This document shows, piece by piece, positions 1 through 64,000 of a stretch of 64,000 nt of DNA. This stretch comes from an uncultured virus (IMG/VR IMGVR_UViG_3300032293_002036). Its lineage: Duplodnaviria; Heunggongvirae; Uroviricota; Caudoviricetes. Position 1 is the stretch's first letter. Every line of letters begins with the position of its first letter. The position numbers and the translations under genes are program-made. The stretch lies in the IMG/VR virus record IMGVR_UViG_3300032293_002036, one strand, 5' to 3'. Under the pieces are notes generated by a model. The model was not told the origin of the DNA. It worked only from the letters and a program-made list of their open reading frames with translations, and ran no database searches.

Positions 1-166
1 CAAAGCGTCGTTGCTTCATCAGCACAGCAAGGCTTTTGGCTTGACGCTCAAGGGCGTTGCGGTCTGGGCCTGAATCAAGCTTGTGCCATTGAGCAAAGTC
101 CTTGGGAAGAGGCTCGCTCACCCAAAGGGAGAAGCCGGGGCCAATGGGGCGATCGAGGACTGCCAT
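1..166 (-). CDS. hypothetical protein (runs off window start)
   Basis: Read by hand: ATG at 166, MAVLDRPIGPGFSLWVSEPLPKDFAQWHKLDSGPDRNALERQAK..., directly follows the stop of the upstream ORF at 169. Confidence 0.55.
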   Translation of the reverse strand, partial: MAVLDRPIGPGFSLWVSEPLPKDFAQWHKLDSGPDRNALERQAKSLAVLMKQRRF

Positions 167-168
167 GT

Positions 169-447
169 TCAGAAAATCAGGGAGCAGCCTTTGGTCTTGA
201 TGCTGATCACGCGCTCACAGTCAAAGGAGCGCCATGCACCTTGGCCGCTGCGGCGGGCAACAGCGAAGTCGCGGCAACGGATGATGTTGGGCTTCTTGCT
301 AGGGGCGCCGGTGCCCTTGACCTCTTGGGTGTCCTTAGGGTTGAACTGCAAGCTGCGCACAGTGCCGTCGGCCTTAACGAACTTAACGCTCGTGATACTG
401 GAGCCGGCCTGAGCGATGAACTGACGGACGAAAGCGGTTTTGGTCAT
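169..447 (-). CDS. WYL-like / SH3 beta-barrel small phage protein
   Basis: Pattern 'VKFVKADGTVRSL...RDF...AWRSFDCERVISI' resembles phage WYL_2/DUF2693-type proteins; start placed at MTKT downstream of a promoter. Confidence 0.6.
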   Translation of the reverse strand: MTKTAFVRQFIAQAGSSITSVKFVKADGTVRSLQFNPKDTQEVKGTGAPSKKPNIIRCRDFAVARRSGQGAWRSFDCERVISIKTKGCSLIF

Positions 448-488
448 GGTTGGAAGAGAAAGGGAGGGGCTCTCGCCCCGTTGAAACC

Positions 489-517
489 AGTGTGCCGCAT
501 GATGGGGAGCCTGTAAA
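489..517 (-). promoter_or_regulatory. sigma70-type promoter TTTACA-N17-CACACT
   Basis: Minus-strand hexamers with 17-nt spacer, followed by a GGGGC-GAGA-GCCCC leader hairpin. Confidence 0.5.
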
Positions 518-529
518 GCCCCTTGGACC

Positions 530-544
530 ATCAGCGCTGCTTAT
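530..544. promoter_or_regulatory. palindromic operator ATAAG-N5-CTGAT (copy 1)
   Basis: GGACCATCAGCGCTGCTTAT at 525-544 recurs with one mismatch at 2481-2500; lies 12 nt upstream of the -35. Confidence 0.5.
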
Positions 545-750
545 GAGCTGGGAAGCAAGCTTTTTATGAAGAACTGTGACAGACGACTCCTGCGAAGCCT
601 TTCGGGGCTTACGAATTGCTGTGAGCCAGTGCCCTGATTTTTGATCTTAACCAGTGGCGTCTCAACTTTCTTTGGCATGACTACATATTTCCCCCGCCAA
701 CCAAACATAAGGTCGTTGAGGTCAACTATGTCGCCAGGGTTATACGTCAT
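541..750 (-). CDS. hypothetical small SH3/KOW-like protein
   Basis: 69-aa ORF, 'YNPGDIVDL' start, start overlaps the upstream stop. Confidence 0.55.
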   Translation of the reverse strand: MTYNPGDIVDLNDLMFGWRGKYVVMPKKVETPLVKIKNQGTGSQQFVSPERLRRSRLSQFFIKSLLPSS

Positions 751-935
751 TTCGCCTCCATTGTTTTCACCTTAGAAGGCAGGTGAGTGATGGTGCAGTA
801 TTTTTGAGGGTGCAGCTTTACGCAAGCATTGAAGGCAGGCAAGTCATCCTTTGTCTCGGGCTCGTGAACCAGCGTGACCAGGCCGAGCAGGCCAAAGGAG
901 GCCAAGAATGCAACGCGACCAATGAAGGTGATCAT
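747..935 (-). CDS. hypothetical membrane-anchored protein
   Basis: MITFIGRVAFLASFGLLGLVTL hydrophobic N-terminus; CxxxHPxxYC motif. Confidence 0.55.
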   Translation of the reverse strand: MITFIGRVAFLASFGLLGLVTLVHEPETKDDLPAFNACVKLHPQKYCTITHLPSKVKTMEAK

Positions 936-1080
936 GAGAGCGATAGGGACGGACAAGGGGCACATTACAGCATCAGCCGTGCCCGTCAAGGATTGTGAAG
1001 CACTGTTACAGGGCTGACCGGCACTTAAGGCGAAGGCGCCTCTTGAGAGGCGCCCTGCTGCCGTCTGCAACTGTAACCGC

Positions 1081-1135
1081 ACCATGCCCCGCCACACCTT
1101 GCCACACCTTGCCACACTCCGCCATGCCGCACCTT
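1081..1135. repeat. tandem pentamer array, 11 x RC(C/T)NN
   Basis: ACCAT GCCCC GCCAC ACCTT GCCAC ACCTT GCCAC ACTCC GCCAT GCCGC ACCTT. Confidence 0.85.
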
Positions 1136-1162
1136 AAGAGCTGGATGCCCAGCGCCATCGCA

Positions 1163-1200
1163 ACAATACCATAAAAAAAGCGCCCGTCAAGGCGCCTTTT
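1163..1200 (-). terminator. rlpA intrinsic terminator overlapping a TTGACG-N16-TATTGT promoter
   Basis: Minus strand AGGCGCC-TTGAC-GGGCGC-TTTTTTT-ATGG-TATTGT. Confidence 0.6.
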
Positions 1201-1220
1201 TCAATTAGCTTCAAGGCTTG

Positions 1221-1574
1221 TCACACCCTGATGTAGCACACTTGAGCAAGCCCCTGTCCCAGCGAAGCAATACGGGCAAACGCGCCAGACGACAAGTCCA
1301 GAATGCGGCCACCGTACCAAGGGCCTCGATCAGCCACGACCACGCGAACGCTTTTTCCATTGGCTGGGTTGGTCACTTTGAGACGGGTGCCGAGCGGAAG
1401 CGATGGGTGGGCCGTGATCATTGCCGAAGGGTTCATGGGCTGACCGTTGGCCATTGTCATGCCTGCAAAGCCATCTCCGTATCCATAGAAGCTGGCCATG
1501 CCGCAGCGAGCATGAGCAGGCGATGGGAGAAAGGCGAGTGAGGCAATGAGCGAAGCAGAAAGAAAACGGAGCAT
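1221..1574 (-). CDS. rlpA: RlpA-family (double-psi beta-barrel) lytic transglycosylase
   Basis: Signal peptide plus ASFYG...TMANG...TAHPSLPLGTRLKVTN...VADRGPW..GRILDLS..AF motifs. Confidence 0.9.
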   Translation of the reverse strand: MLRFLSASLIASLAFLPSPAHARCGMASFYGYGDGFAGMTMANGQPMNPSAMITAHPSLPLGTRLKVTNPANGKSVRVVVADRGPWYGGRILDLSSGAFARIASLGQGLAQVCYIRV

Positions 1575-1685
1575 TGTTAAGGAGAAAGTAATTAGCAAGG
1601 ACCAGGGAGTCGCCTCCTGACAAGACCACGCTACCACGATCCCCTTTCCCATTGCCTCCCTCTCGTCCCGTGCTATGCTTTTCAA

Positions 1686-1848
1686 GCAAGTTGGTCCTGA
1701 GGCATAACAGCCTCCTCTTTGAGCCGTGAGGATGGACGCGCCTGAACAGCCTGACAGTGTCCGCAAGGCCTGTCACCGTAATGGCGGGTGAGGGGGCTGT
1801 TCTCTCTGTCGAGAATCTCCAGAGAAACCGGCGCATCGGAAACTTGTA
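1686..1848 (+). ncRNA. candidate ~160-nt structured RNA (possibly 6S-like)
   Basis: Own promoter (TTGCCT-N16-TATGCT with extended TG) and terminator; nested stems CAAGTT/AACTTG, AACAGCCTCCT/AGGGGGCTGTT, TGACAG/CTGTCA, TCTCTG/CAGAGA; no credible ORF. Confidence 0.6.
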
Positions 1849-1855
1849 AAGAGAG

Positions 1856-1883
1856 GGGGAGCGAAAGCTCCCCTTTTCTTTTG
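1856..1883 (+). terminator. intrinsic terminator
   Basis: GGGGAGC-GAAA-GCTCCCC-TTTTCTTTT. Confidence 0.8.
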
Positions 1884-2001
1884 TCTTCTTGTAGCAATCG
1901 CTCCTTTGTCAGGATATGATGACGGGGTATGGAGGGCAGTCGTTTTCATTCATGACTGTGAGGCACTCAGTCTCTCGGGAATCTCGTGGAATTCCGCTGC
2001 T

Positions 2002-2030
2002 AAAAAGGGGCCTTTCGGCCCCCCTTTCTT
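2002..2030. terminator. bidirectional intrinsic terminator
   Basis: AAAAAGGGGCC-TTTC-GGCCCCCTTTCTT. Confidence 0.7.
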
Positions 2031-2058
2031 CATTCAATCAAGACCGCTCCTTGCGTCT

Positions 2059-2421
2059 TTATTTCAGCTCAGGGATAAAGTCGTTGATTGCATCTGCCCC
2101 CATTGCTGCGGTGTAGGCAGTCAAGTAGGCCTGCAAATCGTCAGCAGTTGGAGCGTCGGTGACGACAGCCTCATGCTCCTTGAGGTGCTGGGCGTGAGCT
2201 GTCTTGAGGCTGAAGTACAGCTCTTCGAGGTCCCGGCGGTTGCCAGCGTTCGCTTCGTCGCCAATCACCTGCTCCAAGGTGACAAGCCATTGCTGGATGC
2301 GCTCCACGCGGAACCCCCACTGGACATAAGGGGATCCACCCGTCATCACCAGGGACGATCCGGCGCTGGTTTCGTGGAAGGCGCTCACTCCTGAAGGCCA
2401 CTGGTAAATGGTGCTGGTCAT
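2059..2421 (-). CDS. hypothetical protein
   Basis: Clean ORF between promoter and terminator; start MTSTIYQW. Confidence 0.65.
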   Translation of the reverse strand: MTSTIYQWPSGVSAFHETSAGSSLVMTGGSPYVQWGFRVERIQQWLVTLEQVIGDEANAGNRRDLEELYFSLKTAHAQHLKEHEAVVTDAPTADDLQAYLTAYTAAMGADAINDFIPELK

Positions 2422-2485
2422 GGTTGTGGGAAGAACACTTGCCAATGATGCCGCCTGCAATGCACCCCCGTCAACCAGGGGGACC

Positions 2486-2500
2486 ATCAGCCCTGCTTAT
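2486..2500. promoter_or_regulatory. palindromic operator ATAAG-N5-CTGAT (copy 2)
   Basis: 11 nt upstream of minus-strand TTGACG at 2469-2474. Confidence 0.5.
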
Positions 2501-2828
2501 CCTTCCAGCCAGTGGCCAGGAAGTGACAGGATCCAACAGGAGCGAGGTGAACGTACCTCCCTGCCCTCTCCACAACGTTCTGAAAAGCCTGCCTCTGGGC
2601 CTTCCCCAAGGGCTCACAGGGCTCCGTGAGCCACGAGCGTGCCCAGTCGGCCACTTCTTCAAGGTCTTCGATGGAGGAAGTGCGAAGGACGAAATGCCGG
2701 CCACGTTGCTGCACCTTCTTCCAGGCAGGGTGAACAGCGGGCTCTTCAGCAGCGAGACGCTCTGCTTCCTTCCAGAGCACTGGAGGAATGCAAACGCTCA
2801 CCATGGGAGGGAGAGAGGGGGAAGCCAT
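2487..2828 (-). CDS. hypothetical protein
   Basis: ORF tiles with neighbours. Confidence 0.55.
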   Translation of the reverse strand: MASPSLPPMVSVCIPPVLWKEAERLAAEEPAVHPAWKKVQQRGRHFVLRTSSIEDLEEVADWARSWLTEPCEPLGKAQRQAFQNVVERAGRYVHLAPVGSCHFLATGWKDKQG

Positions 2829-2830
2829 TG

Positions 2831-2983
2831 TCAGGCCTCGTCCTCCCACTCTCCAATGCGCTCAATCAATGTGACATGGCTCATCTGGTAAAGCTCTTTT
2901 GCGATCAATACGGCGTGCGCCAAGTCTCTTGCGACAAAGGAAACTTTGCTGCTATCACGAAAAGAAACTGTGAAGGTGTCCAT
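2831..2983 (-). CDS. hypothetical 50-aa protein
   Basis: Read by hand: MDTFTVSFRDSSKVSFVARDLAHAVLIAKELYQMSHVTLIERIGEWEDEA; fills the gap between flanking ORFs. Confidence 0.55.
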   Translation of the reverse strand: MDTFTVSFRDSSKVSFVARDLAHAVLIAKELYQMSHVTLIERIGEWEDEA

Positions 2984-2997
2984 CACATTGCCTCTGA

Positions 2998-3456
2998 TCA
3001 TTGCTCTTCTCCTTGAAGGGCGGTTTTCACGTCGATGCCCCGTGCTTCCATTTCTTCGAGCACGTCCTGGCTCACAATCTCTTTCAGCATCTTCCTCCAG
3101 CTCTCGTCACCACGAAAGCTGCCTGTTTCCTGGATTGCACGAGTGCTGCTCACGAGAGTTGTAATGTCGGCAATAGTGACCATGGCTTCGGCAATGCTCC
3201 CATGCGCAAGATGCTGATCAAGAATCTCCTTGTGAACCTCCAGCCAGCTACCAACGCAGAACAGTGCCACTTGCTTCAGTGTTTCATCCCCGTGCTTTTC
3301 CGTAAGACTGCTCAGCAGATCGAGCATTTCATGGGGAACGCCAACGGTGGCCGGGTCGTGAATGAGAGGATCCACTTCATTTGCGATCAGCTCGCGCTCT
3401 TCATCTTTGGACGAAGAAGCTTTCTTCAGGAAGTCGCTGACGGTTGAAAATTCCAT
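2998..3456 (-). CDS. hypothetical protein
   Basis: 152-aa acidic helical ORF with upstream TTGACA. Confidence 0.65.
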   Translation of the reverse strand: MEFSTVSDFLKKASSSKDEERELIANEVDPLIHDPATVGVPHEMLDLLSSLTEKHGDETLKQVALFCVGSWLEVHKEILDQHLAHGSIAEAMVTIADITTLVSSTRAIQETGSFRGDESWRKMLKEIVSQDVLEEMEARGIDVKTALQGEEQ

Positions 3457-3535
3457 GGGGCGGGGAAGTAACAGTGACAGTCTGCAGGTGCGAGTGGGCC
3501 CTTGTCAAGCCATGCCGTTCCCTGCGAGACAATTC

Positions 3536-4279
3536 TTAATCACTCTCCTCCCCATCGTCTTCATCGTCAGGCATCGCCGAAAGCATTGGCCTGCTCTTGC
3601 CGACGGGGTTGCCGTCTTCGTCAAATTCAGCTTTGGCTTCAATGGCGACGGCGCGATCGGTGGCAGTTTGCTCGGCTTCCTTTACCTTCGCAATCTGAGA
3701 GGAGAGACTGTCCAAGAAATTCTTGTAGCCGCTCTTCTCTTCCTGCTGTGGCTTGATTTCGTACAGGCCCAAGATCTTCGCTTGCTGCTCCAGGCAGCCC
3801 TTGGCGACGGCCAGAAAGCTGCTCTCACCAGCCGTTTCCTCTTCTTTCACAGTGACGCCCTTTTGTTCGCTATTGGTGACGGTGCGGCGCTTCTTGCTGG
3901 CATGGAAGCCCTGCACAGCCATGTCCTTCAGTTCTGCCTGTTCCCTCAGGAGCTGTGCTCGCCAGGTGTCTTGACTTTTCAGGATCTGCTGGGTCCAGAT
4001 CTCCCTGTTGTGCTTCCTGTCTCCATTCACCGTTTCCTTTGAAAGGTTGAGCACTTCTGCAATCTGCCGATTGCTCATTCGTGCCGCAAGCAGCTCCTGC
4101 ACCATGAAACGGCGCCAGCCAGTGCTCTCCTTGTCGTAGGGAATCTTGTTCTTTCCAAGGCCTACTTCGTTGCGGATGCGCTCGATCTGCAATGGGGTGA
4201 AGCCGGCTTGGGTGAGCACTTTCAAACTGTATTGCAACTGCTCTTCTGGATTGCTGAAGGAGATTTCTGGTTGCGCCAT
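3536..4279 (-). CDS. HTH protein, putative terminase small subunit
   Basis: HTH 'MSNRQIAEVLNLSKETVNGDRK', helical core and 'CLEQQAKILGL' motif typical of TerS-like proteins. Confidence 0.55.
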   Translation of the reverse strand: MAQPEISFSNPEEQLQYSLKVLTQAGFTPLQIERIRNEVGLGKNKIPYDKESTGWRRFMVQELLAARMSNRQIAEVLNLSKETVNGDRKHNREIWTQQILKSQDTWRAQLLREQAELKDMAVQGFHASKKRRTVTNSEQKGVTVKEEETAGESSFLAVAKGCLEQQAKILGLYEIKPQQEEKSGYKNFLDSLSSQIAKVKEAEQTATDRAVAIEAKAEFDEDGNPVGKSRPMLSAMPDDEDDGEESD

Positions 4280-4310
4280 GTTCACTAAAAATGCTGCCTA
4301 ATTCTACTCC

Positions 4311-4340
4311 AAAAAGAAGAGCCACCTCGTGGTGGCTCTC
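4311..4340 (-). terminator. intrinsic terminator
   Basis: GAGAGCCACC-ACGA-GGTGGCTCTTCTTTTT on the minus strand. Confidence 0.65.
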
Positions 4341-4354
4341 GCGCAGTTCAAAGG

Positions 4355-4672
4355 CTAGAACAACTCTTCTGGAGAAATAGGAGTGAAGACTAGGCTTGAT
4401 GTGGTCTTGACAATGGTGAAGTCGCCAAGGTCGTCTTTGAGCTTCTTGGCTGCCTTCAGCTCTTTCTCCATTGCTTTCACTTCTTGGCCGTAGTCCTTCT
4501 CAGAGCGGCGTTGAATGCGAATGCTTCCATAGGGGCCCGCATCTTTTTCAATACCTTCTTCCTCCATGAGCTTCAGGATGTCGGCCTTGCATTCGGCTTC
4601 TTTCGTGGCCAAGGCAGAAGTTTTTACCTTGATGTCTGCCAGTTCTTTCAGGAGGGTGTCGAGGTCGCTCAT
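4355..4672 (-). CDS. hypothetical coiled-coil phage protein
   Basis: 105-aa ORF with strong coding bias. Confidence 0.7.
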   Translation of the reverse strand: MSDLDTLLKELADIKVKTSALATKEAECKADILKLMEEEGIEKDAGPYGSIRIQRRSEKDYGQEVKAMEKELKAAKKLKDDLGDFTIVKTTSSLVFTPISPEELF

Positions 4673-4914
4673 GCTGCCACCCCACTGGCGAGGGGAGCAG
4701 TGGCGAAGCCATTGTGAATCAACGTGACAATCTCTTCGTAAGTGCCACGCCAGTGACGTTCACCGGCTTCATCGCGTGCGCCAAAGAGGAAACGGGCAGG
4801 AGGAGCAGGGCCACGATCGGGGCTGGAGAAGCCGTAGTGAAGGATTGGCTCGATGGTCACGCCAGCGTATTCCAGCGTGGGGAGTCGATCAGGGCGAAGC
4901 GGTGGTTTGGCCAT
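4669..4914 (-). CDS. hypothetical protein
   Basis: ATGA overlap with downstream gene. Confidence 0.65.
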   Translation of the reverse strand: MAKPPLRPDRLPTLEYAGVTIEPILHYGFSSPDRGPAPPARFLFGARDEAGERHWRGTYEEIVTLIHNGFATAPLASGVAA

Positions 4915-4976
4915 GAAGAATGAAATTCGCCTAAGTAGTGTAAGCGAAAAGGAAGGGAAAAGAGCGCCTTGTAACG

Positions 4977-5093
4977 GCTCGCCTTGGGGGCTCGCTGCTT
5001 CTCGTGGCGCTCTTGCGAGGGAAGGTTAAAAGAGAAAGGCGAAGGGAGGTTAAGGAAAACGCTCTGAAAAAGCTCGCTTGGGGCTCGCCTGCT
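4977..5093. repeat. imperfect ~22-bp direct repeat built from GCTCGC units
   Basis: GCTCGCCTTGGGGGCTCGCTGCT (4977-4999) vs GCTCGCTTGGGGCTCGCCTGCT (5072-5093). Confidence 0.6.
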
Positions 5094-5314
5094 CGTATCG
5101 CGTTTTCCCGCGAAGGCTTAGGAACTCTCGCTTCCCATGGCTCTCTCTTGTCGGAAGCGCCGTAGGGTGTCAACGACCGGGCTTCCCCAGGCGCGTAAGG
5201 CTCGCGAAGGAAAGCCCTTACGGACTAAGGGTAAAGGGATTTTTGGGAAAATCAAGGGGTGCTGTGCCGGATTTATGGGTGGCACAATAAATTTGACGAT
5301 GGTCGTACCATTGC

Positions 5315-5518
5315 ATGGTTCATTCCTCTTCTTCCATGGATTACGGCACACCTTGTGAAATTCAAACTGATAGCTGGTTAAGGGCCAATGGTCATTCAAG
5401 GGAATGGCTGGAAAGATGGCTGGACGAGCCTCAGTTGGACAAGGCCGCAATTACAGAATGGCTCACCATTCATAAACGCAGCGATCCTCGTTTGATCGTT
5501 CGTAGGCGTATCAAATGA
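5315..5518 (+). CDS. hypothetical protein
   Basis: 67-aa ORF only. Confidence 0.35.
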   Translation: MVHSSSSMDYGTPCEIQTDSWLRANGHSREWLERWLDEPQLDKAAITEWLTIHKRSDPRLIVRRRIK

Positions 5519-5614
5519 GCGTCAAGAAAACTCAAAGCCCACCAGTATGCCAGTCGCCCAAGTGGCACAACTTGACGATGGCGTACAATGTGGGCGTTCA
5601 CCTCTCACAAGTCC

Positions 5615-6109
5615 ATGAACGAACTTAGTCCTGAATTTTGGCCCGACTGGGCGACCAGTGCCACTGACGCCGTTTGCGCAGGAGCACAGCTCTGCACAAG
5701 GGATGGCAGGCGCACTGGAAATGCAGTGGTCACCCGACTAATCGACAGCAATAGCGGCACATGGCAAGTCTTGACGGATGCAGGAAACACGATCTTCCTC
5801 AACGAGAAAGAAATCAAGGAGTCGTTCTACCCTCCCCGATGGACGATGGACATTGATTCTTGCCCCGGCAGGCAATACCAGTGCGGTGCTGACGACCAGT
5901 TGAAAGAGGTTGAAAAGTATCTGCAGCAAAACACAATGAAGCATGCCTTCGAGATCTATGAATTTCACGAAGCAATGCGACCGTCCCCCAAGCAAACGCT
6001 GGAACAAGTTGCCCTGCGAATGGTTGACACCATTGAATCCACCAGGCAGTTTATCCCTGAAATCACTGACACTATTCGCCGCGCAATCAAGGGTGCTTCC
6101 AATGAGTGA
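5615..6109 (+). CDS. hypothetical protein
   Basis: ORF downstream of TACAAT -10; 'GAQLCTRDGRRTGNAVV' segment. Confidence 0.65.
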   Translation: MNELSPEFWPDWATSATDAVCAGAQLCTRDGRRTGNAVVTRLIDSNSGTWQVLTDAGNTIFLNEKEIKESFYPPRWTMDIDSCPGRQYQCGADDQLKEVEKYLQQNTMKHAFEIYEFHEAMRPSPKQTLEQVALRMVDTIESTRQFIPEITDTIRRAIKGASNE

Positions 6110-6491
6110 TCAAGCGCCCTCCAACAGCTCAATTCCTAAGCCCACTTTTGACCAGACGCTTCAGTGGTATCGCAAATACTACCAAGTAGGAGCATTGAGG
6201 ATGAGTAGCTATTCCCTTGGGGAGATCGTCAAAGCAGCCATTACCTGGGCCGCTCCAATCATTGCTGGTCAAGAGTTGGATGCATGTGAGGAATGGATGA
6301 AAAGGCAACTAAACTGCACTGATCAGGAGCACATCATTCCTTACTTGCGTGCTTATCGCCAGCCAAAGTCTCTGAGCCTCAAGCAACAGGCCATTATCGA
6401 GCTGGATGATGCTGTGATGCGTGGCGACTGCATCACCGTGTCCGATGCACTGCCGATCCTGCGCCGCGCAATCGAGGCACTTCCAGAATGA
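6102..6491 (+). CDS. hypothetical phage protein
   Basis: 'ELDACEEW...SLKQQAI...ILRRAIEALPE' mosaic motif; C-terminus resembles that of the preceding ORF (TIRRAIK). Confidence 0.65.
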   Translation: MSDQAPSNSSIPKPTFDQTLQWYRKYYQVGALRMSSYSLGEIVKAAITWAAPIIAGQELDACEEWMKRQLNCTDQEHIIPYLRAYRQPKSLSLKQQAIIELDDAVMRGDCITVSDALPILRRAIEALPE

Positions 6492-6664
6492 TCCACATCA
6501 ATTCCGTGGGGGGTCGTATTGGCCAATTTTGGTGGGTCAATGCTGAAACCTCTCCCTTTGTCCTGACTGACGCCACCTACAAGGGCTCTCGCCATCTTGT
6601 ATGGCGCCCTGGCGTTTCAGGATGGGGAGTGCCTTCAACTTTCAAGTGGCTGATCATCAAGTGA
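6488..6664 (+). CDS. hypothetical 58-aa Trp-rich protein
   Basis: Read by hand: MIHINSVGGRIGQFWWVNAET...KWLIIK; ATGA/GTGA overlaps at both ends. Confidence 0.55.
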   Translation: MIHINSVGGRIGQFWWVNAETSPFVLTDATYKGSRHLVWRPGVSGWGVPSTFKWLIIK

Positions 6665-6864
6665 ACCATCAAGAAGTACCAATATCCACTTATAAGGTTC
6701 AAGGCTTCACTTCCATCGAAGTGCAGCGCCAATATCACAAAGAAGGTGACACCATCCTGATTGGACACCGTGATACAGGTGTCTTTATCTTTGACGTGGC
6801 TCTTTCTATGGACATGGCAGAATCCCTTCACAAACAACTCGGTCAATTGCTCTCTTCCCAATGA
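6661..6864 (+). CDS. hypothetical protein
   Basis: GTG start overlapping the previous stop. Confidence 0.5.
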   Translation: MNHQEVPISTYKVQGFTSIEVQRQYHKEGDTILIGHRDTGVFIFDVALSMDMAESLHKQLGQLLSSQ

Positions 6865-7277
6865 ACAACAAAGCTTTCGATTACATACCACCTATTGAAC
6901 TGAGGCAGCAGTGGCGAGCAGAAGCTCCCACCTGCCGCGATTCTGGAATTAGTCGCGAAGACTTTCTGATGAACAAGGCTGCTCAATGGGCTCAAAGGCG
7001 AACGGTCGAAGCTGGCCGTGAATGGCTTAAAGAGGCCAAGAATCATGGTTTTGGATATGCAGCGGGTCGCGTAATGGCAAGCAACTTCCTTGCAGGCATG
7101 ACGCCTCTCGACAAAAGCGATGCTGCAGACGCTGCTCGCTTGAGGTGGATGCTCAGCGGAAATGGTTACTTCTTGGAAGAAGAAGGTCTTTGTGGACACT
7201 CTTCTGACGAGGAGGCTGACAGGGGCCGAAGGGCGATTGATGAGCGAATGGCTACGGAGGGGAATGCAGATGAATGA
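6861..7277 (+). CDS. hypothetical protein
   Basis: ATGA overlap; 'DAARLRWML' motif. Confidence 0.65.
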   Translation: MNNKAFDYIPPIELRQQWRAEAPTCRDSGISREDFLMNKAAQWAQRRTVEAGREWLKEAKNHGFGYAAGRVMASNFLAGMTPLDKSDAADAARLRWMLSGNGYFLEEEGLCGHSSDEEADRGRRAIDERMATEGNADE

Positions 7278-7422
7278 GCCTCGCATCATCAAGCTTCCTC
7301 GCAATGGCCCCAAACCTGGCCAGTCAATGGATGCGTGGCTCTATGGCAAGAGCAAAAGCGAGCAGGAACAGCTTGACCATCTTCGCTGGCAGCGAGGGGC
7401 AGACAGCAGAAAGGCCCCTTAG
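7270..7422 (+). CDS. hypothetical protein
   Basis: MNEPRIIKLPRNGPKPGQSMDAWLYG; overlaps the previous stop. Confidence 0.5.
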   Translation: MNEPRIIKLPRNGPKPGQSMDAWLYGKSKSEQEQLDHLRWQRGADSRKAP

Positions 7423-7604
7423 GGGGCCTCTGGAAGCTTGCTTGGGATGAAGCCTAGGTCTGGTCGAGCGATGGAAAGGAAAGCTTCTGCCTCCTCTTCA
7501 CTCGACCAAGCGTGGGAGGCGGGAGTGAACGAACCATCTTCCTTCTGCCACCCCATGCACCATCCTCCATCGCATGAAGCAACAAGAAAAGGAAGGCCAG
7601 ACAC
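7419..7604 (-). CDS. hypothetical protein
   Basis: 61-aa ORF. Confidence 0.4.
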   Translation of the reverse strand: MSGLPFLVASCDGGWCMGWQKEDGSFTPASHAWSSEEEAEAFLSIARPDLGFIPSKLPEAP

Positions 7605-7805
7605 GACAGTGTTTTAGTTAGCAAAGCCCCGAGAGGGGCTTTTTTCTTGCTTTGCTTTTGGTTCTGCGTCGGCATATGGGAGCACTGGCTCGGGAAACAT
7701 TGGCTGATCAAGGATTCGCTCCACTTCTTTTTCCAAGGCCTCGACAGAGAATTGAGGCTGCTCCCAGATGATGGCCATGATCGCTTTCCTAAAGATGCAG
7801 TCAGT

Positions 7806-10800
7806 CTAAAACAGTTCCTCTTCTTCTTCGGCTCCTGCGAATTGCTTGAGCCACTCCTCGTCATTGCTAGCGGTTTCCATGGCGGGTTCCGAAATGGGCT
7901 CTGGAGTGAAATCAAGATTGGGCTCTTTGTAATCCCAGGAGTGATACACCCTTGCCTTTTCCCCATTGGGGCCATCTTGAAAGCTGCTGGTGATCAAACC
8001 TTGACGACGTGCCACTTCCAGCATCTTGCCGGTGGATGCCACATCAAAACTTCCGCACAGCGCTGATACTTGCTGCTTAGTGAAGCGCTCGTTCTTGCGC
8101 ATGTTGATGGTGTTCACCACTTGATCAAGCTCTTCGAGACTTCCGCCAATTGGCCCTGCATATCGCCAGCCGTAGTTCAAGGTATCACGCTGAAGCGAAT
8201 GCTTACCGGTGAGGCCACTCCTGCTCTTCAGCCATTCCAAGGTGAATTCATTGGGGTCGAAATTGCCTTCGGCTCTTGTCAGTTTCACCACCTCACTGAC
8301 GTTGTCCACAAAGCTCGTGGAGTCGCGCAGTCCACCGCCTTTGTTCAAGTGGTGAAGGATGACAATGGAACAGCGGTAGTTGTTGGCCAAGTCACGAAGG
8401 CCGTAGATGGAATCGCCGGCAGAGCTTTTTGCCAGGTCCACATTCATGCCAGCCAAGCAAGCGGTGAGACTGTCGATCACCACCAGAGAAGGACGTTCCT
8501 TTCTGATGTAAGCCTCAAGCTGCTGCATGTTGGCAAAGCGCCAGGTTTCCCAGAAGCTGATGTCACCCGGTTCCAAGCCAGCATCTTGGTAGCCGATCAC
8601 GGAAAGCTTTTCTGCGGTGTCGGTGAGAGGTTCGTCTGCGCTGATCAGCAGAGCCTTGCCCTTCATACACCTCCTGCCGCTCCAGGGAGTGCCCAGTGCC
8701 ACGTGGAGGGCCCAGTTGTAGAGCAGGGTGGTGTTATGAGTGACGATGAAGTCGTCGGTCACGTAAGTGTGCGATGGGTGATCAACCATGATGCACTGAG
8801 CATCATCGTCGCCAATGTACTCAACAGAGTCAATCAATCGAGACGGCGCATATTTTGTGCGCTCAATCTCCTTGGAAGCTTTGGATTGAATGCTGAAACT
8901 CTTGAAACCAGGAGGCATCGAGATAAACGCACGATAGCTAATGCGTCCCTGCTTTTTCTTTCCTTTATAGGTAAACCATGGCTGACGCTGGCTGCAAACG
9001 GCTTTGCCGCCAAGTGATTGTACTATCCCGACCACGGCATCTCTTAGTTCTATTGAGGAACTATCGAAGGTTGTTGACGTGCCATCAGTCGTACCATCTG
9101 TGTCCATTAAGCCATGAAGAAGATCAAGACGCTGCTGCACCGATCCATAGAGGTAACTTTCGGGCACAAATTTATCCCAAGAGCGACAACCAAATAGGCC
9201 TAGCTCCTTAAGCGATTCTCTGAGATTGCCTGGTGCCTTGCCGCAATTCACTCTGTATTCAACGCAGCCAGAATTATTTACCTTGGAAACCAAGCAATGA
9301 CCGAAGGGGAGCAAGGCGAGTACCTTGTTAGTGATTTCCCTGTCTGAAATGGTCAATGTAAATCCGTGCTCAGTGATGGATCCGTCGCCGAGAATAACTC
9401 CAAGCAAGTAAGGAGTGATGGGGAGATCCTGTTCTTTGAATTGAATAGGGCCGACCATGGGGATCGAGTGGTTCCGATCTTTACGTCCACGGGCCTTATG
9501 CAAGTGCAGCGTTTCACGAATCTGCCTAAGGGGGCGAACGCTCCAGTCTTTTTCATGATCTCGTTCGCTTTGTGTTTTAGTAAGCCACAGGTGTTCATCA
9601 CAGCAATGTGTCGTGGCGCCATCGCTCATCTGTACCTTGAAAATTGGCTTCTTGCCCTGTGGAAAAACACCAGTGACCTTGGTGACCGAACCATCACCAG
9701 CGATCACCTCATCGCCAACAGAGATGTCGCCCATAAGCTTCCAGCCGCTCGGGGTGAGCACTTTGGACCAAAGAGGTCCAGCCTTGCCGGTGCCGCCTGC
9801 TGCAGCCAGAAGCATGACGCTTCCCAAGGGCACAATGCCAGCAATCAGCCAGTCCCTGGTCTTGTCAGAGCTTGCAATGGTGAGGGCGTCAATGCTTTCG
9901 ATCTCCTCCTTGCCATACACCCGCATCTTGGCTTCTTCAACGATCTTCTCAACGTTCTGCTGAGACATCTTGATGCCATGCTCTTCCAACCAGTGGCCAG
10001 TCTCGTAGCTGATTCGAGCCTCGTTTGCATAGAGTCCGACAAAGCCTTCGATGACAGAGATGATCTCGTCGTACGACGGTTTGCCGTCTCGCCCCTTGTG
10101 ACGAGAAGGACCAATGGAGGAAAGCAAGTCGTCTTTTGTGGCGCCTTCTTCGATGTAGTCGCCAATGTCGTAGCCATTACCGGGAGGCAGATTGTCCCAT
10201 TCCCAACTGCGGGGGTCTGCATACAGCCACTGCGCACCAGGATTGTCGGTGGCCACTTCGGTCATGAAGGCAACGCCCTGCTGGTCCCTGTCAGGGCAGA
10301 GCACCACCGTTTGATTCTTGAACAGGTGGGAATAATCACCGTTCGTGCGGTAGTGCTTGCTTCCACCCAAGAAAGTCACCGAGGGAAGATCAATCGCCCA
10401 CATTGACTCGCAAGTGAGTTCACCTTCAACGATGAAGATTGGCAGTCCTGTTTCCTTGCTCTTTGCAACAGCTTCGTTATAACGATACGGAAGGATCTTC
10501 GCCTTTACTTCTCGAAGCTGGGCTTGGTGACCACCAGGAACATCCTCAATAGTGGGGAAGTCTTGCCAAATCTTCTTACTGCCACTTGTGTCGTCACGAT
10601 GGACGATCACCACTTCTGCGCCGCCGCGATCCTGGTAAGGGAAAACGTAGCGACCAGGCTCTCGCGCAGGTTTCTCCCACCTAGTCAAAGGGGCCAGAAC
10701 GTCGCGAATTTCGGCGCGGTGAGCAGGGGACGGATCGTGCCAGCAGTTGTATCCGCCTGTCCTTTTGTTCACGGTGAAATCGTTGCCGCCACACGCGGGG

Positions 10801-10886
10801 CATTGAAACTTTCCTGACTCACTGCTTGGCTCAAGAGACTCAAGGTGGTCCAGGATTGAGAATGACATGGGCATTGAGAACGGCAT
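7806..10886 (-). CDS. primase-helicase (Zn ribbon + TOPRIM + RepA/AAA_25 helicase), intein-containing
   Basis: CPACGG Zn ribbon, 'IFIVEGE', 'LCPDRDQQG' TOPRIM, Walker A AAGGTGK|T split by intein, Walker B 'LVVIDSL', 'IVILHHLNK'. Confidence 0.9.
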   Translation of the reverse strand: MPFSMPMSFSILDHLESLEPSSESGKFQCPACGGNDFTVNKRTGGYNCWHDPSPAHRAEIRDVLAPLTRWEKPAREPGRYVFPYQDRGGAEVVIVHRDDTSGSKKIWQDFPTIEDVPGGHQAQLREVKAKILPYRYNEAVAKSKETGLPIFIVEGELTCESMWAIDLPSVTFLGGSKHYRTNGDYSHLFKNQTVVLCPDRDQQGVAFMTEVATDNPGAQWLYADPRSWEWDNLPPGNGYDIGDYIEEGATKDDLLSSIGPSRHKGRDGKPSYDEIISVIEGFVGLYANEARISYETGHWLEEHGIKMSQQNVEKIVEEAKMRVYGKEEIESIDALTIASSDKTRDWLIAGIVPLGSVMLLAAAGGTGKAGPLWSKVLTPSGWKLMGDISVGDEVIAGDGSVTKVTGVFPQGKKPIFKVQMSDGATTHCCDEHLWLTKTQSERDHEKDWSVRPLRQIRETLHLHKARGRKDRNHSIPMVGPIQFKEQDLPITPYLLGVILGDGSITEHGFTLTISDREITNKVLALLPFGHCLVSKVNNSGCVEYRVNCGKAPGNLRESLKELGLFGCRSWDKFVPESYLYGSVQQRLDLLHGLMDTDGTTDGTSTTFDSSSIELRDAVVGIVQSLGGKAVCSQRQPWFTYKGKKKQGRISYRAFISMPPGFKSFSIQSKASKEIERTKYAPSRLIDSVEYIGDDDAQCIMVDHPSHTYVTDDFIVTHNTTLLYNWALHVALGTPWSGRRCMKGKALLISADEPLTDTAEKLSVIGYQDAGLEPGDISFWETWRFANMQQLEAYIRKERPSLVVIDSLTACLAGMNVDLAKSSAGDSIYGLRDLANNYRCSIVILHHLNKGGGLRDSTSFVDNVSEVVKLTRAEGNFDPNEFTLEWLKSRSGLTGKHSLQRDTLNYGWRYAGPIGGSLEELDQVVNTINMRKNERFTKQQVSALCGSFDVASTGKMLEVARRQGLITSSFQDGPNGEKARVYHSWDYKEPNLDFTPEPISEPAMETASNDEEWLKQFAGAEEEEELF
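8733..9782 (-). mobile_element. class 3 intein with LAGLIDADG endonuclease (350 aa)
   Basis: Starts Ala (AGPLWSKVLTPSGW), block B 'CCDEHLW', block F 'AQCIMV', ends 'IVTHN|T'; 'YLLGVILGDG' and 'LLHGLMDTDG' motifs. Confidence 0.92.
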
Positions 10887-10932
10887 TTACCATCATGCCA
10901 GTTCCAGCAAGGAGCTGCAATGCGCAGTGCTC

Positions 10933-10947
10933 ATAAGGGATTCTTAT
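10933..10947. promoter_or_regulatory. palindromic operator ATAAG-N5-CTTAT (copy 3) upstream of TTGCAA-N16-TATGGT promoter
   Basis: Perfect palindrome 12 nt upstream of the -35, in the divergent primase/RHH intergenic region. Confidence 0.55.
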
Positions 10948-11011
10948 CGGCTACAAGCCTTGCAAGGGGTCGTCGTGGAGCTATGGTGTGCATGTTCCGC
11001 AACCAACCGCC

Positions 11012-11245
11012 ATGCCCAGAAGCCCCTACGAGGGCGGAAAAATTCGCAAGCACTTCATGCTTTCAGAGGCTGCGTCAAGCCACCTTTCTGCCATCGCAGC
11101 CCGCGCTGACCTCTCCAGGTCCGAAGTCTTAGAGCGACTCATTCGATCCACTTCCCAATGGGAGGGAGAAAGTGTCTTCTGTGACAAGGCTTGGAAGTTT
11201 TGTATTGACTACTGTTCCCCTATCTCCCCCAATGAAACTCTCTAA
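11012..11245 (+). CDS. ribbon-helix-helix (CopG-like) regulator
   Basis: 'RKHFMLSEAASSHLSAIAARADLSRSEVLERLIR'. Confidence 0.75.
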   Translation: MPRSPYEGGKIRKHFMLSEAASSHLSAIAARADLSRSEVLERLIRSTSQWEGESVFCDKAWKFCIDYCSPISPNETL

Positions 11246-11471
11246 ACTCCGCGACTTATGCAACAAAGCCATTAACAAATATGGCGACATGGATGCTGGC
11301 TGTCGTAACAGAGATTACGCACACGATGTAAGTGATGCCACAGACATGGAATCCTTCGCTCTGCGCGTTCTCCAAACCGACTCTCTTTTTGGTGACCCGC
11401 TAGATGACTCGGAAGCTGAAAGCGATCGTCGCCATGCCGATCACTTCGCTTGCATCTTCTACGAAGCTTGA
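11232..11471 (+). CDS. hypothetical protein
   Basis: MKLSKLRDLCNKAINKYGDM; similar in pattern to the next ORF. Confidence 0.6.
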   Translation: MKLSKLRDLCNKAINKYGDMDAGCRNRDYAHDVSDATDMESFALRVLQTDSLFGDPLDDSEAESDRRHADHFACIFYEA

Positions 11472-11474
11472 ACA

Positions 11475-11741
11475 ATGAATCTTTTGCGCTTTTCTACGAT
11501 CATTAACAAAGCACTTGCAAAGGCTGGTCCTGATGCAGAAGTTCTTCTTTGCTACGAGAAGGCTGCGCTTGACGAAGGTTACAACAGGTCAAGCACCGAA
11601 GGCGTAAGTGACATTCGCATTGTTGACGATTGGCCGCTTCCGGGCGAAAGCCTTGTGAACTACGAAGCCGACAGGCCAAAGCAAGTGGTCATCTTCTATG
11701 ACAACCACTTCAACCTTGATTCCTCCACCGAGCCCGAGTGA
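11475..11741 (+). CDS. hypothetical protein
   Basis: MNLLRFSTIINKALAKAGPDAEV. Confidence 0.6.
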   Translation: MNLLRFSTIINKALAKAGPDAEVLLCYEKAALDEGYNRSSTEGVSDIRIVDDWPLPGESLVNYEADRPKQVVIFYDNHFNLDSSTEPE

Positions 11742-11776
11742 TACAATCACAGGCAATTCACTTTCATCCCCTTTCC

Positions 11777-12667
11777 ATGGATCAAACCACTTCCGCTCTC
11801 ATGGCCGAACGTTTTCTGGGCGTCTTTCAGCCCTTTGTGATCACTCCTGAAGCCTTCAAGGAAGCCTACGAGCTGCCTATTGGCGAGCACGTTGAGAAGA
11901 ACTACAAAGGCCTGTCCTACCTGTCCTGGCCGTTCGCCTTCCGCTACCTCAAGGAGAATTTCCCCACGCTGTTTGTGGCCTTTGAGGAGAACACCAACGG
12001 ATGGCCTGTTTTCGGGCAGGAAGGTTGCTGGCTGCTTCGTCCCTATCTGACTGATGGCATCAAGCGCACTCCTGCTCTTGTGTTCCCCATCATGGACAAC
12101 AAGCACAACGCAGTGAAAACGCTTGACGCTCGACAGGTGAGCGACAACATCCAGCGGGCCAGCGTGAAGTGCATCGCCACCTTCACTGGCCTGGGTCTCA
12201 AGCTCTACTCGGGAGAGGACATCCCCCGGAGTGACGACGAGAAGGCAGCACCCACCCTGCCTATGCAGCAAGACGCCCCAAAGGCTGCGGCTGCGGCCAA
12301 GCCGGCTGCACCTTTCCAGCGGGAGGCTACTGGCACTTCTAACGCCGAAGCTTTCGATGGCAAAGCAGCGCTGCTTGCCTTTGGCGAGGCCGACCCCTTG
12401 GGCTATGCCGACCGACTGACAAGCATGAAGGCGGTAAAGGCAGGTCTTGAGGCGATCGGCCTGGCCAAGGGCGAAGACGTGAAGGACAAAGAGATGTTCG
12501 CCAACGTGGTCACCACCATGGTCACCTCCTGGGTGAAGGAGCGAGGCGTCAAGGTGACAAAAGCTGCAATGGGAAAGGAGATTGATGCACTCCGATACAT
12601 CTGCGCCGAGGGCTCCACTGATCAGGCCATCCAAGGCGTGAAGGTGTTTGTGGAGGGAAAGCAGTAG
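11777..12667 (+). CDS. Sak3-like (DUF1071) single-strand annealing protein
   Basis: 'HVEKNYKGLSYLSWPFAF', 'PIMDNKHNAV', 'QRASVKCIATFTGLGLKLYSGED'. Confidence 0.8.
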   Translation: MDQTTSALMAERFLGVFQPFVITPEAFKEAYELPIGEHVEKNYKGLSYLSWPFAFRYLKENFPTLFVAFEENTNGWPVFGQEGCWLLRPYLTDGIKRTPALVFPIMDNKHNAVKTLDARQVSDNIQRASVKCIATFTGLGLKLYSGEDIPRSDDEKAAPTLPMQQDAPKAAAAAKPAAPFQREATGTSNAEAFDGKAALLAFGEADPLGYADRLTSMKAVKAGLEAIGLAKGEDVKDKEMFANVVTTMVTSWVKERGVKVTKAAMGKEIDALRYICAEGSTDQAIQGVKVFVEGKQ

Positions 12668-13020
12668 ACCTAGCGGCGGCCCGCCTTGCGCGGGCCTTTG
12701 CTGGGTGCGTAATCATGGACGACGACGGTTCTTTGTTGAATTCACTGTGACTTTCATCATTCGCTTCTTTCAAATTTTTGGAATCTTGGCTCTGGTCGCA
12801 GGTTCCGGCGCGATATGCGTTTCTGTCGGCTTAGCGCTTGGAGGTAGCATTGGGGCGATAGTTGGCTGGTTGGTTTGGCTGTCTTTGCTGGGAGCTGCCA
12901 TCACCACCGGCCTATGAACATCCTTCTCGCTTCCATTGTCTCTGTCATCTGTTTGCTGGCTATCTGGCTGGCAACAGTAAACCTCGTTCTTTTTGTCGAA
13001 AAGTTCTTCAACATCACGCA

Positions 13021-13260
13021 ATGATCGACCTCTCCCTCCTTGCCAATTGCCCCAAGTGTGAAAGCCTGTGGCATGAAACTCCTATTCCAGAAGAAAGCCA
13101 GCATCTGTTTGGTTATGCAAAGTTCTTCTCACGCGTGATAGGCATTTACGCTCGCGACCGGGACTGTACTGTTGCTTATCAGTGCCCCGATTGCCACACC
13201 TGCTGGGACCGTGAAACCAGCAAAATCAGAGAATCATTCAAGCTTCGCGCCTTTAGCTAA
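13021..13260 (+). CDS. Zn-finger hypothetical protein
   Basis: CPKC...FSRVIGIY..DRD...QCPDC. Confidence 0.65.
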   Translation: MIDLSLLANCPKCESLWHETPIPEESQHLFGYAKFFSRVIGIYARDRDCTVAYQCPDCHTCWDRETSKIRESFKLRAFS

Positions 13261-13301
13261 AGGGATTGGCCTGCTACGATCTGGGTCTTGAAGCCCTTGT
13301 C

Positions 13302-14066
13302 ATGTCCTCTCTTCAGCATTACGAGCCCCGTCGCATAAGCCTCAATAAGAAAAGATACTACCAATGCATGGGGCTCCCCAATGCTCCCGAAGGGATCCTG
13401 CTTCCTTCTGTCACCACCGTTCTCTCCTCCATGGCTCCAGTGGGGAAGATCATGGCTCTCATCAACTGGCGCAAGCGAGTTGGGGAAGAGGAAGCAAAGA
13501 GGCGCACCAGGCTCGCTGCCAACAGGGGCACTTGGATGCACGGCGTCATCGAGGATTATTTCAATGGGAAGGACATTGAGAATCATCTGGACAGCGCTCC
13601 AGATTGGAAGACGTACTTTGAAACCGTAGAGCCGTTCCTTGAGGGCATCACAGCGCCAGTACTTGTGGAAAGTGCTGTCGCATGGTGGCATCCGGGGGAC
13701 GAAATTGGCTTCAGCGGCACACTGGACATGGTGGCCAAAATGCAAAGTGGCACGCTGGCTCTCATCGACTGGAAGTCCAGTTACAAAGAGAAGCCTGACT
13801 ACCAATTGGCCGACTACAAGAGGCAGTTGGGAGCCTACGCGATGGCCGCTGAGCAATTGTATGACTGCTCAATTGACGAAGCTTGGTGCGTCATCTCCTG
13901 CTACGACCCTGAAAACAAGGAAGTGGAGCCCACACTGCAGCTCGTGCATCTTGACGGCTTCGAGCTGATCAGTCAGCAGCGCATCATGCACGACACTACG
14001 AAGAGATATTTCAACCAGTTCTACCCAGGGGGCAGAGCGTTTGCATTGACGGAGGACAGGGGGTAA
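13302..14066 (+). CDS. PD-(D/E)XK exonuclease
   Basis: 'LPSVTTVLS', 'RGTWMH', 'GTLD', 'IDWKSS', 'QLGAYA'. Confidence 0.88.
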   Translation: MSSLQHYEPRRISLNKKRYYQCMGLPNAPEGILLPSVTTVLSSMAPVGKIMALINWRKRVGEEEAKRRTRLAANRGTWMHGVIEDYFNGKDIENHLDSAPDWKTYFETVEPFLEGITAPVLVESAVAWWHPGDEIGFSGTLDMVAKMQSGTLALIDWKSSYKEKPDYQLADYKRQLGAYAMAAEQLYDCSIDEAWCVISCYDPENKEVEPTLQLVHLDGFELISQQRIMHDTTKRYFNQFYPGGRAFALTEDRG

Positions 14067-14116
14067 GATGAGCGAGCCCTGAACAAGGGCATCCATCACT
14101 CCTACGGAGAAACACT

Positions 14117-14371
14117 GTGGCTAATCGCCCCCCTATCACTGCTGCAATCGACCTCACCCCCGACGTGCTGAACAAGCTCAAAGCGGCAGGCCCCAACGAA
14201 CGCGGCAACTACTCCCTGGACGTAGCCGTCTGGGAGAACACCAAGAAGTCTTCTGACAAGGCCCCCGGCTACACCGGCAGCGTCAAGGTCAAAGGCGACA
14301 AGGAAGGCCCCAAGGGTTACGCAAGCGTCTGGGTGAACGAAGACCTGGGCGGCGGCGGCGACTTCTTCTGA
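14117..14371 (+). CDS. putative single-stranded DNA-binding protein (DUF736-like)
   Basis: 'VAVWEN...KAPGYTGSV', acidic/aromatic C-terminus DFF; next to annealase and exonuclease. Confidence 0.6.
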   Translation: MANRPPITAAIDLTPDVLNKLKAAGPNERGNYSLDVAVWENTKKSSDKAPGYTGSVKVKGDKEGPKGYASVWVNEDLGGGGDFF

Positions 14372-14390
14372 TTGCGATCAAAATTAACAA

Positions 14391-14411
14391 GGGCGCTTCG
14401 GCGCCCTTTCT
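14391..14411 (+). terminator. terminator hairpin, repeat copy 1
   Basis: GGGCGC-TTCG-GCGCCC-TTTCT. Confidence 0.75.
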
Positions 14412-14436
14412 CTTCTTCCAGTAACTCCCTCTAAAT

Positions 14437-14838
14437 ATGTATTCAGATCGTAAATTTCCCGTCACGGCGGTTGTCACTGTAACAGGCGTTGCATTAGCCA
14501 TTGCCTTTTTAGTCGGCGGTCCACAGTACAACGTTTGGACTCAAAGTCTTAACGGAAAGGCTGAGCTGCAAAAGGCTGAATACACGCGACAAGTGGCTGT
14601 TCTCGAAGCTCAGGCAAAAATGGATTCCGCGTCCAAGCTTGCCGATGCAGAGATTGCACGCGCAAAAGGTGTTGCCGAGGCGAACCGCATTATTGGCGAC
14701 AGCCTTAAGGACAACCCTCGCTACCTGCAGTATCTGTACATTACAGGCCTGCAAGAAGGCAGCGAAAAAGGCAATCGCACCATCTACGTTCCCACGGAAG
14801 GTGGCATGCCGGTTCCTACGCTTGACATGACCAAGTGA
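14437..14838 (+). CDS. SPFH/band-7-like membrane protein
   Basis: N-terminal TM, 'PQYNVW...GKAEL..AEY.RQVAV.EA', 'RAKGVAEANRIIGDSL', 'IYVPTEGGMP'. Confidence 0.75.
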   Translation: MYSDRKFPVTAVVTVTGVALAIAFLVGGPQYNVWTQSLNGKAELQKAEYTRQVAVLEAQAKMDSASKLADAEIARAKGVAEANRIIGDSLKDNPRYLQYLYITGLQEGSEKGNRTIYVPTEGGMPVPTLDMTK

Positions 14839-14842
14839 TCAC

Positions 14843-14863
14843 GGGCGCTTCGGCGCCCTTTCT
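14843..14863 (+). terminator. terminator hairpin, repeat copy 2
   Basis: Identical 21-mer to 14391-14411. Confidence 0.75.
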
Positions 14864-14878
14864 TTTTCTCTCAAAACC

Positions 14879-15481
14879 ATGCCTCTCCTCTCAGACAATC
14901 AAATCAGCAAGTTCTCGGGATTTTTCGACATCTTCCAACCCTACGTGGGAGAGAAGCGGCGCAGCCTCGACAATGGCACCAAAGCCATCTCGTATGGCCT
15001 TTCTCAAGCGGGGTACGACATTCGCCTGTCGCCTAAGCAGTTCCTCGTTTTTGACGGGGACGGATTTTATGGGCATGTGACGCTTGACCCCAAGCGCCCA
15101 GACCCCACTATTCCATACGAAGGAACGCTTGTTCATTGCGAAGGCAGTTCTTTCTTTGAACTTCCCGCTTTCAGCTTTGCCCTTGGCACAAGCCTTGAGC
15201 TGATCACCATGCCAGACAACGTAATGGGCCAATGCGACGGCAAAAGCACTTACGCACGTTGTGGCGTGATCATCAATGTCACCCCCATTGAACCTGGCTG
15301 GTCTGGTCACCTGACCATGCACATCGCCAACCCTTCGCCGTTCCCTGTGCGCATCTACGCAAACGAGGGCATCGTTCAAGTGATGCTTTACGAGCTTGAT
15401 GAAGCAGTTGACCAGCCATACTCTGGCGCCTACCAGAACCAGGGAGAGTGCGTCACCATGTCCAAGGTGGGAGAGCCGTGA
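14879..15481 (+). CDS. dcd: dCTP deaminase
   Basis: 'ISYGLSQAGYDIRL', 'GKSTYARCG', 'TPIEPGWSGHLT', 'YANEGIVQ', 'YQNQ'. Confidence 0.92.
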   Translation: MPLLSDNQISKFSGFFDIFQPYVGEKRRSLDNGTKAISYGLSQAGYDIRLSPKQFLVFDGDGFYGHVTLDPKRPDPTIPYEGTLVHCEGSSFFELPAFSFALGTSLELITMPDNVMGQCDGKSTYARCGVIINVTPIEPGWSGHLTMHIANPSPFPVRIYANEGIVQVMLYELDEAVDQPYSGAYQNQGECVTMSKVGEP

Positions 15482-15843
15482 AACCATACCTGCATGGTCG
15501 CAAGCATGCCCATAAGTATGGAGGCAAGCAAGAAGACTATGCTGACATTGACGATTTTATTGACAGCAGTAAAATTGCAATGCCAGATTTTAGGCATCGC
15601 GCTATTCTCCATTCCTCTTTCGGTTGTTATCTAGTGGAGCAAATGTTTGGTCGTGTCCGAACGAACTCCGCAGGGATGACTTACTCCCCTAGGGATGTAG
15701 CTGAAGATCACATTATTCAGGATCTCGGTTTCATTCCCACCCCTGAGCAGTACCTCAAAAACATGACTGCTCAGCCATGGATGAGCGGCACTCGCAAGCT
15801 CACTTCCACTCCTTCTCAATCCTTTATTCCTCTCGCTGATTGA
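15478..15843 (+). CDS. DUF6915-like His-rich protein
   Basis: 'PYLHGRKHAHKYGG..EDY..I.DFIDSSK...DFRHRAILH...RDVAEDHIIQDLGFIPT'. Confidence 0.7.
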   Translation: MKPYLHGRKHAHKYGGKQEDYADIDDFIDSSKIAMPDFRHRAILHSSFGCYLVEQMFGRVRTNSAGMTYSPRDVAEDHIIQDLGFIPTPEQYLKNMTAQPWMSGTRKLTSTPSQSFIPLAD

Positions 15844-15846
15844 ACC

Positions 15847-16335
15847 ATGGCTCTCACTTTTACTGCGCAAACTGAAAATTTCTCCAAGGACTTGCAGGAA
15901 AAGCAAGCCGCCTATCAAAAAGAATGCCAGCAACTGTTACACACGGTATTCGCATCTTTCTTTGATGCATGCCCGAGCGTCAAGGCAGTCTATTGGACTC
16001 AATACGCGCCAAGCTTTAACGATGGCAATCCATGCGTATTTAGTGTTCGCACTGTTATGTTTTCTAATGCAACCGACGAAAAAGTGTTGGCAGACGCAAT
16101 TGACGAAGAAGACTTGAGTGATCATCTCACGGAGGACGGAAAAGAGGTTGTCGCCCTAGAAACGTGGTCGAGCAGGCTTTCCGAGTTCTTCCCCAAGGAC
16201 GAATGCAAAGCGCTGGAATCGTTCATTAGTTCAAGCACCATGAAAGGTGCGATGGAGGCGATATTTGGCAGCGGCGTGTCGGTGATCGCCACAAAGGAGG
16301 GATTTAAGATGGAGGACTACGACTGCGGCTATTGA
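15847..16335 (+). CDS. hypothetical phage protein
   Basis: 'WTQYAPSFNDGNPCVFSV'. Confidence 0.7.
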   Translation: MALTFTAQTENFSKDLQEKQAAYQKECQQLLHTVFASFFDACPSVKAVYWTQYAPSFNDGNPCVFSVRTVMFSNATDEKVLADAIDEEDLSDHLTEDGKEVVALETWSSRLSEFFPKDECKALESFISSSTMKGAMEAIFGSGVSVIATKEGFKMEDYDCGY

Positions 16336-16366
16336 TGCATTAACCTAGCAGCATTGCAATAGAACC

Positions 16367-16762
16367 ATGAGCGCTCTTGAAGATCAGTTTCTCGACAAGT
16401 GGCAGACCTCCTTTTCAGAGTTGGTTCTTGAAAGAGAGTTTTCTGACATCGAAGCTTGGGAAAAGGATTTTCAAGAGCGCCATTCCAAGTCAAAACGTTC
16501 CAAACGATACCGTCTAGATTTTGCTCATCCCCTCTCTCGCATTGGCATCGAAATCCAAGGTGGCGTTTACAATCGTGGCCGCCACGTCACTGGCTCTGGT
16601 TATGAGCGAGATTGCCGCAAGTACAATCTTGCTTTTACGAGCGGTTGGACAATCTATCTGCTCACCGCGACCATGGCCAAAGATTCCACCTGGCACGAGT
16701 TGATTGCTGAGCAGATAGTTGCTGGAAGTGCTCAAGCTGCTCTCTCATCGCATCAATCCTGA
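16367..16762 (+). CDS. Vsr/DUF559-like endonuclease
   Basis: 'RYRLDFAHP..RIGIEIQGG....GRH...GYERDCRKYN....GW'. Confidence 0.78.
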   Translation: MSALEDQFLDKWQTSFSELVLEREFSDIEAWEKDFQERHSKSKRSKRYRLDFAHPLSRIGIEIQGGVYNRGRHVTGSGYERDCRKYNLAFTSGWTIYLLTATMAKDSTWHELIAEQIVAGSAQAALSSHQS

Positions 16763-17060
16763 CCGAGGCCTCGGTGACGATCTCCTCTGCTGCACGAAGA
16801 TCCGCATCACGCTTGTCAAGAGCCTGCCTGAGCCTCATGTTTTCGAGCATGAGGCTTTGTAGTGCTGTCTGAGCAGCGGCCCATGCTTCCAAGAGGTTCC
16901 GCGTGGCAGGCTTTAGGGCTTCAAGGCTTGAGCATTCGTCAATGGCACGGTGGCTCACTGAAAGCCCGAACTGGCGCTCAACACTGTGCTCGAAAGGGCC
17001 CATGGAGGCATTGCGAATTTTTCCATCGTAGTTGAACTGGACAGGGATGACAAAGCCCAT
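16662..17060 (-). CDS. hypothetical coiled-coil protein
   Basis: Start MGFVIPVQF; convergent overlap with the previous gene. Confidence 0.55.
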   Translation of the reverse strand: MGFVIPVQFNYDGKIRNASMGPFEHSVERQFGLSVSHRAIDECSSLEALKPATRNLLEAWAAAQTALQSLMLENMRLRQALDKRDADLRAAEEIVTEASVRIDAMREQLEHFQQLSAQQSTRARWNLWPWSR

Positions 17061-17201
17061 GGCGACGCTGGTTTTCCATAGGCTATTCGCGAACAGCGAA
17101 CGAGAGGCAAGGTGCAATGGGGGAGAGCCGAAAAGGGATGGACGGGTTGCCGAAAGCGACCCCACCCTGTATGATTGTCCCGTTCCACACCCCCCGTTTT
17201 C

Positions 17202-17450
17202 ATGACCACTCCTGAAGCCGACATGCTCTACATGGATAAAGTGGCAAGGGACGTGCTGCCCACTATTCTCAATGTGTTCCGGCCTGCTGACGGCAGCATG
17301 CAAGCCTTGAAGAGCTACGCAGACGACTCTGCTGCGCTGTCATGGCTAGTGGCCATGGCAATGATCGAGAAGCAGACCGACGTGATGAACCTCTTTGAGC
17401 AAGAAGAGGAAGAAGACGAGCAAGTTGAAGAGGCACAAGCCGATGCTTGA
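17202..17450 (+). CDS. hypothetical protein
   Basis: ORF after TATGAT -10; acidic tail. Confidence 0.6.
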   Translation: MTTPEADMLYMDKVARDVLPTILNVFRPADGSMQALKSYADDSAALSWLVAMAMIEKQTDVMNLFEQEEEEDEQVEEAQADA

Positions 17451-19095
17451 GAAGACTGCCATGGATCCTCTCTTCCGAGTGGAGACGATTGCAGCCACTC
17501 CCAACCCGCAGCAGTGCGTCTACGCGGGAATGCACCAGGATTACGACGAAGGCTTTGTCATGGACAGTCGCGAGACTTGGCCAGACGAAACCAAGGCTGG
17601 TGAAATCTGCGTCAAGCGACTGCTGGCTGGTGAGCGGGGCCATTACGGCCCCTTGGAGCATGCTCAGATCGTGCTCAATGTGGGCTGGTTTCCCCACTCG
17701 GTGATGCAGCAGGCCCGCACCCACCGCGTTGGCTGCTGTCTTTCTTCGGACACCATTGTTTATTTTGGCCACGACTCTTTGAGCGGAGGTGAAGTCTATT
17801 ACGAGTCAACCATTGGTCATCTGTTTGATCTTTGGCACAACGGCAGGTCTCATCAAAGAACCGAAGCCGATGCTGCTTATATGCGCAGGCAGATTGGGTC
17901 CCGAAAACTCATGCACTTAAATGAGCAGACAGGACTTATTGAGACCACAAGTATCACCAATATCTACGGAAATGGCCCCAAAGAAATTTGGTGCATTCGC
18001 TTGGAGGACGGAAAGGAAATCAAGGCAACACTGAACCATCAAGTGTTTACGCCAAACGGCTGGACCACTTTTGGCGAGCTTAAGCCTGGTGATTCTGTCA
18101 TGACAGCAGCTTCACTCCCTCTCTGTTCGCAAAGTGAAATCACAGACGCGACAAACGATCAAGAGCTTGAGCAATGGAAAACTTGTGCCAATTTTCCTTG
18201 GTACGAGGTATCAACTTGTGGGCGGGTTCGCTCTTGGGCTCCACGCAAGCACAGAGGAAAACAAGTTTATCCCATGCATCCTCGCCTTAAAAAAGTGAGC
18301 AAAGGCACTTACTCCTATGTGTCTTTGGCCAGCGAAGAGGGCACTGGATCCAAGCGCGTAAACGTGCATACACTCGTGCTTGAAACCTTTGTCGGAACAA
18401 GGCCTCCCGATGGAGTCGCAAGACACCTCAATGGCGTAGCTCATGACAATAGGCTCTCAAACTTGAGCTGGGGAACCCAAGCAGAGAACGCGAGTGATAG
18501 GTCTCTTCATGGCGTTACGCGCAGAAAGAAAGGCATCGCCGTCAAGATTGCCTCAATTTCTTACGTAGGCACTGAGGAAACGTATGACCTCGCGGTTGAA
18601 GGACCGTATCACAACTTCATTGCAAACGGCATTGTCGTTCATAACTCTTTTGACGTGCAGTCAATGCGTTACACGGGTGATCGCATTTGCAGGGCTGCAC
18701 GAGGAGAGCTGCATCTTGAAGACGTATTTTACCTTCGTCCGGTTGGATACTACTCTGACCGCAAAGGCAAGAAGTATCACTACAGTGAGCATCAACGAAA
18801 CAAGGACCTGTGCCTTTGTCGTCGGGCTGCACTTCGCTACGAGGAGCTGATCTTGAGCGGCTTTGCCGAGGAGCATGCTCGCGGCATTCTTCCTTTCGAC
18901 TATCGCCAGCATTTTGTGGTGAGCTTCTCTCTCCGTGCCTTTTTGCACTTCCTTGACCTTCGAGCCAAGCTTGATGCGCAGAAGGAAATCCGAGACTTGT
19001 GCGAGCTGATGTGGCCCCACCTTCAACAGTGGACTCCTGAGTTTGCCGAGTGGTACGAAAAAACTCGCCTTCACAAGGCGAGGCTTGCTCCTTAA
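17443..19095 (+). CDS. thyX: flavin-dependent thymidylate synthase, intein-containing
   Basis: 'GHYGPLEH', 'QQARTHRVGC|SFDVQSMRY', 'EEHARGILP', 'HFLDLRAKLDAQKEIR'. Confidence 0.93.
   Translation: MLEKTAMDPLFRVETIAATPNPQQCVYAGMHQDYDEGFVMDSRETWPDETKAGEICVKRLLAGERGHYGPLEHAQIVLNVGWFPHSVMQQARTHRVGCCLSSDTIVYFGHDSLSGGEVYYESTIGHLFDLWHNGRSHQRTEADAAYMRRQIGSRKLMHLNEQTGLIETTSITNIYGNGPKEIWCIRLEDGKEIKATLNHQVFTPNGWTTFGELKPGDSVMTAASLPLCSQSEITDATNDQELEQWKTCANFPWYEVSTCGRVRSWAPRKHRGKQVYPMHPRLKKVSKGTYSYVSLASEEGTGSKRVNVHTLVLETFVGTRPPDGVARHLNGVAHDNRLSNLSWGTQAENASDRSLHGVTRRKKGIAVKIASISYVGTEETYDLAVEGPYHNFIANGIVVHNSFDVQSMRYTGDRICRAARGELHLEDVFYLRPVGYYSDRKGKKYHYSEHQRNKDLCLCRRAALRYEELILSGFAEEHARGILPFDYRQHFVVSFSLRAFLHFLDLRAKLDAQKEIRDLCELMWPHLQQWTPEFAEWYEKTRLHKARLAP
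17737..18645 (+). mobile_element. intein with NUMOD4-HNH endonuclease (303 aa)
   Basis: CLSSDT start, block B 'IKATLNHQVFT', block F 'TYDLAV', ends 'IVVHN|S'; internal 'EQWKT...YEVSTCGRVRS' and 'VHTLVLETF...RHLNGVAHDNRLSNLSWGTQAEN'. Confidence 0.92.
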
Positions 19096-19106
19096 TCCTT
19101 TCAACC

Positions 19107-19796
19107 ATGCAAGAAAAATCTCGCCTCATTCTCTTCAATGGTCCGCGCCATTCCGGCAAGGACGAAGCAGCCAACTACTGCGCAAAAGAGTTTGGTGCCA
19201 CCCGGTTCAAGATGAGTGGTCCCATCAAGGCCGCTGTCAAGGCACTGTTTGCCCTGACGGACGAAGACGTGGCCCTGCTTGAAACAATCAAAACCGAGCC
19301 CTCCCCATTGCTCTTCGGCCTCAGCTACGTTCAAGCTCAAATTTCAATCTCTGAAGAGTGGGCTAAGAAGGTGTGGGGCAAAGACGTTTTCGGACGCATG
19401 GCGTCTGGGGCAGTGCAACGATGGGAAAGGTATGCAGGCAAGGGCAATCTTTACGTTTGCAGCGATTCTGGCTTCAGCGAAGAGGCGGCATCTTTGGTTT
19501 ACGATGTGATTTCGCCAGAGAACACTCTTCTGGTCCAACTTACCCGCCCCGGCAAATCGTTTGAAGGGGACAGTCGTAGTTACATTTACCTGGAGGGGGT
19601 TAAAACTGTCGTCATTGCCAATGATGCAGATCTTGATCTATACCATCAAACACTTGAAAGAGTGATTGGAGAATGGCTTGGCGTTAGACCGCGAGAAACG
19701 GTTCTCGATGAGCCAATGGAATGCACGGACGGTTTTTGTCCTATGCCAGGAGTGAGACTGGCTCCCTCGGGCGACTTCTTCCCACCGGCTAACTAA
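19107..19796 (+). CDS. deoxynucleoside monophosphate kinase
   Basis: P-loop 'NGPRHSGKD', 'MSGPIK', 'VCSDSGFSEE'. Confidence 0.8.
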   Translation: MQEKSRLILFNGPRHSGKDEAANYCAKEFGATRFKMSGPIKAAVKALFALTDEDVALLETIKTEPSPLLFGLSYVQAQISISEEWAKKVWGKDVFGRMASGAVQRWERYAGKGNLYVCSDSGFSEEAASLVYDVISPENTLLVQLTRPGKSFEGDSRSYIYLEGVKTVVIANDADLDLYHQTLERVIGEWLGVRPRETVLDEPMECTDGFCPMPGVRLAPSGDFFPPAN

Positions 19797-20284
19797 CCAA
19801 CCAGTTGCAATTGCATAGAAGGCGGCCACGTAAAGGCCGCCTTTTCTTTTGCGCTTTCATGGATGGGCAGCACTCGCTGCGTCTCTTCCATCCATTGCTC
19901 CCAGCTCGAAATGGAAGTGTGAGCGCTCACGAAACTGTGAGAATGCACCCAAGCAAGAAGAATATCCTCGCGCTTTTGCGTCCAAAACTCCTGAGGGCGC
20001 CACCATTCAAACAGCGGAAGGCTTCCCTTGTCCGCATTACAGGAAAGACAGGAGGGAATGTTGTTCCACTTAGCAAAGTGAGGGCCCCCTTTGCTCTTGG
20101 GCACAATGTGATCAATGGTTAGCTTTTCGTTCCAAACGCCACAGTAGGCACAGGCGCAATGGCCGAAAGGTCCTCTTGCGGAGAAGTCTTCAAAAATGCT
20201 TCTGCGATAGCGTCGCTTGGCGTCGCCAGGGCGTAATTCGGTGAGTGAATGGAGAAGATCATCTGGTCCATTTCTCATTCCCAT
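19793..20284 (-). CDS. HNH endonuclease (McrA-like, Zn-binding)
   Basis: 'CAYCG...LTIDHIVPKSKGG...N...CLSCNADKG'. Confidence 0.85.
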   Translation of the reverse strand: MGMRNGPDDLLHSLTELRPGDAKRRYRRSIFEDFSARGPFGHCACAYCGVWNEKLTIDHIVPKSKGGPHFAKWNNIPSCLSCNADKGSLPLFEWWRPQEFWTQKREDILLAWVHSHSFVSAHTSISSWEQWMEETQRVLPIHESAKEKAAFTWPPSMQLQLVG

Positions 20285-20376
20285 GGCAAGCCTTGTCTGA
20301 CCTGTGTTCAGTTTACAGGGCTGAAAAGGACAATGCCAATGCCCTTAGAATGAGAAGAAATGCGCACAGCTTGATC

Positions 20377-20586
20377 ATGAAAGCATGGCAAGATAAGCTT
20401 GCTGATTTTGCTGTTTGCATTACAGCAGGAATGCTCCTTGCCACTGGTGGCATGATGATGAGCATCGGTCATCAGCAAGTGAAGATCACCACTCAAGTGG
20501 AAAGCATCACAGAGAAACTAGATGCTCTCACTGAAAGCATGAAGACCTTGGACGTGCGAGTGCGCGAGCTAGAGATCCAGCGCTAG
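20377..20586 (+). CDS. small membrane + coiled-coil protein (lysis-associated?)
   Basis: One TM then heptads; position before the candidate lysin. Confidence 0.5.
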   Translation: MKAWQDKLADFAVCITAGMLLATGGMMMSIGHQQVKITTQVESITEKLDALTESMKTLDVRVRELEIQR

Positions 20587-20612
20587 GATTTTAGCAGTTC
20601 GCTTTGTAGACC

Positions 20613-20756
20613 ATGGAACCCATTGAATGGTTTGTCATTGGTGGCATTCTCGTCGCCGCTGCCGACCAGATTCTCGATCGCTCGCCTTGGAAGAGCAACA
20701 ACATTCTGCAACTTGTCATGGAAGGCCTGAAGACCATCTTCCAAAGCAAGCGCTGA
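20613..20756 (+). CDS. small membrane protein, holin candidate
   Basis: Read by hand: MEPIEWFVIGGILVAAADQILDRSPWKSNNILQLVMEGLKTIFQSKR. Confidence 0.55.
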   Translation: MEPIEWFVIGGILVAAADQILDRSPWKSNNILQLVMEGLKTIFQSKR

Positions 20757-20762
20757 TAGACA

Positions 20763-21275
20763 ATGATTGGTCCGAAGAAGCGTCCTCAAGACTTTGGCTT
20801 CAAGAAAGGCGACAGCCATCTGATTGTCAATGACGCCACGGAAACCATGAAAGCTTTCTCTTTCGAGGGAAAGCTTTTGTGGCAGGTGCCTTGCCTCGCT
20901 CGTGGTCAATACAGCGACTACGAATGGCGCATCCAAAGGTCGGACTGCCCGCCTGGCCTTTACAAACTTGGCCAGCTTTACAATGACTACGCGCTCCATG
21001 GCACGAAAGCCCCTTACGATCGCACCTTGATGGCCTACGGCTGGGCCTTCTACGACATGATCGACCTAGAAGGTCAGGAGACAGGCCTAGGGCGGGCAGG
21101 AATCGGCCTTCATGGCGGAGGCAGTGCATTGGGGTGGCCTGGCGCATGGGCGCCCAACCAGCCCCTTGTGGCGACTTATGGCTGCGTGCGAGCAAGGAAC
21201 CAAGATCTCATCGAGAAGATCCTTCCTCTCTATCGGCAAGGAACTGTTTTTTGTTCGGTTTTCCAAGAAGGCTGA
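20763..21275 (+). CDS. L,D-transpeptidase (YkuD-like) domain protein, lysin candidate
   Basis: 'DCPPGLYKLG', 'IGLHGGG....TYGCVR' catalytic His/Cys. Confidence 0.75.
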   Translation: MIGPKKRPQDFGFKKGDSHLIVNDATETMKAFSFEGKLLWQVPCLARGQYSDYEWRIQRSDCPPGLYKLGQLYNDYALHGTKAPYDRTLMAYGWAFYDMIDLEGQETGLGRAGIGLHGGGSALGWPGAWAPNQPLVATYGCVRARNQDLIEKILPLYRQGTVFCSVFQEG

Positions 21276-21664
21276 TGAAAAAAGAAGCCCTCTTCTTTGC
21301 GTTTTGCTACGAGCTTGCAATGGAAGCCGTGAAGAAGTGGCCACGACTGCGCTTCTCCCCATGGTTTCCTTTGCTCGTTTCCCACTGCCTCCCCTTCTGG
21401 ACGGAATGGAAAACTGCTCGCACAATGCAAAAAGTGGACGAGCAAGCGAAGGAACTGGTGGAGCAATGGGAAAGGGACGAGCGGGAAGTGGCCGCTGAAA
21501 AGCTTGCAAGCAAAGCTCAGGAGCTGTTTCCTCAGGCGACCATCACCCCTCTTCCAGATGCAGTGGTTCCCTCTGTGATGATCATCCACGAGGCCCCTGA
21601 ATCAGCGAGCGACGACGTAAAGGCCCTTGGCGGGGAATTGCGAATCACTTGGCAGTTACAATGA
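21275..21664 (+). CDS. hypothetical protein
   Basis: TGATG coupling to the lysin candidate. Confidence 0.6.
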   Translation: MKKEALFFAFCYELAMEAVKKWPRLRFSPWFPLLVSHCLPFWTEWKTARTMQKVDEQAKELVEQWERDEREVAAEKLASKAQELFPQATITPLPDAVVPSVMIIHEAPESASDDVKALGGELRITWQLQ

Positions 21665-21683
21665 GAGAAGCTTTTTGATAGCC

Positions 21684-21818
21684 ATGGAAATCGTTGTCGG
21701 ACTGTGCTTGTTTTCGGCGGGGTTTGCAATGGCTTCAAAAATGTACATGCACTGTGTGCATCCATACCACCCAAGCTGCCCCCTGTCAAAACAATCCGCT
21801 TTACGACCGAACGATTAG
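21684..21818 (+). CDS. small membrane protein
   Basis: MEIVVGLCLFSAGFAMAS. Confidence 0.4.
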   Translation: MEIVVGLCLFSAGFAMASKMYMHCVHPYHPSCPLSKQSALRPND

Positions 21819-22385
21819 CTTCATAAATTCAACAAGAATGCCAGTGGCTGCTGTCTTGTTCTGCACAATGAAGAAGATCCTGTCATTCTCGTTGAGCTGA
21901 AGAAGAGTTTGGATGGCGCCGGATTGAGGCTGGGCCGAAGAAGGTCCAGAGTTCGTGTAGATTTCGCTTTCCGAGATCCTGTCCGCATTGGCATCTAATG
22001 GAGAACCGGGATTGCGATTCACGCCAATGTAGAAGCCGCATGTGTTCTGGCTGCCAGCGTAGAAGCTGAAGGTGGCGATGGCATGAAACTTGCCGCTCGT
22101 TCCTTTGTGCTTCAGGGAGTTGGTCAGCGCGTCCTTTTCAAAATTGACCAACTGGCTCGTCTGCATCACTCCTGACGCCACGGCCCGACCATTGATGGTT
22201 GCAATGGGGGTGGGAACAGTGTTGGCCTTTAAGTAGATGGCGCCCGAATCTTCACTACGAGGAGGGCCTTGGACGCCAGGCGCCGTAAGAATAAGACTGG
22301 TGCTAGGAATGGTCAGACTAACGTCGCTACTGTTCTCTTCAATTGCGACAATGTTCTCTTGCTTTTCGACAGTGACAATGGTCAT
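21801..22385 (-). CDS. virion fibre/C1q-like beta protein
   Basis: 'APGVQGP' and 'LQLNENDRIFFIVQN'; end of the virion operon. Confidence 0.6.
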   Translation of the reverse strand: MTIVTVEKQENIVAIEENSSDVSLTIPSTSLILTAPGVQGPPRSEDSGAIYLKANTVPTPIATINGRAVASGVMQTSQLVNFEKDALTNSLKHKGTSGKFHAIATFSFYAGSQNTCGFYIGVNRNPGSPLDANADRISESEIYTNSGPSSAQPQSGAIQTLLQLNENDRIFFIVQNKTAATGILVEFMKLIVRS

Positions 22386-22387
22386 TA

Positions 22388-22729
22388 TCAGGGTCTCCAA
22401 GAAAGGCCTGGACTCCAGAAGGCTGTTCCCTCCAGAAGGTAAAACCTGTCGCCAGCAGAAGTGGTCACGAGCAGATCGTATTGGCCTTGCTCTGTGATGC
22501 CACTTGTCGTGCTGGCTTCCAGGCGCATCTTGAACATGCCGCTGGGCTGGCTCACCCATGGAACGGAAAAAGTGGCGAGCCTTGCAGTACCGGTCTTGTT
22601 CCACAAAGTGCCACTGAGTGTGTAGCCACTCATGTTTACAGGAACACCAGTGGGATCCTTATATTGAACTGGCATCTCAAAGGTGGCACCCTGATGCAAG
22701 GTGATGTCGTACCTAGCAGGCTCGCTCAC
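22388..22729 (-). CDS. tail-associated (BppU/LtfC-like) protein
   Basis: 'YDITLHQGATF...PVNMSGY...YDLLVT...YLLEG'. Confidence 0.65.
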   Translation of the reverse strand: MSEPARYDITLHQGATFEMPVQYKDPTGVPVNMSGYTLSGTLWNKTGTARLATFSVPWVSQPSGMFKMRLEASTTSGITEQGQYDLLVTTSAGDRFYLLEGTAFWSPGLSWRP

Positions 22730-22732
22730 GGT

Positions 22733-22993
22733 TTAGTTGCTTATCTTTCCACCATTGTAACCCCAGTTTTTGCCATCTTCGGAAACGACTGTTGCCATGC
22801 CCTCAAGAACATCGGCAGGACTATAACCAGCGCCGACCATGAACTCAGCAAAACACCTTGCCATGACAGTGGTGTTTTCAGCGGAATAAGTGTGATTGAC
22901 TTCCACATAGCTACAGCCGTCGCTGCTTTCATAGGACGGTGCCTTGTCGCTGGAATAGCGACGGGAAAAGGAAATCGTGTTGACAAAAGGCAT
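22733..22993 (-). CDS. hypothetical protein
   Basis: 'FAEFMVGAGY' motif. Confidence 0.6.
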   Translation of the reverse strand: MPFVNTISFSRRYSSDKAPSYESSDGCSYVEVNHTYSAENTTVMARCFAEFMVGAGYSPADVLEGMATVVSEDGKNWGYNGGKISN

Positions 22994-23045
22994 GTCATGA
23001 AAAAGGAGGCCCCCAGAAGGTAGCCTCCTTTGTCGTCGCTGTCAA

Positions 23046-23192
23046 TCAGCCTCGGCCTTGACCCACGAGGGGCTTCTTGCCGCGCCTACGAGGTCGAGAG
23101 TGTTGGCCGTAGCCATCTCTCGTGGTCTTGGGGGGTCCAGGCTCGTGCTGGCGCTTGAGAGCAGCAGAACCGCCCTTGGTCTTAACAGCCAT
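23046..23192 (-). CDS. small basic protein
   Basis: Read by hand: MAVKTKGGSAALKRQHEPGPPKTTRDGYGQHSRPRRRGKKPLVGQGRG; followed by a terminator at ~23000-23030. Confidence 0.6.
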   Translation of the reverse strand: MAVKTKGGSAALKRQHEPGPPKTTRDGYGQHSRPRRRGKKPLVGQGRG

Positions 23193-23218
23193 GATTCAGA
23201 GTGAAGAGCAGGGACAGC

Positions 23219-23743
23219 TTAGCCTGCTTCCAAGAAATATGGCACGCCGTTGATCCGCATTGGCACCAGCTTGTTGGCGACCACTCCGCTTGCAAACACC
23301 ACGCCCCCATTGTCCTTCAGTCCTTGCACCGTCAGTCCTGAGTTCATGGTCAGGGTGCTGGTGGACAGCGCATAGGACAGCCCTGAAACGGAAAGAGTGA
23401 AGAGCGCGTCGGAAGAGCCGCTGAGCGTGACACCGCTTTGAACCAGGCTTCCTGGTTGAATGTAGCCAGCGTTCGTCCACGTGCCTGAGACGGTATCGCC
23501 ACTGCGGGAAACGTACAACGATGGGACGATGCCGGACAAAGTGACTGTCAGTCCGTCAATTTGCTGCTGAAAGTTGCCCGTAGAGTTGGCGATGCGCTGT
23601 ACATCTACGTTGCTCACCCCTGCGCTGGTGAACAGCCCGCGAATGCGATTGTAGTCAGCCGTGGTCAGGCCAAGATTGATCCTGGCCTGCTCTGGAGAGG
23701 GCAAGTCTGAAAGATTGTTCTTGCGGATAAGCCCTCTAGTCAT
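23219..23743 (-). CDS. tail fibre-like virion protein
   Basis: 'KNNLSDL....ARINLGL' fibre motif; Ser/Gly/Thr rich. Confidence 0.65.
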   Translation of the reverse strand: MTRGLIRKNNLSDLPSPEQARINLGLTTADYNRIRGLFTSAGVSNVDVQRIANSTGNFQQQIDGLTVTLSGIVPSLYVSRSGDTVSGTWTNAGYIQPGSLVQSGVTLSGSSDALFTLSVSGLSYALSTSTLTMNSGLTVQGLKDNGGVVFASGVVANKLVPMRINGVPYFLEAG

Positions 23744-23747
23744 GGTT

Positions 23748-24029
23748 TCAAACCACTCCGTCTTCCGACTCTAGCCCCACCACTTCCTCTTCTTCTTCTT
23801 CCAAGGGAGCAATCTCAGGGGGCTGCTCAACAGTCCAAACGCTGTTGGCAATTGCCACCACTTTCGGGTCTTCGTTCGTCAGGTCGTCGCCAGGTTGCAA
23901 AACATGACGATGGTAACTTTGCGACAGCACTTGGCCGTCCTCTAGCACTCGTACAGCGCAACGCACTTGAATGGCGTTGTTCTCCAGCACTTCAATCTTG
24001 TCAACAACAGTTTCCTTTGAGAGAGCCAT
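23748..24029 (-). CDS. tail fibre assembly-like small protein
   Basis: 'MALSKETVVDKIEV...QVR....EDG..LS.SYHRH...D...ED.KV.AI...VWT'. Confidence 0.7.
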   Translation of the reverse strand: MALSKETVVDKIEVLENNAIQVRCAVRVLEDGQVLSQSYHRHVLQPGDDLTNEDPKVVAIANSVWTVEQPPEIAPLEEEEEEVVGLESEDGVV

Positions 24030-24095
24030 TTAGGAACGTCCTCCAGACGCAACAGGTTTGTAGGCCGTAGTTTTAAGCCGGGTTGCGGGCTAGCA

Positions 24096-24866
24096 CTATA
24101 AATTGTAAATAATTGTGCCATTGAGAATTTTTGCTGACCCACTCGCAACTGCGGACGCGGTTAACAATGACGAACCAGATCTCCCCGTGCTCCATAGCTC
24201 AACAAACGCTTGACCGGTGCTCTTTCGCAGCCATAGATTATCAAAACCATCAGAAAGCGTAAAACCCGAGAAGCGGTCAACCGAGGCTGGTGTTGTTAGG
24301 TAAGTACCAGAAGACAACGGCAGCCCTGTTACCCTTGGATTATTGGCGGCAGTGGTATAAGTTGGAGTAAATTCAAGTGTAAACGTAGCAATACACAATT
24401 TGCCGATAATTCTATAATTTCCCACTTGGCTTGAATAGGAAACAGTCAGATCTCCTGGAGTTGAAAAGGTAAAGTCAGGCGTCCACGTCCCCTCCTCATA
24501 ATCATCCAGCGCATTCTCCGCTGCAGTGTCGCCATTGAACTGGATACCGAGAGTGCCGGTAGCCATGCGAAAATACTTGTCAGGAGTGACACGATACGCT
24601 TCTGCAATGGTGCCCGCCGATGCCGTCTCGGCGATAATCGTACCAGTGGTACCGCTTGTAGTGGTCCGCACTCGTGCCAATGGACCAACGCCTGCAGCGA
24701 TCTGCGAAAACCCCGAAAGCGAGCCTTGCGAAATGATGTAATCAATGATCCCGCTAGAAGTGACCTTCTTGTTGGGAGTGGAAACGTCGCTTACATCCCT
24801 GACAACAAACTCGTCATCACCTGCAAGAGCCGAGCCAATGTTTGTCAGTTGAGAAATTTTTGTCAT
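24096..24866 (-). CDS. tail fibre protein
   Basis: 'KISQLT' N-terminus, 'FNGDTAAENALDDYEEGTWTP' motif. Confidence 0.75.
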   Translation of the reverse strand: MTKISQLTNIGSALAGDDEFVVRDVSDVSTPNKKVTSSGIIDYIISQGSLSGFSQIAAGVGPLARVRTTTSGTTGTIIAETASAGTIAEAYRVTPDKYFRMATGTLGIQFNGDTAAENALDDYEEGTWTPDFTFSTPGDLTVSYSSQVGNYRIIGKLCIATFTLEFTPTYTTAANNPRVTGLPLSSGTYLTTPASVDRFSGFTLSDGFDNLWLRKSTGQAFVELWSTGRSGSSLLTASAVASGSAKILNGTIIYNL

Positions 24867-24869
24867 GGT

Positions 24870-26174
24870 TCAAGCAGAGATGGGCGTGCCGTCTTCTAAG
24901 TCAATGGTGGCAAAGTCTTCAAGCTGAAGCTTTTGATTTCCGTCAGGGTCATATACGCCATCATAGCGCCAAGCAAAGTATTCCTCCACGGTTCGCAGTT
25001 CTTTGTCAGTGAGCACTCTATTGAACAAGGCGAAGGAATGAATATCGCCATTCATTGCGCCTGTTCCGCCAGGAGCAGTGCCGAGAATGTAAGTATCACC
25101 TCCTGTGTAAGTGAAACCTGTGCTCCTGTAGTCGAGACGAACGCTGTTCTCTCTGATTTCCAAGCCGTAAGAAGTGCTGGCCCTCACTGCCAGTGTGTAG
25201 GTGCCGTTGTTCTCTGCCAGACCCAGAGCCATGTTGGTCTGTACTGTCGTGGTAAAAACTCCCAGATCAATGTTTCTCGTGCCATCGTTCCACCTGCATG
25301 CAGCATTGTTCAAGGTGCTGAAGATGTTGTAGTTGCTGTCGAGCACGCGCACCTTCATGACAACAGTCGCGCCAGAAGGAACCAGATAGCCCAAGTTGCC
25401 GAGACTGAGACTGTCGTTGCTCCCGTCAAAGCGAATGGCAGGCCTGCCGGCCATTACGTTGGTCGTATAGACAGGGCGACTCGCTGCAGTGGCCTGCACG
25501 GCCACAGGGCCGCCTCCCACTCCCTTCCATTGAATTACGCCATTACTTCCATCGCGATCAATCTCGCTGAACTCAGCATCCAACCAAAGCACGCACCCAG
25601 AGATTGCCGTGGGCGGAGGAAGAAACAATGGGATGCGCCTAGTTGTCCAAGAAGGCTGCTCCTGCACTGTGGCAAAATTCTTGTAGCGAACAAACTGACT
25701 GCTCCATTGATTTAATGGGCCAGTGTAATTAACGCCGCTTGATTGAATGGTCTCAGCCGTTACTGGGCCAAGCTTGTATTCGCCACCAGTGGAAAACAAG
25801 CCACTTGTAGTGGGAGAAAAATACGAGACGGTCGAAGGGCCGATGATCGTGCCAGCTTGCGTGGTGTACGGACGATCGTTGTTGATTGTCTCGGCGAAGA
25901 TTGTCCCAGTGAAGGTATCGCCAAAGCGAGAAGCCCTTGAGCTGATCCCTGAAAGCTGAACAGTGGCACCACTACTAAGAACAACAATCTGCTGCTCAAG
26001 ATTGCTCGACAGGCCAATGATCGCTTGATAGTCTCTTTCTGTTACGCCCGCGTCAGAAGTGCCGACAAGCAGTGCCAGATCGCGACGATCAATGCCAAGA
26101 TTGTCAAGGCACTCGTCATTGTCCAGTACCTCTGAAAGGTTGCTTGTGGTGCGAAAGCCGTATTGTTGTGTCAT
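24870..26174 (-). CDS. tail fibre protein with LamG/concanavalin-like domain
   Basis: 'LWLDA', 'QATAASRP', 'IRFDGSND', 'FNRVLT..E...VE.YFAWRY'. Confidence 0.75.
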   Translation of the reverse strand: MTQQYGFRTTSNLSEVLDNDECLDNLGIDRRDLALLVGTSDAGVTERDYQAIIGLSSNLEQQIVVLSSGATVQLSGISSRASRFGDTFTGTIFAETINNDRPYTTQAGTIIGPSTVSYFSPTTSGLFSTGGEYKLGPVTAETIQSSGVNYTGPLNQWSSQFVRYKNFATVQEQPSWTTRRIPLFLPPPTAISGCVLWLDAEFSEIDRDGSNGVIQWKGVGGGPVAVQATAASRPVYTTNVMAGRPAIRFDGSNDSLSLGNLGYLVPSGATVVMKVRVLDSNYNIFSTLNNAACRWNDGTRNIDLGVFTTTVQTNMALGLAENNGTYTLAVRASTSYGLEIRENSVRLDYRSTGFTYTGGDTYILGTAPGGTGAMNGDIHSFALFNRVLTDKELRTVEEYFAWRYDGVYDPDGNQKLQLEDFATIDLEDGTPISA

Positions 26175-27925
26175 TAGTTTTGTCCTGCTTTCATGAACAA
26201 CACGAAGTCGCTTGTTTCAAAAGGAATGGCAAACTCAGGAGACGCCAATGTGCCAGAAGGCATTGGCTCCGTGATACGCCAGTTGGCTTGTGGCTGCAGC
26301 TCCCTCAAGAGAATGCTAACAGTGGCTGTAGAGCCGCTAAAAGGAGAAGTGGCGATGGAAAGGGCTGGTGTGCTGTTGATGCGCGTGGAGACGCCGCTGA
26401 GCGTGAGCCCAGAAGAGAAGAGGTAGTTGCCACTGGTGGTGGGCGAAGCCTTGAGCATCGCTGCACCTTGAAAGACTGTGCCTGATGCAGTTTGCTGGGC
26501 GGCAGTTGTCAAGCGAGGCTGAGCAGGGGAGCTGAGTCCCTTGATGAAAACAAAATCTCGCGTGGAGGCTCTGCTGACGCCGTTGAGAGCAAAAATATCT
26601 TTGCCTTTTACGGTGAAGGTGTATGAATAGACTGTTGGCAGTGTAAAGTTGGACGCTGAAGTTATAAATTGAAGAGCTGTGTTTCCTAAGCGAAGCGGCC
26701 AGTAAACAAGACGAGCTATCGTGCCGGTAGATTTGTTAGGAGTAGAAAGCAGGTTGTAAGCATCCCCGATTCGTAGCGTGTTTGACGTTGCCACGGCGGG
26801 AGTAGTGGAAGCAGTAAGAACGCTTCCATTGATGCCAAAGCCTAAATCATTGAGGCGATAGGCTCCTGCTGCTCTGTTGCGAAGTCCTAGCCATCCGGGA
26901 ATCGTCGCGATCAAACCAGTCCCCCATGCTCCATATCCAATACTGGTATTTGAGTTGTTTCGATACACTGCTTGCTGTCCGCTCGCAGTTCCTACACCGT
27001 AAGAAAATGGATTGGCAAATTGCTGATTTCCAGTCGCCAAAAAATCGCAAAGCGTGGTCCCTTCGTCCTGTCTAAACCAGCTTTCAAAATTAGCCCCCGA
27101 GATACTTGCTAAATCAGCGGCGCGAGTGACTGTAGATGCGTCGGTGGGAATGTAGGAGGTAGAGAAGGCGCCAGACTCCATTTGAACGCCCCAAGCTAAG
27201 AACCGCCTACCGTTAGTCGCGCCGGTCTGATTATCCCTGAAAACGATGCGCCTACCTGAGGTCGATGCTGGAGTGGTCGCAGTAATTGTGTACCTTGTCC
27301 ACGAAGAAGTTAGGGCAATGTTAAAAAAATTGACAAACGCTCCACTGTCGTTTGTCCAAGAGATGCCTATTGAAAAATTGCCGCCTCCATCGGAGACTCT
27401 CGCCCAAAAAGACATCGCACAAGCGGTAGAAGCTGGATAGCTAACTTGCTTGCCCCAGAAGCTGTTAACAGCACCGAGCGTTAATTCGCTTACTGCAGTA
27501 GTTCCGTCGGGGGCTGCGGCGGACGTGTTACTAGAGGTCATTACCCCAGTGGATATATTGCTCCAGCCCGTCAATGAGGTTATGTCAGTTGAATAGCTGA
27601 CAAAATTTGTCCTAGCCTCCTCTATTAACAGTCCTAAACTTTCGCCCGTTACCGGGTTGTGGTCAAAGCGAGGTACGCCACTTGCAGCCGTCTGAACAAG
27701 GCCATTGCTGCCAACGAAAGTACCAGAGGAAGCCCTGGAAAAAGTAATCAAATTGTTGCCACTTATGTCGTCAATTAAAGTCTTATTTTTTGCAAAATTT
27801 AGATCAAGAGAAGGTGCAGGGATTGGAATCTCTACAGAAATATTGCTGCCGAGATTGTCCCAAGCTCTCTCTTTATTTTCTACATCAAGCAGATTCTTGG
27901 CTGCGACAAGTCCTGGCAGTGTCAT
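26174..27925 (-). CDS. tail/head fibre protein with lectin-like domains
   Basis: 'PSLDLNFA', 'TFSRAS', 'PRFDHNPVTGESLGLLIEEARTN', 'TSYIPT...VTRAAD'. Confidence 0.75.
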   Translation of the reverse strand: MTLPGLVAAKNLLDVENKERAWDNLGSNISVEIPIPAPSLDLNFAKNKTLIDDISGNNLITFSRASSGTFVGSNGLVQTAASGVPRFDHNPVTGESLGLLIEEARTNFVSYSTDITSLTGWSNISTGVMTSSNTSAAAPDGTTAVSELTLGAVNSFWGKQVSYPASTACAMSFWARVSDGGGNFSIGISWTNDSGAFVNFFNIALTSSWTRYTITATTPASTSGRRIVFRDNQTGATNGRRFLAWGVQMESGAFSTSYIPTDASTVTRAADLASISGANFESWFRQDEGTTLCDFLATGNQQFANPFSYGVGTASGQQAVYRNNSNTSIGYGAWGTGLIATIPGWLGLRNRAAGAYRLNDLGFGINGSVLTASTTPAVATSNTLRIGDAYNLLSTPNKSTGTIARLVYWPLRLGNTALQFITSASNFTLPTVYSYTFTVKGKDIFALNGVSRASTRDFVFIKGLSSPAQPRLTTAAQQTASGTVFQGAAMLKASPTTSGNYLFSSGLTLSGVSTRINSTPALSIATSPFSGSTATVSILLRELQPQANWRITEPMPSGTLASPEFAIPFETSDFVLFMKAGQN

Positions 27926-30270
27926 TACTGTTCCTCCCAATTAAGCATGGCGCTTGCAATACCACTTCCAACCCTTGCAGTGGCCACTACAAACAATGCC
28001 CCGGTGTTGAACGTCGTTCCAGGCGCTCCCGTTATGAACATCTTATCAGGGCCAAACACATGGCTGAGGTCAAATTGCTTTGTCTCACCACTGCCGATGA
28101 ATACAGTTGCCACGCGATTGGTCGTTGGCATTGCCTTCAATCCCTGTTTGTCAACCAGCACTGCAGACAATGGGTCGGAAGCATTCTCAAACTTGTGCGC
28201 CACGTAGTCAGTTCCGCCTGCTGCGGCTGTCTGCGTAACACCGCTGACGACGAAAGTCGGAATGGCTCTTGTTGCTCCGCTTCCAACGGTGTCAAAATTG
28301 CTTCCTTCAAAGACGGTGAGATCGGCGATGGTCGCTCCATCCATCAACTCAGCGACCACAGCGATGGGCCAGGGAGAGCCGGAGACTGTCACGGAACTGC
28401 CACCAGCAGAAACCGTGGAAGTCAGGCCAGTGGCAACAGTGAAGCCTGTGCTTTCATTGCAGCCAAAAGCACTCGGCACTCGTATTTCCCCAACCACTGC
28501 GCCGTTCCTATTGAAGGACAGAGCAGAATAAGAGCTTGCAAACCACGCAACGGGCTTGCTTGAGTCGTACACGCCACTTGCCTGAGGCCACAAGCCAATG
28601 CGCCAGTAGCCTGCCGTATCGCGCCTCAAGACGTTTCCAGAAGTGACGCCGCTTGTGATGGTGGCATCCCCCACTGCGTAGGCATTCATCCTGGACAACC
28701 GCACAGAAGTCAGGCCGTCAGGCACTGGGCGATCAGTCGTAATTTGAGTGAGGCCGGAATTGACGGCAGTGATGTGAGTGCTGAAAACGCCTGTGCCAGT
28801 GAGTCGCACTCTCCGTCCAGAAAGGTATGTTGTGGGCCCCGTCAGTTCTTGGGAGATGTCAGGGAATGTTCCGCTGGCAATCGTGAGCTGGTTAGTGCCA
28901 GTTTTCGTCACGGCAACTGCAGTGCTAAGCCCCCTGGAAAGGCTTGTGCCCTCTCCGTAGCCATACTGCACCCCAGCACAACTGTTGTCCCTCAGGACGA
29001 GGTCGAAGCGCGTGGGAGTGGAAGCAAAGGCCGACAGGCTCACTGGATACACCGCCTTCTGATTGTCCACGCCATTGATCAGCGCCTTTGCATTGATGCC
29101 CAGGAGGCTTCTGGGAGTGCTGTTGACCGGCTTGCTGCTCTCCATTGCAGCAGTGCCAAGCGTGACGGTGCCCTTGTCCCCTCCGTCGATATAGACGCTG
29201 CTTCCGTAAAGATTGATGAATGCTGCTTGCGTGGTGCCAGCAGTCGTTTGCACGCTGGTGAACAGACGCAAATATGCACTGCGAAGGCTCGGGGTTTCAA
29301 AGCGGTTCTCGGCAGAGATGTAATGCAGCACCACCCATCGAGCCTCTCCGCTTCCATCTGGCACATAGGCCAAGAACCGAGCACCAACTGCTCCATACCA
29401 GCTAAATTCAATCTTGAACATTGTCACCTTCGACAAGTCCAAGCCCCAGCCAGTGGCGCCTTCGCCCACTTGCAACTTGTCTCCGTTCCAATCCTCCCTA
29501 GGTACTACCAAGGTGCCAAGATCAGGAGAAGTGCGAACAACCGACAGATTAGTTCCTCTTTCTAGCTGGAAGAAGTAGCCGTCTCCGTAGGCATTTCGGC
29601 ACCCCCATTGAATGACTTCTCCCTCGTAATCACTCTCGGTGGACATTCTCACGCCCAGAGTGAAGCCTGTCACTCGCCCCGGCTGGTAACGGAAGGCTCG
29701 CTTGCTTTCCCAGAAAGCCGTCATTGAGCCGTCTGTGGCGCCGCCAGGAAATCGGCCACTGTTGTCATCAAAAGGATAGACAAAACTTTGCGGCTTCGGA
29801 AAAGCGTAGGCCTGAATGGCGCTCTCACTTGGAAGATGGCGCCAGTAATAGCCATAGTCGCCTTCAAACGTGTAGTCAGAAGGATCCCTGTAATAGGCAT
29901 AGTTGGCGACAACTGGTCCAGAGGCCCATTCCTTACTGTTCACTCCATAAACGTTGACAGTGTCAAACAGAACCAGGGCCGTCTCTGAGCGCTCAATGCC
30001 AAGCAGGCTCACGTCCACTTCGCTCTGCCTGCGATTGGTCACATTCACCAGCAGAGGCCTGTCGTCCCCATTGCAAACAACCAATGGGATGGTGCCTTCG
30101 CCTGCGCTAAGTGCTTGCACTTCAAAGGTGTCGCCAGTGAGGGGTTCCTGAGTGCTTTGATCAACCAAGAGCACGCCAGTGGAAAAATCCAGAAGCTCGC
30201 TCTCAGTCAGCACTTCTCCTACTGGCTGCACATCCTCGGCAATCTGATACCTGCTTTCCAGGTCATCCAT
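27925..30270 (-). CDS. virion structural protein (paralogue A)
   Basis: 'SKRAFRYQPGRVTGFTLGVR', 'DLSKVTMFKIEFSWYGAVG'. Confidence 0.75.
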   Translation of the reverse strand: MDDLESRYQIAEDVQPVGEVLTESELLDFSTGVLLVDQSTQEPLTGDTFEVQALSAGEGTIPLVVCNGDDRPLLVNVTNRRQSEVDVSLLGIERSETALVLFDTVNVYGVNSKEWASGPVVANYAYYRDPSDYTFEGDYGYYWRHLPSESAIQAYAFPKPQSFVYPFDDNSGRFPGGATDGSMTAFWESKRAFRYQPGRVTGFTLGVRMSTESDYEGEVIQWGCRNAYGDGYFFQLERGTNLSVVRTSPDLGTLVVPREDWNGDKLQVGEGATGWGLDLSKVTMFKIEFSWYGAVGARFLAYVPDGSGEARWVVLHYISAENRFETPSLRSAYLRLFTSVQTTAGTTQAAFINLYGSSVYIDGGDKGTVTLGTAAMESSKPVNSTPRSLLGINAKALINGVDNQKAVYPVSLSAFASTPTRFDLVLRDNSCAGVQYGYGEGTSLSRGLSTAVAVTKTGTNQLTIASGTFPDISQELTGPTTYLSGRRVRLTGTGVFSTHITAVNSGLTQITTDRPVPDGLTSVRLSRMNAYAVGDATITSGVTSGNVLRRDTAGYWRIGLWPQASGVYDSSKPVAWFASSYSALSFNRNGAVVGEIRVPSAFGCNESTGFTVATGLTSTVSAGGSSVTVSGSPWPIAVVAELMDGATIADLTVFEGSNFDTVGSGATRAIPTFVVSGVTQTAAAGGTDYVAHKFENASDPLSAVLVDKQGLKAMPTTNRVATVFIGSGETKQFDLSHVFGPDKMFITGAPGTTFNTGALFVVATARVGSGIASAMLNWEEQ

Positions 30271-30287
30271 GGATTATGCTCTCACCA

Positions 30288-32030
30288 TCACACTTGCTCT
30301 TCCCATGTTAGTGCCGCGCTTACGTTGGCAGTACCAGAAGAAGATTGTGCAAACACATAGAGAGTGTCGCCAGCCACGGCAGTCAATGGGTATGACAGGT
30401 AGTCCTTGTTGTAGCCAAAGTATGGAGCAAGATCGAGGTCAACGCCGCCAGCGCCAACAAAGAAAGTGGCGACAGTTGTGCCTCCGCTGATCGTGCTCAC
30501 GCCTGAGCTAGTCGTGAATTCAATGGGGCTAAGGGTGTCAACAGAGGTGAAGGTGGGCGTACCAGAAACGACGGTGGGATTCTTCACCAAGCGAACAACG
30601 GTCCTTGCATCAGTTCCCAGTCCTAGGCGCGTGGGATACACCTGCATGCGGTTGCGGATGGAATTGATGGTGTTCTTGGTGCGAAGGCCCATCAGCATGG
30701 TTCCGCTCACCGTCACCGCTCGATCAGCAGTATTGCTCTGTGAACGTGCAACAATAGTGCCTTTGTCTCCGCCGTCAATGTAATACGACGCACCATACTT
30801 GTAGATGGAATTTTCATTGCCGCTCGTGCCTTTTTGGACGAGGTAGGACAATGGGAGAGTGGGGTTGGCGAGGCTCGGGCTCGTGAGCTGATTGGAGGCC
30901 CGAATGTGATGCATCCTCACCCATCGAGCTTCTCCAGGGGTGGTGGCGTCAGGCACATAGGCGAGGAAGTGGCCGCCGACTGCACCGTACCAGCTATATT
31001 CCATTTTGAACATCGTCACTTTCGAGAGGTCGATGTCCCAAACGCTGCGACGAGTAAGGATATTGTCCTCATCGTCGGTGACAACAGTGCTGTTTCCGTA
31101 GGTGACAGTGGGAGAGCCTGCAGTACCGGCAATGCTCACAGTGAAGCTGGAGCGCCCTGGAGTGCGATCAGAGTAGTATTGAGTGCGCTCTTCCCCATCG
31201 AGACGATCGTGGCTGAAGAACTTCCGAGGCACCCTGTATTCATAGGTGTAGCGATATTCGTTCGGAACAGTGAAGAAGCTCGCTGCAACAGTCGCGAGCC
31301 CGTCAGAAGAAGCGTTGCTGCCGATGTTGTTGCCAGCGCCCCTAAGGCTCAAGTCGAACAGGCCCGCATGAACGTAGGTGAGCCCTGCTCGCACAATCAC
31401 CAGATCAGTGCCTGCAGTGCCCCTGTCGCCGTCTGCAAGGTTGGCCGTACGGATGCCAGGCTCGTTGCTTTCAAAGGCACTGGTGCGGCGCACGCAGTAG
31501 AGGTTGAACTCTTTGTCGCCGATTGCAGTTTGACCACCTCCCTGCACTTCGATGTAGTAACCGTCACGCTTGTCAAAGGCGCCAAACTTCTTAATGTCAG
31601 TGCGGTCGGTGCTGGTGTTCACCCGCACGCCAAAGGTGCCGGCACTCACGCGCCCCGGCTGATAGCGGAAGAAGCGCTTGCTGCTCAGGATTTCATAGGA
31701 GTTGGTCAGAGCTGTGCCAACAGTTACCTTGGCAGCACTCTCGGTCGGAATGTGTGTAAGGGTGCCAGCGCCTTCTGCTTGCCACTCATTGGGGTTGATG
31801 TCATAAGTGGTAACGTCAGCAAAAATGCCAAGGGCAACTTCAGCACGAGGAATGCCAAGAAGGCTCAGGCTAACCTCACTGATCTGCTGGTTCTGCACTT
31901 CAACGGGCACAGCCTCTTGGTCGCTTGCAATCACCACAGGGAGACTGTCCCTTGCCAGTTGAGGGCCAGGAGGAATCGGGGCAGTCCTTCCTACTGTTAC
32001 GACTGCTACGCCTTCTTTAAGATCAGCCAT
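30288..32030 (-). CDS. virion structural protein (paralogue B)
   Basis: 'SKRFFRYQPGRVSAGTFGVR', 'DLSKVTMFKMEYSWYGAVG'. Confidence 0.75.
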   Translation of the reverse strand: MADLKEGVAVVTVGRTAPIPPGPQLARDSLPVVIASDQEAVPVEVQNQQISEVSLSLLGIPRAEVALGIFADVTTYDINPNEWQAEGAGTLTHIPTESAAKVTVGTALTNSYEILSSKRFFRYQPGRVSAGTFGVRVNTSTDRTDIKKFGAFDKRDGYYIEVQGGGQTAIGDKEFNLYCVRRTSAFESNEPGIRTANLADGDRGTAGTDLVIVRAGLTYVHAGLFDLSLRGAGNNIGSNASSDGLATVAASFFTVPNEYRYTYEYRVPRKFFSHDRLDGEERTQYYSDRTPGRSSFTVSIAGTAGSPTVTYGNSTVVTDDEDNILTRRSVWDIDLSKVTMFKMEYSWYGAVGGHFLAYVPDATTPGEARWVRMHHIRASNQLTSPSLANPTLPLSYLVQKGTSGNENSIYKYGASYYIDGGDKGTIVARSQSNTADRAVTVSGTMLMGLRTKNTINSIRNRMQVYPTRLGLGTDARTVVRLVKNPTVVSGTPTFTSVDTLSPIEFTTSSGVSTISGGTTVATFFVGAGGVDLDLAPYFGYNKDYLSYPLTAVAGDTLYVFAQSSSGTANVSAALTWEEQV

Positions 32031-32036
32031 GGTGCC

Positions 32037-32738
32037 CTAAGGGAAACAATTGGAGAGAGTTTGGCCGACGAAGACATTGCCCGCCACCACTGTATCTTGC
32101 TTCAGTCTATAAACGCTGCCACCGATAGCGGCGTCAGTAACCCCGGAAAGCGATGGGACAGTGAATGAATAGGGTGCCTGGTAGGAAATGTTGGTCATTC
32201 CGCTGTAAATGCGTGCCCCTGTTTCGTTGTAATTGATACTTGCTTGTGCAGTATTGAGAAAAATTGCCCGCTCTGAAGACGCAAGCTCATGATTCTCTTG
32301 CGAAACAAAAACCCCAGAAGCAACAGAAACCAGATCCGCCAGATATTCTTGCTCCTCTACGCGCACATCCCAGACCAATGGGGAGGAAGTGGGGGCGAGA
32401 ATGCTTGTTGCATAAGCAGAAGGGAAAAACACCGCATCAACTGTTGGCGCTGAAGCCTCGTATGCATCCCAGATTGCCGAGGTTTGAGCGCTGGTCAGCC
32501 AAAAGCGAACTCGCCCTGCGTCCAAGGGCTCTTGCTTTTCCACATTCAGCGACAACACCTGAGAGAAAGACCCGTCTGTATTGCGCTTCCAAATAGAGGC
32601 GCATACCTGCACAGTGTTCAAATCAAGGGCTTCGCCATTGCTATCTTGCAACAGCAAGCTGAAACCATCGAAAAAATCCCTGCGCAAGATGTGCAGATTG
32701 ATTTGAGCAGTGCTTGAAGTGGAAAGAAAAGTGCTCAT
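32037..32738 (-). CDS. tail-associated protein
   Basis: ORF in the virion operon, coupled to neighbours. Confidence 0.65.
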   Translation of the reverse strand: MSTFLSTSSTAQINLHILRRDFFDGFSLLLQDSNGEALDLNTVQVCASIWKRNTDGSFSQVLSLNVEKQEPLDAGRVRFWLTSAQTSAIWDAYEASAPTVDAVFFPSAYATSILAPTSSPLVWDVRVEEQEYLADLVSVASGVFVSQENHELASSERAIFLNTAQASINYNETGARIYSGMTNISYQAPYSFTVPSLSGVTDAAIGGSVYRLKQDTVVAGNVFVGQTLSNCFP

Positions 32739-33145
32739 GCCACAACTTCTCGGTAGGACAGCGTCACCGTGTAAATAGTGGAGCCGCTTACCACGGCATT
32801 GATCTTCTCGCTGGTCACGCTTTCAAACAAGCCCAAGCTGTTCGATTGTGTCAAGTTGCCGTTCGCTCCAATGTGCATCGGAGGGGTGAGGTTGGACGAT
32901 CCGCCACTCTGCAACTGAACAGTGCAGCCAGAAAGCGAAGTGACGGTCATTGCCATGACGCGAAGCTTGGAGCCGCTCACTGCGGCAATCACATCAGCAT
33001 TTCCGCTGTTCGTGACAAAGGCGCTTTTGAGACTGTTAGTGAATGCGTCATTGTGAACCAAATACGGATCAGAGTCGCCGCCTGCTCCCGTTGCCTTCAC
33101 ATAGGCAGCGTTGCCAACTGCGTCAAGTCCGTAAAGATTGGCCAT
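32735..33145 (-). CDS. small virion protein
   Basis: Ser-Gly-rich beta protein. Confidence 0.65.
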   Translation of the reverse strand: MANLYGLDAVGNAAYVKATGAGGDSDPYLVHNDAFTNSLKSAFVTNSGNADVIAAVSGSKLRVMAMTVTSLSGCTVQLQSGGSSNLTPPMHIGANGNLTQSNSLGLFESVTSEKINAVVSGSTIYTVTLSYREVVA

Positions 33146-33146
33146 G

Positions 33147-33542
33147 TCAGAGCACTAAGAAGAGGAAGCGTTGGTTGGGCACCACAGTACCGTTGCTATA
33201 TCTTACAGTCTGGCTGGCTGTAAAATCAAACACGAGCGGACTGCTGAGTTCAGTGACGCTAACGGAAAACGGGCTTCGCTTTCCATTCACTCCAATTGTA
33301 GCGATTCGTAGACGGTATGCCCCACTGTTCACATACACGTCAGAAGGAAACCTGATGTAGTTGACGGAAGTGATTCCAAGACCAATCCACGCCCCATCGC
33401 TGACATTGAGGTATTCCACTTCAAAGCCCGCAATCAGAGGATTGTTCTCCAGTGGCTTCCAGCACACGCCTGGCACGACTGCTCCCAAGATCGAATAGGC
33501 AGAGTATTGAGGAAAGTCCCAAGTGGTTTCGTTGTAAGCCAT
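33147..33542 (-). CDS. FN3-like tail tip protein
   Basis: 'W.P......FEVEY......W', 'YRLRIATIGVNGKRSPFS'; follows gpJ. Confidence 0.65.
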   Translation of the reverse strand: MAYNETTWDFPQYSAYSILGAVVPGVCWKPLENNPLIAGFEVEYLNVSDGAWIGLGITSVNYIRFPSDVYVNSGAYRLRIATIGVNGKRSPFSVSVTELSSPLVFDFTASQTVRYSNGTVVPNQRFLFLVL

Positions 33543-35653
33543 TACTGATTTATCTCCAGAAGGATGCTCGCTCGATTGACACTAGGAACAATTTGCGGGC
33601 CCGCAACAGAAGTGCGAGAAGTTCCCAGCGCGGTTGCTTGATCTACCTCCTCAAACTTCGCTGGATCGTATTCTGTTGCAAAGATGGTCATCTCGCCGTT
33701 GTCTTCATTGATCGCGCCCACTCGATAGGTTTCGTAGCCGTCGCCGTCCTCCTGGAGCACCCACATGCCCCCTGAGACAGGCAGAGAGGACAATGGGGGA
33801 GAGATGGCCAAGCTTGATGCCTCACCCGCCCCATTGATCACTGTGCGCGTCTGCGTGGAACCGTCAGCAAGGATCACCATCAGGGAATAGGCCTTGCCTG
33901 CGAGGATGTCAAAGGGTGCATCAATCGTGACAGCGGAAGCAGTTGCTTCGACAATTCGACCAGAGAATCGCTTTCCTTGCCGAGCCGGATCAGAAATGCC
34001 AATGATGTCACCAGGAAGAACAAAGCAGCCCTGCGTTGCCACCTTGAACGAAACGGTGCCAGTCTCCAGCAGGTTCGTAAGCAGCATCCAGCGACCAACT
34101 CGCTGCGCTTGTCCCTGGCTCGTTGTTCCCAGGGATCGAACTTCTAGCTCCTGAATGCCGTAGCGAGCAATTCCCGCCACGTCTTCAACATATTCAATCT
34201 TTTCTTTGTAATTGTCCGAGGGATCGTTCCAGCTAACAAGCGCAACAGTTTTTCGAGCCTTCCTCGCGGAGCCCTCGTAGACGAAGCAGGGGCCAGTTAC
34301 CGCTCCCGAGTCGTCTACTTCTTGAATGACATTGGCCGGCGAGAAGATTTTGGATACCGCCTTAGGGCGATCCTGAATCGCCACGACAGTACCTTCTGCA
34401 AAGTAGGTAAGTCCTCTGAATGCAGCGGCCAGCGCATTCAACACTTCATAGGCTTCTCCTCTGTCGGTGATGTAGGCGTTAAAAGTCATACGGGGCTCTA
34501 GCCCGCCTTTCCCATCGGGAACAAGTTCATCGCAGTATTGAGCGATGGGGAGCAGGCTGTAGCGATCAACTTGGCTTTCATCAATGAACTCGCCTGCGCC
34601 GAAGCGCTTGTTTGTCAAGAGCGCATAGAACACCCACGCAGGATTGTTTGTCCAGTTGCTCTGAAACGTGCCGTCCCACACGCCTGAATATGTGCGAGTG
34701 AAGGGGTTGTAATTGGATGGAATTTTCATCACAAGCCCATATCCTTCAAGCGCTATTTGAGGAACAGAGGTAAAGTTTTCTGCTCCAATTTTGATACCTA
34801 AAACACTTGTGTTTGGATAACGAAAGGATCTGTCAATGATGCCAACGATGCCCTTGAAGAACAGGTCGTCTGAAATGCTTGTGGTGTTTGGATCTTCAGT
34901 AAGGCGCTCAAGCGTGACCACCCATGGTCCGTTCCCGCTTAGTTTGTATTCGTATTCAAAATCAACAGGCCCTCTTGACTTGCCAGTGATAGCAATGTTT
35001 TCATTGACAAAATCGCTGCCGCCAATAGGCTTGATCTTGATATTGAACGTTACCGTGCGCCCCTTTACATCTCCACTTTCTTTGTCAATGTAAAACAAAG
35101 CGCCGACACCCACGCGAATGCGAATGCGATTGAAGTTGCTTGCAAGCGTAGTTTTAGAAATAGGACCACTCACTCGTGCAAGGCGAAGTCCAACGCTCTG
35201 CTCTGCTCTTACATCATCAAAACCTGGCATTGGGTCTTGATTCTGCGTGCCCACTCGATAGTCAATGACCAGCGAATTGACCTGTCCCGTGATCGTTCCT
35301 CGCTGTAGAGTCGGGAGGCTTTGCGAGATGGCAGGAATCAGATTGCCTTTTCCGTTGGCAGTGGCAGCGCTGCCCGTGAAGAACGTATCAACTCCGTAGT
35401 TGAAGCTTCCGTCAAAGTTTTTGATGGGCGTGCCATCCAGTGTGATCTTGGTGAGCGGATCCACTCCAGGCTCAAAGCCAAAAATCTCGCCTTCTGAAAT
35501 GATCCCTACAAAGCTGGCTTCTGATCGGCTGCGTAACGATTCTGGATCTTCAGTAGGACCGTCGCCACCTTTCTTTCCGCCACCTCCGCCGCCTGACCCG
35601 CTCAGGGCGATCTCCCAGCCACCGCTGCGTTCGTAGAGGATTTCAGTGGTCAC
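33542..35653 (-). CDS. tail tip / host specificity protein J (lambda gpJ-like)
   Basis: 'ISEGEI.G', 'YSGVWDGTF...WTNNPAWVFY', 'IAQYCDELVPDGKGGLEPRMTFNAY'. Confidence 0.92.
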   Translation of the reverse strand: MTTEILYERSGGWEIALSGSGGGGGGKKGGDGPTEDPESLRSRSEASFVGIISEGEIFGFEPGVDPLTKITLDGTPIKNFDGSFNYGVDTFFTGSAATANGKGNLIPAISQSLPTLQRGTITGQVNSLVIDYRVGTQNQDPMPGFDDVRAEQSVGLRLARVSGPISKTTLASNFNRIRIRVGVGALFYIDKESGDVKGRTVTFNIKIKPIGGSDFVNENIAITGKSRGPVDFEYEYKLSGNGPWVVTLERLTEDPNTTSISDDLFFKGIVGIIDRSFRYPNTSVLGIKIGAENFTSVPQIALEGYGLVMKIPSNYNPFTRTYSGVWDGTFQSNWTNNPAWVFYALLTNKRFGAGEFIDESQVDRYSLLPIAQYCDELVPDGKGGLEPRMTFNAYITDRGEAYEVLNALAAAFRGLTYFAEGTVVAIQDRPKAVSKIFSPANVIQEVDDSGAVTGPCFVYEGSARKARKTVALVSWNDPSDNYKEKIEYVEDVAGIARYGIQELEVRSLGTTSQGQAQRVGRWMLLTNLLETGTVSFKVATQGCFVLPGDIIGISDPARQGKRFSGRIVEATASAVTIDAPFDILAGKAYSLMVILADGSTQTRTVINGAGEASSLAISPPLSSLPVSGGMWVLQEDGDGYETYRVGAINEDNGEMTIFATEYDPAKFEEVDQATALGTSRTSVAGPQIVPSVNRASILLEINQ

Positions 35654-36246
35654 ACGGGCACCTGCTGGGTGGTGAGAGCGGATGAAATGATCAATGGGGA
35701 GGCAGCGAGGTACTTGCCAATCAGCAGCGGCACTGGCTGTCCTTGCACTGTCAGATCGGTGGCCCTGTCAAAAAGAAAACTGTCTTTCCTGTCAGTTTCC
35801 TTGACGGCATCAGGAGTGGGAGTGAGAAGTTGTGCCACGCCAGTCAGGGCGAGGCTGGTGCCAATGGAGAACAAGAAGCCACTACCTAAGGCAAACTTAC
35901 CTGCAGCAAAGCCGGCAAACGCTCCTCCGAATGGAACGAAAGCGAGTGCAATCAATGCGACTCCCAACAGAATGCGGCCAACGGCTCCAGATCCTGAGAT
36001 GATGGGTGCAACGATAAGTCGCCGGCAGCCCATGACAACATTCTCGTAGCTCATTCCATCGGCGTCATCGTCTACCAGTCTGAAAGCAATGCCTTTTTCG
36101 TGGGCGTCGCGAAAGTATTCCTTGAAGCCCTCTAGCTGGTTGGACAAAGCAGAGAAAATGTCGCGAGCTGAATGCGCCATGAAACGATGCTTTCGGCCAA
36201 AGCGCCTGCCCAGTTCACCAAGCAGTTTCACCTCTACCATTTGCAT
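35650..36246 (-). CDS. tail assembly protein I
   Basis: 'VKLLGELGRRFG', 'GRILLGVALIA', 'QGQPVPLLIG'. Confidence 0.88.
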   Translation of the reverse strand: MQMVEVKLLGELGRRFGRKHRFMAHSARDIFSALSNQLEGFKEYFRDAHEKGIAFRLVDDDADGMSYENVVMGCRRLIVAPIISGSGAVGRILLGVALIALAFVPFGGAFAGFAAGKFALGSGFLFSIGTSLALTGVAQLLTPTPDAVKETDRKDSFLFDRATDLTVQGQPVPLLIGKYLAASPLIISSALTTQQVPV

Positions 36247-36950
36247 CAGAACAGCTCCTTGTGTCTCATCAGTCGCCTGGTGCGTTGAGCCCAGTAACCG
36301 CCGTAGATATTCTCTTCGGACAGTCTATCCAATAGATGATGATAAAACACGTTTGCCTCTGGACGTGCAAGCACTCCAATGTGATTCACAAAGCTGCACT
36401 GCAATTGCATCAGGATCATGTCGCCTTTCTTTTCGAGCTTGTCAATCTCGACAAAGCCCTGCGCTTCAACGTTCTTCTCGAACATGCGCCACTCTGGGCT
36501 TTCCCACTCAAACTGATCGCCCCTGTCAAAGTCGTTCAGCAAGATGCCAAACTCGTTGCGATAGAAGTCTCGAAACAAGCCGTAGCAGTCGTAGATGCCA
36601 TAGATCCACGGGCGCTGAAGATAAGGGGCATCTCCACAAGGCGACATTTCGTGCCATTGATTGAAGCCGACCGCTAGCGCCACCCATGGTAAGTTGCTTG
36701 CCTTGCACGCTTGGATGTCGTGCGGGCTAAAGCCGCCAACAAGGCCAGGATGCGAATGAAAAACTCCCTCGATTTCGCCGATCTCGGAAGCGCGTGCGTA
36801 ATCGCTTGCGCTGATGGCAAAGTTCAGCGATGGGGAGGAGTGGATGTTGTCGCAAGGAATGTATTTGCCTTCTACAATCAGTCCACACACTTCCTCTTCT
36901 GGGCGACTCAAGGCATGAGCCCTCATCTCTTGCTTTAACGCTTCAAACAT
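36246..36950 (-). CDS. tail assembly protein K (JAB + NlpC/P60)
   Basis: 'EEVCGLI', 'FHSHP', 'DCYGLFRDFY', 'NHIGV', 'HH'. Confidence 0.9.
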   Translation of the reverse strand: MFEALKQEMRAHALSRPEEEVCGLIVEGKYIPCDNIHSSPSLNFAISASDYARASEIGEIEGVFHSHPGLVGGFSPHDIQACKASNLPWVALAVGFNQWHEMSPCGDAPYLQRPWIYGIYDCYGLFRDFYRNEFGILLNDFDRGDQFEWESPEWRMFEKNVEAQGFVEIDKLEKKGDMILMQLQCSFVNHIGVLARPEANVFYHHLLDRLSEENIYGGYWAQRTRRLMRHKELF

Positions 36951-38095
36951 CAGCTTCGGACCACATTGGCGCCAGGGAATCCACCGAATGGTAACGATTC
37001 TTCTGGGAAACGAAGTGCGCAGCTTGATACTCTCTTGCCGCAAACGTCAGAAAAAAGCAAAGGGTCGTTTGGAGGTAAAGCTGCAACAGTAGCAGCCAAG
37101 GCCGACTCTGCATTCGCAAGATTCGTTTGCGCAGTCGCGTAAGCAGCCTCTGCCGCAGCCAGCGCATTTGTTGCGTCAGTACAGGCGCTTGCATTAAAAC
37201 CCCAGCGTTCAATTTCATAAAAAAGACTAAGCCCAGATTTAATTGTTCGACCTTGCCTAAATTCAAGACCAAGGGATACCTTGGCCCCGTTAAAATAAGC
37301 GACAAAAGCTTCAGAGGAGCCAATAGCAAACTTAATTGTATAATTCCGGAGCGGAAAAAAACTAAATTTTCTTTCTAGGAGAGTGTATGGCTGACAAGCG
37401 GCCTCTTTCGCGCCAATTGCTTGATTTTTTGCATTCAAAGCGCTCCGAAATTCCGCTTTCCTTTGCTCCTTGAATCTCCAAGCGTCGATAACTGCAATTG
37501 CTTGAGCCGTTTGACCTGCCGTGTTAATTACCTCATCTCTTGAATTAAAAACAGGAGCACCTGTGTAACTGCACTCACTGCTCCTATATTTCCAGAGACA
37601 AAGATTTTGCGTAATCACTCGACGAGGAAGCTTGACACCTTCTAAATCAAGGATGCTACTTAGCTGCCAAGTGATGGAAATGATGCTCTCCTGCGTCTTC
37701 CTTTCAATGTAAAAGATGTCTATGGGGAATTCCTGGAGCGGATCAGCCTCAGGACCACCGTCTAGATACTTCTTCAAAGTGCGACGCCTTGTCACCTTTG
37801 CACCAACTAGGTCATCGTACAGGGAGGCGATACCAGTGAAGGCATTAGATATGTTTGAAAGAGTTAAAGTTGGCTGTGCAATTTGACCGTTGGTATTTCT
37901 GTCGTAACCAGCGGAAAGAATTGGAAGAGGCTCGTAAACGTTCCCCTTCCATTGCACTTTTGTTCCGTCTTCGTTTAGTTCGTTTACGAAATAAAAAATA
38001 TCAGCAGGATCATTCGTGATAGGCGAAAGATCTATGTCAAACATTTCAATGATGGCGTCATGCCACCCTTGTTGCACATCAGCTTCTAGTGTCAT
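36950..38095 (-). CDS. minor tail protein L with internal insertion
   Basis: 'DDLVGAKVTRRRTLKKYLD', 'CLWKYRSSECSYTG', 'DVCGKRVSSCALRF...LPFGGFPG'. Confidence 0.9.
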   Translation of the reverse strand: MTLEADVQQGWHDAIIEMFDIDLSPITNDPADIFYFVNELNEDGTKVQWKGNVYEPLPILSAGYDRNTNGQIAQPTLTLSNISNAFTGIASLYDDLVGAKVTRRRTLKKYLDGGPEADPLQEFPIDIFYIERKTQESIISITWQLSSILDLEGVKLPRRVITQNLCLWKYRSSECSYTGAPVFNSRDEVINTAGQTAQAIAVIDAWRFKEQRKAEFRSALNAKNQAIGAKEAACQPYTLLERKFSFFPLRNYTIKFAIGSSEAFVAYFNGAKVSLGLEFRQGRTIKSGLSLFYEIERWGFNASACTDATNALAAAEAAYATAQTNLANAESALAATVAALPPNDPLLFSDVCGKRVSSCALRFPEESLPFGGFPGANVVRS

Positions 38096-38432
38096 AAATC
38101 CTCCTTACGGTAAAGCTAAAGACGTTGCTGTTTGGTCCGACCGTGCGCCATTGCCAAGCGTTGGGCTCCAGTCGGTATTTGAACAAGCCACTGTCCATGA
38201 AGAACTGACTATAGAAGAAGTCTCCGTTCAAGGAAGCTAGTTGAGCGTCCAAGGCAATGGCCGCTTCGTCAGAAATGGGAGCAGTATCAATGATGTACTC
38301 CCTGATGTCGGTATTGAGGCCATCAGGGCTCACCTGCTCGTATCCATCGCCAAACCTTGCCTTGATGGTGCGATTGCCACGTCGCACCGTCAGGCCGTAT
38401 TCACAAGCGATGGCAAAAGTGGGTTGGGGCAT
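38079..38432 (-). CDS. minor tail protein M
   Basis: 'ARFGDGYEQVSPDGLN'. Confidence 0.85.
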   Translation of the reverse strand: MPQPTFAIACEYGLTVRRGNRTIKARFGDGYEQVSPDGLNTDIREYIIDTAPISDEAAIALDAQLASLNGDFFYSQFFMDSGLFKYRLEPNAWQWRTVGPNSNVFSFTVRRIYDTRS

Positions 38433-38435
38433 GCT

Positions 38436-41400
38436 TTAGTTCCTCCTTGAAAGAAGTCCGCCAGGGCGAAGCTCGCCGGCAATCACTTGCTTCACTGCTC
38501 CTTCAAGCTTGCGCCCGAAGCCTGCAGCATCAGCGCCTCCTCCACTGGAGGACATTTTTCCGTCAGAGCTGACATTCACCACGATGTTGCTTGTAATGTT
38601 GCCTCCCATGGCCCCTCCGAGGTCCACAGGAACGCTTTTGCCATCAGGAAGAGGAATGACTGCCTCATTGTAACGACCCTCGCCTACAAGGCCTAGCGTG
38701 GGGCCTGTGACGATGCCTCCATTTGCAAAGGCTTGGAAGCCACCAGAAAGAACGCCTCCGTTTGCCATGGGGAGTAGAGGTGCATATTGATTCAGATTGG
38801 AAGCGCTGCTTCCCAGTCCCGCGCCCGCTCCCGGAAACAGGCTCATGAAGCCCTTGAGGACTTGCGCCTTTAGCCATTCCGCAATCATTTGAGCCATCAT
38901 GTCAGCAAAGCTGTCGGCAATGCTTTGAAACATTCCAGCAAGAGCCTCTTGTGCCGAAGACGTGCCGGAGACGACTCCCTTGAAAGCTTCTCCAAAAGCG
39001 TCGCCAATGGAAGACGCAATACCCTGAAGGTCCTGTTTGGTCTTTTCAGCTAGTTCGCGAGTTTTTTCGAGGCTGAAACGAGCATCTAAAGCTGCTCCTT
39101 CATATCCTTCTTGCACTAATTTTTGTCGCAATTCAGCATCAGGAGTGAGAGCCCTGGCCATGTCAATTGCCTGAGACAGTTCCCTCATTTTTTTCTCTCG
39201 CTCGACCTCCTTGTTAAGCAAGGCTTGTTGTTCAAAGATTTGTCGAAGAGACGTTATTTTTGCCTCTAGCATTTTTACTTCGTCTTCAGTCTTTTCGACG
39301 ATAAGATCTTGCACTTGCAGGTAAGCCTGTTGATCCGGAGTTAGCTCTCCTATGCCATTTTTTAGGTTTTCGAGCAGCATCCGCTGTTCAGCCATCGCCG
39401 CGCTCGTGCGCTGCAGTGCATCATCAAAAGGCCCCTCTAGCTCCCTTTTTGCGCCTTCAACAGCTACCGTGTATTTATCTTGGGCAATGTTTAGTTCATT
39501 TTGATATGCAATTTGCGCATCCGTTAACTTCAACTGCTTGTCTTGCGTGGACAAGTTGTCCCTGTTGATTTCAAGCTTGGAAATGCGCAGTTGTTCTGCA
39601 AGTTCAAGCTTTTTAGTGTCCAGCTCAAGTTCTGCAACTGCTATATCAAACTGAGTCTGAGAAATAAGCTTTTGCTGCAGTCTTCGATCCAAAGCTAGTT
39701 TTTCTTGTTCTGCATTTTGCCTGATGAAATCAAGACGACTACGATCGTAAGTGTCAAGTTTTGCGCCAGCCTTTTCCTTGCCTCCTGCGCCACCAGCGCC
39801 TGCTGGCATCGCTTCGATGGGAAGGACAGGTTTTGCTTTTGCAGCGGAGGGCATGGGCATATTCAAAACACCCTGGGCGTCCTGAATGCGCTGCTCTAGT
39901 GTCGCCTGCCTCGTCCCATAGAGACTCCCCACTCCTGCAGGTAAACCTGCTCTGATTGCTTTAATCTGCTCCAGTTCTTTTCTGGCCGCAGACAGAGTGC
40001 CTCCTGCAACCTTCTTGCTTTCTTTGACTGTCTCAGGACTGGCTCCAATCAGGGATGCCGCTGTTCCCCCTTTTGCTCGTATTCCACGGATGGCGTCAAT
40101 CTCTTGCCGAGCCTTTACGAGGGCCTCTAGACCGTAGATTGCAATCGAAATACCGACCACAATAGAGCCCAGTCGGGCGATGCCCAGCAGGGCTCCGCGA
40201 AGTGCGCTCACCGGCCCAATTGCGGATCCAGCCCCCCGCGCAAGCAGCGCCATCTGTAGTTGAGTTCCAGCCAGCGTCGATGTGGCCACAGCGCTTGTTC
40301 TTTGCAGAGCAAAAACCGCTGCATTCATCGCGATAAAGCGAGAAATGGAAAGGTTAATACTCGCAATTAAGCCAACCAAAGCCCTTCCTCCGAGCAGTGT
40401 AAAAGCACCGTTGACTAGCAGCACATTTGCATATACTTTTAGCAGGAAACCAGCGACAGGATTGCCAGCAAGAACAGTGAAAGCTTTCGCCGCTCCAAGT
40501 AGGACATCTCCAAGTAACTTAAAGGTGGGAAGTAATTGCTTGAGGTTTTCCAGGATTCCATCAAAAGAAGGCTTAAGTTCTTTGAGTTGAGAAGCCAAGG
40601 CATTCCCGCCTGCGGTCTTGGCCTGCGTGTTTGCAAAAAAAGCATTAAAGCCATCAGTGATGGTTTTGATTCCATTGGTCAATGGAACAACCACGCTGTT
40701 CAAGAAACCTACTGCTACAGGTTCAAAGGCTTCATAGAGAAGTCTTGTTGAATTTTGCATTCGATTGATAACGCCCTGGAAGGTACGAGCCGCCCCCTCT
40801 GCTCCAGGGCCAAATTCTTTTTGCAGTACGCCAGTAACATTCTTTAGCAGCACGCGCATTGCGTCTCCTTTATAAGCACCATCCTCTAGCGCCTTGGAGA
40901 ACTTCTCAATCGCATCCCTACCTTCAAACCCAGCGGCTTCTGCAAAGATTCCCATGGCACCGGGCAACACGTCACCCAATTGGCCCTTCAGCTCTTCGCT
41001 CATCACCTGGCCCTTGCTGGCCATTTGAGCAAAGGCGTAGTTCACGCGATCTACTTTATCTGCGCTCATCCCAAAGGTGGCAGCAGCCTGGCTAACTCCA
41101 GTAAACAATGCGCGGATTTCGTCGCCCTTAAATCCGGCGGGCGCCATTGATGCATACAGTTTTACGAAACCATCTCGCGCCGACTGGAGTGGTACATTGT
41201 AGCGATTGACAATATCAAGTATGAATTGATTGGAGGCCCTGGCTTCTTCGGCGCTGGGGGAAATTTCTTTGAGAGTATTATTGAAACTTTGAAGTGCACT
41301 TACCGCTTGACTTACCTGAGAAGGGAAAGAAGTGAGGAAGGCTAGTGCCTTGTAAGCCGTGCCAAAAAGCAGCACCTGCTTTGTCGCCATCGCAAATTCG

Positions 41401-42899
41401 TCGCCAATCTCGCGGACTACGCCAGCGCCAGGGAGATTGACATTGCTGAGGGCTCTACCAAAGCCCCCAAGCCCACCCGCTCCGGCTCTACTCGAAGGCG
41501 GGCGAGGAGGTACAACTCCTCCTCCTCCTCCAACAGGCACAAGTGCTCCTCCTGCTGCATAAGGAATCATCGCGCTGGTTGGACGCGCCGCTCGGTTTAC
41601 TGATCTATACGGAGAAGGAGTCCGACCGGTCCCTCCTCCCATTGCGTCCATCTCTCGCAAGGCTGAACGCATTCGAGCTTCGCGTTCGCGACGTGCAAAC
41701 AACTCGGCGCGAGTTTCTCCGTCTCTTCCAAGTCGGCCAGTGCTGTAAGGGCTAGGAGTGCGCCCTTCCCCAAATCTTGCGACAGGCGGAAGGTAGCCTG
41801 CAACGGGTGATCCGGTCAGCATTCTTTGCGCAACTTTTCCAAGGTCTTCAACCCTGACTTCGCGAATGGCCGCATTTATTCTTTCGCGAATGCCATCAAT
41901 CAAATCATTAGCCACGTCTCTAATCGCGGCTTTCATTGAAGGCGTCAGAAGATCTCCTGACAACAACTTTTGAGTTGCAAAGGAGGACCCCGGCAGCATT
42001 TCCTGCGATGGGCCAGGGGGAAGAGCCCTGCCGCTACTGGACGGACCCATGAAGGCACGACGCGGCGGAGCCGTGGCCAGCCAGTTTATAGAGGCAGGCA
42101 GTCTTTCTTGCCGGGCCTTCTCAAGCATGGCCGCTGGATCCATTCCCAGCATCCTGAATATGCCACGCGCAATGGTGTCAAGAATTTTCCCTCGTTGGCG
42201 AACTTTGTTTTCCAGGGCATCAAAGGCATTATCCATAGAGGACAATGCACCCTTTTCAAAGCCTTCGCCAACATTTTTGCCAATCTCCTCAAACTCTTTT
42301 GATGGAGAAGCAATGCCAAGCACTCGCTTAACAGTTTTGATCAAATTTTCACCCAGATACTCTGCAGCGGCTTGAACACGCGCATCTTGGCTCGTCAGTC
42401 CATTAAGAAGCCCTGCGACAGCTTCGAGCCCAACCTCTTCCATGGCGGCAACCATGCTCGCCTTGTTTTTCGCAACCTCATTGTTAAAGGCCAGTAATCC
42501 TGCTCTGGCAGATGCGCGATACAGCTTCTCAACATCTTTGGATCCCAGCCCCCCTTGAGTAGGCGTCCTTCCAAGGGTTCCTACGTTGAGCTGCTGACTG
42601 GTACTCGCCCTTGACGCCTCCCTTGACCCTTTTAACTTATCTAACGCAGCAGAAAGTTTTTTTGCGTTGTCAATTTCAGCGGCTAAGTTTGTTTTAACTT
42701 CTAAAAAATAGTTTCGTTTTTTTATATTTGCGGAAAGAGCATTTAGCTCTTTTTGAACAATAGAACGATTGAAGTGGATATTGATAGGAAGTCGATAGCC
42801 GGCAGCGGTTGCCCCTAGCGTCGTCAGTTGCTGGCGAAAGAAAGCCAGGTCCAGGCCCACTTGAAGCTGAATACCTGCTGCCTGCCCCCCGCTTTGCAT
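38436..42899 (-). CDS. tape measure protein
   Basis: 1487 aa; 'LGIASPSK', 'AQMASKGQVMSEELKGQLGD', 'FANGGIVTGPT...GEG...EAVIPL'. Confidence 0.93.
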   Translation of the reverse strand: MQSGGQAAGIQLQVGLDLAFFRQQLTTLGATAAGYRLPINIHFNRSIVQKELNALSANIKKRNYFLEVKTNLAAEIDNAKKLSAALDKLKGSREASRASTSQQLNVGTLGRTPTQGGLGSKDVEKLYRASARAGLLAFNNEVAKNKASMVAAMEEVGLEAVAGLLNGLTSQDARVQAAAEYLGENLIKTVKRVLGIASPSKEFEEIGKNVGEGFEKGALSSMDNAFDALENKVRQRGKILDTIARGIFRMLGMDPAAMLEKARQERLPASINWLATAPPRRAFMGPSSSGRALPPGPSQEMLPGSSFATQKLLSGDLLTPSMKAAIRDVANDLIDGIRERINAAIREVRVEDLGKVAQRMLTGSPVAGYLPPVARFGEGRTPSPYSTGRLGRDGETRAELFARREREARMRSALREMDAMGGGTGRTPSPYRSVNRAARPTSAMIPYAAGGALVPVGGGGGVVPPRPPSSRAGAGGLGGFGRALSNVNLPGAGVVREIGDEFAMATKQVLLFGTAYKALAFLTSFPSQVSQAVSALQSFNNTLKEISPSAEEARASNQFILDIVNRYNVPLQSARDGFVKLYASMAPAGFKGDEIRALFTGVSQAAATFGMSADKVDRVNYAFAQMASKGQVMSEELKGQLGDVLPGAMGIFAEAAGFEGRDAIEKFSKALEDGAYKGDAMRVLLKNVTGVLQKEFGPGAEGAARTFQGVINRMQNSTRLLYEAFEPVAVGFLNSVVVPLTNGIKTITDGFNAFFANTQAKTAGGNALASQLKELKPSFDGILENLKQLLPTFKLLGDVLLGAAKAFTVLAGNPVAGFLLKVYANVLLVNGAFTLLGGRALVGLIASINLSISRFIAMNAAVFALQRTSAVATSTLAGTQLQMALLARGAGSAIGPVSALRGALLGIARLGSIVVGISIAIYGLEALVKARQEIDAIRGIRAKGGTAASLIGASPETVKESKKVAGGTLSAARKELEQIKAIRAGLPAGVGSLYGTRQATLEQRIQDAQGVLNMPMPSAAKAKPVLPIEAMPAGAGGAGGKEKAGAKLDTYDRSRLDFIRQNAEQEKLALDRRLQQKLISQTQFDIAVAELELDTKKLELAEQLRISKLEINRDNLSTQDKQLKLTDAQIAYQNELNIAQDKYTVAVEGAKRELEGPFDDALQRTSAAMAEQRMLLENLKNGIGELTPDQQAYLQVQDLIVEKTEDEVKMLEAKITSLRQIFEQQALLNKEVEREKKMRELSQAIDMARALTPDAELRQKLVQEGYEGAALDARFSLEKTRELAEKTKQDLQGIASSIGDAFGEAFKGVVSGTSSAQEALAGMFQSIADSFADMMAQMIAEWLKAQVLKGFMSLFPGAGAGLGSSASNLNQYAPLLPMANGGVLSGGFQAFANGGIVTGPTLGLVGEGRYNEAVIPLPDGKSVPVDLGGAMGGNITSNIVVNVSSDGKMSSSGGGADAAGFGRKLEGAVKQVIAGELRPGGLLSRRN

Positions 42900-42934
42900 T
42901 GTTCCGTAAACTTTCTATGATACCAATTCTAGGG

Positions 42935-43408
42935 TCATTGTTCTTGATTGCGACTGCTAAACCCCTTGATCTCCTCTGCCAGCAATGCAATTACCCTTCC
43001 GTCCATTAAGCGAGTCTTCATTAAGCGCTGTAGCACTTTCAGGCTCCTATCCGTAACTCCTCTGCTCTTGTCTGACTGCTTGGCATCAAAGGGCAGGAAG
43101 TCTGCTGGCTTGGCCTTCACTTTCTTCCCTCCCATCATTCCTGCAGCCATTGCTCCAAGCTTGGCCACCGCAACACTTTGAATGTTGTACTTATTGATGT
43201 CGTGCTTTTCCAAATACTTCAAGGCCGCCTTTACGTCAGAAACGCGCTGGCGACCAAAATTCCTTCCACTCCATCGGTCATCCTTAAAATCCGACGATGA
43301 CAGTCGGAAGTAAAGATCATTCCATGGGGTGAGAGAATTTAAGAACCTTCTTGCTTGAGCTTCTAGGCGTTCGGCGACTGAGGAGTATTCCTCTTCTGGG
43401 CTTTTTTT
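42935..43408 (-). CDS. tail assembly chaperone, frameshifted (GT) extension
   Basis: The -1 frame is open from slippery A AAA AAA (43402-43408) to 42935: KSPEEEYSSVAERLEAQARRFLNSLTPWNDLY... Confidence 0.75.
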   Translation of the reverse strand, partial: KKSPEEEYSSVAERLEAQARRFLNSLTPWNDLYFRLSSSDFKDDRWSGRNFGRQRVSDVKAALKYLEKHDINKYNIQSVAVAKLGAMAAGMMGGKKVKAKPADFLPFDAKQSDKSRGVTDRSLKVLQRLMKTRLMDGRVIALLAEEIKGFSSRNQEQ

Positions 43409-43914
43409 GCGCCTTCTGCAGCCTCCTTCACTTCGGTTTCTTGCTCTTCAGAGATGAACTCCACCACTTTTGCAATGGCGCGACGTGGAAGAGCTTTCGT
43501 GTCTTCAAGAGCCCAGTCGCCAAGGTCTTGCCATTCGCCATCGACAAGACCTTGTCCGCGAGAGCGAATAAAAGCAGTCACCATTCGAGCATTGGTGCTC
43601 TCCATGGAAGAGCCACTGGTGATCATGCTCAGTGTCTCATCGGTATATTCAGAAAGCAGCTCGGCTTCCGTAATAGATCCACCGCCACCTTGGAGAAGTG
43701 AAAACGATTCGTCAAGGGAAATGCCCTTTGCAGTGGCAATACGCTTAGCCAGTTGTACGGCACGAATTGTTGCCTGACTTTGAAGCTTGCTGATCTCTTC
43801 TTGCTCAATAGCCTCGGCGACCAGCCAGCCACCGTATTTTTTCAGGCGGATATTTGGAAGGAGTTCAAAGAACTCTTCAGTCTTGGTTTCCAGAAGGAAG
43901 CTGTACTTGCTCAT
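43363..43914 (-). CDS. tail assembly chaperone (gpG-like)
   Basis: Position upstream of tape measure with a slippery site near the 3' end. Confidence 0.75.
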   Translation of the reverse strand: MSKYSFLLETKTEEFFELLPNIRLKKYGGWLVAEAIEQEEISKLQSQATIRAVQLAKRIATAKGISLDESFSLLQGGGGSITEAELLSEYTDETLSMITSGSSMESTNARMVTAFIRSRGQGLVDGEWQDLGDWALEDTKALPRRAIAKVVEFISEEQETEVKEAAEGAKKAQKRNTPQSPNA

Positions 43915-44140
43915 GATCAAGGATGTTTAGCATTGCGTTGAAGACCTTAACCCGCTCGTGGTTGGAGCGAAATTCAAGAGGCACCTCAACGAGGAATGAA
44001 TGACTTTCGTTTGAAATTCTAATGGTCGTTTCGCTACAAGACACAAGGCAGAGAATGCCCACCTCAAGGGCGGTCCCTTCAACGGTGCAATCTATGGCAT
44101 GAATTGTTTTGTTGTTGCTCCACAGGTAGTCAATGTTCAT
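43877..44140 (-). CDS. hypothetical protein
   Basis: 87-aa ORF in the tail operon. Confidence 0.55.
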   Translation of the reverse strand: MNIDYLWSNNKTIHAIDCTVEGTALEVGILCLVSCSETTIRISNESHSFLVEVPLEFRSNHERVKVFNAMLNILDHEQVQLPSGNQD

Positions 44141-44142
44141 CG

Positions 44143-44592
44143 CTAAAAGGCAGATGAAATGCGCTTCTTAAGGGAATCACTTAGCTTACTGCTCAAGAAG
44201 AGGCTAGGACTGGTCAATGGATCCGTCCATCGCCTTGCCTCCAGATTGGTACCTACGCCCTCGTGTACATAGTATGCATAGAGGCGCCCAGACGTGTTTG
44301 TTGCATTCCAGTCCCATGAAGCCCTAGGGCCGTTAATGCCGGTATCAAGCGAAAAACTGTCCCTCCCGCTTCTGTAAAGATCGCCAAGGTCAAAAATATC
44401 ACGAGGTCCAGGGCCCGCAGTGTCTCGGTTTTTTCTAAAAGTAACGGCGGGATAAGCCCATTTTTCCATCGTAAATTGATCCCTAAAGTGATCGTTTACG
44501 TCAAAACGAGCCCAGGCTTCAAATGCCTTCTGCAGCTTTCGTTCCCAAAATTCTCCGCCAACAATTTTGGCGCCAACGATAATACCGGTCAT
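44143..44592 (-). CDS. tail completion protein (HK97 gp10-like)
   Basis: 'RDIFDLGDLYRS', 'YAYYVHEG', 'ARRWT'. Confidence 0.7.
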   Translation of the reverse strand: MTGIIVGAKIVGGEFWERKLQKAFEAWARFDVNDHFRDQFTMEKWAYPAVTFRKNRDTAGPGPRDIFDLGDLYRSGRDSFSLDTGINGPRASWDWNATNTSGRLYAYYVHEGVGTNLEARRWTDPLTSPSLFLSSKLSDSLKKRISSAF

Positions 44593-44996
44593 CAGCGATA
44601 CAAGGGACGAATGACCATGTCGGGAATCATGAAGCGACAGCGTTCATAGGCCACATCATCGCCAGGAAAATAACGAGGAGTGCTGTCAGGGAAGCGCCTT
44701 ATGAGACGGTCCATCGCCAAAGGCAAGGTGTTACTACTAGGGGAGTATTGAACCAGGATCAGCTCCCATAACTGATTCACCTTTAGGGCGCACAAAGGAG
44801 ATCGCGGAAGAAGCTCAGGAAACTGTCTCATAGTCACCTCAAGACCCTCCACCTTGAATTCGGAAGGCACTCCTTGCTGTCCCACAACGTAAACAGCGGG
44901 AACGATTGAAGTGTCGGGAAGAGTGTAAGTACCAAGCAGATTGGGACTTGCGCCCAAAAGCGTTGTAACTGTATCTCGTAGTTGCAATGCTTCCAC
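44592..44996 (-). CDS. putative tail terminator
   Basis: Position and size. Confidence 0.55.
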   Translation of the reverse strand: MEALQLRDTVTTLLGASPNLLGTYTLPDTSIVPAVYVVGQQGVPSEFKVEGLEVTMRQFPELLPRSPLCALKVNQLWELILVQYSPSSNTLPLAMDRLIRRFPDSTPRYFPGDDVAYERCRFMIPDMVIRPLYR

Positions 44997-45000
44997 AATA

Positions 45001-45028
45001 AAAAAGCCTCTCGTAAAGAGAGGCTAAC
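45001..45028 (-). terminator. terminator after major tail gene
   Basis: AGCCTCTC-TTTAC-GAGAGGCT-TTTTT on the minus strand. Confidence 0.75.
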
Positions 45029-45049
45029 AGAGACAATGGGGAAAGGCGC

Positions 45050-45622
45050 TCAGTTGGGCGCAGTCGGGATGATGCTGCCAGTTTCAGAGGCATTCTGGTG
45101 AACGCCAATGCGACCACGGCTAATCAGGTCGAAAGTGACTTCCACGAGGTTATCAGCAGGATAGCTCTCGTTGTAGTTCATCACGCGAGAGACAAACGCC
45201 ACTCGGTCGTAGAAGAACGTGGTGCCACTCACGCCCAGTTGCTTGTTGATCTCCACGTACACTTCAGCATTCTTGTCGTAACGCGCAGCCGCGATCACCT
45301 GGAAGGCTTCATCGAAGCTGTTGGGAACGAACACGGTGCCGTCCACATCCTTCTGGAAGTAGGAGGTGATGGCAGCAGTGGCCTGCGAAGTGACGATCAC
45401 GCTGTCAGAGAAGCCACCGCCGCCAAGCAGGTAGAACTCGGTGTTGCCGTCGTTGAAGGCCACAGAGCCCGTGGTGGCCGCTTGGAGGGTGTAGAGAGTG
45501 GGGGCGCCGCTCACGGTGAACGTGCCGCCGCTCTGAGTGATCACAGGGCGAGCACCGGAAATCGAACCAACACGCACAATAACGTCTTGGCTCTTAACCA
45601 GTTCTGTCGGATGGTAGAGCAT
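45050..45622 (-). CDS. major tail (tube) protein
   Basis: Strong codon bias, own terminator, 'NYNESYPADNLVEVTFDLISRG'. Confidence 0.75.
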   Translation of the reverse strand: MLYHPTELVKSQDVIVRVGSISGARPVITQSGGTFTVSGAPTLYTLQAATTGSVAFNDGNTEFYLLGGGGFSDSVIVTSQATAAITSYFQKDVDGTVFVPNSFDEAFQVIAAARYDKNAEVYVEINKQLGVSGTTFFYDRVAFVSRVMNYNESYPADNLVEVTFDLISRGRIGVHQNASETGSIIPTAPN

Positions 45623-45658
45623 TACAAAGTCCTCAATGGGAAAGAAAATGGTTAAGCG

Positions 45659-46048
45659 TCAAACGTTTTGCACGCTTCCTTTGCCAACCAGTCTAAAAAT
45701 TCCTCTGATTGGCGTGCCGAGAAACTGCCAATAGTGCTCGGCAATCTGCTCGTTTGGCAACAGCTCAAACCGCCCTTCCCTCCCATTGATGACTGCAGCA
45801 GCGGAACTCCCAGGGGTAATGCCGGACAGAGCCAGTGGCCCTGTCAATCGGCCCTCCATATAGACGGCTGTGTTATCCGCACCAAGCAGATAGTCATACC
45901 GGGGGTTTCGCTTTTGTCGCAAAGTGGCGTAGTATGTTACGCCGGATGAAATGGCAACATAGTTACCAGTTTCGTTGTCAACGGCATAGCCAGATGCCAC
46001 ACTCCAGACGAGGGAAGCGTTAGCAAGTGGAGAGAGGCCGTTGATCAT
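45659..46048 (-). CDS. head-closure/neck protein
   Basis: Position after the adaptor. Confidence 0.55.
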   Translation of the reverse strand: MINGLSPLANASLVWSVASGYAVDNETGNYVAISSGVTYYATLRQKRNPRYDYLLGADNTAVYMEGRLTGPLALSGITPGSSAAAVINGREGRFELLPNEQIAEHYWQFLGTPIRGIFRLVGKGSVQNV

Positions 46049-46359
46049 GCGACAAAGCCAATGGTGAAAGAACCTGCGACGGTTTCAAGCATTCGTTTGA
46101 ACTCTTGGCCATACTGGGTGGCCTCCAGTCCTTTGCCATAGACCTTGCCTTCAGTGGCGCCAATTTGAACGCCCATCTGTGCAAGCTGAATGGCAATGAT
46201 GTGTGCCGCTAAATGCTTCACTGCTCGATCGGTTTGATCTCCGAACACATCCTCAGATGCGTCAGCAGTGGCTTCCGTGATGGCCCCGCTCACGATTCCC
46301 GATGGGTGGGGAGTGAACTCAGGGAAGCGATCCAGGAAGCTTGCGTAGGTAACGGCCAT
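46045..46359 (-). CDS. head-tail adaptor (DUF4054-like)
   Basis: 'FLDRFPEF', 'HLAAH', 'TQYGQEF'. Confidence 0.8.
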   Translation of the reverse strand: MAVTYASFLDRFPEFTPHPSGIVSGAITEATADASEDVFGDQTDRAVKHLAAHIIAIQLAQMGVQIGATEGKVYGKGLEATQYGQEFKRMLETVAGSFTIGFVA

Positions 46360-46361
46360 GA

Positions 46362-46748
46362 TTAAGCCTTCCCAATTTTGATTGCTTCTTGGCGCTTGGT
46401 GATGGCATTGCGCACCCTGACGCGACCCTCGCTTTTCTTCCACTCGGTGAGCTGGTCAATGTCGTGAATCACTTCAATGACTCGAAAAGCTTCAGTAAGA
46501 GGCATGTTGATAAGCGTCTGAACGTCATGAGGAATGTTTTCCACAGTGAGCTGTTCTTTCACTTCTTCAATGGCTCCGATGTTCATCAACCGTTTAACGG
46601 TCTTGTTCTCTCGGGCTGTTTTCCATTGAAGCTCGGGCACCCCTTGGTTCAGGCCGGGAGCAAGTTGAATCATGCCCCCGTCCGTGATAATGCCAAAACC
46701 ACCTTCACGCGGCGGGTTCTCAAGCTCGGGGCGATAAGCGATTAACAT
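46362..46748 (-). CDS. hypothetical head-associated protein
   Basis: 'IQLAPGLN.GV', 'E.R..VRNAI.KR'; directly after the capsid gene. Confidence 0.65.
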   Translation of the reverse strand: MLIAYRPELENPPREGGFGIITDGGMIQLAPGLNQGVPELQWKTARENKTVKRLMNIGAIEEVKEQLTVENIPHDVQTLINMPLTEAFRVIEVIHDIDQLTEWKKSEGRVRVRNAITKRQEAIKIGKA

Positions 46749-46802
46749 TTGAGTGTTCGTTAGGAACTATGGTAAAGCTTAACGCCCGTTGCTTGATTAC
46801 GC

Positions 46803-47711
46803 TCAAGACGAGGCTTGGACGTAGATTACGCTCTTGGGGTAGTACAGAGCCACACCACCCACGCGAGCGTGAGCAGGGACAATGAACTCAAGGCCGCGCT
46901 GCTGAGGCGGGAACAGCTCAAGAGGTTGGGGGATGTGCAGTTGCACTTTCTCGGGATCGCGCTTGTACACCACCATGCGGTTGGTGTTCAGCTCGCTGTT
47001 GCTTGCATCCAGTTGGTTGATGGGCTCAACGTTGCGGATGTAAGGGTTGGTGCGCAGGAAGTATTCCAGCACGGTCACGTCCGAAGAATCGGAGTTCCGG
47101 GTGGTGCTCACCTTGTTGTAGTCCTCATAGGCCATGAGGATGGTGTCAGGCTGCTCCTTCATGTTGGAGCCGTTGATGATGGCAGTCACGCCATAGTTCA
47201 GCAGTTCCAGCATTTCAGCGGGAGTGCCGCTCACAGTGGTGAACCACTTGTCAGCCGCGATCACATCAACAGTGCTGTTGTTGAAGAAGCCGGCCAGGCC
47301 AACGGTGCCTTCACCGAACATGGCGACCTTCTCAACCTTCTCCTCGTAGGCGCGGCGCACAGCAGCGGCACGACGTTGCTCAAGAGCAATGTTGGCCATC
47401 TGAGCAGCACGCAGCTCCTGCACGGTGTAGCCGAAGGAGCCACCGAAGGAGCGGATGTTGATGCTCTTCTCCACTTGGCTGATGTCGGCACGGGGCAGAT
47501 CGTCAGCAGCGTCCGCAATCAGCTTGAACTCGCCAGTGGAGTCCATGATGCGGTAGGTGAAGGTTTGCGCTGCGTTGCCAGCCTCGGGGGTCACAGGCAG
47601 GATGGTGGGGTATTTGATGTCGGCATAAGCGACTTCAAACACTTGGGGGCGGATGTGCTCAAGCTGGCGCTCAAGAAACAGGCCCGCTTCGTCCATACGA
47701 AAATCAGACAT
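46803..47711 (-). CDS. major capsid protein (DUF2184 family, HK97 fold)
   Basis: 'FLERQLEHI', 'DDLPRAD', 'FGYTVQELRAAQ', 'ARVGGVALYYPKS'; strong codon bias. Confidence 0.9.
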   Translation of the reverse strand: MSDFRMDEAGLFLERQLEHIRPQVFEVAYADIKYPTILPVTPEAGNAAQTFTYRIMDSTGEFKLIADAADDLPRADISQVEKSINIRSFGGSFGYTVQELRAAQMANIALEQRRAAAVRRAYEEKVEKVAMFGEGTVGLAGFFNNSTVDVIAADKWFTTVSGTPAEMLELLNYGVTAIINGSNMKEQPDTILMAYEDYNKVSTTRNSDSSDVTVLEYFLRTNPYIRNVEPINQLDASNSELNTNRMVVYKRDPEKVQLHIPQPLELFPPQQRGLEFIVPAHARVGGVALYYPKSVIYVQASS

Positions 47712-47725
47712 TGGTAGGCCTCCTA

Positions 47726-48286
47726 TCAAGAATCGGCAGAGAGAGTGAAGCTCGGGCCGTTCAGCTCAAGGATCGCCAGGCCAGCACCAGTGGTGGAACT
47801 GAGGAAGCGAGCATTGGACAGACGAACGGTCTTGCCCGAAGCGAAGGCGTGGCTGAATTGACCAGCCTTGCCGGTGCCGCTTGCCGAATACAGAACGCGA
47901 ACGGGCGAAGCGGGGGTGACGGCGCCAGTGACGTACACTGCAACGGCACCTTCGTTAGCAACGTTCATCACTTGGTCGAGCTTCACGCCAGGACGGCCAT
48001 CGCCATTCAGAGCGGTTTCATCGACATAGGTGAGCACGTTGACACCAAAAACGGTGTCCGAAGCACCAGAAATGGTGGTAGCAGAATTGGCAACAGTGCC
48101 TGCAACGTTGTAAACCTGCAGACCGCCGAAAGGCTGCACAACGGCAGTCTCGTTGATGCAGGTGCCAATGGTGTTATCGCGGATGTCAGAGAGTTGACCC
48201 TCCAGCAGAGCGGCATGCTCAAGAGCGTAGCTCTGTTGCACACCACCAGCAGAGGCAGTCCCCGACGTGGTAAAAGTTACGGCCAT
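47726..48286 (-). CDS. head decoration/cement protein
   Basis: Position before the DUF2184 capsid; 'PFGG', 'VANEGAVAV', 'AILEL'. Confidence 0.75.
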   Translation of the reverse strand: MAVTFTTSGTASAGGVQQSYALEHAALLEGQLSDIRDNTIGTCINETAVVQPFGGLQVYNVAGTVANSATTISGASDTVFGVNVLTYVDETALNGDGRPGVKLDQVMNVANEGAVAVYVTGAVTPASPVRVLYSASGTGKAGQFSHAFASGKTVRLSNARFLSSTTGAGLAILELNGPSFTLSADS

Positions 48287-48289
48287 GGA

Positions 48290-49480
48290 TCAGCGCTCCT
48301 TAGAAACGGAGAGGGGGGTTTTCCAAGCGTTCTGAATCCGTTCCATATAGGAAGAGGGAGCAGAAGCAGGAGATGCGATGGAAGCAACGGCTTGGCGCAG
48401 TTGATTCGTGCCACTGGAATCGGAACGAGCCGACTCAGACAGAGTGTCGAACATGGCAAGCACGTAATCATCGGAACGCTCCGAGAGATCACTGTCGCCA
48501 CGCACGGCCTTGATGGATGCCTCCATGATTTCGCGATCGGACTTGCCGGCGAAATCAAAAGCAGAGTCAAGAGAGGTGCGAGCCTTGTCGATGAGGGCAA
48601 TGCGCTCGTCAACGAGGCTGTCAAGATTCACAGCTTTAGCTGCCTCAAGATCGGCCTTCACCGTCTCAAGCTCTTGAGCAAGAGCATCAGCGCGACCCTC
48701 AGCAGAGTCACACTTGCCTTTCATCTCTTTCTCCATGGCGTCCATTTCTTCCTTCATTTTGGAAGCCTCGGACATCATGCCATCGTACTTTTTCTTCATG
48801 TCCTCAAAGGACATTTTGGCGTCTTCCCGTTCTTTGGTGATCGCCAGAGCTACGCTCTCGGTCACCTCAAACTCGGCGCCATCAAAATTGACTTTTGCAG
48901 TCATAGACGGTTCCTCAATGGGAGTAAATAGGGAAGGATCGGCAGCATCTAGACGGTCCAGATGAAGCTTCACTTGCGGGCCAGCGCGACCCCTGCGAAC
49001 GACAGCAATGTGATTCCCGCTGATACCCGTTTGGATGCCATCGTAGTTTTCACCGTTGTCGGTTACGCCGGGAGTGGCGTCATAGCTGACGCGATAGCCA
49101 GCGCTGACCTCCTTCGCATCACCGCGCATGATGCGCTCAATGGCATCCTTATCAGTGATGGTCATGACTGCACGAACAAAGCCGTTGTCGTAGACCACCT
49201 CGGTGCCACTGAATCCCACTTGATAGTTCTTTGTGTTTTCACTATCAAGAAGAACAGGTGGATGTTCAAGAGTGATTGCTTTGCCCGCAAATGAGGCCAA
49301 GCTTTCAGGAGACGCCACCTCTGCTTCTGGTCGATACTCACGTCGAATGGAACCATCCGCATCGGTGTAGTGTTGAACACCAGTGCGTGCGATGGTCGCC
49401 CAAGCACGAAGGTAACCTTCAGGGGTCACTTCATACTTTTCAATCGGCGCAACGTCGTAGCGGAAGCATGTGTCGCTCAT
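48290..49480 (-). CDS. DUF2213 prohead protease/scaffold
   Basis: 'TPEGYL', 'ARTGVQ', 'TLEHP', 'EVSAGY', 'NHIAVVRRGRAG' followed by a coiled coil. Confidence 0.88.
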   Translation of the reverse strand: MSDTCFRYDVAPIEKYEVTPEGYLRAWATIARTGVQHYTDADGSIRREYRPEAEVASPESLASFAGKAITLEHPPVLLDSENTKNYQVGFSGTEVVYDNGFVRAVMTITDKDAIERIMRGDAKEVSAGYRVSYDATPGVTDNGENYDGIQTGISGNHIAVVRRGRAGPQVKLHLDRLDAADPSLFTPIEEPSMTAKVNFDGAEFEVTESVALAITKEREDAKMSFEDMKKKYDGMMSEASKMKEEMDAMEKEMKGKCDSAEGRADALAQELETVKADLEAAKAVNLDSLVDERIALIDKARTSLDSAFDFAGKSDREIMEASIKAVRGDSDLSERSDDYVLAMFDTLSESARSDSSGTNQLRQAVASIASPASAPSSYMERIQNAWKTPLSVSKER

Positions 49481-49578
49481 ATATACAAACTAACAAGCGT
49501 GCTAGGCTCTGACCATACAAGGCGTCAAATCTGACTACAGACCCATCCGCGATGAGACACGTGCTTACGATGTTCGCA

Positions 49579-49878
49579 ATGCCATTCATACCTTACAAAG
49601 AGGCAAAGCATGAAATCGCCTCAAGAGTTAGAGATGCGCGACTTCAATCCGGCTTGAAACAGTCCGACGTGGCCGAAGCACTTAACATCAGCCAAAGCTC
49701 GTACTCACGCATGGAACGCGGCATTCTCATGCCCGATGCCGCACAAATTCGCACTCTTAGTGGTCTTCACGGTGTTTCGATTTTGTGGCTGCTAGGGATG
49801 CCTAGTTACTTTGTCTACGCCGATCAATCTTCGTCGTCGTACCCTTCTTCGTCTCCGTCGAAAGGATCGGCCATTTGA
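49579..49878 (+). CDS. XRE-family HTH regulator
   Basis: 'ARLQSGLKQSDVAEALNISQSSYSRMERG...P...VSILWLLG'. Confidence 0.85.
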   Translation: MPFIPYKEAKHEIASRVRDARLQSGLKQSDVAEALNISQSSYSRMERGILMPDAAQIRTLSGLHGVSILWLLGMPSYFVYADQSSSSYPSSSPSKGSAI

Positions 49879-50144
49879 CTCTCCACTTCTTCCATTACAT
49901 AAGACTTGGCGATAGCCTTCGCTTCAAACACCAGCATTTTGACTGGCTCAAAAAACTCGTCGGGCTTGTCGTAGCGATTGACGACGAATAATTGCACTTC
50001 GCTTTGCTTGCCGTTTTTGAAATGCAGCTCTTCAACAAGGCGCCAGTGCGAAGTGTTTCGATGTTCGTTTGCAGAAAGAATGGCAAGAGCTTGCACTGTG
50101 CCAATGCCTTCTTCCTCGTCCACAATTCGCACGTATTGGGTCAT
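49824..50144 (-). CDS. hypothetical acidic protein
   Basis: 106-aa ORF. Confidence 0.6.
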   Translation of the reverse strand: MTQYVRIVDEEEGIGTVQALAILSANEHRNTSHWRLVEELHFKNGKQSEVQLFVVNRYDKPDEFFEPVKMLVFEAKAIAKSYVMEEVESQMADPFDGDEEGYDDED

Positions 50145-50168
50145 TGATCTTTCGCGCTTTCAACCATC

Positions 50169-50825
50169 TTAATTCTTGTTTTGCGGACGGCACTTGCTGC
50201 CGCGCTGATGTTGCTTCATGTTGCCCATAGTTCCACGAATTTGAGCCCCGCACGCCTCACACACTCTCACAACCTTGCCTTTTTCCTTATTAAGCCTTGC
50301 GTTCATCTCCTTGTTGCGAATCCTGGCCCTTTCGCTTGATCTTTGCCGTGCCGCATCCGAGGACAACGGATGATTCCCCTCTTGCTTCCATCGCGCTTGC
50401 AATGCTTTGCCATGTTCAGACCAAGTTTGTTTTGCGTTTTCCCCCGAATAAACGCCAATCTCCCAACGTCTTTTCATTTCTTGAGACAAAAAAGCCCGTC
50501 CTTCTTTGGATTTCGTCCAATTATGGTCACTGACCTTTGCTCGAATCGCTTCAAATTTATGAGAATTCATTGAGGGGTCGCGCTTTGCCATGCAAATCAA
50601 TGCAGCGGCAGTTCCTGGACATGGAAACATCTTGAATAATAGGCGATGAGCGACCCAATGCTCGCGAAGCGTCAGCGGAACCATTTTGCAATTTACCTTT
50701 CTGTCTCGCCAAAAACAGACAGGGAAGTAATGATGCCACTCATACTTCTGCGCTGGATCCAGGTCTTCCTTGCTGCGCCGCTTGGCTTTCGCGATCAAGT
50801 TGACATATGCCTGTCTATAGTCCAT
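50169..50825 (-). CDS. free-standing HNH homing endonuclease
   Basis: 'DYRQAYVNLI.KAK.R', 'YEWHHYFP', 'LTLREHWVAHRLLFKMF'. Confidence 0.8.
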   Translation of the reverse strand: MDYRQAYVNLIAKAKRRSKEDLDPAQKYEWHHYFPVCFWRDRKVNCKMVPLTLREHWVAHRLLFKMFPCPGTAAALICMAKRDPSMNSHKFEAIRAKVSDHNWTKSKEGRAFLSQEMKRRWEIGVYSGENAKQTWSEHGKALQARWKQEGNHPLSSDAARQRSSERARIRNKEMNARLNKEKGKVVRVCEACGAQIRGTMGNMKQHQRGSKCRPQNKN

Positions 50826-51177
50826 CCTTTTCTTGTTTTTCCACCCGCCTGATTATAGAGCGCGCCCAGCGCTCTCCCGCGTCTCCTCCCCATAAATTGT
50901 GGCTAATAAACCCTGCATCGTCTTCTCCTCCGCTCTTATTCTTTGCGTGGCGAGAGAAGAAGGCAGCCATGCGCTTGATTGTTTCGTAGCTCACCGCCTC
51001 TCCATTGGCCAGACTCGTTGCTCGTGCCACTCCGCTGCCAATGCCCTGCTTGCCGGCCTCTTGCGTGGTCAGGCCGCCTTTGCCGTGCTTCTTGCGCAGC
51101 TCAAGGCCGCGACGTGCTGCGGATCGAACAGACGATGGAGGGGAGAATGATTGTGCATCTCCCCTCAGGACTTTCCC
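50815..51177 (-). CDS. head-associated domain reached by -1 frameshift from 51165-51428
   Basis: The -1 frame after G GGA AAG reads GKVLRGDAQSFSPPSSVRSAARRGLELRKK...LWGGDAGERWARSII; no ATG/GTG/TTG in that frame before 51030. Confidence 0.7.
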   Translation of the reverse strand, partial: GKVLRGDAQSFSPPSSVRSAARRGLELRKKHGKGGLTTQEAGKQGIGSGVARATSLANGEAVSYETIKRMAAFFSRHAKNKSGGEDDAGFISHNLWGGDAGERWARSIIRRVEKQEKDGL

Positions 51178-51428
51178 TTGGAATCCTCCTCCTCCATTCC
51201 TTCTTCCTCTTCCATCGCCTCTTCTTCTTGCAAGACTTGCCGGATGAAAGCACGCATGTACTCTTCACTTGCATCTTTCTTGGGCATGCTCATGCCGACT
51301 TGCGAGAGAGCAATTGCGACTGCACGCTTGTAGTCAGTAATCTTTTCTCCACTGCTGCTTTTTAGGGTGCCAGCCTTGAACTCCCTTAAAACGCGAGAAA
51401 TTTTCGCTTGCTTCTGCTTTTTGTCCAT
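51165..51428 (-). CDS. DUF6496-like small head-associated protein
   Basis: 'KISRVLREFKAGTLKSSSGEKIT..K.AVAIALS'. Confidence 0.75.
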   Translation of the reverse strand: MDKKQKQAKISRVLREFKAGTLKSSSGEKITDYKRAVAIALSQVGMSMPKKDASEEYMRAFIRQVLQEEEAMEEEEGMEEEDSKGKS

Positions 51429-51476
51429 TAAACTCAGAGGCACATGCTAGACTTTAGACATTCTAGCAGCAGGATC

Positions 51477-52004
51477 ATGCACGAAATCGAAAGCTGGCGC
51501 CCTATTGATGAAACACAGGGCCATTATGAAATTAGCGACAGAGGGCGAGTGTGCAGGATCAAAGGGGGCAGACGTGTTTTGCTCAAAGTTAGTTTTTCTG
51601 GTCCTTATGCCAAGATTGGCCTCTATCCACCTGGCGTCACTGGACTGACCCGTCAAATACATAGACTTGTTTGTGAAGCCTTTCATGGACGCCCTCAAGA
51701 CTTTCAAGTCGTTCGCCATTTGAACGGTGATAGATATGATAATCGGGCTGTAAACTTAGCCTGGGGAACTCCAGAGGAGAACTCTCAAGATGCAATTTTG
51801 CACGGAACACATCGCGGTTCAAACAATGGAAGGAGCAAGTTAACGGAAGACCAAGTTTCCGCAATTAAAAACATTTTAAGTGCCAACCCAGAACTATCTC
51901 GCAACATGCTCGCTAAGGCACTTGCTGTCACACGGACTACTATTGGTCACATTGAAAAAGGACGACAATGGAAGCACGTAGAAGAATGCAACATTGATGA
52001 TTAG
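51477..52004 (+). CDS. NUMOD4-HNH homing endonuclease
   Basis: 'ESWRPI....YEISDRGRV', 'IHRLVCEAFHG...RHLNGDRYDNRAVNLAWGTPEEN'. Confidence 0.88.
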   Translation: MHEIESWRPIDETQGHYEISDRGRVCRIKGGRRVLLKVSFSGPYAKIGLYPPGVTGLTRQIHRLVCEAFHGRPQDFQVVRHLNGDRYDNRAVNLAWGTPEENSQDAILHGTHRGSNNGRSKLTEDQVSAIKNILSANPELSRNMLAKALAVTRTTIGHIEKGRQWKHVEECNIDD

Positions 52005-52065
52005 CTTGTAATTTTAGCTTTCTTTTTTTGTTCATCACAGTGCCCAGTGGTCTCCTGCAAAAATC

Positions 52066-52599
52066 CTAGCCTTTGATCCCCTCAAAATACAAATCACAAG
52101 ACACGTCGCTGCTACTGAATTGCCACTTCTCAAAGAGCGTGTCGAGTGAAAGTCGCTCCAAAAAATCCTGTTCTGTGAGATTCATGTAGTAGTTCCAGTC
52201 CTTGGCAATTGTCAGAGGAGAATCCTGAGGAGTGGTTCTTTGCGTGCCATGTTCAGGCCTGCCAGTAGTAGCACAGGTGAAGACGACCAATCCCCCTTTA
52301 CGAGTAAGTCTGACCATATTGATAAACGTTTTGAGCCAGTAAGGATTGTGCTCAAAGCATTCACAGGAGATGGCACAGTCAAACAGCTCGGAACTGTCGT
52401 ACTTGTGGCCGCTTGTCACAACGTCAACACCGGGACCTTCGCCCACGTCAACGCCAATATACTTGTCGGCGTTGAAATACTCGCGCACTGTGCCGTTGAT
52501 ATTTAGACTTCCAATTTCAAGCACTCGCCCCCCATTGAAAAACGAGGGATGACGCTGCTTGACGGAAGCGATGTAGTCGCCTTGTTCTTTGTGTGCCAT
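52066..52599 (-). CDS. class I SAM-dependent methyltransferase
   Basis: 'VLEIGSLNING', 'YIGVD..GPGVD', 'FD..IS.ECFEH'. Confidence 0.85.
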   Translation of the reverse strand: MAHKEQGDYIASVKQRHPSFFNGGRVLEIGSLNINGTVREYFNADKYIGVDVGEGPGVDVVTSGHKYDSSELFDCAISCECFEHNPYWLKTFINMVRLTRKGGLVVFTCATTGRPEHGTQRTTPQDSPLTIAKDWNYYMNLTEQDFLERLSLDTLFEKWQFSSSDVSCDLYFEGIKG

Positions 52600-52600
52600 G

Positions 52601-53317
52601 TCAGGGAATGAAGGAGATGGGAGCCGTTTGAATGTCCATGCCTGGAAGAAGCTTGTCTCGATGCAAGACCAAGCCCGTAATTAGTCTTTCTGCAATGAAG
52701 GCAAGCGCTCGTTTGTCATAGCCTTCGATGGGGAGAAAATGTTCTTTGTGCAGCGCCCAGATGGGGAGCAGACAGCGGAACACGGTCTGCATAAAGAGCG
52801 AGTAATTCGCCGCAGATCCACGAGCCATGTTGCAGCCAATGAAAGAGCTTTGAGCCCACACTTGGTCAATCTCTTGCCTGTTGAACACCCAGCTCCCAGA
52901 GTCCGCTAATTCACGAGTGATTGCGGGTGCGTCAAAGGCAGAGTGCCCACCGTAGAACTGCCGCTCAAGGCTGCAGCTAAACGTTGCAGGCTCGGGCACG
53001 TATAGCACGTTGGGGTCGTACCAACCACTGTCGGGCTCCACCCAGTTGCGACGATACTGAGCGTTCCCTACGTTTTCGGCTGTGGAATTGAGAAGGATCC
53101 ACTCAACGCAAGACAGCTCTCCCCATCGACTGTTCAAATGAGAAGAGAAAGCCCCTTCGTCATCAAAGACATAACCCTGTTGCCGCAGCTCTTCGCGCTC
53201 TTGCTTCTCAAGATTGACGGCCCCGCCAAAGATGGGAATAATGTTTGACTGCGCTTGGTAGCGCACGGGTTCGCCCTTGATGCAGACGGCGTAAATTGTG
53301 CAATCAGACGATTGCAT
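52601..53317 (-). CDS. DUF4422-like glycosyltransferase
   Basis: 'LNSRWGELS', 'VGNAQYRR', 'CNM', 'KRALAFIAERL'. Confidence 0.7.
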   Translation of the reverse strand: MQSSDCTIYAVCIKGEPVRYQAQSNIIPIFGGAVNLEKQEREELRQQGYVFDDEGAFSSHLNSRWGELSCVEWILLNSTAENVGNAQYRRNWVEPDSGWYDPNVLYVPEPATFSCSLERQFYGGHSAFDAPAITRELADSGSWVFNRQEIDQVWAQSSFIGCNMARGSAANYSLFMQTVFRCLLPIWALHKEHFLPIEGYDKRALAFIAERLITGLVLHRDKLLPGMDIQTAPISFIP

Positions 53318-54017
53318 AAACCTGCCTCGCTGCCCACATTTCGTTGTAGTTATTCACGCCTTTGGCTCCCACTCCCGTCAAGTCTCCGCCAGCGGAAGGC
53401 TTGCTCCAGGCCATGATTGCCCCGTTTGGCAAAACGAAGGCTCGGTTCTTCTGTTCATAAGTGGGAGTGAGTTCCAAGTAGTCTCCGTAGACAAAGTCAG
53501 GATCACTTCCGTTTATCGCCAGAGCCCTTCCGAGGAGCGTCGGACCAGTGGGGCACAATGGGGTGATGCCGTAGTATTGCTCTTTGCAATTGGCGACAAT
53601 CATCTCAATGGCAGCCTCCAAAGCACGGTTGTGGGGCTGAGAGTAGAGCACCGTTGTTGCGCATGCCCAAGAGGTGAAGCTGAAGCGTTGGATGTCACGG
53701 AAGGCCAAGAACTTTACGCGATCTCCAACGTCCACAGAGTTGATTGCTCTGATTGCAATGTCAAAGTACCAACCACCAATTTTATTGAGCAAACAGAAGC
53801 GCCCAAGGTCCGCCTTGTAGGAATAAGGCAGGAGGGAGTCGTAAGCCCAGAGAATTTCAGTGTCGTAGTTGTCTGCGATGAACTGCCTCAGGCCCTCCTT
53901 GTTGTAAATGTTGCGCTCAGCATAAGGGAAAGCCTCTTGTACTGTGGATGTTGCGTATTGCAGGAATGGCGACAGCTCTTTGTCGGTGTCGCTGAGAAAG
54001 ATTTGAGAGATTTGCAT
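53304..54017 (-). CDS. glycosyltransferase family 32-like (OCH1/DXD sugar-binding)
   Basis: 'YKADLGRFCLLNKIGGWYFDI', 'TGPTLLG'. Confidence 0.82.
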   Translation of the reverse strand: MQISQIFLSDTDKELSPFLQYATSTVQEAFPYAERNIYNKEGLRQFIADNYDTEILWAYDSLLPYSYKADLGRFCLLNKIGGWYFDIAIRAINSVDVGDRVKFLAFRDIQRFSFTSWACATTVLYSQPHNRALEAAIEMIVANCKEQYYGITPLCPTGPTLLGRALAINGSDPDFVYGDYLELTPTYEQKNRAFVLPNGAIMAWSKPSAGGDLTGVGAKGVNNYNEMWAARQVYAIV

Positions 54018-54019
54018 GA

Positions 54020-55267
54020 TCAACCAATCTTCACGGGAGTGCCAAAACCTTTGAATGCAGGAGCCGCATCTACCTTCAGTGCATCGTTGATGATTGAAAG
54101 CATCTGCTTCTGCACATAGGGCCAGGTGAATTGCTCTTCGTGAATGCGTTTCCAGCACCGCACACCAGCTTCTTCCAACGCCGGCCTGTCAAGGTAGTAA
54201 TAGTTAAGGATGTCGGACAAGTGAGAAGGAGAGGGCTGCCCTCGCTCAAGACCATAGTTCCTGTCGGTTTCCCAGCTTTCAATCTTCATCCGCAGTTCCT
54301 CACTGAAGATTTCCTTCAGACTTGTGTGGTCAGGCACCACTTGAGCCACGCCTGCCGCAGCGTGCTCAGTGTTTACGAGCCCCCAACCCTCTCCCATGCA
54401 AGTGTTCACGCCAACGTCTACAGCGTTGTACACCTGATTGAGCTGCTCCACGGGAAGGCAGTTGTGCGTGGAGAAGTCTGGACTGGTGAGGATCAGCTTG
54501 CCGGCAGAGTCATAGCCCATGTCACGAGCCACTCGCTTGAACAATGGCACGATGTCCCAACCCATGTCCTTCTGCCCCATGTTGAGCCACAGGCGAGCGT
54601 CTGGCTTGTCCAAGGCGAAATCAATGAAGCCCTTGATGGTCAGGTCAATGCGCTTACGCGGCTGATTCCTGTTGCCATTGAAGACGATGAACACATCTTC
54701 TGGAACGCCAAGAGCCTTTCGGCACTTGCTTTTCTCGATGGGGAAAAATTTGGTGAAGTCGGTGCCATGTCCCACCACGTGAATGGGCTTGCTGTAGCCA
54801 ATCTTCTCGATCTCCTGCTTGGCGAACTCCGTGTAGGTGATCAGCGCGTCCCATTCATTGATGCGATCCAGAAGCTCAGGGAAGAGACCGTAGGAGTCAA
54901 TGGGTGTGTAGGTGATCCACTTAAAGCCGAGCTTCTCCTTGAGGCCCTTGACTGCTTCAAAGAGGTTGATGGCCACCCAGATGTCGTTTACGACAAAGAC
55001 GACGTCGGGCTTGATCGTCGCCACCAGCTCCGCAATGCGATGAGAACCAAAGGGGTCCGAGCCGTAGGCCATAGCCGGATACATCTTGCAATGCTCCTGC
55101 ATTTCATTGGGGTCGCCCATCCAGTTTGTACACAAGGCATGGACTTCATGCTCTTTTGCCAGTGCTGGAATCAAATACTCAGCAACGCGGCCAAAGCCGG
55201 TTTGTACGCCAACGTCGCCTGCATACAAAATTTTTCGCACAGTGTCAAACGGTTCAACTGCGCCCAA
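54020..55267 (-). CDS. GT-B family 4 glycosyltransferase
   Basis: 'TGFGRV', 'NRNQPRKRID', 'YNAVDVGVNTCMGEGWGLVNTEHAA'. Confidence 0.88.
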   Translation of the reverse strand: MGAVEPFDTVRKILYAGDVGVQTGFGRVAEYLIPALAKEHEVHALCTNWMGDPNEMQEHCKMYPAMAYGSDPFGSHRIAELVATIKPDVVFVVNDIWVAINLFEAVKGLKEKLGFKWITYTPIDSYGLFPELLDRINEWDALITYTEFAKQEIEKIGYSKPIHVVGHGTDFTKFFPIEKSKCRKALGVPEDVFIVFNGNRNQPRKRIDLTIKGFIDFALDKPDARLWLNMGQKDMGWDIVPLFKRVARDMGYDSAGKLILTSPDFSTHNCLPVEQLNQVYNAVDVGVNTCMGEGWGLVNTEHAAAGVAQVVPDHTSLKEIFSEELRMKIESWETDRNYGLERGQPSPSHLSDILNYYYLDRPALEEAGVRCWKRIHEEQFTWPYVQKQMLSIINDALKVDAAPAFKGFGTPVKIG

Positions 55268-55269
55268 TC

Positions 55270-55788
55270 CTAGTCCACGAAATCAAAACGGTAAAAGCTT
55301 TTGTCGTCACATTGATCTACGGCGTTTTTCACTGCACTAGCAGCTTCTTCCTTTGTGGCAAAGCATCCCAAGTATTTTCTCTTGTAGTTTGCCTCCCAAG
55401 GCTTGGTCTTGAGACGTCTAGGCCTGAAACAAACACCTGTAACGCCGCTTTTATTGTTTGAAGAAATTTTTGAATTAAGCTTGTTCTGCCCTGTATTACA
55501 CAGTCGAAGGTTTGCAGGGCGATTGTCACCGGGGCAACCGTTGATGTGGTCAATCAGAAAATTCCCGGGGTCTTCACCATGAATCAATGCCCAAACAATA
55601 CGGTGCGCCCTATAGGGCCTTTTGTTGAGCTTGACTTTGATGTACCCCTCAGCATCTTTTCCTGTGATTTCTTTGCCAACAACGACGCACCTTGCCTGTT
55701 TTTTCTTCCAGTAGAGACGACCTTCGTCGTCTACCGTAAAAATTTCGCGCAGTTGCTCTAGCGGCGGGAGGGGTTTAGACTTTGCCAT
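55270..55788 (-). CDS. HNH endonuclease with AP2-like C-terminus
   Basis: 'AHRIVWAL.HG.DP....IDHING...DNR..NLR', 'NKSGVTGV', 'YLGCFATKEEAA'. Confidence 0.88.
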   Translation of the reverse strand: MAKSKPLPPLEQLREIFTVDDEGRLYWKKKQARCVVVGKEITGKDAEGYIKVKLNKRPYRAHRIVWALIHGEDPGNFLIDHINGCPGDNRPANLRLCNTGQNKLNSKISSNNKSGVTGVCFRPRRLKTKPWEANYKRKYLGCFATKEEAASAVKNAVDQCDDKSFYRFDFVD

Positions 55789-55839
55789 CGGCTCATTCCT
55801 GTTGAGTTGGTCACGAGCTGGGAGGTGGTACTCGCCAGC

Positions 55840-56517
55840 TCACACCATTGTAACAGGCGCCTGCTGTCTGTAATAGCGCACGCTGCATTTGCAATTGGCT
55901 CCACACTCACAACGCTGGCCAGGGAGAGGCAATGTGCCGATGGACACTCTCCCCATGCTCGCATAACGCATGCAGTCGGCGCAGTGTTTGGCTTGAGCGT
56001 CCAAGATGCGCTCCATCAGTCCGTGGCCCTGCTGTTGTTTGCGAAGCTCGGTTCCTTGCCAGTACGAGCCACGAACGCTTTGTGCATATAAGCCGATGCG
56101 AGCAATGGCCATTGGAGCAGAAACGCGCTGCTCTAGAAGATTACGGGCAAAACTTTGTAAATAAGCATACTCACCCCGTAGCCTTTGACCAATCCGGCCA
56201 AACTCCCCACTGCCCATGTTGCTTTTTCCGCCATAGCCAACAATTGCCGCTTGAATGTGGGCGCCTTTGATTGCCTCTCGAACACTGCCTTCCCATTGGT
56301 CAAGCGTAATACTACCACTACTAAGCATTCTCGTGAAACGCTTCAAAGTGGTTTCGAGCTTGTCAATGCGGGCGTCAACAAGCTTTTCAATAGAGACTTG
56401 GCTTAGGAAGCGACCTTTTTCATCGCGATAGCGTCCGCTGCGCTGGTCGTAGGACCATGCAGCATCGAGCCTTGTTGACAGAACGATAAAGGAAAACTGG
56501 CTTAGATCATTCAGCAT
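55840..56517 (-). CDS. head morphogenesis / minor capsid protein (Mu gpF-like)
   Basis: 'HCADC', 'LPLPG..CECGANCKC'; directly after portal. Confidence 0.75.
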   Translation of the reverse strand: MLNDLSQFSFIVLSTRLDAAWSYDQRSGRYRDEKGRFLSQVSIEKLVDARIDKLETTLKRFTRMLSSGSITLDQWEGSVREAIKGAHIQAAIVGYGGKSNMGSGEFGRIGQRLRGEYAYLQSFARNLLEQRVSAPMAIARIGLYAQSVRGSYWQGTELRKQQQGHGLMERILDAQAKHCADCMRYASMGRVSIGTLPLPGQRCECGANCKCSVRYYRQQAPVTMV

Positions 56518-58567
56518 TGTCGGCTTCCAGAAGTTCCTTGAAGCGAGCGGGGGCTTCGCTCTTCCATTCCTCAAGAGCCTTGTCGATGTCCTCTTCGGAG
56601 ATAAATGCGGCTTCATCAACGCCACCAAGGATGCGTCCTTCAACAGTCATGGGGTCAATGGCATCCACTTTGCTGCTGACCATCTTGGCTGCACCTTTCC
56701 GCTCGGGATTGGGGTCTGACTTGCGCTTGCGGGCAACGATGGTTTCGCGCTCTTCTTTGCTCATGCCCTGGGCTTTTGCCTTCGGCAAGCACTTGGGCTT
56801 TCCTTCCCCCTCTTTCCGACCGCCGCATTCACCAAGAATTTCCCCATTGGCCCCAATGCGCACCCACTCCTCTTTGAACCACTGATCCAAATCGTCAGAG
56901 TGAATTTCTTCACCGTCCTTGCCGCTAAAGGCGCCAGAAGACGACCCATGCTTGCGCTTGTACAGTTCTTTGTACTGCTTCACCATGTAAGCACTGGCGT
57001 AGGCGCTTGGCCACACCTTGAACTTTGTCTTGGCCGCCGCGATGGCTTGCTGATGGAGGTCCTTGTCAGTAAACTTCACATCGCCGCGCACTTTCTCCAA
57101 TTCCTTTTCCAGAAACAGGCCTGCGGAGTCCTCCACTTCTCGCGTGCCATCCATGGGAAGAGTGCCGTTCTCTTCGTTCATGGGATCGCGCCCGCCAGGA
57201 GGCACTTTCATCTCACCGCCCTTGCTGGGAAGTTCCCGGACCACGGAAGGATCCAGGGTGAGTTCCATCGACCACTCGGAGCCCCCGTAACGGGCATCTG
57301 CCACCTCCTTCGGACTGAGTACGCCGAGTTGCACGTAGCGCCCGTCCACGGCTGCCACGCGGGCTCTTACGTCGGCCTTCTCGCGCTCGTTCAGCTCGAA
57401 GAGATCGTTGAACTTGACGCGCCAGGAGTCCGGGATGGTGCCGTTCGTAGGGCCGTCTTTGCTGAGGAGAATCAACTCCATCAGTTGCTTCATTGGCCGC
57501 TTGAAATGAGCCCCTTGGTAGTCACCGAGCATCTTGGCAAAGTCTCGCTCTTCACTCCGGCCAGTGGACCCAAGTCCACCAGGGCTCTCTCCGAACAGAA
57601 TCGTGTGCGGAATCTGAGAAGCTCCAATGATGTCAATGCGAAGCTTCTCAAGGATGTCACCCACTCCAGAAAGGTTTCGACTGATGAAGTCAAGCTCTTC
57701 TTTCTCAGCGTCGATGGCGTAGCCGCGATAGACGCTTTTGCTCATGTCGTTCAGAACCAAGCGCTCGCGAACGTCTTTCTCCTTGCCAGCAGCAAGCATC
57801 GTTGAAAGGCCGCGCAGCTTGTGCACGAAAATGTCAAACTCGGAAAGCAGCGTTGCTGCAGAGCTAACGCCAGACGAGTAGAAGCGGAAACTGTCGTAGA
57901 CGCTTTGAAGAGTGCTCATTCCCCACCCATAGTTCCGTTGGCGGATGCGGTAGGGCAGCCACTCCCCGTCAAACCTCAGAATGCGATCTTTATGGATATA
58001 GGTGAGGGCAGGGTTCTGGATGAGGTCGCCAGAAATGATCTGATATTTTGTCGCCTTGGAATAGTCGTAGAGATTCTCCTCTGTGATGACAGGGGCAATT
58101 TGCCAGCGGTCTAGCACCTCCATTCCTTGAATGCTGCGAATGTTGTTGCGATCTACGGGCTGGTCAGCGCTTCTTCCATCGTCGATGTAGAGAAGAATGA
58201 CGGCCCCGCCAAACAGTCGGGCATTCTTGCAGGCAAGTCCAAGATTCTCAAGGATGTACAAATCCTCAATCACCTGTTCAATGCCGGACACCACCTTGGC
58301 CTCCGCTCCTTCTCCTCCAAACAGCACCTTGAAACCTTTCCGCGTGGCCTGCTCAGCAACGATGTCAATGATTCGCTTCGGAATCCACTCGGAGTAGAGA
58401 TTTTCAAGCTCTTCCTGGGTGAGGAAAACGATGGGGGTGGCGGTGGTGTACTGGCTCTTGTCGCGACGTGTGCCCATTCCAGTAAGGGCATTCACCAAGC
58501 CATCCATACGAAGGCCGGCACCACCGTTATGCCCAAGGTTCACGATCTCTTCCACTGTGCAATCCAT
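56507..58567 (-). CDS. portal protein (DUF1073 family) with C-terminal extra domains
   Basis: 'ARLFGGA', 'IHKDRILRF', 'WGMS.LQ', 'IP.T.LFGESPGGL.STG..E'. Confidence 0.88.
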   Translation of the reverse strand: MDCTVEEIVNLGHNGGAGLRMDGLVNALTGMGTRRDKSQYTTATPIVFLTQEELENLYSEWIPKRIIDIVAEQATRKGFKVLFGGEGAEAKVVSGIEQVIEDLYILENLGLACKNARLFGGAVILLYIDDGRSADQPVDRNNIRSIQGMEVLDRWQIAPVITEENLYDYSKATKYQIISGDLIQNPALTYIHKDRILRFDGEWLPYRIRQRNYGWGMSTLQSVYDSFRFYSSGVSSAATLLSEFDIFVHKLRGLSTMLAAGKEKDVRERLVLNDMSKSVYRGYAIDAEKEELDFISRNLSGVGDILEKLRIDIIGASQIPHTILFGESPGGLGSTGRSEERDFAKMLGDYQGAHFKRPMKQLMELILLSKDGPTNGTIPDSWRVKFNDLFELNEREKADVRARVAAVDGRYVQLGVLSPKEVADARYGGSEWSMELTLDPSVVRELPSKGGEMKVPPGGRDPMNEENGTLPMDGTREVEDSAGLFLEKELEKVRGDVKFTDKDLHQQAIAAAKTKFKVWPSAYASAYMVKQYKELYKRKHGSSSGAFSGKDGEEIHSDDLDQWFKEEWVRIGANGEILGECGGRKEGEGKPKCLPKAKAQGMSKEERETIVARKRKSDPNPERKGAAKMVSSKVDAIDPMTVEGRILGGVDEAAFISEEDIDKALEEWKSEAPARFKELLEADNAE

Positions 58568-58623
58568 TGTGTGTTGTATTCATCTTAGCAAGTGGCTACA
58601 GTGGCTACGTTTTCTGAATGATT

Positions 58624-59109
58624 ATGCACACCCCCATTGAGTTTGTCTTTACAGAGGAAGAGCGCCAACAAGCAATGGAGGAGGGGCAGAGGCGTCAGTC
58701 GGTCAATGAGAGCAAAGGGCTTCGTGGTCGCAACGGCGGAGCATGGAAAGGCAGCAAGGCCCTTGACATTCACATGTTGGGAGCGGCAGGTGAAATGGCG
58801 GTGGCTTCCTACCTCGGAATGAAGGACCATCTATACAAGGAAACGGAAGCTCGACGCGGCTCCGACGATCTGCCGGGAATTGATGTGAAGACTCGCTCAA
58901 AAGCATCTTATGACTTGATTGTGCAAAAAGGAGAAGATAGCCAGCGAATCTTTGTTTTAGTGACGATCGAAAGACAGAGGACGTTAATATGGGGCTGGTG
59001 TTACGGCCACGAGGCAATGCAAGAGCGGTTCTGGGCTGATCCTGCGCGAGGCAGGCCTGCCTATTTTGTAGGGAAAGAGCACTTGCACCCCATGGAGGCC
59101 TTGAAATGA
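58624..59109 (+). CDS. hypothetical PD-(D/E)XK-like protein
   Basis: 'GAAGEMAVASYLG', 'D...IDVKTR', 'IWGW'. Confidence 0.65.
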   Translation: MHTPIEFVFTEEERQQAMEEGQRRQSVNESKGLRGRNGGAWKGSKALDIHMLGAAGEMAVASYLGMKDHLYKETEARRGSDDLPGIDVKTRSKASYDLIVQKGEDSQRIFVLVTIERQRTLIWGWCYGHEAMQERFWADPARGRPAYFVGKEHLHPMEALK

Positions 59110-59816
59110 CTAAGCAAGATCCAAATCGTTTTTATGTCTACGCATATTTAAGGTCTAAGGACTCGGAGCATGGGAAGAGACTAATGCCTTACTATATTGG
59201 CAAAGGTCACGGCAATAGGGCTTTTAGCACAAGCAGGCGAGGGGCACCAAGACCCAAGGATACAAATTTTGTTGTTTTCATCCAAGAGGGCTTGACGGAA
59301 GAAGATGCTTTTGCCTTGGAAATATATTGCATTAAACTGTACGGAAGGATTGACACTGGAACCGGCATCCTCCGCAACCTCACGGACGGCGGAGAAGGGG
59401 CGTCTGGCACCGTGACAAGTGAAGAGACGTGCCGCAAATTGTCAAAAGCACTAATTGGAAACCGGCGACGTTTTGGAAAGCCGCAAACGCAAGCAGCCAA
59501 GGACAAAGTATCGCGATCCCTTCTTGGCAACAAGCGCTCCCTTGGGAGATTGCATACGCAAGAAACAAAAGACAAAATGTCGTTATCACGTACTGGAAAA
59601 AATCACACGCGGGAGTCAAGGGTGAAAATGTCTCAATCAAGACTCAAATATCTTTATGAGTTGATCGACCCCGCAGGAGAGGTTTACATGACCGACAATC
59701 TTAAGGACTTCGCGAAGCAATATGGATTACATCAAAGCGCTCTGCAGCAAATGGTCAACGGCAAAAGAAATCACCATCAAGGTTGGACTGGGCAAATTGC
59801 CAAAGCATTAAGATGA
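59106..59816 (+). CDS. GIY-YIG homing endonuclease with NUMOD3 repeats
   Basis: 'FYVYAYLR...PYYIGKG...R', 'LRNLTDGGEG', repeats 'HTQETKDKMS'. Confidence 0.85.
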   Translation: MTKQDPNRFYVYAYLRSKDSEHGKRLMPYYIGKGHGNRAFSTSRRGAPRPKDTNFVVFIQEGLTEEDAFALEIYCIKLYGRIDTGTGILRNLTDGGEGASGTVTSEETCRKLSKALIGNRRRFGKPQTQAAKDKVSRSLLGNKRSLGRLHTQETKDKMSLSRTGKNHTRESRVKMSQSRLKYLYELIDPAGEVYMTDNLKDFAKQYGLHQSALQQMVNGKRNHHQGWTGQIAKALR

Positions 59817-61189
59817 CTCTGAAGTGCAGCGAATTCGCAAAGTTAGTCCTCCAGTTGGAGCTGTGGCCTGAGCAGCAGCGCATTCTTGACTCTTATTTTG
59901 GCGGAGACAAGACTCATGCAGTGTGGGCCTTGGGAAGACGGTGCGGCAAGACGCTCATGGCTTCTATTGCGGCTTTGTACGCTTGTTTTGTCTTAGAAGA
60001 CAAATACAGAAGACACGTCAGAAAGTCTGAAAAGTTTTACATCCTTACTATCGCTAACGACCAAAGTCAAGCGAAACTTGCGCTTAACAATATCAGACAA
60101 TTGCTACTGGATAGCCCGCTGGCAGACGAGATCAAAAGGGAGACTGCCACTGAGATTGAAATAAGCAATAATTGTATCTTCCAGGCTATACCTGCCTCGG
60201 CCAGGACCTCCCGAGGCAAGGCTGTGGTCATGCTGATCATGGACGAGTTGAGCTTTGCGCTGGAGGGCGATGCAAACCGTGGTGCATCAGCCATCTACCA
60301 GGCGCTCTCCCCCTCGATCGCTCAGTTTGGCAAGCACGGTCGGATTCTGGAGTTGTCCTCCCCGTGGCTCACGGACGGCCTGTTCTACCAGCACTACTGC
60401 TGGGCCACGTCAGGCGACTACCCCTTCATGCAGGCCGAAAACCTGCCCACTTGGACCGTCAACCCCAACCTCCCGTGGGGCTGCCCGTTCCTTGAGGCCG
60501 AACTCAAGCGCAACCCTGAAACTTTCTGGGTGGAATATGGCGCTCAGTTCGCGAAGAACAACTCAGCGCTCCTCGATGCGCAGATTGTCGATGTGGCGGT
60601 CAACCATGACAGGGGTATCCTGTTTCCGCAAAAGCCGGTGATGGGCACCTACGTGCTCGCCTTGGACCCTGCGCGTGGGGGCGTGGGCCGAGACGATTAC
60701 ACCGCCTGCATCGTGCATTACGAAGGCGAGAGGCTTGTGGTAGACAAGTTCCATGCTTTCGAGCCTGACTTTGACATTGGTGGCAAGAAGGAAGTGAACA
60801 TTGCCAAGGTTGAAGAATGGATTAAGGAGCACCACCGCATTTACGACTTCCAAAGCATCGTGCTTGACCAGTTCAACAGCTCTGGCACTATTCAGTCGAT
60901 GTCGAAAGATTTCCCCATCGCTGAGCTGGCTTGGTCTGTCAGCACAAAGATGAAGGCATTCAGCAAGATGAAAGAGCTTTTCAATGCTGGCCTCATTGAG
61001 CTGTATCCTCATGACAAAGCCGTGAAGCAGCTCAAAAACCTGAGCGTCATCTACAGGAGCAGTGGTCAATGGGCGGTGACTGGCGGCAAAGAAGTGGGCA
61101 TTGACGACTACGCTTTTGCATTGGCCGGCGCAATCCTGGAGGCTTCAAAGGATAACGACATCGACTGGTTGAACAGCCTTGTTCGCTGA
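59813..61189 (+). CDS. terL: terminase large subunit
   Basis: Walker A 'GRRCGKT', Walker B 'LIMDE', 'SSP', 'EYGAQF', RNase H 'LALDPA', 'IDD'. Confidence 0.9.
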   Translation: MTLKCSEFAKLVLQLELWPEQQRILDSYFGGDKTHAVWALGRRCGKTLMASIAALYACFVLEDKYRRHVRKSEKFYILTIANDQSQAKLALNNIRQLLLDSPLADEIKRETATEIEISNNCIFQAIPASARTSRGKAVVMLIMDELSFALEGDANRGASAIYQALSPSIAQFGKHGRILELSSPWLTDGLFYQHYCWATSGDYPFMQAENLPTWTVNPNLPWGCPFLEAELKRNPETFWVEYGAQFAKNNSALLDAQIVDVAVNHDRGILFPQKPVMGTYVLALDPARGGVGRDDYTACIVHYEGERLVVDKFHAFEPDFDIGGKKEVNIAKVEEWIKEHHRIYDFQSIVLDQFNSSGTIQSMSKDFPIAELAWSVSTKMKAFSKMKELFNAGLIELYPHDKAVKQLKNLSVIYRSSGQWAVTGGKEVGIDDYAFALAGAILEASKDNDIDWLNSLVR

Positions 61190-61204
61190 TGGCCAGTAGA
61201 ATTT

Positions 61205-61588
61205 TCAAGAATTTGTAATTATCGCATTTCGTGAAAAACCCAGTATTTGACCTGTCGATGAAAGAGGCGTCCTATTTGATTGCCCTGCTCGAAGCTGATC
61301 GCCAAACTGCCCTGCAACTTTTGGCCGCAGATCATTTTTACGAGCCGTCTCTTTTGCCGCGCCTGAGGAAGTTTCAACAACTGCTGAAAAACCAGCAACT
61401 GCTGAAGGACAAGGAGGCTTCTGCCAGTGGCGAATGACGCCAGCAACAATGAAGCCGTTTGTGACCATGTATGAAATGAGAACAATCGTTCTCATAAGAG
61501 CGACAACGTCTGCTTCTTTTTCATTCCTGCCTGCCTTTGGGCCCATCGCCAGTGCCCACATCCGCCAAGCACTTTGCCTCTTCCGCAT
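61205..61588 (-). CDS. small membrane protein
   Basis: 'W..A.G.KAG....EAD.VA..RT.....TN.FIVAGVIRHW' pattern; 3' part runs antisense over the previous ORF. Confidence 0.5.
   Translation of the reverse strand: MRKRQSAWRMWALAMGPKAGRNEKEADVVALMRTIVLISYMVTNGFIVAGVIRHWQKPPCPSAVAGFSAVVETSSGAAKETARKNDLRPKVAGQFGDQLRAGQSNRTPLSSTGQILGFSRNAIITNS
61231..61437 (+). CDS. hypothetical protein
   Basis: 68-aa helical ORF. Confidence 0.45.
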   Translation: MKNPVFDLSMKEASYLIALLEADRQTALQLLAADHFYEPSLLPRLRKFQQLLKNQQLLKDKEASASGE

Positions 61589-61766
61589 GAATCCAATCCT
61601 TTAGCTCTGCCACATATTGTCGCAGCATTTGAGCCTTTTGAAGGTGCCAAGGGTCGCGATGGGAGAGGAATAGTTCGGTGTGCCCGTCAATAGCCTTGAG
61701 GAGATTGTGAATGGGCGCGTTCCAGCGTGATCGGACAACGGTGTCAAACGTCCTGCGATCGTTCAC
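61521..61766 (-). CDS. hypothetical protein
   Basis: 'WNAPIHNLLKAID.H....WH..KA..LR.YV.ELK.WI'. Confidence 0.6.
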   Translation of the reverse strand: MNDRRTFDTVVRSRWNAPIHNLLKAIDGHTELFLSHRDPWHLQKAQMLRQYVAELKDWIHAEEAKCLADVGTGDGPKGRQE

Positions 61767-62283
61767 GGTCCTTGAAGAAGTCTTTGATGCACTCTAAAGG
61801 CACAGGACTAAAGTCATGCTGCTCTACGCAGCAGTTGAAATACTTCTGATCTGGCTGGCCGTTGGCGTCCTTCACTTCAAAGCAGTGCAAGTGGCCATGT
61901 GCATTGCCAGCGTACCTCCCAGACAAACTGTCAGGATGCACGGGAATATGAGTGAAGATCACGCCATCTCGATAGAAGGCGCCACGAATGTCCACAAAGT
62001 GATTCGCATAGTCCTGAAGCTTGTAAATGTCATGGTTGCCTTTAATCAGCACCTTGCTTCCATTGAAGCGATCTAAGAGGCTGAGCCCCGAGCGTGGAAT
62101 GGCCACGTCGCCCAAGATGTAAAGCCGATCCTTTGGACTAACCACCTTGTTGAACCTCTCGATCATCGTCTCATGCATCTCCTCAATGGAAGAGAAAGGA
62201 CGCATGTGCGTGCCATCGGGGTTGACAAAAGAAAGCATCTTGGAGTGGCCAAGATGCAAGTCCGAGGTGACAAAAGCGGCCAA
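61744..62283 (-). CDS. calcineurin-like metallophosphoesterase
   Basis: 'SDLHLGH', 'LGDV', 'GNHD', 'THIP', 'HGHLH'. Confidence 0.9.
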   Translation of the reverse strand: MAAFVTSDLHLGHSKMLSFVNPDGTHMRPFSSIEEMHETMIERFNKVVSPKDRLYILGDVAIPRSGLSLLDRFNGSKVLIKGNHDIYKLQDYANHFVDIRGAFYRDGVIFTHIPVHPDSLSGRYAGNAHGHLHCFEVKDANGQPDQKYFNCCVEQHDFSPVPLECIKDFFKDRERSQDV

Positions 62284-62316
62284 CGGAACGAAAGCGGGGT
62301 TTTTATTGTATCAGAA

Positions 62317-62410
62317 GGGGAGAGGACGGAGTCGAACCGTCGTGACCCAGCGAGGGAATCGAACCCAGCACAACAGATACATCCATTGTCGCCACCAAGA
62401 CGTCTCTCCC
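62317..62410 (-). ncRNA. tRNA-like element (non-canonical)
   Basis: Acceptor-like GGGAGAG/CTCTCCC, T-arm GACGG-TTCGACT-CCGTC, D-like GTC-TTGGTGGC-GAC, extra GGG-TTCGATT-CCC hairpin; no 7-nt anticodon loop and no CCA. Confidence 0.6.
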
Positions 62411-62976
62411 AGTGACCTCCAGGTTTGAGCATCGTTGAGAGGCTTAGGAGGTGTTGATAATGACCCATGCGTAACTGATGGGGGCAGTCAGAGGCCTGAG
62501 CGCTATCAGCCAGGAAGAGCACCCCGCACCGTCGGCGGACTCCAGAACTGGCAATGCCCGATGCCGAAGCAGTGCGGGTGCTGCAGGAGGCGATCAACCC
62601 TCCTGGCCTGCCAAGGCAGGTCTTAGAACGCAAGCCAGCAAGACTACTTCCCGACGACGCGGGTTCTTGAACGGGCTGCTCTCCATTGACAGAGCAATGG
62701 AGGGGATAAGGAAAGCACATGCATATTTAAGCTCAATTTAAAATTAAGCCGCTTGATACTTTCCCTCAATTCCAGTTGTTGCTGCGACACCGTCTACACA
62801 CTGGCAAACTCTAACGGTGAAAGCGAGTCCCATCCTCGCTGGGCTTGTCAATGAGGCTAACAAGCGCTGCCTCTCCGTGTTGCCGGAGATACGCAGACGA
62901 AGGAGCAAACGTACCGTGCCAAGCCCGAGGTGAAATACATCCACCCGTAGGCCGGTAGGGACGTGTTCCCGTCGCT
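62317..62976 (-). ncRNA. large ornate structured RNA or RNA cluster (~660 nt)
   Basis: No credible ORF, more than 12 hairpins plus long-range complementarities, extended -10 TGCTATAGT at 62981-62989. Confidence 0.7.
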
Positions 62977-63009
62977 TGAAACTATAGCACCCTTGGGCAG
63001 CGAGCGGTA

Positions 63010-63750
63010 CTAGCGGGAGTACGCAGGCAGCGAGGTGTTCGGGCTCTCAAAGAACGAGATGGCCCTGCTGCTGCGCGTGGCGGCCATTTCAGGGGCCTTG
63101 CCAGTGAGGAACAGCGATTGCGATTGCCGCAGCCAGAAGTCCCTGTTGAGCCACTGATTGGACGACTTGCCCAGATCATCAAACAGCCATGCAACAGTCG
63201 CGGCACGCAGTTTGTTCAGGCTTTGGCTTTCCTTCTCGCCCAGCTCCTTGCTCACCATGGCATTCACCACCGTATGCACCCGCTCGTCGCGGCTGATGTC
63301 CTGAGACACCGTGCGCATGCCCACGTCGCCTGTTTGACGGAAGAACGGCAGAGCCACGAAGAACACAGAACGCTCCATGATGCCAGCCTTCAGAATTGGG
63401 TGGGCAGGATGCTCGTTCCATGCCTTCAGAATGCTCATAACCTCCAGTTCTGCCTTTTCGCTCGTGCCGTGGGCGTCCACCACGAAATTGAGCGCAGCCA
63501 GATGGCGATCCTCGTCCTCCTGGTTGGAACGCAGGGTCTCGATGAGTCCAGGAGTGTTCGGCAGCTCTTGCTGCATGCCCTGCTCCAAAAGCTCTTTCAC
63601 GGGGATCTCCAGGTGCCGAAGAGCCAGCGCCTTGAGCAGTGTGCTCTCAGCGCCTTCAGTTACAGCGCCCTTTGCCACTGGCACCGGCTGCCAGGACCGC
63701 TTCTTCTCCAGAACATTCAGATAGGGGCTCGGGCCAGCAATGGTGCTCAT
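63010..63750 (-). CDS. nrdB: ribonucleotide reductase beta subunit, minimal ferritin-like
   Basis: 'DEDRH', 'MERSVFF', 'DISRDERVH' metal ligands; downstream of an alpha-type C-terminus. Confidence 0.8.
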   Translation of the reverse strand: MSTIAGPSPYLNVLEKKRSWQPVPVAKGAVTEGAESTLLKALALRHLEIPVKELLEQGMQQELPNTPGLIETLRSNQEDEDRHLAALNFVVDAHGTSEKAELEVMSILKAWNEHPAHPILKAGIMERSVFFVALPFFRQTGDVGMRTVSQDISRDERVHTVVNAMVSKELGEKESQSLNKLRAATVAWLFDDLGKSSNQWLNRDFWLRQSQSLFLTGKAPEMAATRSSRAISFFESPNTSLPAYSR

Positions 63751-63781
63751 TTTTCGCTCAGTGCAATGTAAAAAAAGAGAA

Positions 63782-63810
63782 GAAAACAAAGGGCCGAAAT
63801 TTCGGCCCAA
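63782..63810 (-). terminator. hairpin/terminator between RNR genes
   Basis: GGGCCGAA-AT-TTCGGCCC-TTTGTTTTC. Confidence 0.6.
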
Positions 63811-63835
63811 GAGGAAGAGACGATGGGAGGGAGTG

Positions 63836-64000
63836 TCATTCAGCGCAACTGGAGCAGAAGCCTGCATCCAGATTGCAAGACACACTTTCTTCTACTGGCT
63901 CGGCATCACCAAGCCCAAACATGCTTTGAAAATCGTCATCTAGAGCAGCGTAGGCATCATCCTTCCGTTGCATGTCAGGCATGACTTGCAGCGAGTAGTA
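63836..64000 (-). CDS. nrdA: ribonucleotide reductase alpha subunit, C-terminal 54 aa (partial)
   Basis: Read by hand: YYSLQVMPDMQRKDDAYAALDDDF...CNLDAGFCSSCAE*; YY pair and terminal CxxC. Confidence 0.8.
   Translation of the reverse strand, partial: YYSLQVMPDMQRKDDAYAALDDDFQSMFGLGDAEPVEESVSCNLDAGFCSSCAE

Follow-up and report, generated by a model that had tools for sequence, protein, structure and literature searches.

The window, that is, the whole 64,000-nt stretch of uncultured viral DNA analysed here, carries a bona fide abiF RNA motif in a phage without an AbiF gene. The motif is followed by a tRNA mimic; viral contigs as a rule show this order of abiF motif and then tRNA, and bacterial AbiF loci lack it. 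Because the cluster around the motif carries a copy of an RNA antitoxin that silences AbiF, the phage may be disarming the AbiF suicide-toxin defence. Our preferred reading, to which we assign a probability of roughly one half, is that an S-CBS4-like cyanosiphovirus has in this gene-free stretch a cluster of non-coding RNA, which begins at about 62976 on the minus strand and finishes with a tRNA-like element whose last base is 62317, and that RNase P would cleave the early transcript where the tRNA mimic begins, freeing an AbiF-antitoxin decoy.

A first-pass annotation had described this locus as free of open reading frames, and 62284-63009 of the window indeed holds no credible gene. The structured non-coding locus that it placed on the minus strand is likewise real, with partly conserved hairpins, an extended -10 box and a tRNA look-alike at the 3' end. 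From the upstream to the downstream gene, the features are:

63010..63885, minus strand: nrdB-like ORF (label of the first-pass annotation), upstream gene; two E-x-x-H motifs in its translation
62969..62990, minus strand: promoter-like block GTGCTATAGTTTCAAGCGACGG, with the extended -10 TGCTATAGT at 62988-62980
62788..62976, minus strand: 5' domain; no differences from the relative L004 over 62997-62788, against 4.9% in the nrdB-like gene
62867-62821, minus strand: conserved two-hairpin module within the 5' domain, GCUUGU..ACAAGC and GCGAG-GAUGGGA-CUCGC
62712..62787, minus strand: AT-rich spacer, confined to the window and L004
62584..62702, minus strand: conserved, covarying four-hairpin element with no Rfam family (hairpins A, C and D and helix B)
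62702-62681, minus strand: hairpin A, stem CTCCATTG/CAATGGAG, loop CUCUGU
62679-62630, minus strand: helix B, predicted alone in 12 of 13 homologues
62620-62607, minus strand: hairpin C, preceded by an invariant AAGNCC
62605-62584, minus strand: hairpin D, loop R-UUGAUC-R
62452..62583, minus strand: variable, freely drifting spacer with a long hairpin at 62581-62519
62415..62451, minus strand: abiF RNA motif (Rfam RF03085), 53.7 bits against a gathering score of 37
62411..62414, minus strand: linker CACU, 4 bases, with U at -1 of the tRNA-like element
62317..62410, minus strand: tRNA-like element, 94 nt, without anticodon, 4 bases downstream of the abiF motif
62410-62404 with 62324-62318, minus strand: 7-bp acceptor stem, GGGAGAG/CUCUCCC, 7 of 7 pairs
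62366-62352, minus strand: extra T-loop hairpin
62341-62325, minus strand: canonical T arm, GACGG-UUCGACU-CCGUC
62305..62313, minus strand: second extended -10-like box TGATACAAT, a consensus match ahead of the phosphoesterase gene
61744..62283, minus strand: calcineurin-like phosphoesterase, downstream gene (Pfam Metallophos, E 1.8e-4)

The abiF motif and its tRNA partner

The match to the abiF family covers model positions 1-37 of 37, with an E value of 3.6e-07 for the whole 64-kb window, and the loop of the window copy, AAGCCUCUCAACGAUGCUCAAA, is the family consensus. The stem ACCTCC/GGAGGT at 62415-62452, one of many listed in the first-pass annotation, is present and forms the outer stem of this motif. 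There are 0 changes in the motif relative to L004, and its stems covary among phage copies. The abiF identity, which had gone unnoticed, removes the novelty of that piece, yet it gives a functional lead.

The abiF RNA of bacteria is a type III-like toxin-antitoxin RNA of AbiF, and the window copy differs from it in that the AbiF/Abi_2 gene is absent. Work of 2025, according to papers that cite it, identified AbiF as an RNA-antitoxin system and the likely ancestor of Cas13. [quoted passage not shown] The window copy resembles RCd22 and AbiFr, the RNA of Prevotellaceae AbiF, in its loop sequence, stem architecture and full-length match. RCd22, however, has two motifs, both of them important (PMC12373285), whereas the window copy is single and lies inside what would be a longer multi-hairpin transcript; the window copy is followed by a tRNA mimic, and bacterial copies by a terminator and the toxin gene.

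No Abi_2 gene (PF07751) was found among the 147 window ORFs of at least 100 aa, and the motif does not lie just upstream of an abiF/Abi_2 gene in the window; the gene was also found in 0 of 5 abiF-carrying phage records, 3 of which are complete cyanophage genomes. Viral and bacterial abiF samples were selected by the exact 19-base loop core, and the counts that follow are among the matches listed. In these, the ORF downstream of the motif encoded Abi_2 in 38 of 48 bacterial cases versus 0 of 42 viral cases. The invariant loop is kept in at least 120 viral stretches. The bacterial motif loci, at least 123 in number, are mostly from Bacteroidales, with no cyanobacterium among the matches listed; a tblastn search of plasmids with an Abi_2 protein returned 444 records from many genera. 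In isolated phages identified by blastn, an abiF piece of 46-48 nt is the sole matching part, and the hosts of three isolated motif-bearing phages are Synechococcus CB0101 or KCZYC6. An abiF match in one cyanophage is listed in the paper on S-CREM1 (PMC9964418) and in a 2025 review (PMC12197685), the available text of which mentions neither its function nor a linkage to tRNA. We found no literature on a function of the viral motif or on a viral abiF-tRNA linkage, on which Zilberzwige-Tal et al. 2025 and the supplement of Weinberg et al. 2017 may bear.

The tRNA mimic has kept the acceptor stem and the T arm and has lost the anticodon loop. Its D-like hairpin is small, the place of the anticodon arm is taken by a 7-bp stem that ends in a tetraloop, the discriminator is C, and CCA is not encoded. 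ARAGORN found 0 tRNA or tmRNA genes in the window, and the best score in the Rfam tRNA clan was 20.5 bits (tRNA-Sec, cut-off 47), which does not place the element among tRNAs. Its acceptor stem of 7 bp does, however, stack on a T arm of 5 bp whose loop fits UUCRANY, and both 3' T-loop hairpins of the first-pass annotation are real (62366-62352 and 62341-62325). The segment 62317..62410 is thus a tRNA-like structure, and a putative RNase P substrate. Relative to L004 it has 1 difference, in the tetraloop, and in L127/L197 the architecture of the mimic matches that of the window with changed stems.

Across viruses, a tRNA or mimic lies at most 10 nt downstream of the motif in 68 of the 104 distinct copies among the matches listed; 54 are tRNAs called by ARAGORN, 14 are acceptor/T-arm mimics, and 36 copies have neither. 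Among the bacterial copies listed, ARAGORN placed a tRNA within 10 nt in 1 of 116, and the acceptor/T-arm rule gave 0 of 114; at anchors chosen at random this rule fires in 10 of 307 viral and 2 of 385 bacterial cases. Linkers of 2-8 nt separate motif and tRNA in the 54 viral copies with a tRNA (of the 104 listed), and U stands at -1 in 38 of the 54. The tRNA begins 3-5 nt after the motif in S-CREM1, S-SZBM1, S-SRM01, L005 and L006, and in S-CREM1 the abiF motif, manA and wcaG share one array. By eye, about 7 of the 36 viral copies with neither tRNA nor mimic are split or odd tRNAs. Several of the remaining copies have terminator-like T runs, as at bacterial loci.

The species 1 and 2 RNAs of phage T4 are small stable RNAs from phage tRNA clusters, and the mascRNA of MALAT1 is a tRNA-like 3' handle. 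Together with the manA and wcaG motifs of cyanomyovirus tRNA arrays they resemble the window cluster in that a structured RNA directly adjoins a tRNA or a tRNA-like structure, an arrangement in which the enzymes of tRNA processing can define where that RNA ends. The window differs from phage tRNA-cluster RNAs and mascRNA in that its tRNA partner has no anticodon loop.

Among the alternatives, a cis-acting leader of a tRNA operon survives best. The abiF-like and upstream hairpins would then serve tRNA transcription, antitermination or processing and be unrelated to AbiF. The placement of the motif 2-8 nt before a tRNA in 54 of the 104 viral copies listed agrees with such a leader, as does the hairpin C/D element that lies directly ahead of tRNAs without an abiF motif in L201 and L221. 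We nevertheless consider it unlikely, since the loop is the same as at bacterial AbiF loci, where it binds the toxin (PMC12373285), and since the arrangement is still kept in the window and many siphovirus relatives whose 'tRNA' has no anticodon loop, so that a leader would have no functional tRNA to act on. The tRNA partner in the window seems to be retained only as a handle.

A candidate AbiF-antitoxin decoy

Under the decoy reading that we prefer, transcription would proceed on the minus strand from the conserved extended -10 (about 62976) to the tRNA-like element, and host RNase P would cleave between 62411 and 62410, immediately 5' of the tRNA mimic. Cleavage would yield an abiF RNA with a defined 3' end and a CACU tail. 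The freed RNA is predicted to bind the host AbiF HEPN RNase in the way the host's own antitoxin RNA does, and this decoy would keep the toxin silent at a time when the phage shuts off host transcription and the host antitoxin would otherwise decay. The other modules would most likely stabilise or scaffold the precursor, or be cut out of it as additional small RNAs.

The proposed mechanism would be of the antitoxin mimicry type, comparable to pseudo-ToxI versus ToxIN. In the case of pseudo-ToxI, Pectobacterium phage PhiTE likewise encodes a copy of the type III antitoxin RNA of a host; this phage-borne RNA inhibits ToxN, and it is proposed to neutralise the toxin during infection (PMC3594212). 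Pseudo-ToxI, however, consists of expanded tandem repeats processed by the toxin, whereas the window has one hairpin, no repeats and a putative tRNA-type 3' processing signal. No tandem repeats of the abiF unit were found in 62200-63100 and Rfam places one abiF copy in the window, so an array of the ToxI type is not present.

A broader version of this idea is more doubtful. Cyanophages and a wider range of uncultured aquatic phages might carry promoter-driven 'decoy RNA operons', in which orphan copies of RNAs that partner host RNA-protein defence modules are combined with new scaffold hairpins and released at tRNA handles. The handles would be tRNAs or degenerate tRNAs cut by tRNA-processing enzymes, and the abiF RNA of the window would be an anti-AbiF decoy. 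In L232, a relative whose genome is complete, a similar cluster includes an orphan DUF3800-VIII RNA with the DUF3800 gene absent, which hints at a decoy principle beyond AbiF. On this broader view, two precursors could also pair through the UGAUC(A/G) loop of hairpin D, which is invariant and self-complementary, and so match the AbiF dimer.

If the decoy reading is correct, it would provide a second case of RNA antitoxin mimicry after pseudo-ToxI, in the form of a natural, widespread phage counter-measure, and the first such mimic that is ready-made in wild phages and not from laboratory escape mutants. Estuarine and freshwater Synechococcus would be predicted to carry an active AbiF defence, and phage small RNAs would mature via RNase P at a tRNA handle that outlives its decoding function.

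Conserved modules, spacers and the remaining alternatives

The cluster is made of separately conserved modules and freely drifting spacers; modules recur in other phages in other combinations and orders, and spacers change at about the rate of synonymous sites relative to L004. The extended -10 reported in the first-pass annotation is borne out, as TGCTATAGT at 62988-62980 on the minus strand lies inside a block of 20-22 nt that relatives share at 95-100% in the equivalent position; in L005, L006, L149, L062, L194, L205 and L212 it marks the 5' edge of the homologous RNA clusters. The block occurs once in the window. To judge from this box, the RNA presumably starts near 62976 and the cluster is probably promoter-driven. 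A two-hexamer promoter scan of 62100-63200 returned 0 sites and did not call the extended -10 block; terminator-like sites in the same interval number 2 versus 1.1 expected, one of them within the phosphoesterase gene.

The 5' domain has no Rfam match, and its 189 nt fold with a z of only -1.18. Its two-hairpin module recurs with 88-94% identity in L037/L153, L345 and L100, an A-U pair of hairpin 2 being replaced by G-C, and the stems AGCGAG/CTCGCT and GCTTGT/ACAAGC are kept in these relatives. All local stems listed in the first-pass annotation exist in the sequence, but CACCGT/ACGGTG and TCTCCG/CGGAGA are limited to the window and L004. The spacer 62712..62787 differs from L004 by 4 substitutions and 1 indel and is missing in L037 and L345, where the flanking modules abut.

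In the four-hairpin element, the stems CAGGAGG/CCTCCTG, CCTGCC/GGCAGG and CTCCATTG/CAATGGAG (62681-62702) are present, conserved and covarying in relatives. Hairpin A occurs with 12 distinct stems that are 99% paired, against a shuffled maximum of 92.7%; helix B is absent from the window's own minimum-energy fold. For hairpins C and D we built a model, R1; it detects a single window copy, at 70.4 bits, and gives 46 matches across 54 sources. Copies of hairpin C/D were retained only in the AAGNCC context and when confirmed by R1, as a looser pattern gave many chance or protein-coding matches. In the R1 matches 88.9% of cells are paired versus 78.9% in shuffles (0/500), and double changes occur at 7 of 12 pairs, with 53 double-change cells versus at most 10 in slid controls; the two outer pairs of hairpin D were excluded as evidence because the alignment mis-registers 6-bp variants (20 'other' cells each). 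The U-G wobbles of the element are compatible with the minus strand only. It occurs without an abiF motif in 16 of 34 distinct copies and is thus not an obligate part of the abiF RNA. The suggestion of a possibly new family holds for this element (62702-62584), which has no Rfam family at E<=10, and fails for the hairpin that is the known abiF RNA; at least one uncatalogued covarying RNA motif, new to phage tRNA-cluster RNAs, is present. The spacer 62452..62583 is missing in L008, L030, L037 and L127, where hairpin D is 4 nt from the abiF motif, and it has 8 substitutions relative to L004, 3 of which disrupt the long hairpin. The hairpin GCACCCGCAC/GTGCGGGGTGC (62519-62581) exists, but its 3 broken pairs in L004 are uncompensated.

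The first-pass annotation had left open a single large RNA or a processed RNA cluster, and the processed cluster fits best. One large ornate RNA, in which the whole of about 660 nt is a single GOLLD/ROOL-like architecture with the abiF-like hairpin and the tRNA-like end as domains, is improbable. It would account for one conserved promoter-like box at the 5' edge, for the single terminator call, weak and of 5 bp at 62958-62941, between this box and the tRNA mimic, and for the 5' 210 nt identical in L004. In phages, tRNAs are found close to GOLLD and ROOL as well (PMC5737381), and the window resembles GOLLD, ROOL and manA in being phage-borne, ORF-free and near tRNA-like sequence. The suggested comparison with these RNAs nevertheless found no counterpart in the Rfam covariance-model search, at the gathering score or at E<=10, and no conserved global architecture is seen. 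That search gave 1 match at the gathering score (abiF) and 4 at E<=10, the sub-threshold ones being chance-level matches to tRNA-Sec, Plastid-psbl-rps4 and gntR-DTE, and no known large RNA or ribozyme in the window at E<=10. Modules are found apart and reordered in relatives, inserts of 128 nt and about 100 nt are absent from most relatives, and the long hairpin 62581-62519 is disrupted in L004. Covariation among homologues is found in hairpins A, C/D and the abiF stems, but no long-range pair is conserved; the proposed pair CGGGCT 62672 / AGCCCG 62922 was rejected, as the surrounding and intervening sequence is missing from other relatives. The minus-strand fold energy of the 660 nt is modestly low (z -2.25; 20 shuffles, 0/20 as low), but the plus strand folds equally well (z -2.53, 20 shuffles). 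Conservation, covariation and the Rfam match are stronger evidence beyond chance than folding energy.

A decayed captured host AbiF locus, or a site acting at the DNA level such as an attachment site in a tRNA gene or an origin, in either case without RNA function, is very unlikely. The slot between the nrdB-like and phosphoesterase genes is variable and holds an endonuclease gene in S-CBS4, the duplicated T arms could be recombination scars, and L042 has a weak integrase match after the motif. Against this, the loop is invariant in at least 120 viral stretches, the stems covary, the U-G wobbles suit one strand only, the modules are far better conserved than the spacers, and 0 of the 147 window ORFs is an integrase. 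A protein-coding gene, either short ORFs or the longest frame of the region (62163-62720, minus strand, 185 aa), can be dismissed, since that frame, although open, overlaps the phosphoesterase gene out of frame, has no Pfam match, varies among relatives by insertions of 54-128 nt inside it, and differs from the 96.6% identical L004 by 12 substitutions split 4/2/6 over codon positions 1/2/3, without the third-position bias of the nrdB-like gene (36 substitutions, 3/2/31).

The nrdB-like ORF, for which no Pfam match was found, probably starts at the ATG at 63750. The major capsid protein of the window shares 85.8% identity with its counterpart in the CB0101 phage S-CBS4, and the window phosphoesterase is 55% identical to the S-CBS4 phosphohydrolase; in S-CBS4, the closest isolate, the RNA cluster is absent from the slot. 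In L127, L062, L205 and L008, the tRNA mimic is succeeded by TGGTATAGT, the equivalent of the box that precedes the phosphoesterase gene of the window.

Setting of the region

Pfam searches of the window ORFs describe a tailed phage: a portal and a major capsid protein are encoded alongside tail genes of lambda type, and inteins and homing endonucleases occur as well. The major capsid protein shares 85.8% identity with that of S-CBS4, a siphovirus infecting Synechococcus sp. CB0101, and the phosphoesterase is 55% identical to the S-CBS4 phosphohydrolase. Between the corresponding flanks S-CBS4 has an endonuclease gene, and so the slot between the nrdB-like gene and the phosphoesterase is variable. 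Elsewhere in the window, the ThyX gene (17395-19095, plus) is split by an intein whose domains are HNH/NUMOD, LAGLIDADG/Hom_end domains are present in an AAA_25 helicase-like gene (7806-10886, minus), and there are several free-standing HNH genes (51444-52004, 55270-55788 and 19793-20284).

Features of the region and its flanks
63010-63885, minus: nrdB-like ORF, upstream flank; two ExxH motifs visible, no match in Pfam
62867-62821, minus: two-hairpin module, recurring in loci L037/L153, L345 and L100
62702-62681, minus: hairpin A, loop CUCUGU
62679-62630, minus: helix B
62620-62607, minus: hairpin C, preceded by invariant AAGNCC
62605-62584, minus: hairpin D, loop R-UUGAUC-R
62451-62415, minus: abiF RNA motif
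between the abiF motif and the tRNA-like element, minus: four-base linker CACU
62410-62317, minus: tRNA-like element of 94 nt, starting four bases after the abiF motif
61744-62283, minus: calcineurin-like phosphoesterase, downstream flank

Relatives share a common layout: nrdB-like gene, TGnTATAGT box, hairpins, abiF motif, tRNA or mimic, second -10-like box and phosphoesterase. The TGnTATAGT box is conserved among them, and the extended -10 reported by the first-pass annotation (TGCTATAGT, 62988-62980) is real, as are the two T-loop hairpins at the 3' end.

An orphan abiF RNA and its tRNA partner

The region had been likened to GOLLD, ROOL and manA, none of which matched it in Rfam at E<=10. 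The sole match at gathering score across the whole window is the abiF RNA (RF03085), which aligns along the full model and scores 53.7 bits (cut-off 37); the region otherwise gave tRNA-Sec at 20.5 bits against 47 and two chance-level matches at E<=10. In bacteria, according to the accessible text of PMC12373285, the abiF motif serves the HEPN RNase AbiF as its RNA antitoxin, and the C. difficile RNA RCd22, with two abiF motifs, binds and neutralises AbiF in cis and in trans, an activity abolished by stem-disrupting mutations but not by compensatory ones. One Prevotellaceae AbiF is reported to be neutralised by its RNA likewise, with a cryo-EM structure (reviews PMC13064643 and PMC12737573, accessible text). 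The Abi_2 domain of the AbiF protein is absent from all 147 window ORFs of at least 100 aa (Pfam), and the window copy of the motif is an orphan.

ARAGORN finds no tRNA or tmRNA gene in the window. The acceptor stem of the tRNA-like element is perfect over 7 bp; a canonical T arm and a second T-loop hairpin are also present, with a 7-bp stem and tetraloop at the position of the anticodon arm. By blastn against isolated phages, the abiF piece alone is matched, by three cyanomyoviruses whose host is Synechococcus CB0101 or KCZYC6; a normal tRNA begins 3-5 nt past the motif in each, and Abi_2 has no match in any of the three complete genomes. The phosphoesterase was used to gather 26 IMG/VR loci, 20 of which were scanned, and the motif lies upstream of this gene in L004, L005, L006 and L008.

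Scans for the abiF loop core returned at least 120 stretches from a viral collection and at least 123 from a genome collection, mostly Bacteroidales among the matches listed; the counts that follow likewise refer to the matches listed. A tRNA is called by ARAGORN 2-8 nt past the motif in 54 of 104 distinct viral copies with downstream room, tRNA-Arg(UCU) accounting for 34 of the 54, and a further 14 have an acceptor-plus-T-arm mimic. The remaining 36 have neither, although by eye about seven are intron-split or odd tRNAs, and several others bear T runs, like bacterial loci. Among bacterial copies a tRNA is so placed in 1 of 116, a tRNA-Ile(GAU) as in L345, and the mimic rule is positive in 0 of 114 (background: 10/307 random anchors in viral loci, 2/385 in bacterial loci). 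The first downstream ORF of at least 100 aa is Abi_2 in 38 of 48 bacterial versus 0 of 42 viral copies, under a crude rule that leaves 18 of 66 bacterial and 26 of 68 viral copies with no qualifying ORF. Position -1 of the tRNA is U, the base favoured by bacterial RNase P, in 38 of the 54 viral copies.

Locus L345, a 2,217-bp contig binned with an Aquiluna MAG, contains the two-hairpin module, four-hairpin element, abiF motif and tRNA-Ile; it is probably a piece of a phage that was binned together with an actinobacterial genome and is therefore uninformative on host. In six myovirus-type loci (L048, L049, L052, L074, L112 and L114) a tRNA 5' half begins about 5 nt past the motif, stops after the anticodon stem and is not called by ARAGORN; these broken tRNAs may contain introns. 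In L034, L042 and L075 the motif and CACU tail are followed by no tRNA, and the first ORF past the motif in L042 is a weak phage-integrase match (E 3.7e-4). Such tRNA-less sites may reflect an attachment-site context.

Many siphovirus relatives, like the window, have a tRNA partner that has lost the anticodon and still keeps exactly the parts needed by RNase P, which suggests that the partner is retained as a processing or stabilising handle. Alongside the observed anatomy, orphan status, tRNA linkage and module-wise conservation, we propose that the RNA cluster would be transcribed from the -10 box near 62980 and that RNase P would cut at the 5' end of the tRNA mimic, freeing an abiF RNA that ends in CACU. 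Once free, this RNA would occupy a host AbiF, presumed present, as the host's own antitoxin does, and so would prevent abortive infection when host transcription stops. The closest precedent for such antitoxin mimicry is the pseudo-ToxI of phage PhiTE (PMC3594212, accessible text). The tRNA linkage could also be that of a cis-acting tRNA leader unrelated to AbiF, which we consider rather unlikely.

The four-hairpin element and constraint across the region

Hairpins A to D form a conserved element that is new to Rfam. R1, a covariance model of hairpins C and D, finds one window copy (70.4 bits) and 46 matches in 54 sources. Homologues covary: 88.9% of C+D cells are paired versus 78.9% when shuffled (0/500), 7 of 12 pairs have both-side changes (reached in 4/500 shuffles), and 53 cells have both-side changes (expected, 15.2; slid controls, 10 at most). 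These statistics rest on an alignment fitted to R1, in which the two outer pairs of hairpin D are mis-registered in 6-bp variants and carry no weight as evidence. Hairpin A, counted alignment-free with the loop as anchor, occurs with 12 distinct stems among 19 sequences and is 99% paired (shuffled mean 82.8%, maximum 92.7%). Folded one sequence at a time, 12 of 13 homologues are predicted to form helix B, which the window's minimum-energy fold lacks. U-G pairs, compatible with the minus strand only, are frequent in the element.

The element is a module separate from the abiF motif. Among 34 distinct C/D copies, drawn via the C/D pattern and not selected for abiF, the motif is downstream of 18 and not of the other 16; it follows hairpin D by 4 nt in L008, L030, L037 and L127 and by 128 nt in the window, and some C/D copies directly precede a tRNA (L201, L221). 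Apart from the two-hairpin module, the 5' part of the region is common to the window and L004 only.

The loop of hairpin D (62591-62598) is invariant R-UUGAUC-R in all homologues of alignment A3. Within it UGAUCA/UGAUCG is self-complementary. Parts of the abiF loop UCAACGAU have complements here as well, in GUUGA and in AUCG. Loci L037, L345, L200 and L254 have an extra conserved block upstream of the shared modules, CUCAAGG..CUGGUUUCC..CCUUGAG..GGGAAGCCAG, whose two stems are interleaved like an H-type pseudoknot; the block is absent from the window.

L004, the nearest relative, is 96.6% identical across 1697 nt. Neither 62997-62788 nor the abiF motif differs between the two, and the tRNA mimic has a single change, located in a tetraloop. 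Changes in hairpin D are confined to loop ends and wobble: 62586 C>U yields a G-U pair, and the loop-end purines, which switch together among homologues (G..G or A..A), do so even here (62598 G>A with 62591 G>A). The AT-rich spacer 62787-62725 has five changes. Eight fall in spacer 62581-62468, and the long hairpin 62581-62519 is broken by three of them. With changes concentrated in the spacers and the modules near-unchanged, the modules are under selection and the spacers not, which argues against a single ornate fold.

The first-pass annotation had seen an ORF-free, hairpin-dense locus, and this observation holds; its interpretation, one large ornate RNA or a processed cluster, is supported in part. 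All the local stems it named are found, but the 660 nt fold with modestly low energy on both strands alike (z -2.25 and -2.53, 20 shuffles each), so that hairpin density by itself is weak evidence. One large RNA spanning the region is unlikely, given spacers that drift between selected modules. A remnant or DNA-level site is less probable still. A protein-coding gene can be dismissed almost entirely, since the sole long frame (62163-62720, 185 aa) overlaps the phosphoesterase gene, has no Pfam match and shows no third-position bias against L004 (12 substitutions, 4/2/6 on codon positions, versus 31 of 36 at position 3 in the nrdB-like gene).

Other orphan RNAs and related observations

The phage genome L232, 60,346 bp long, is complete and has terminal repeats. 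A DUF3800-VIII RNA (RF03075; 165-230, plus; 62.4 bits against a cut-off of 40.2) lies just 5' of its C/D element (283-330), and no DUF3800 protein gene was found in the complete genome. In the accessible text of PMC5737381, bacterial DUF3800 genes are accompanied by eleven unrelated RNA motifs, and in that of PMC13594972, DUF3800 is described as RNase H-like, with ties to defence as well as to mobile elements. The idea that such clusters are arrays of decoy RNAs gains support, though not proof, from this second orphan partner RNA.

An abiF match in one cyanophage has been published with no function given, and the accessible text of the two sources (PMC9964418; PMC12197685) does not mention a tRNA linkage. 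Outside the supplement of Weinberg et al. 2017 and the paper of Zilberzwige-Tal et al. 2025, the literature searched describes neither an orphan-antitoxin role for abiF RNAs of phages, nor their fusion to a tRNA or tRNA mimic, nor the four-hairpin element.

Glutamine-II riboswitch aptamers (RF01704, 35-43 bits), with no counterpart in the window at gathering score, adjoin a tRNA-Leu downstream of the phosphoesterase on the minus strand of L005 (3884-3937), L006 (4105-4158) and L009/L010 (4014-4067). L013 contains a phage-borne permuted tmRNA (2946-3395, plus; Rfam 134.8-137.5 bits; ARAGORN tag ANDNVYALAA), separated by about 1 kb from a homologue of the phosphoesterase.
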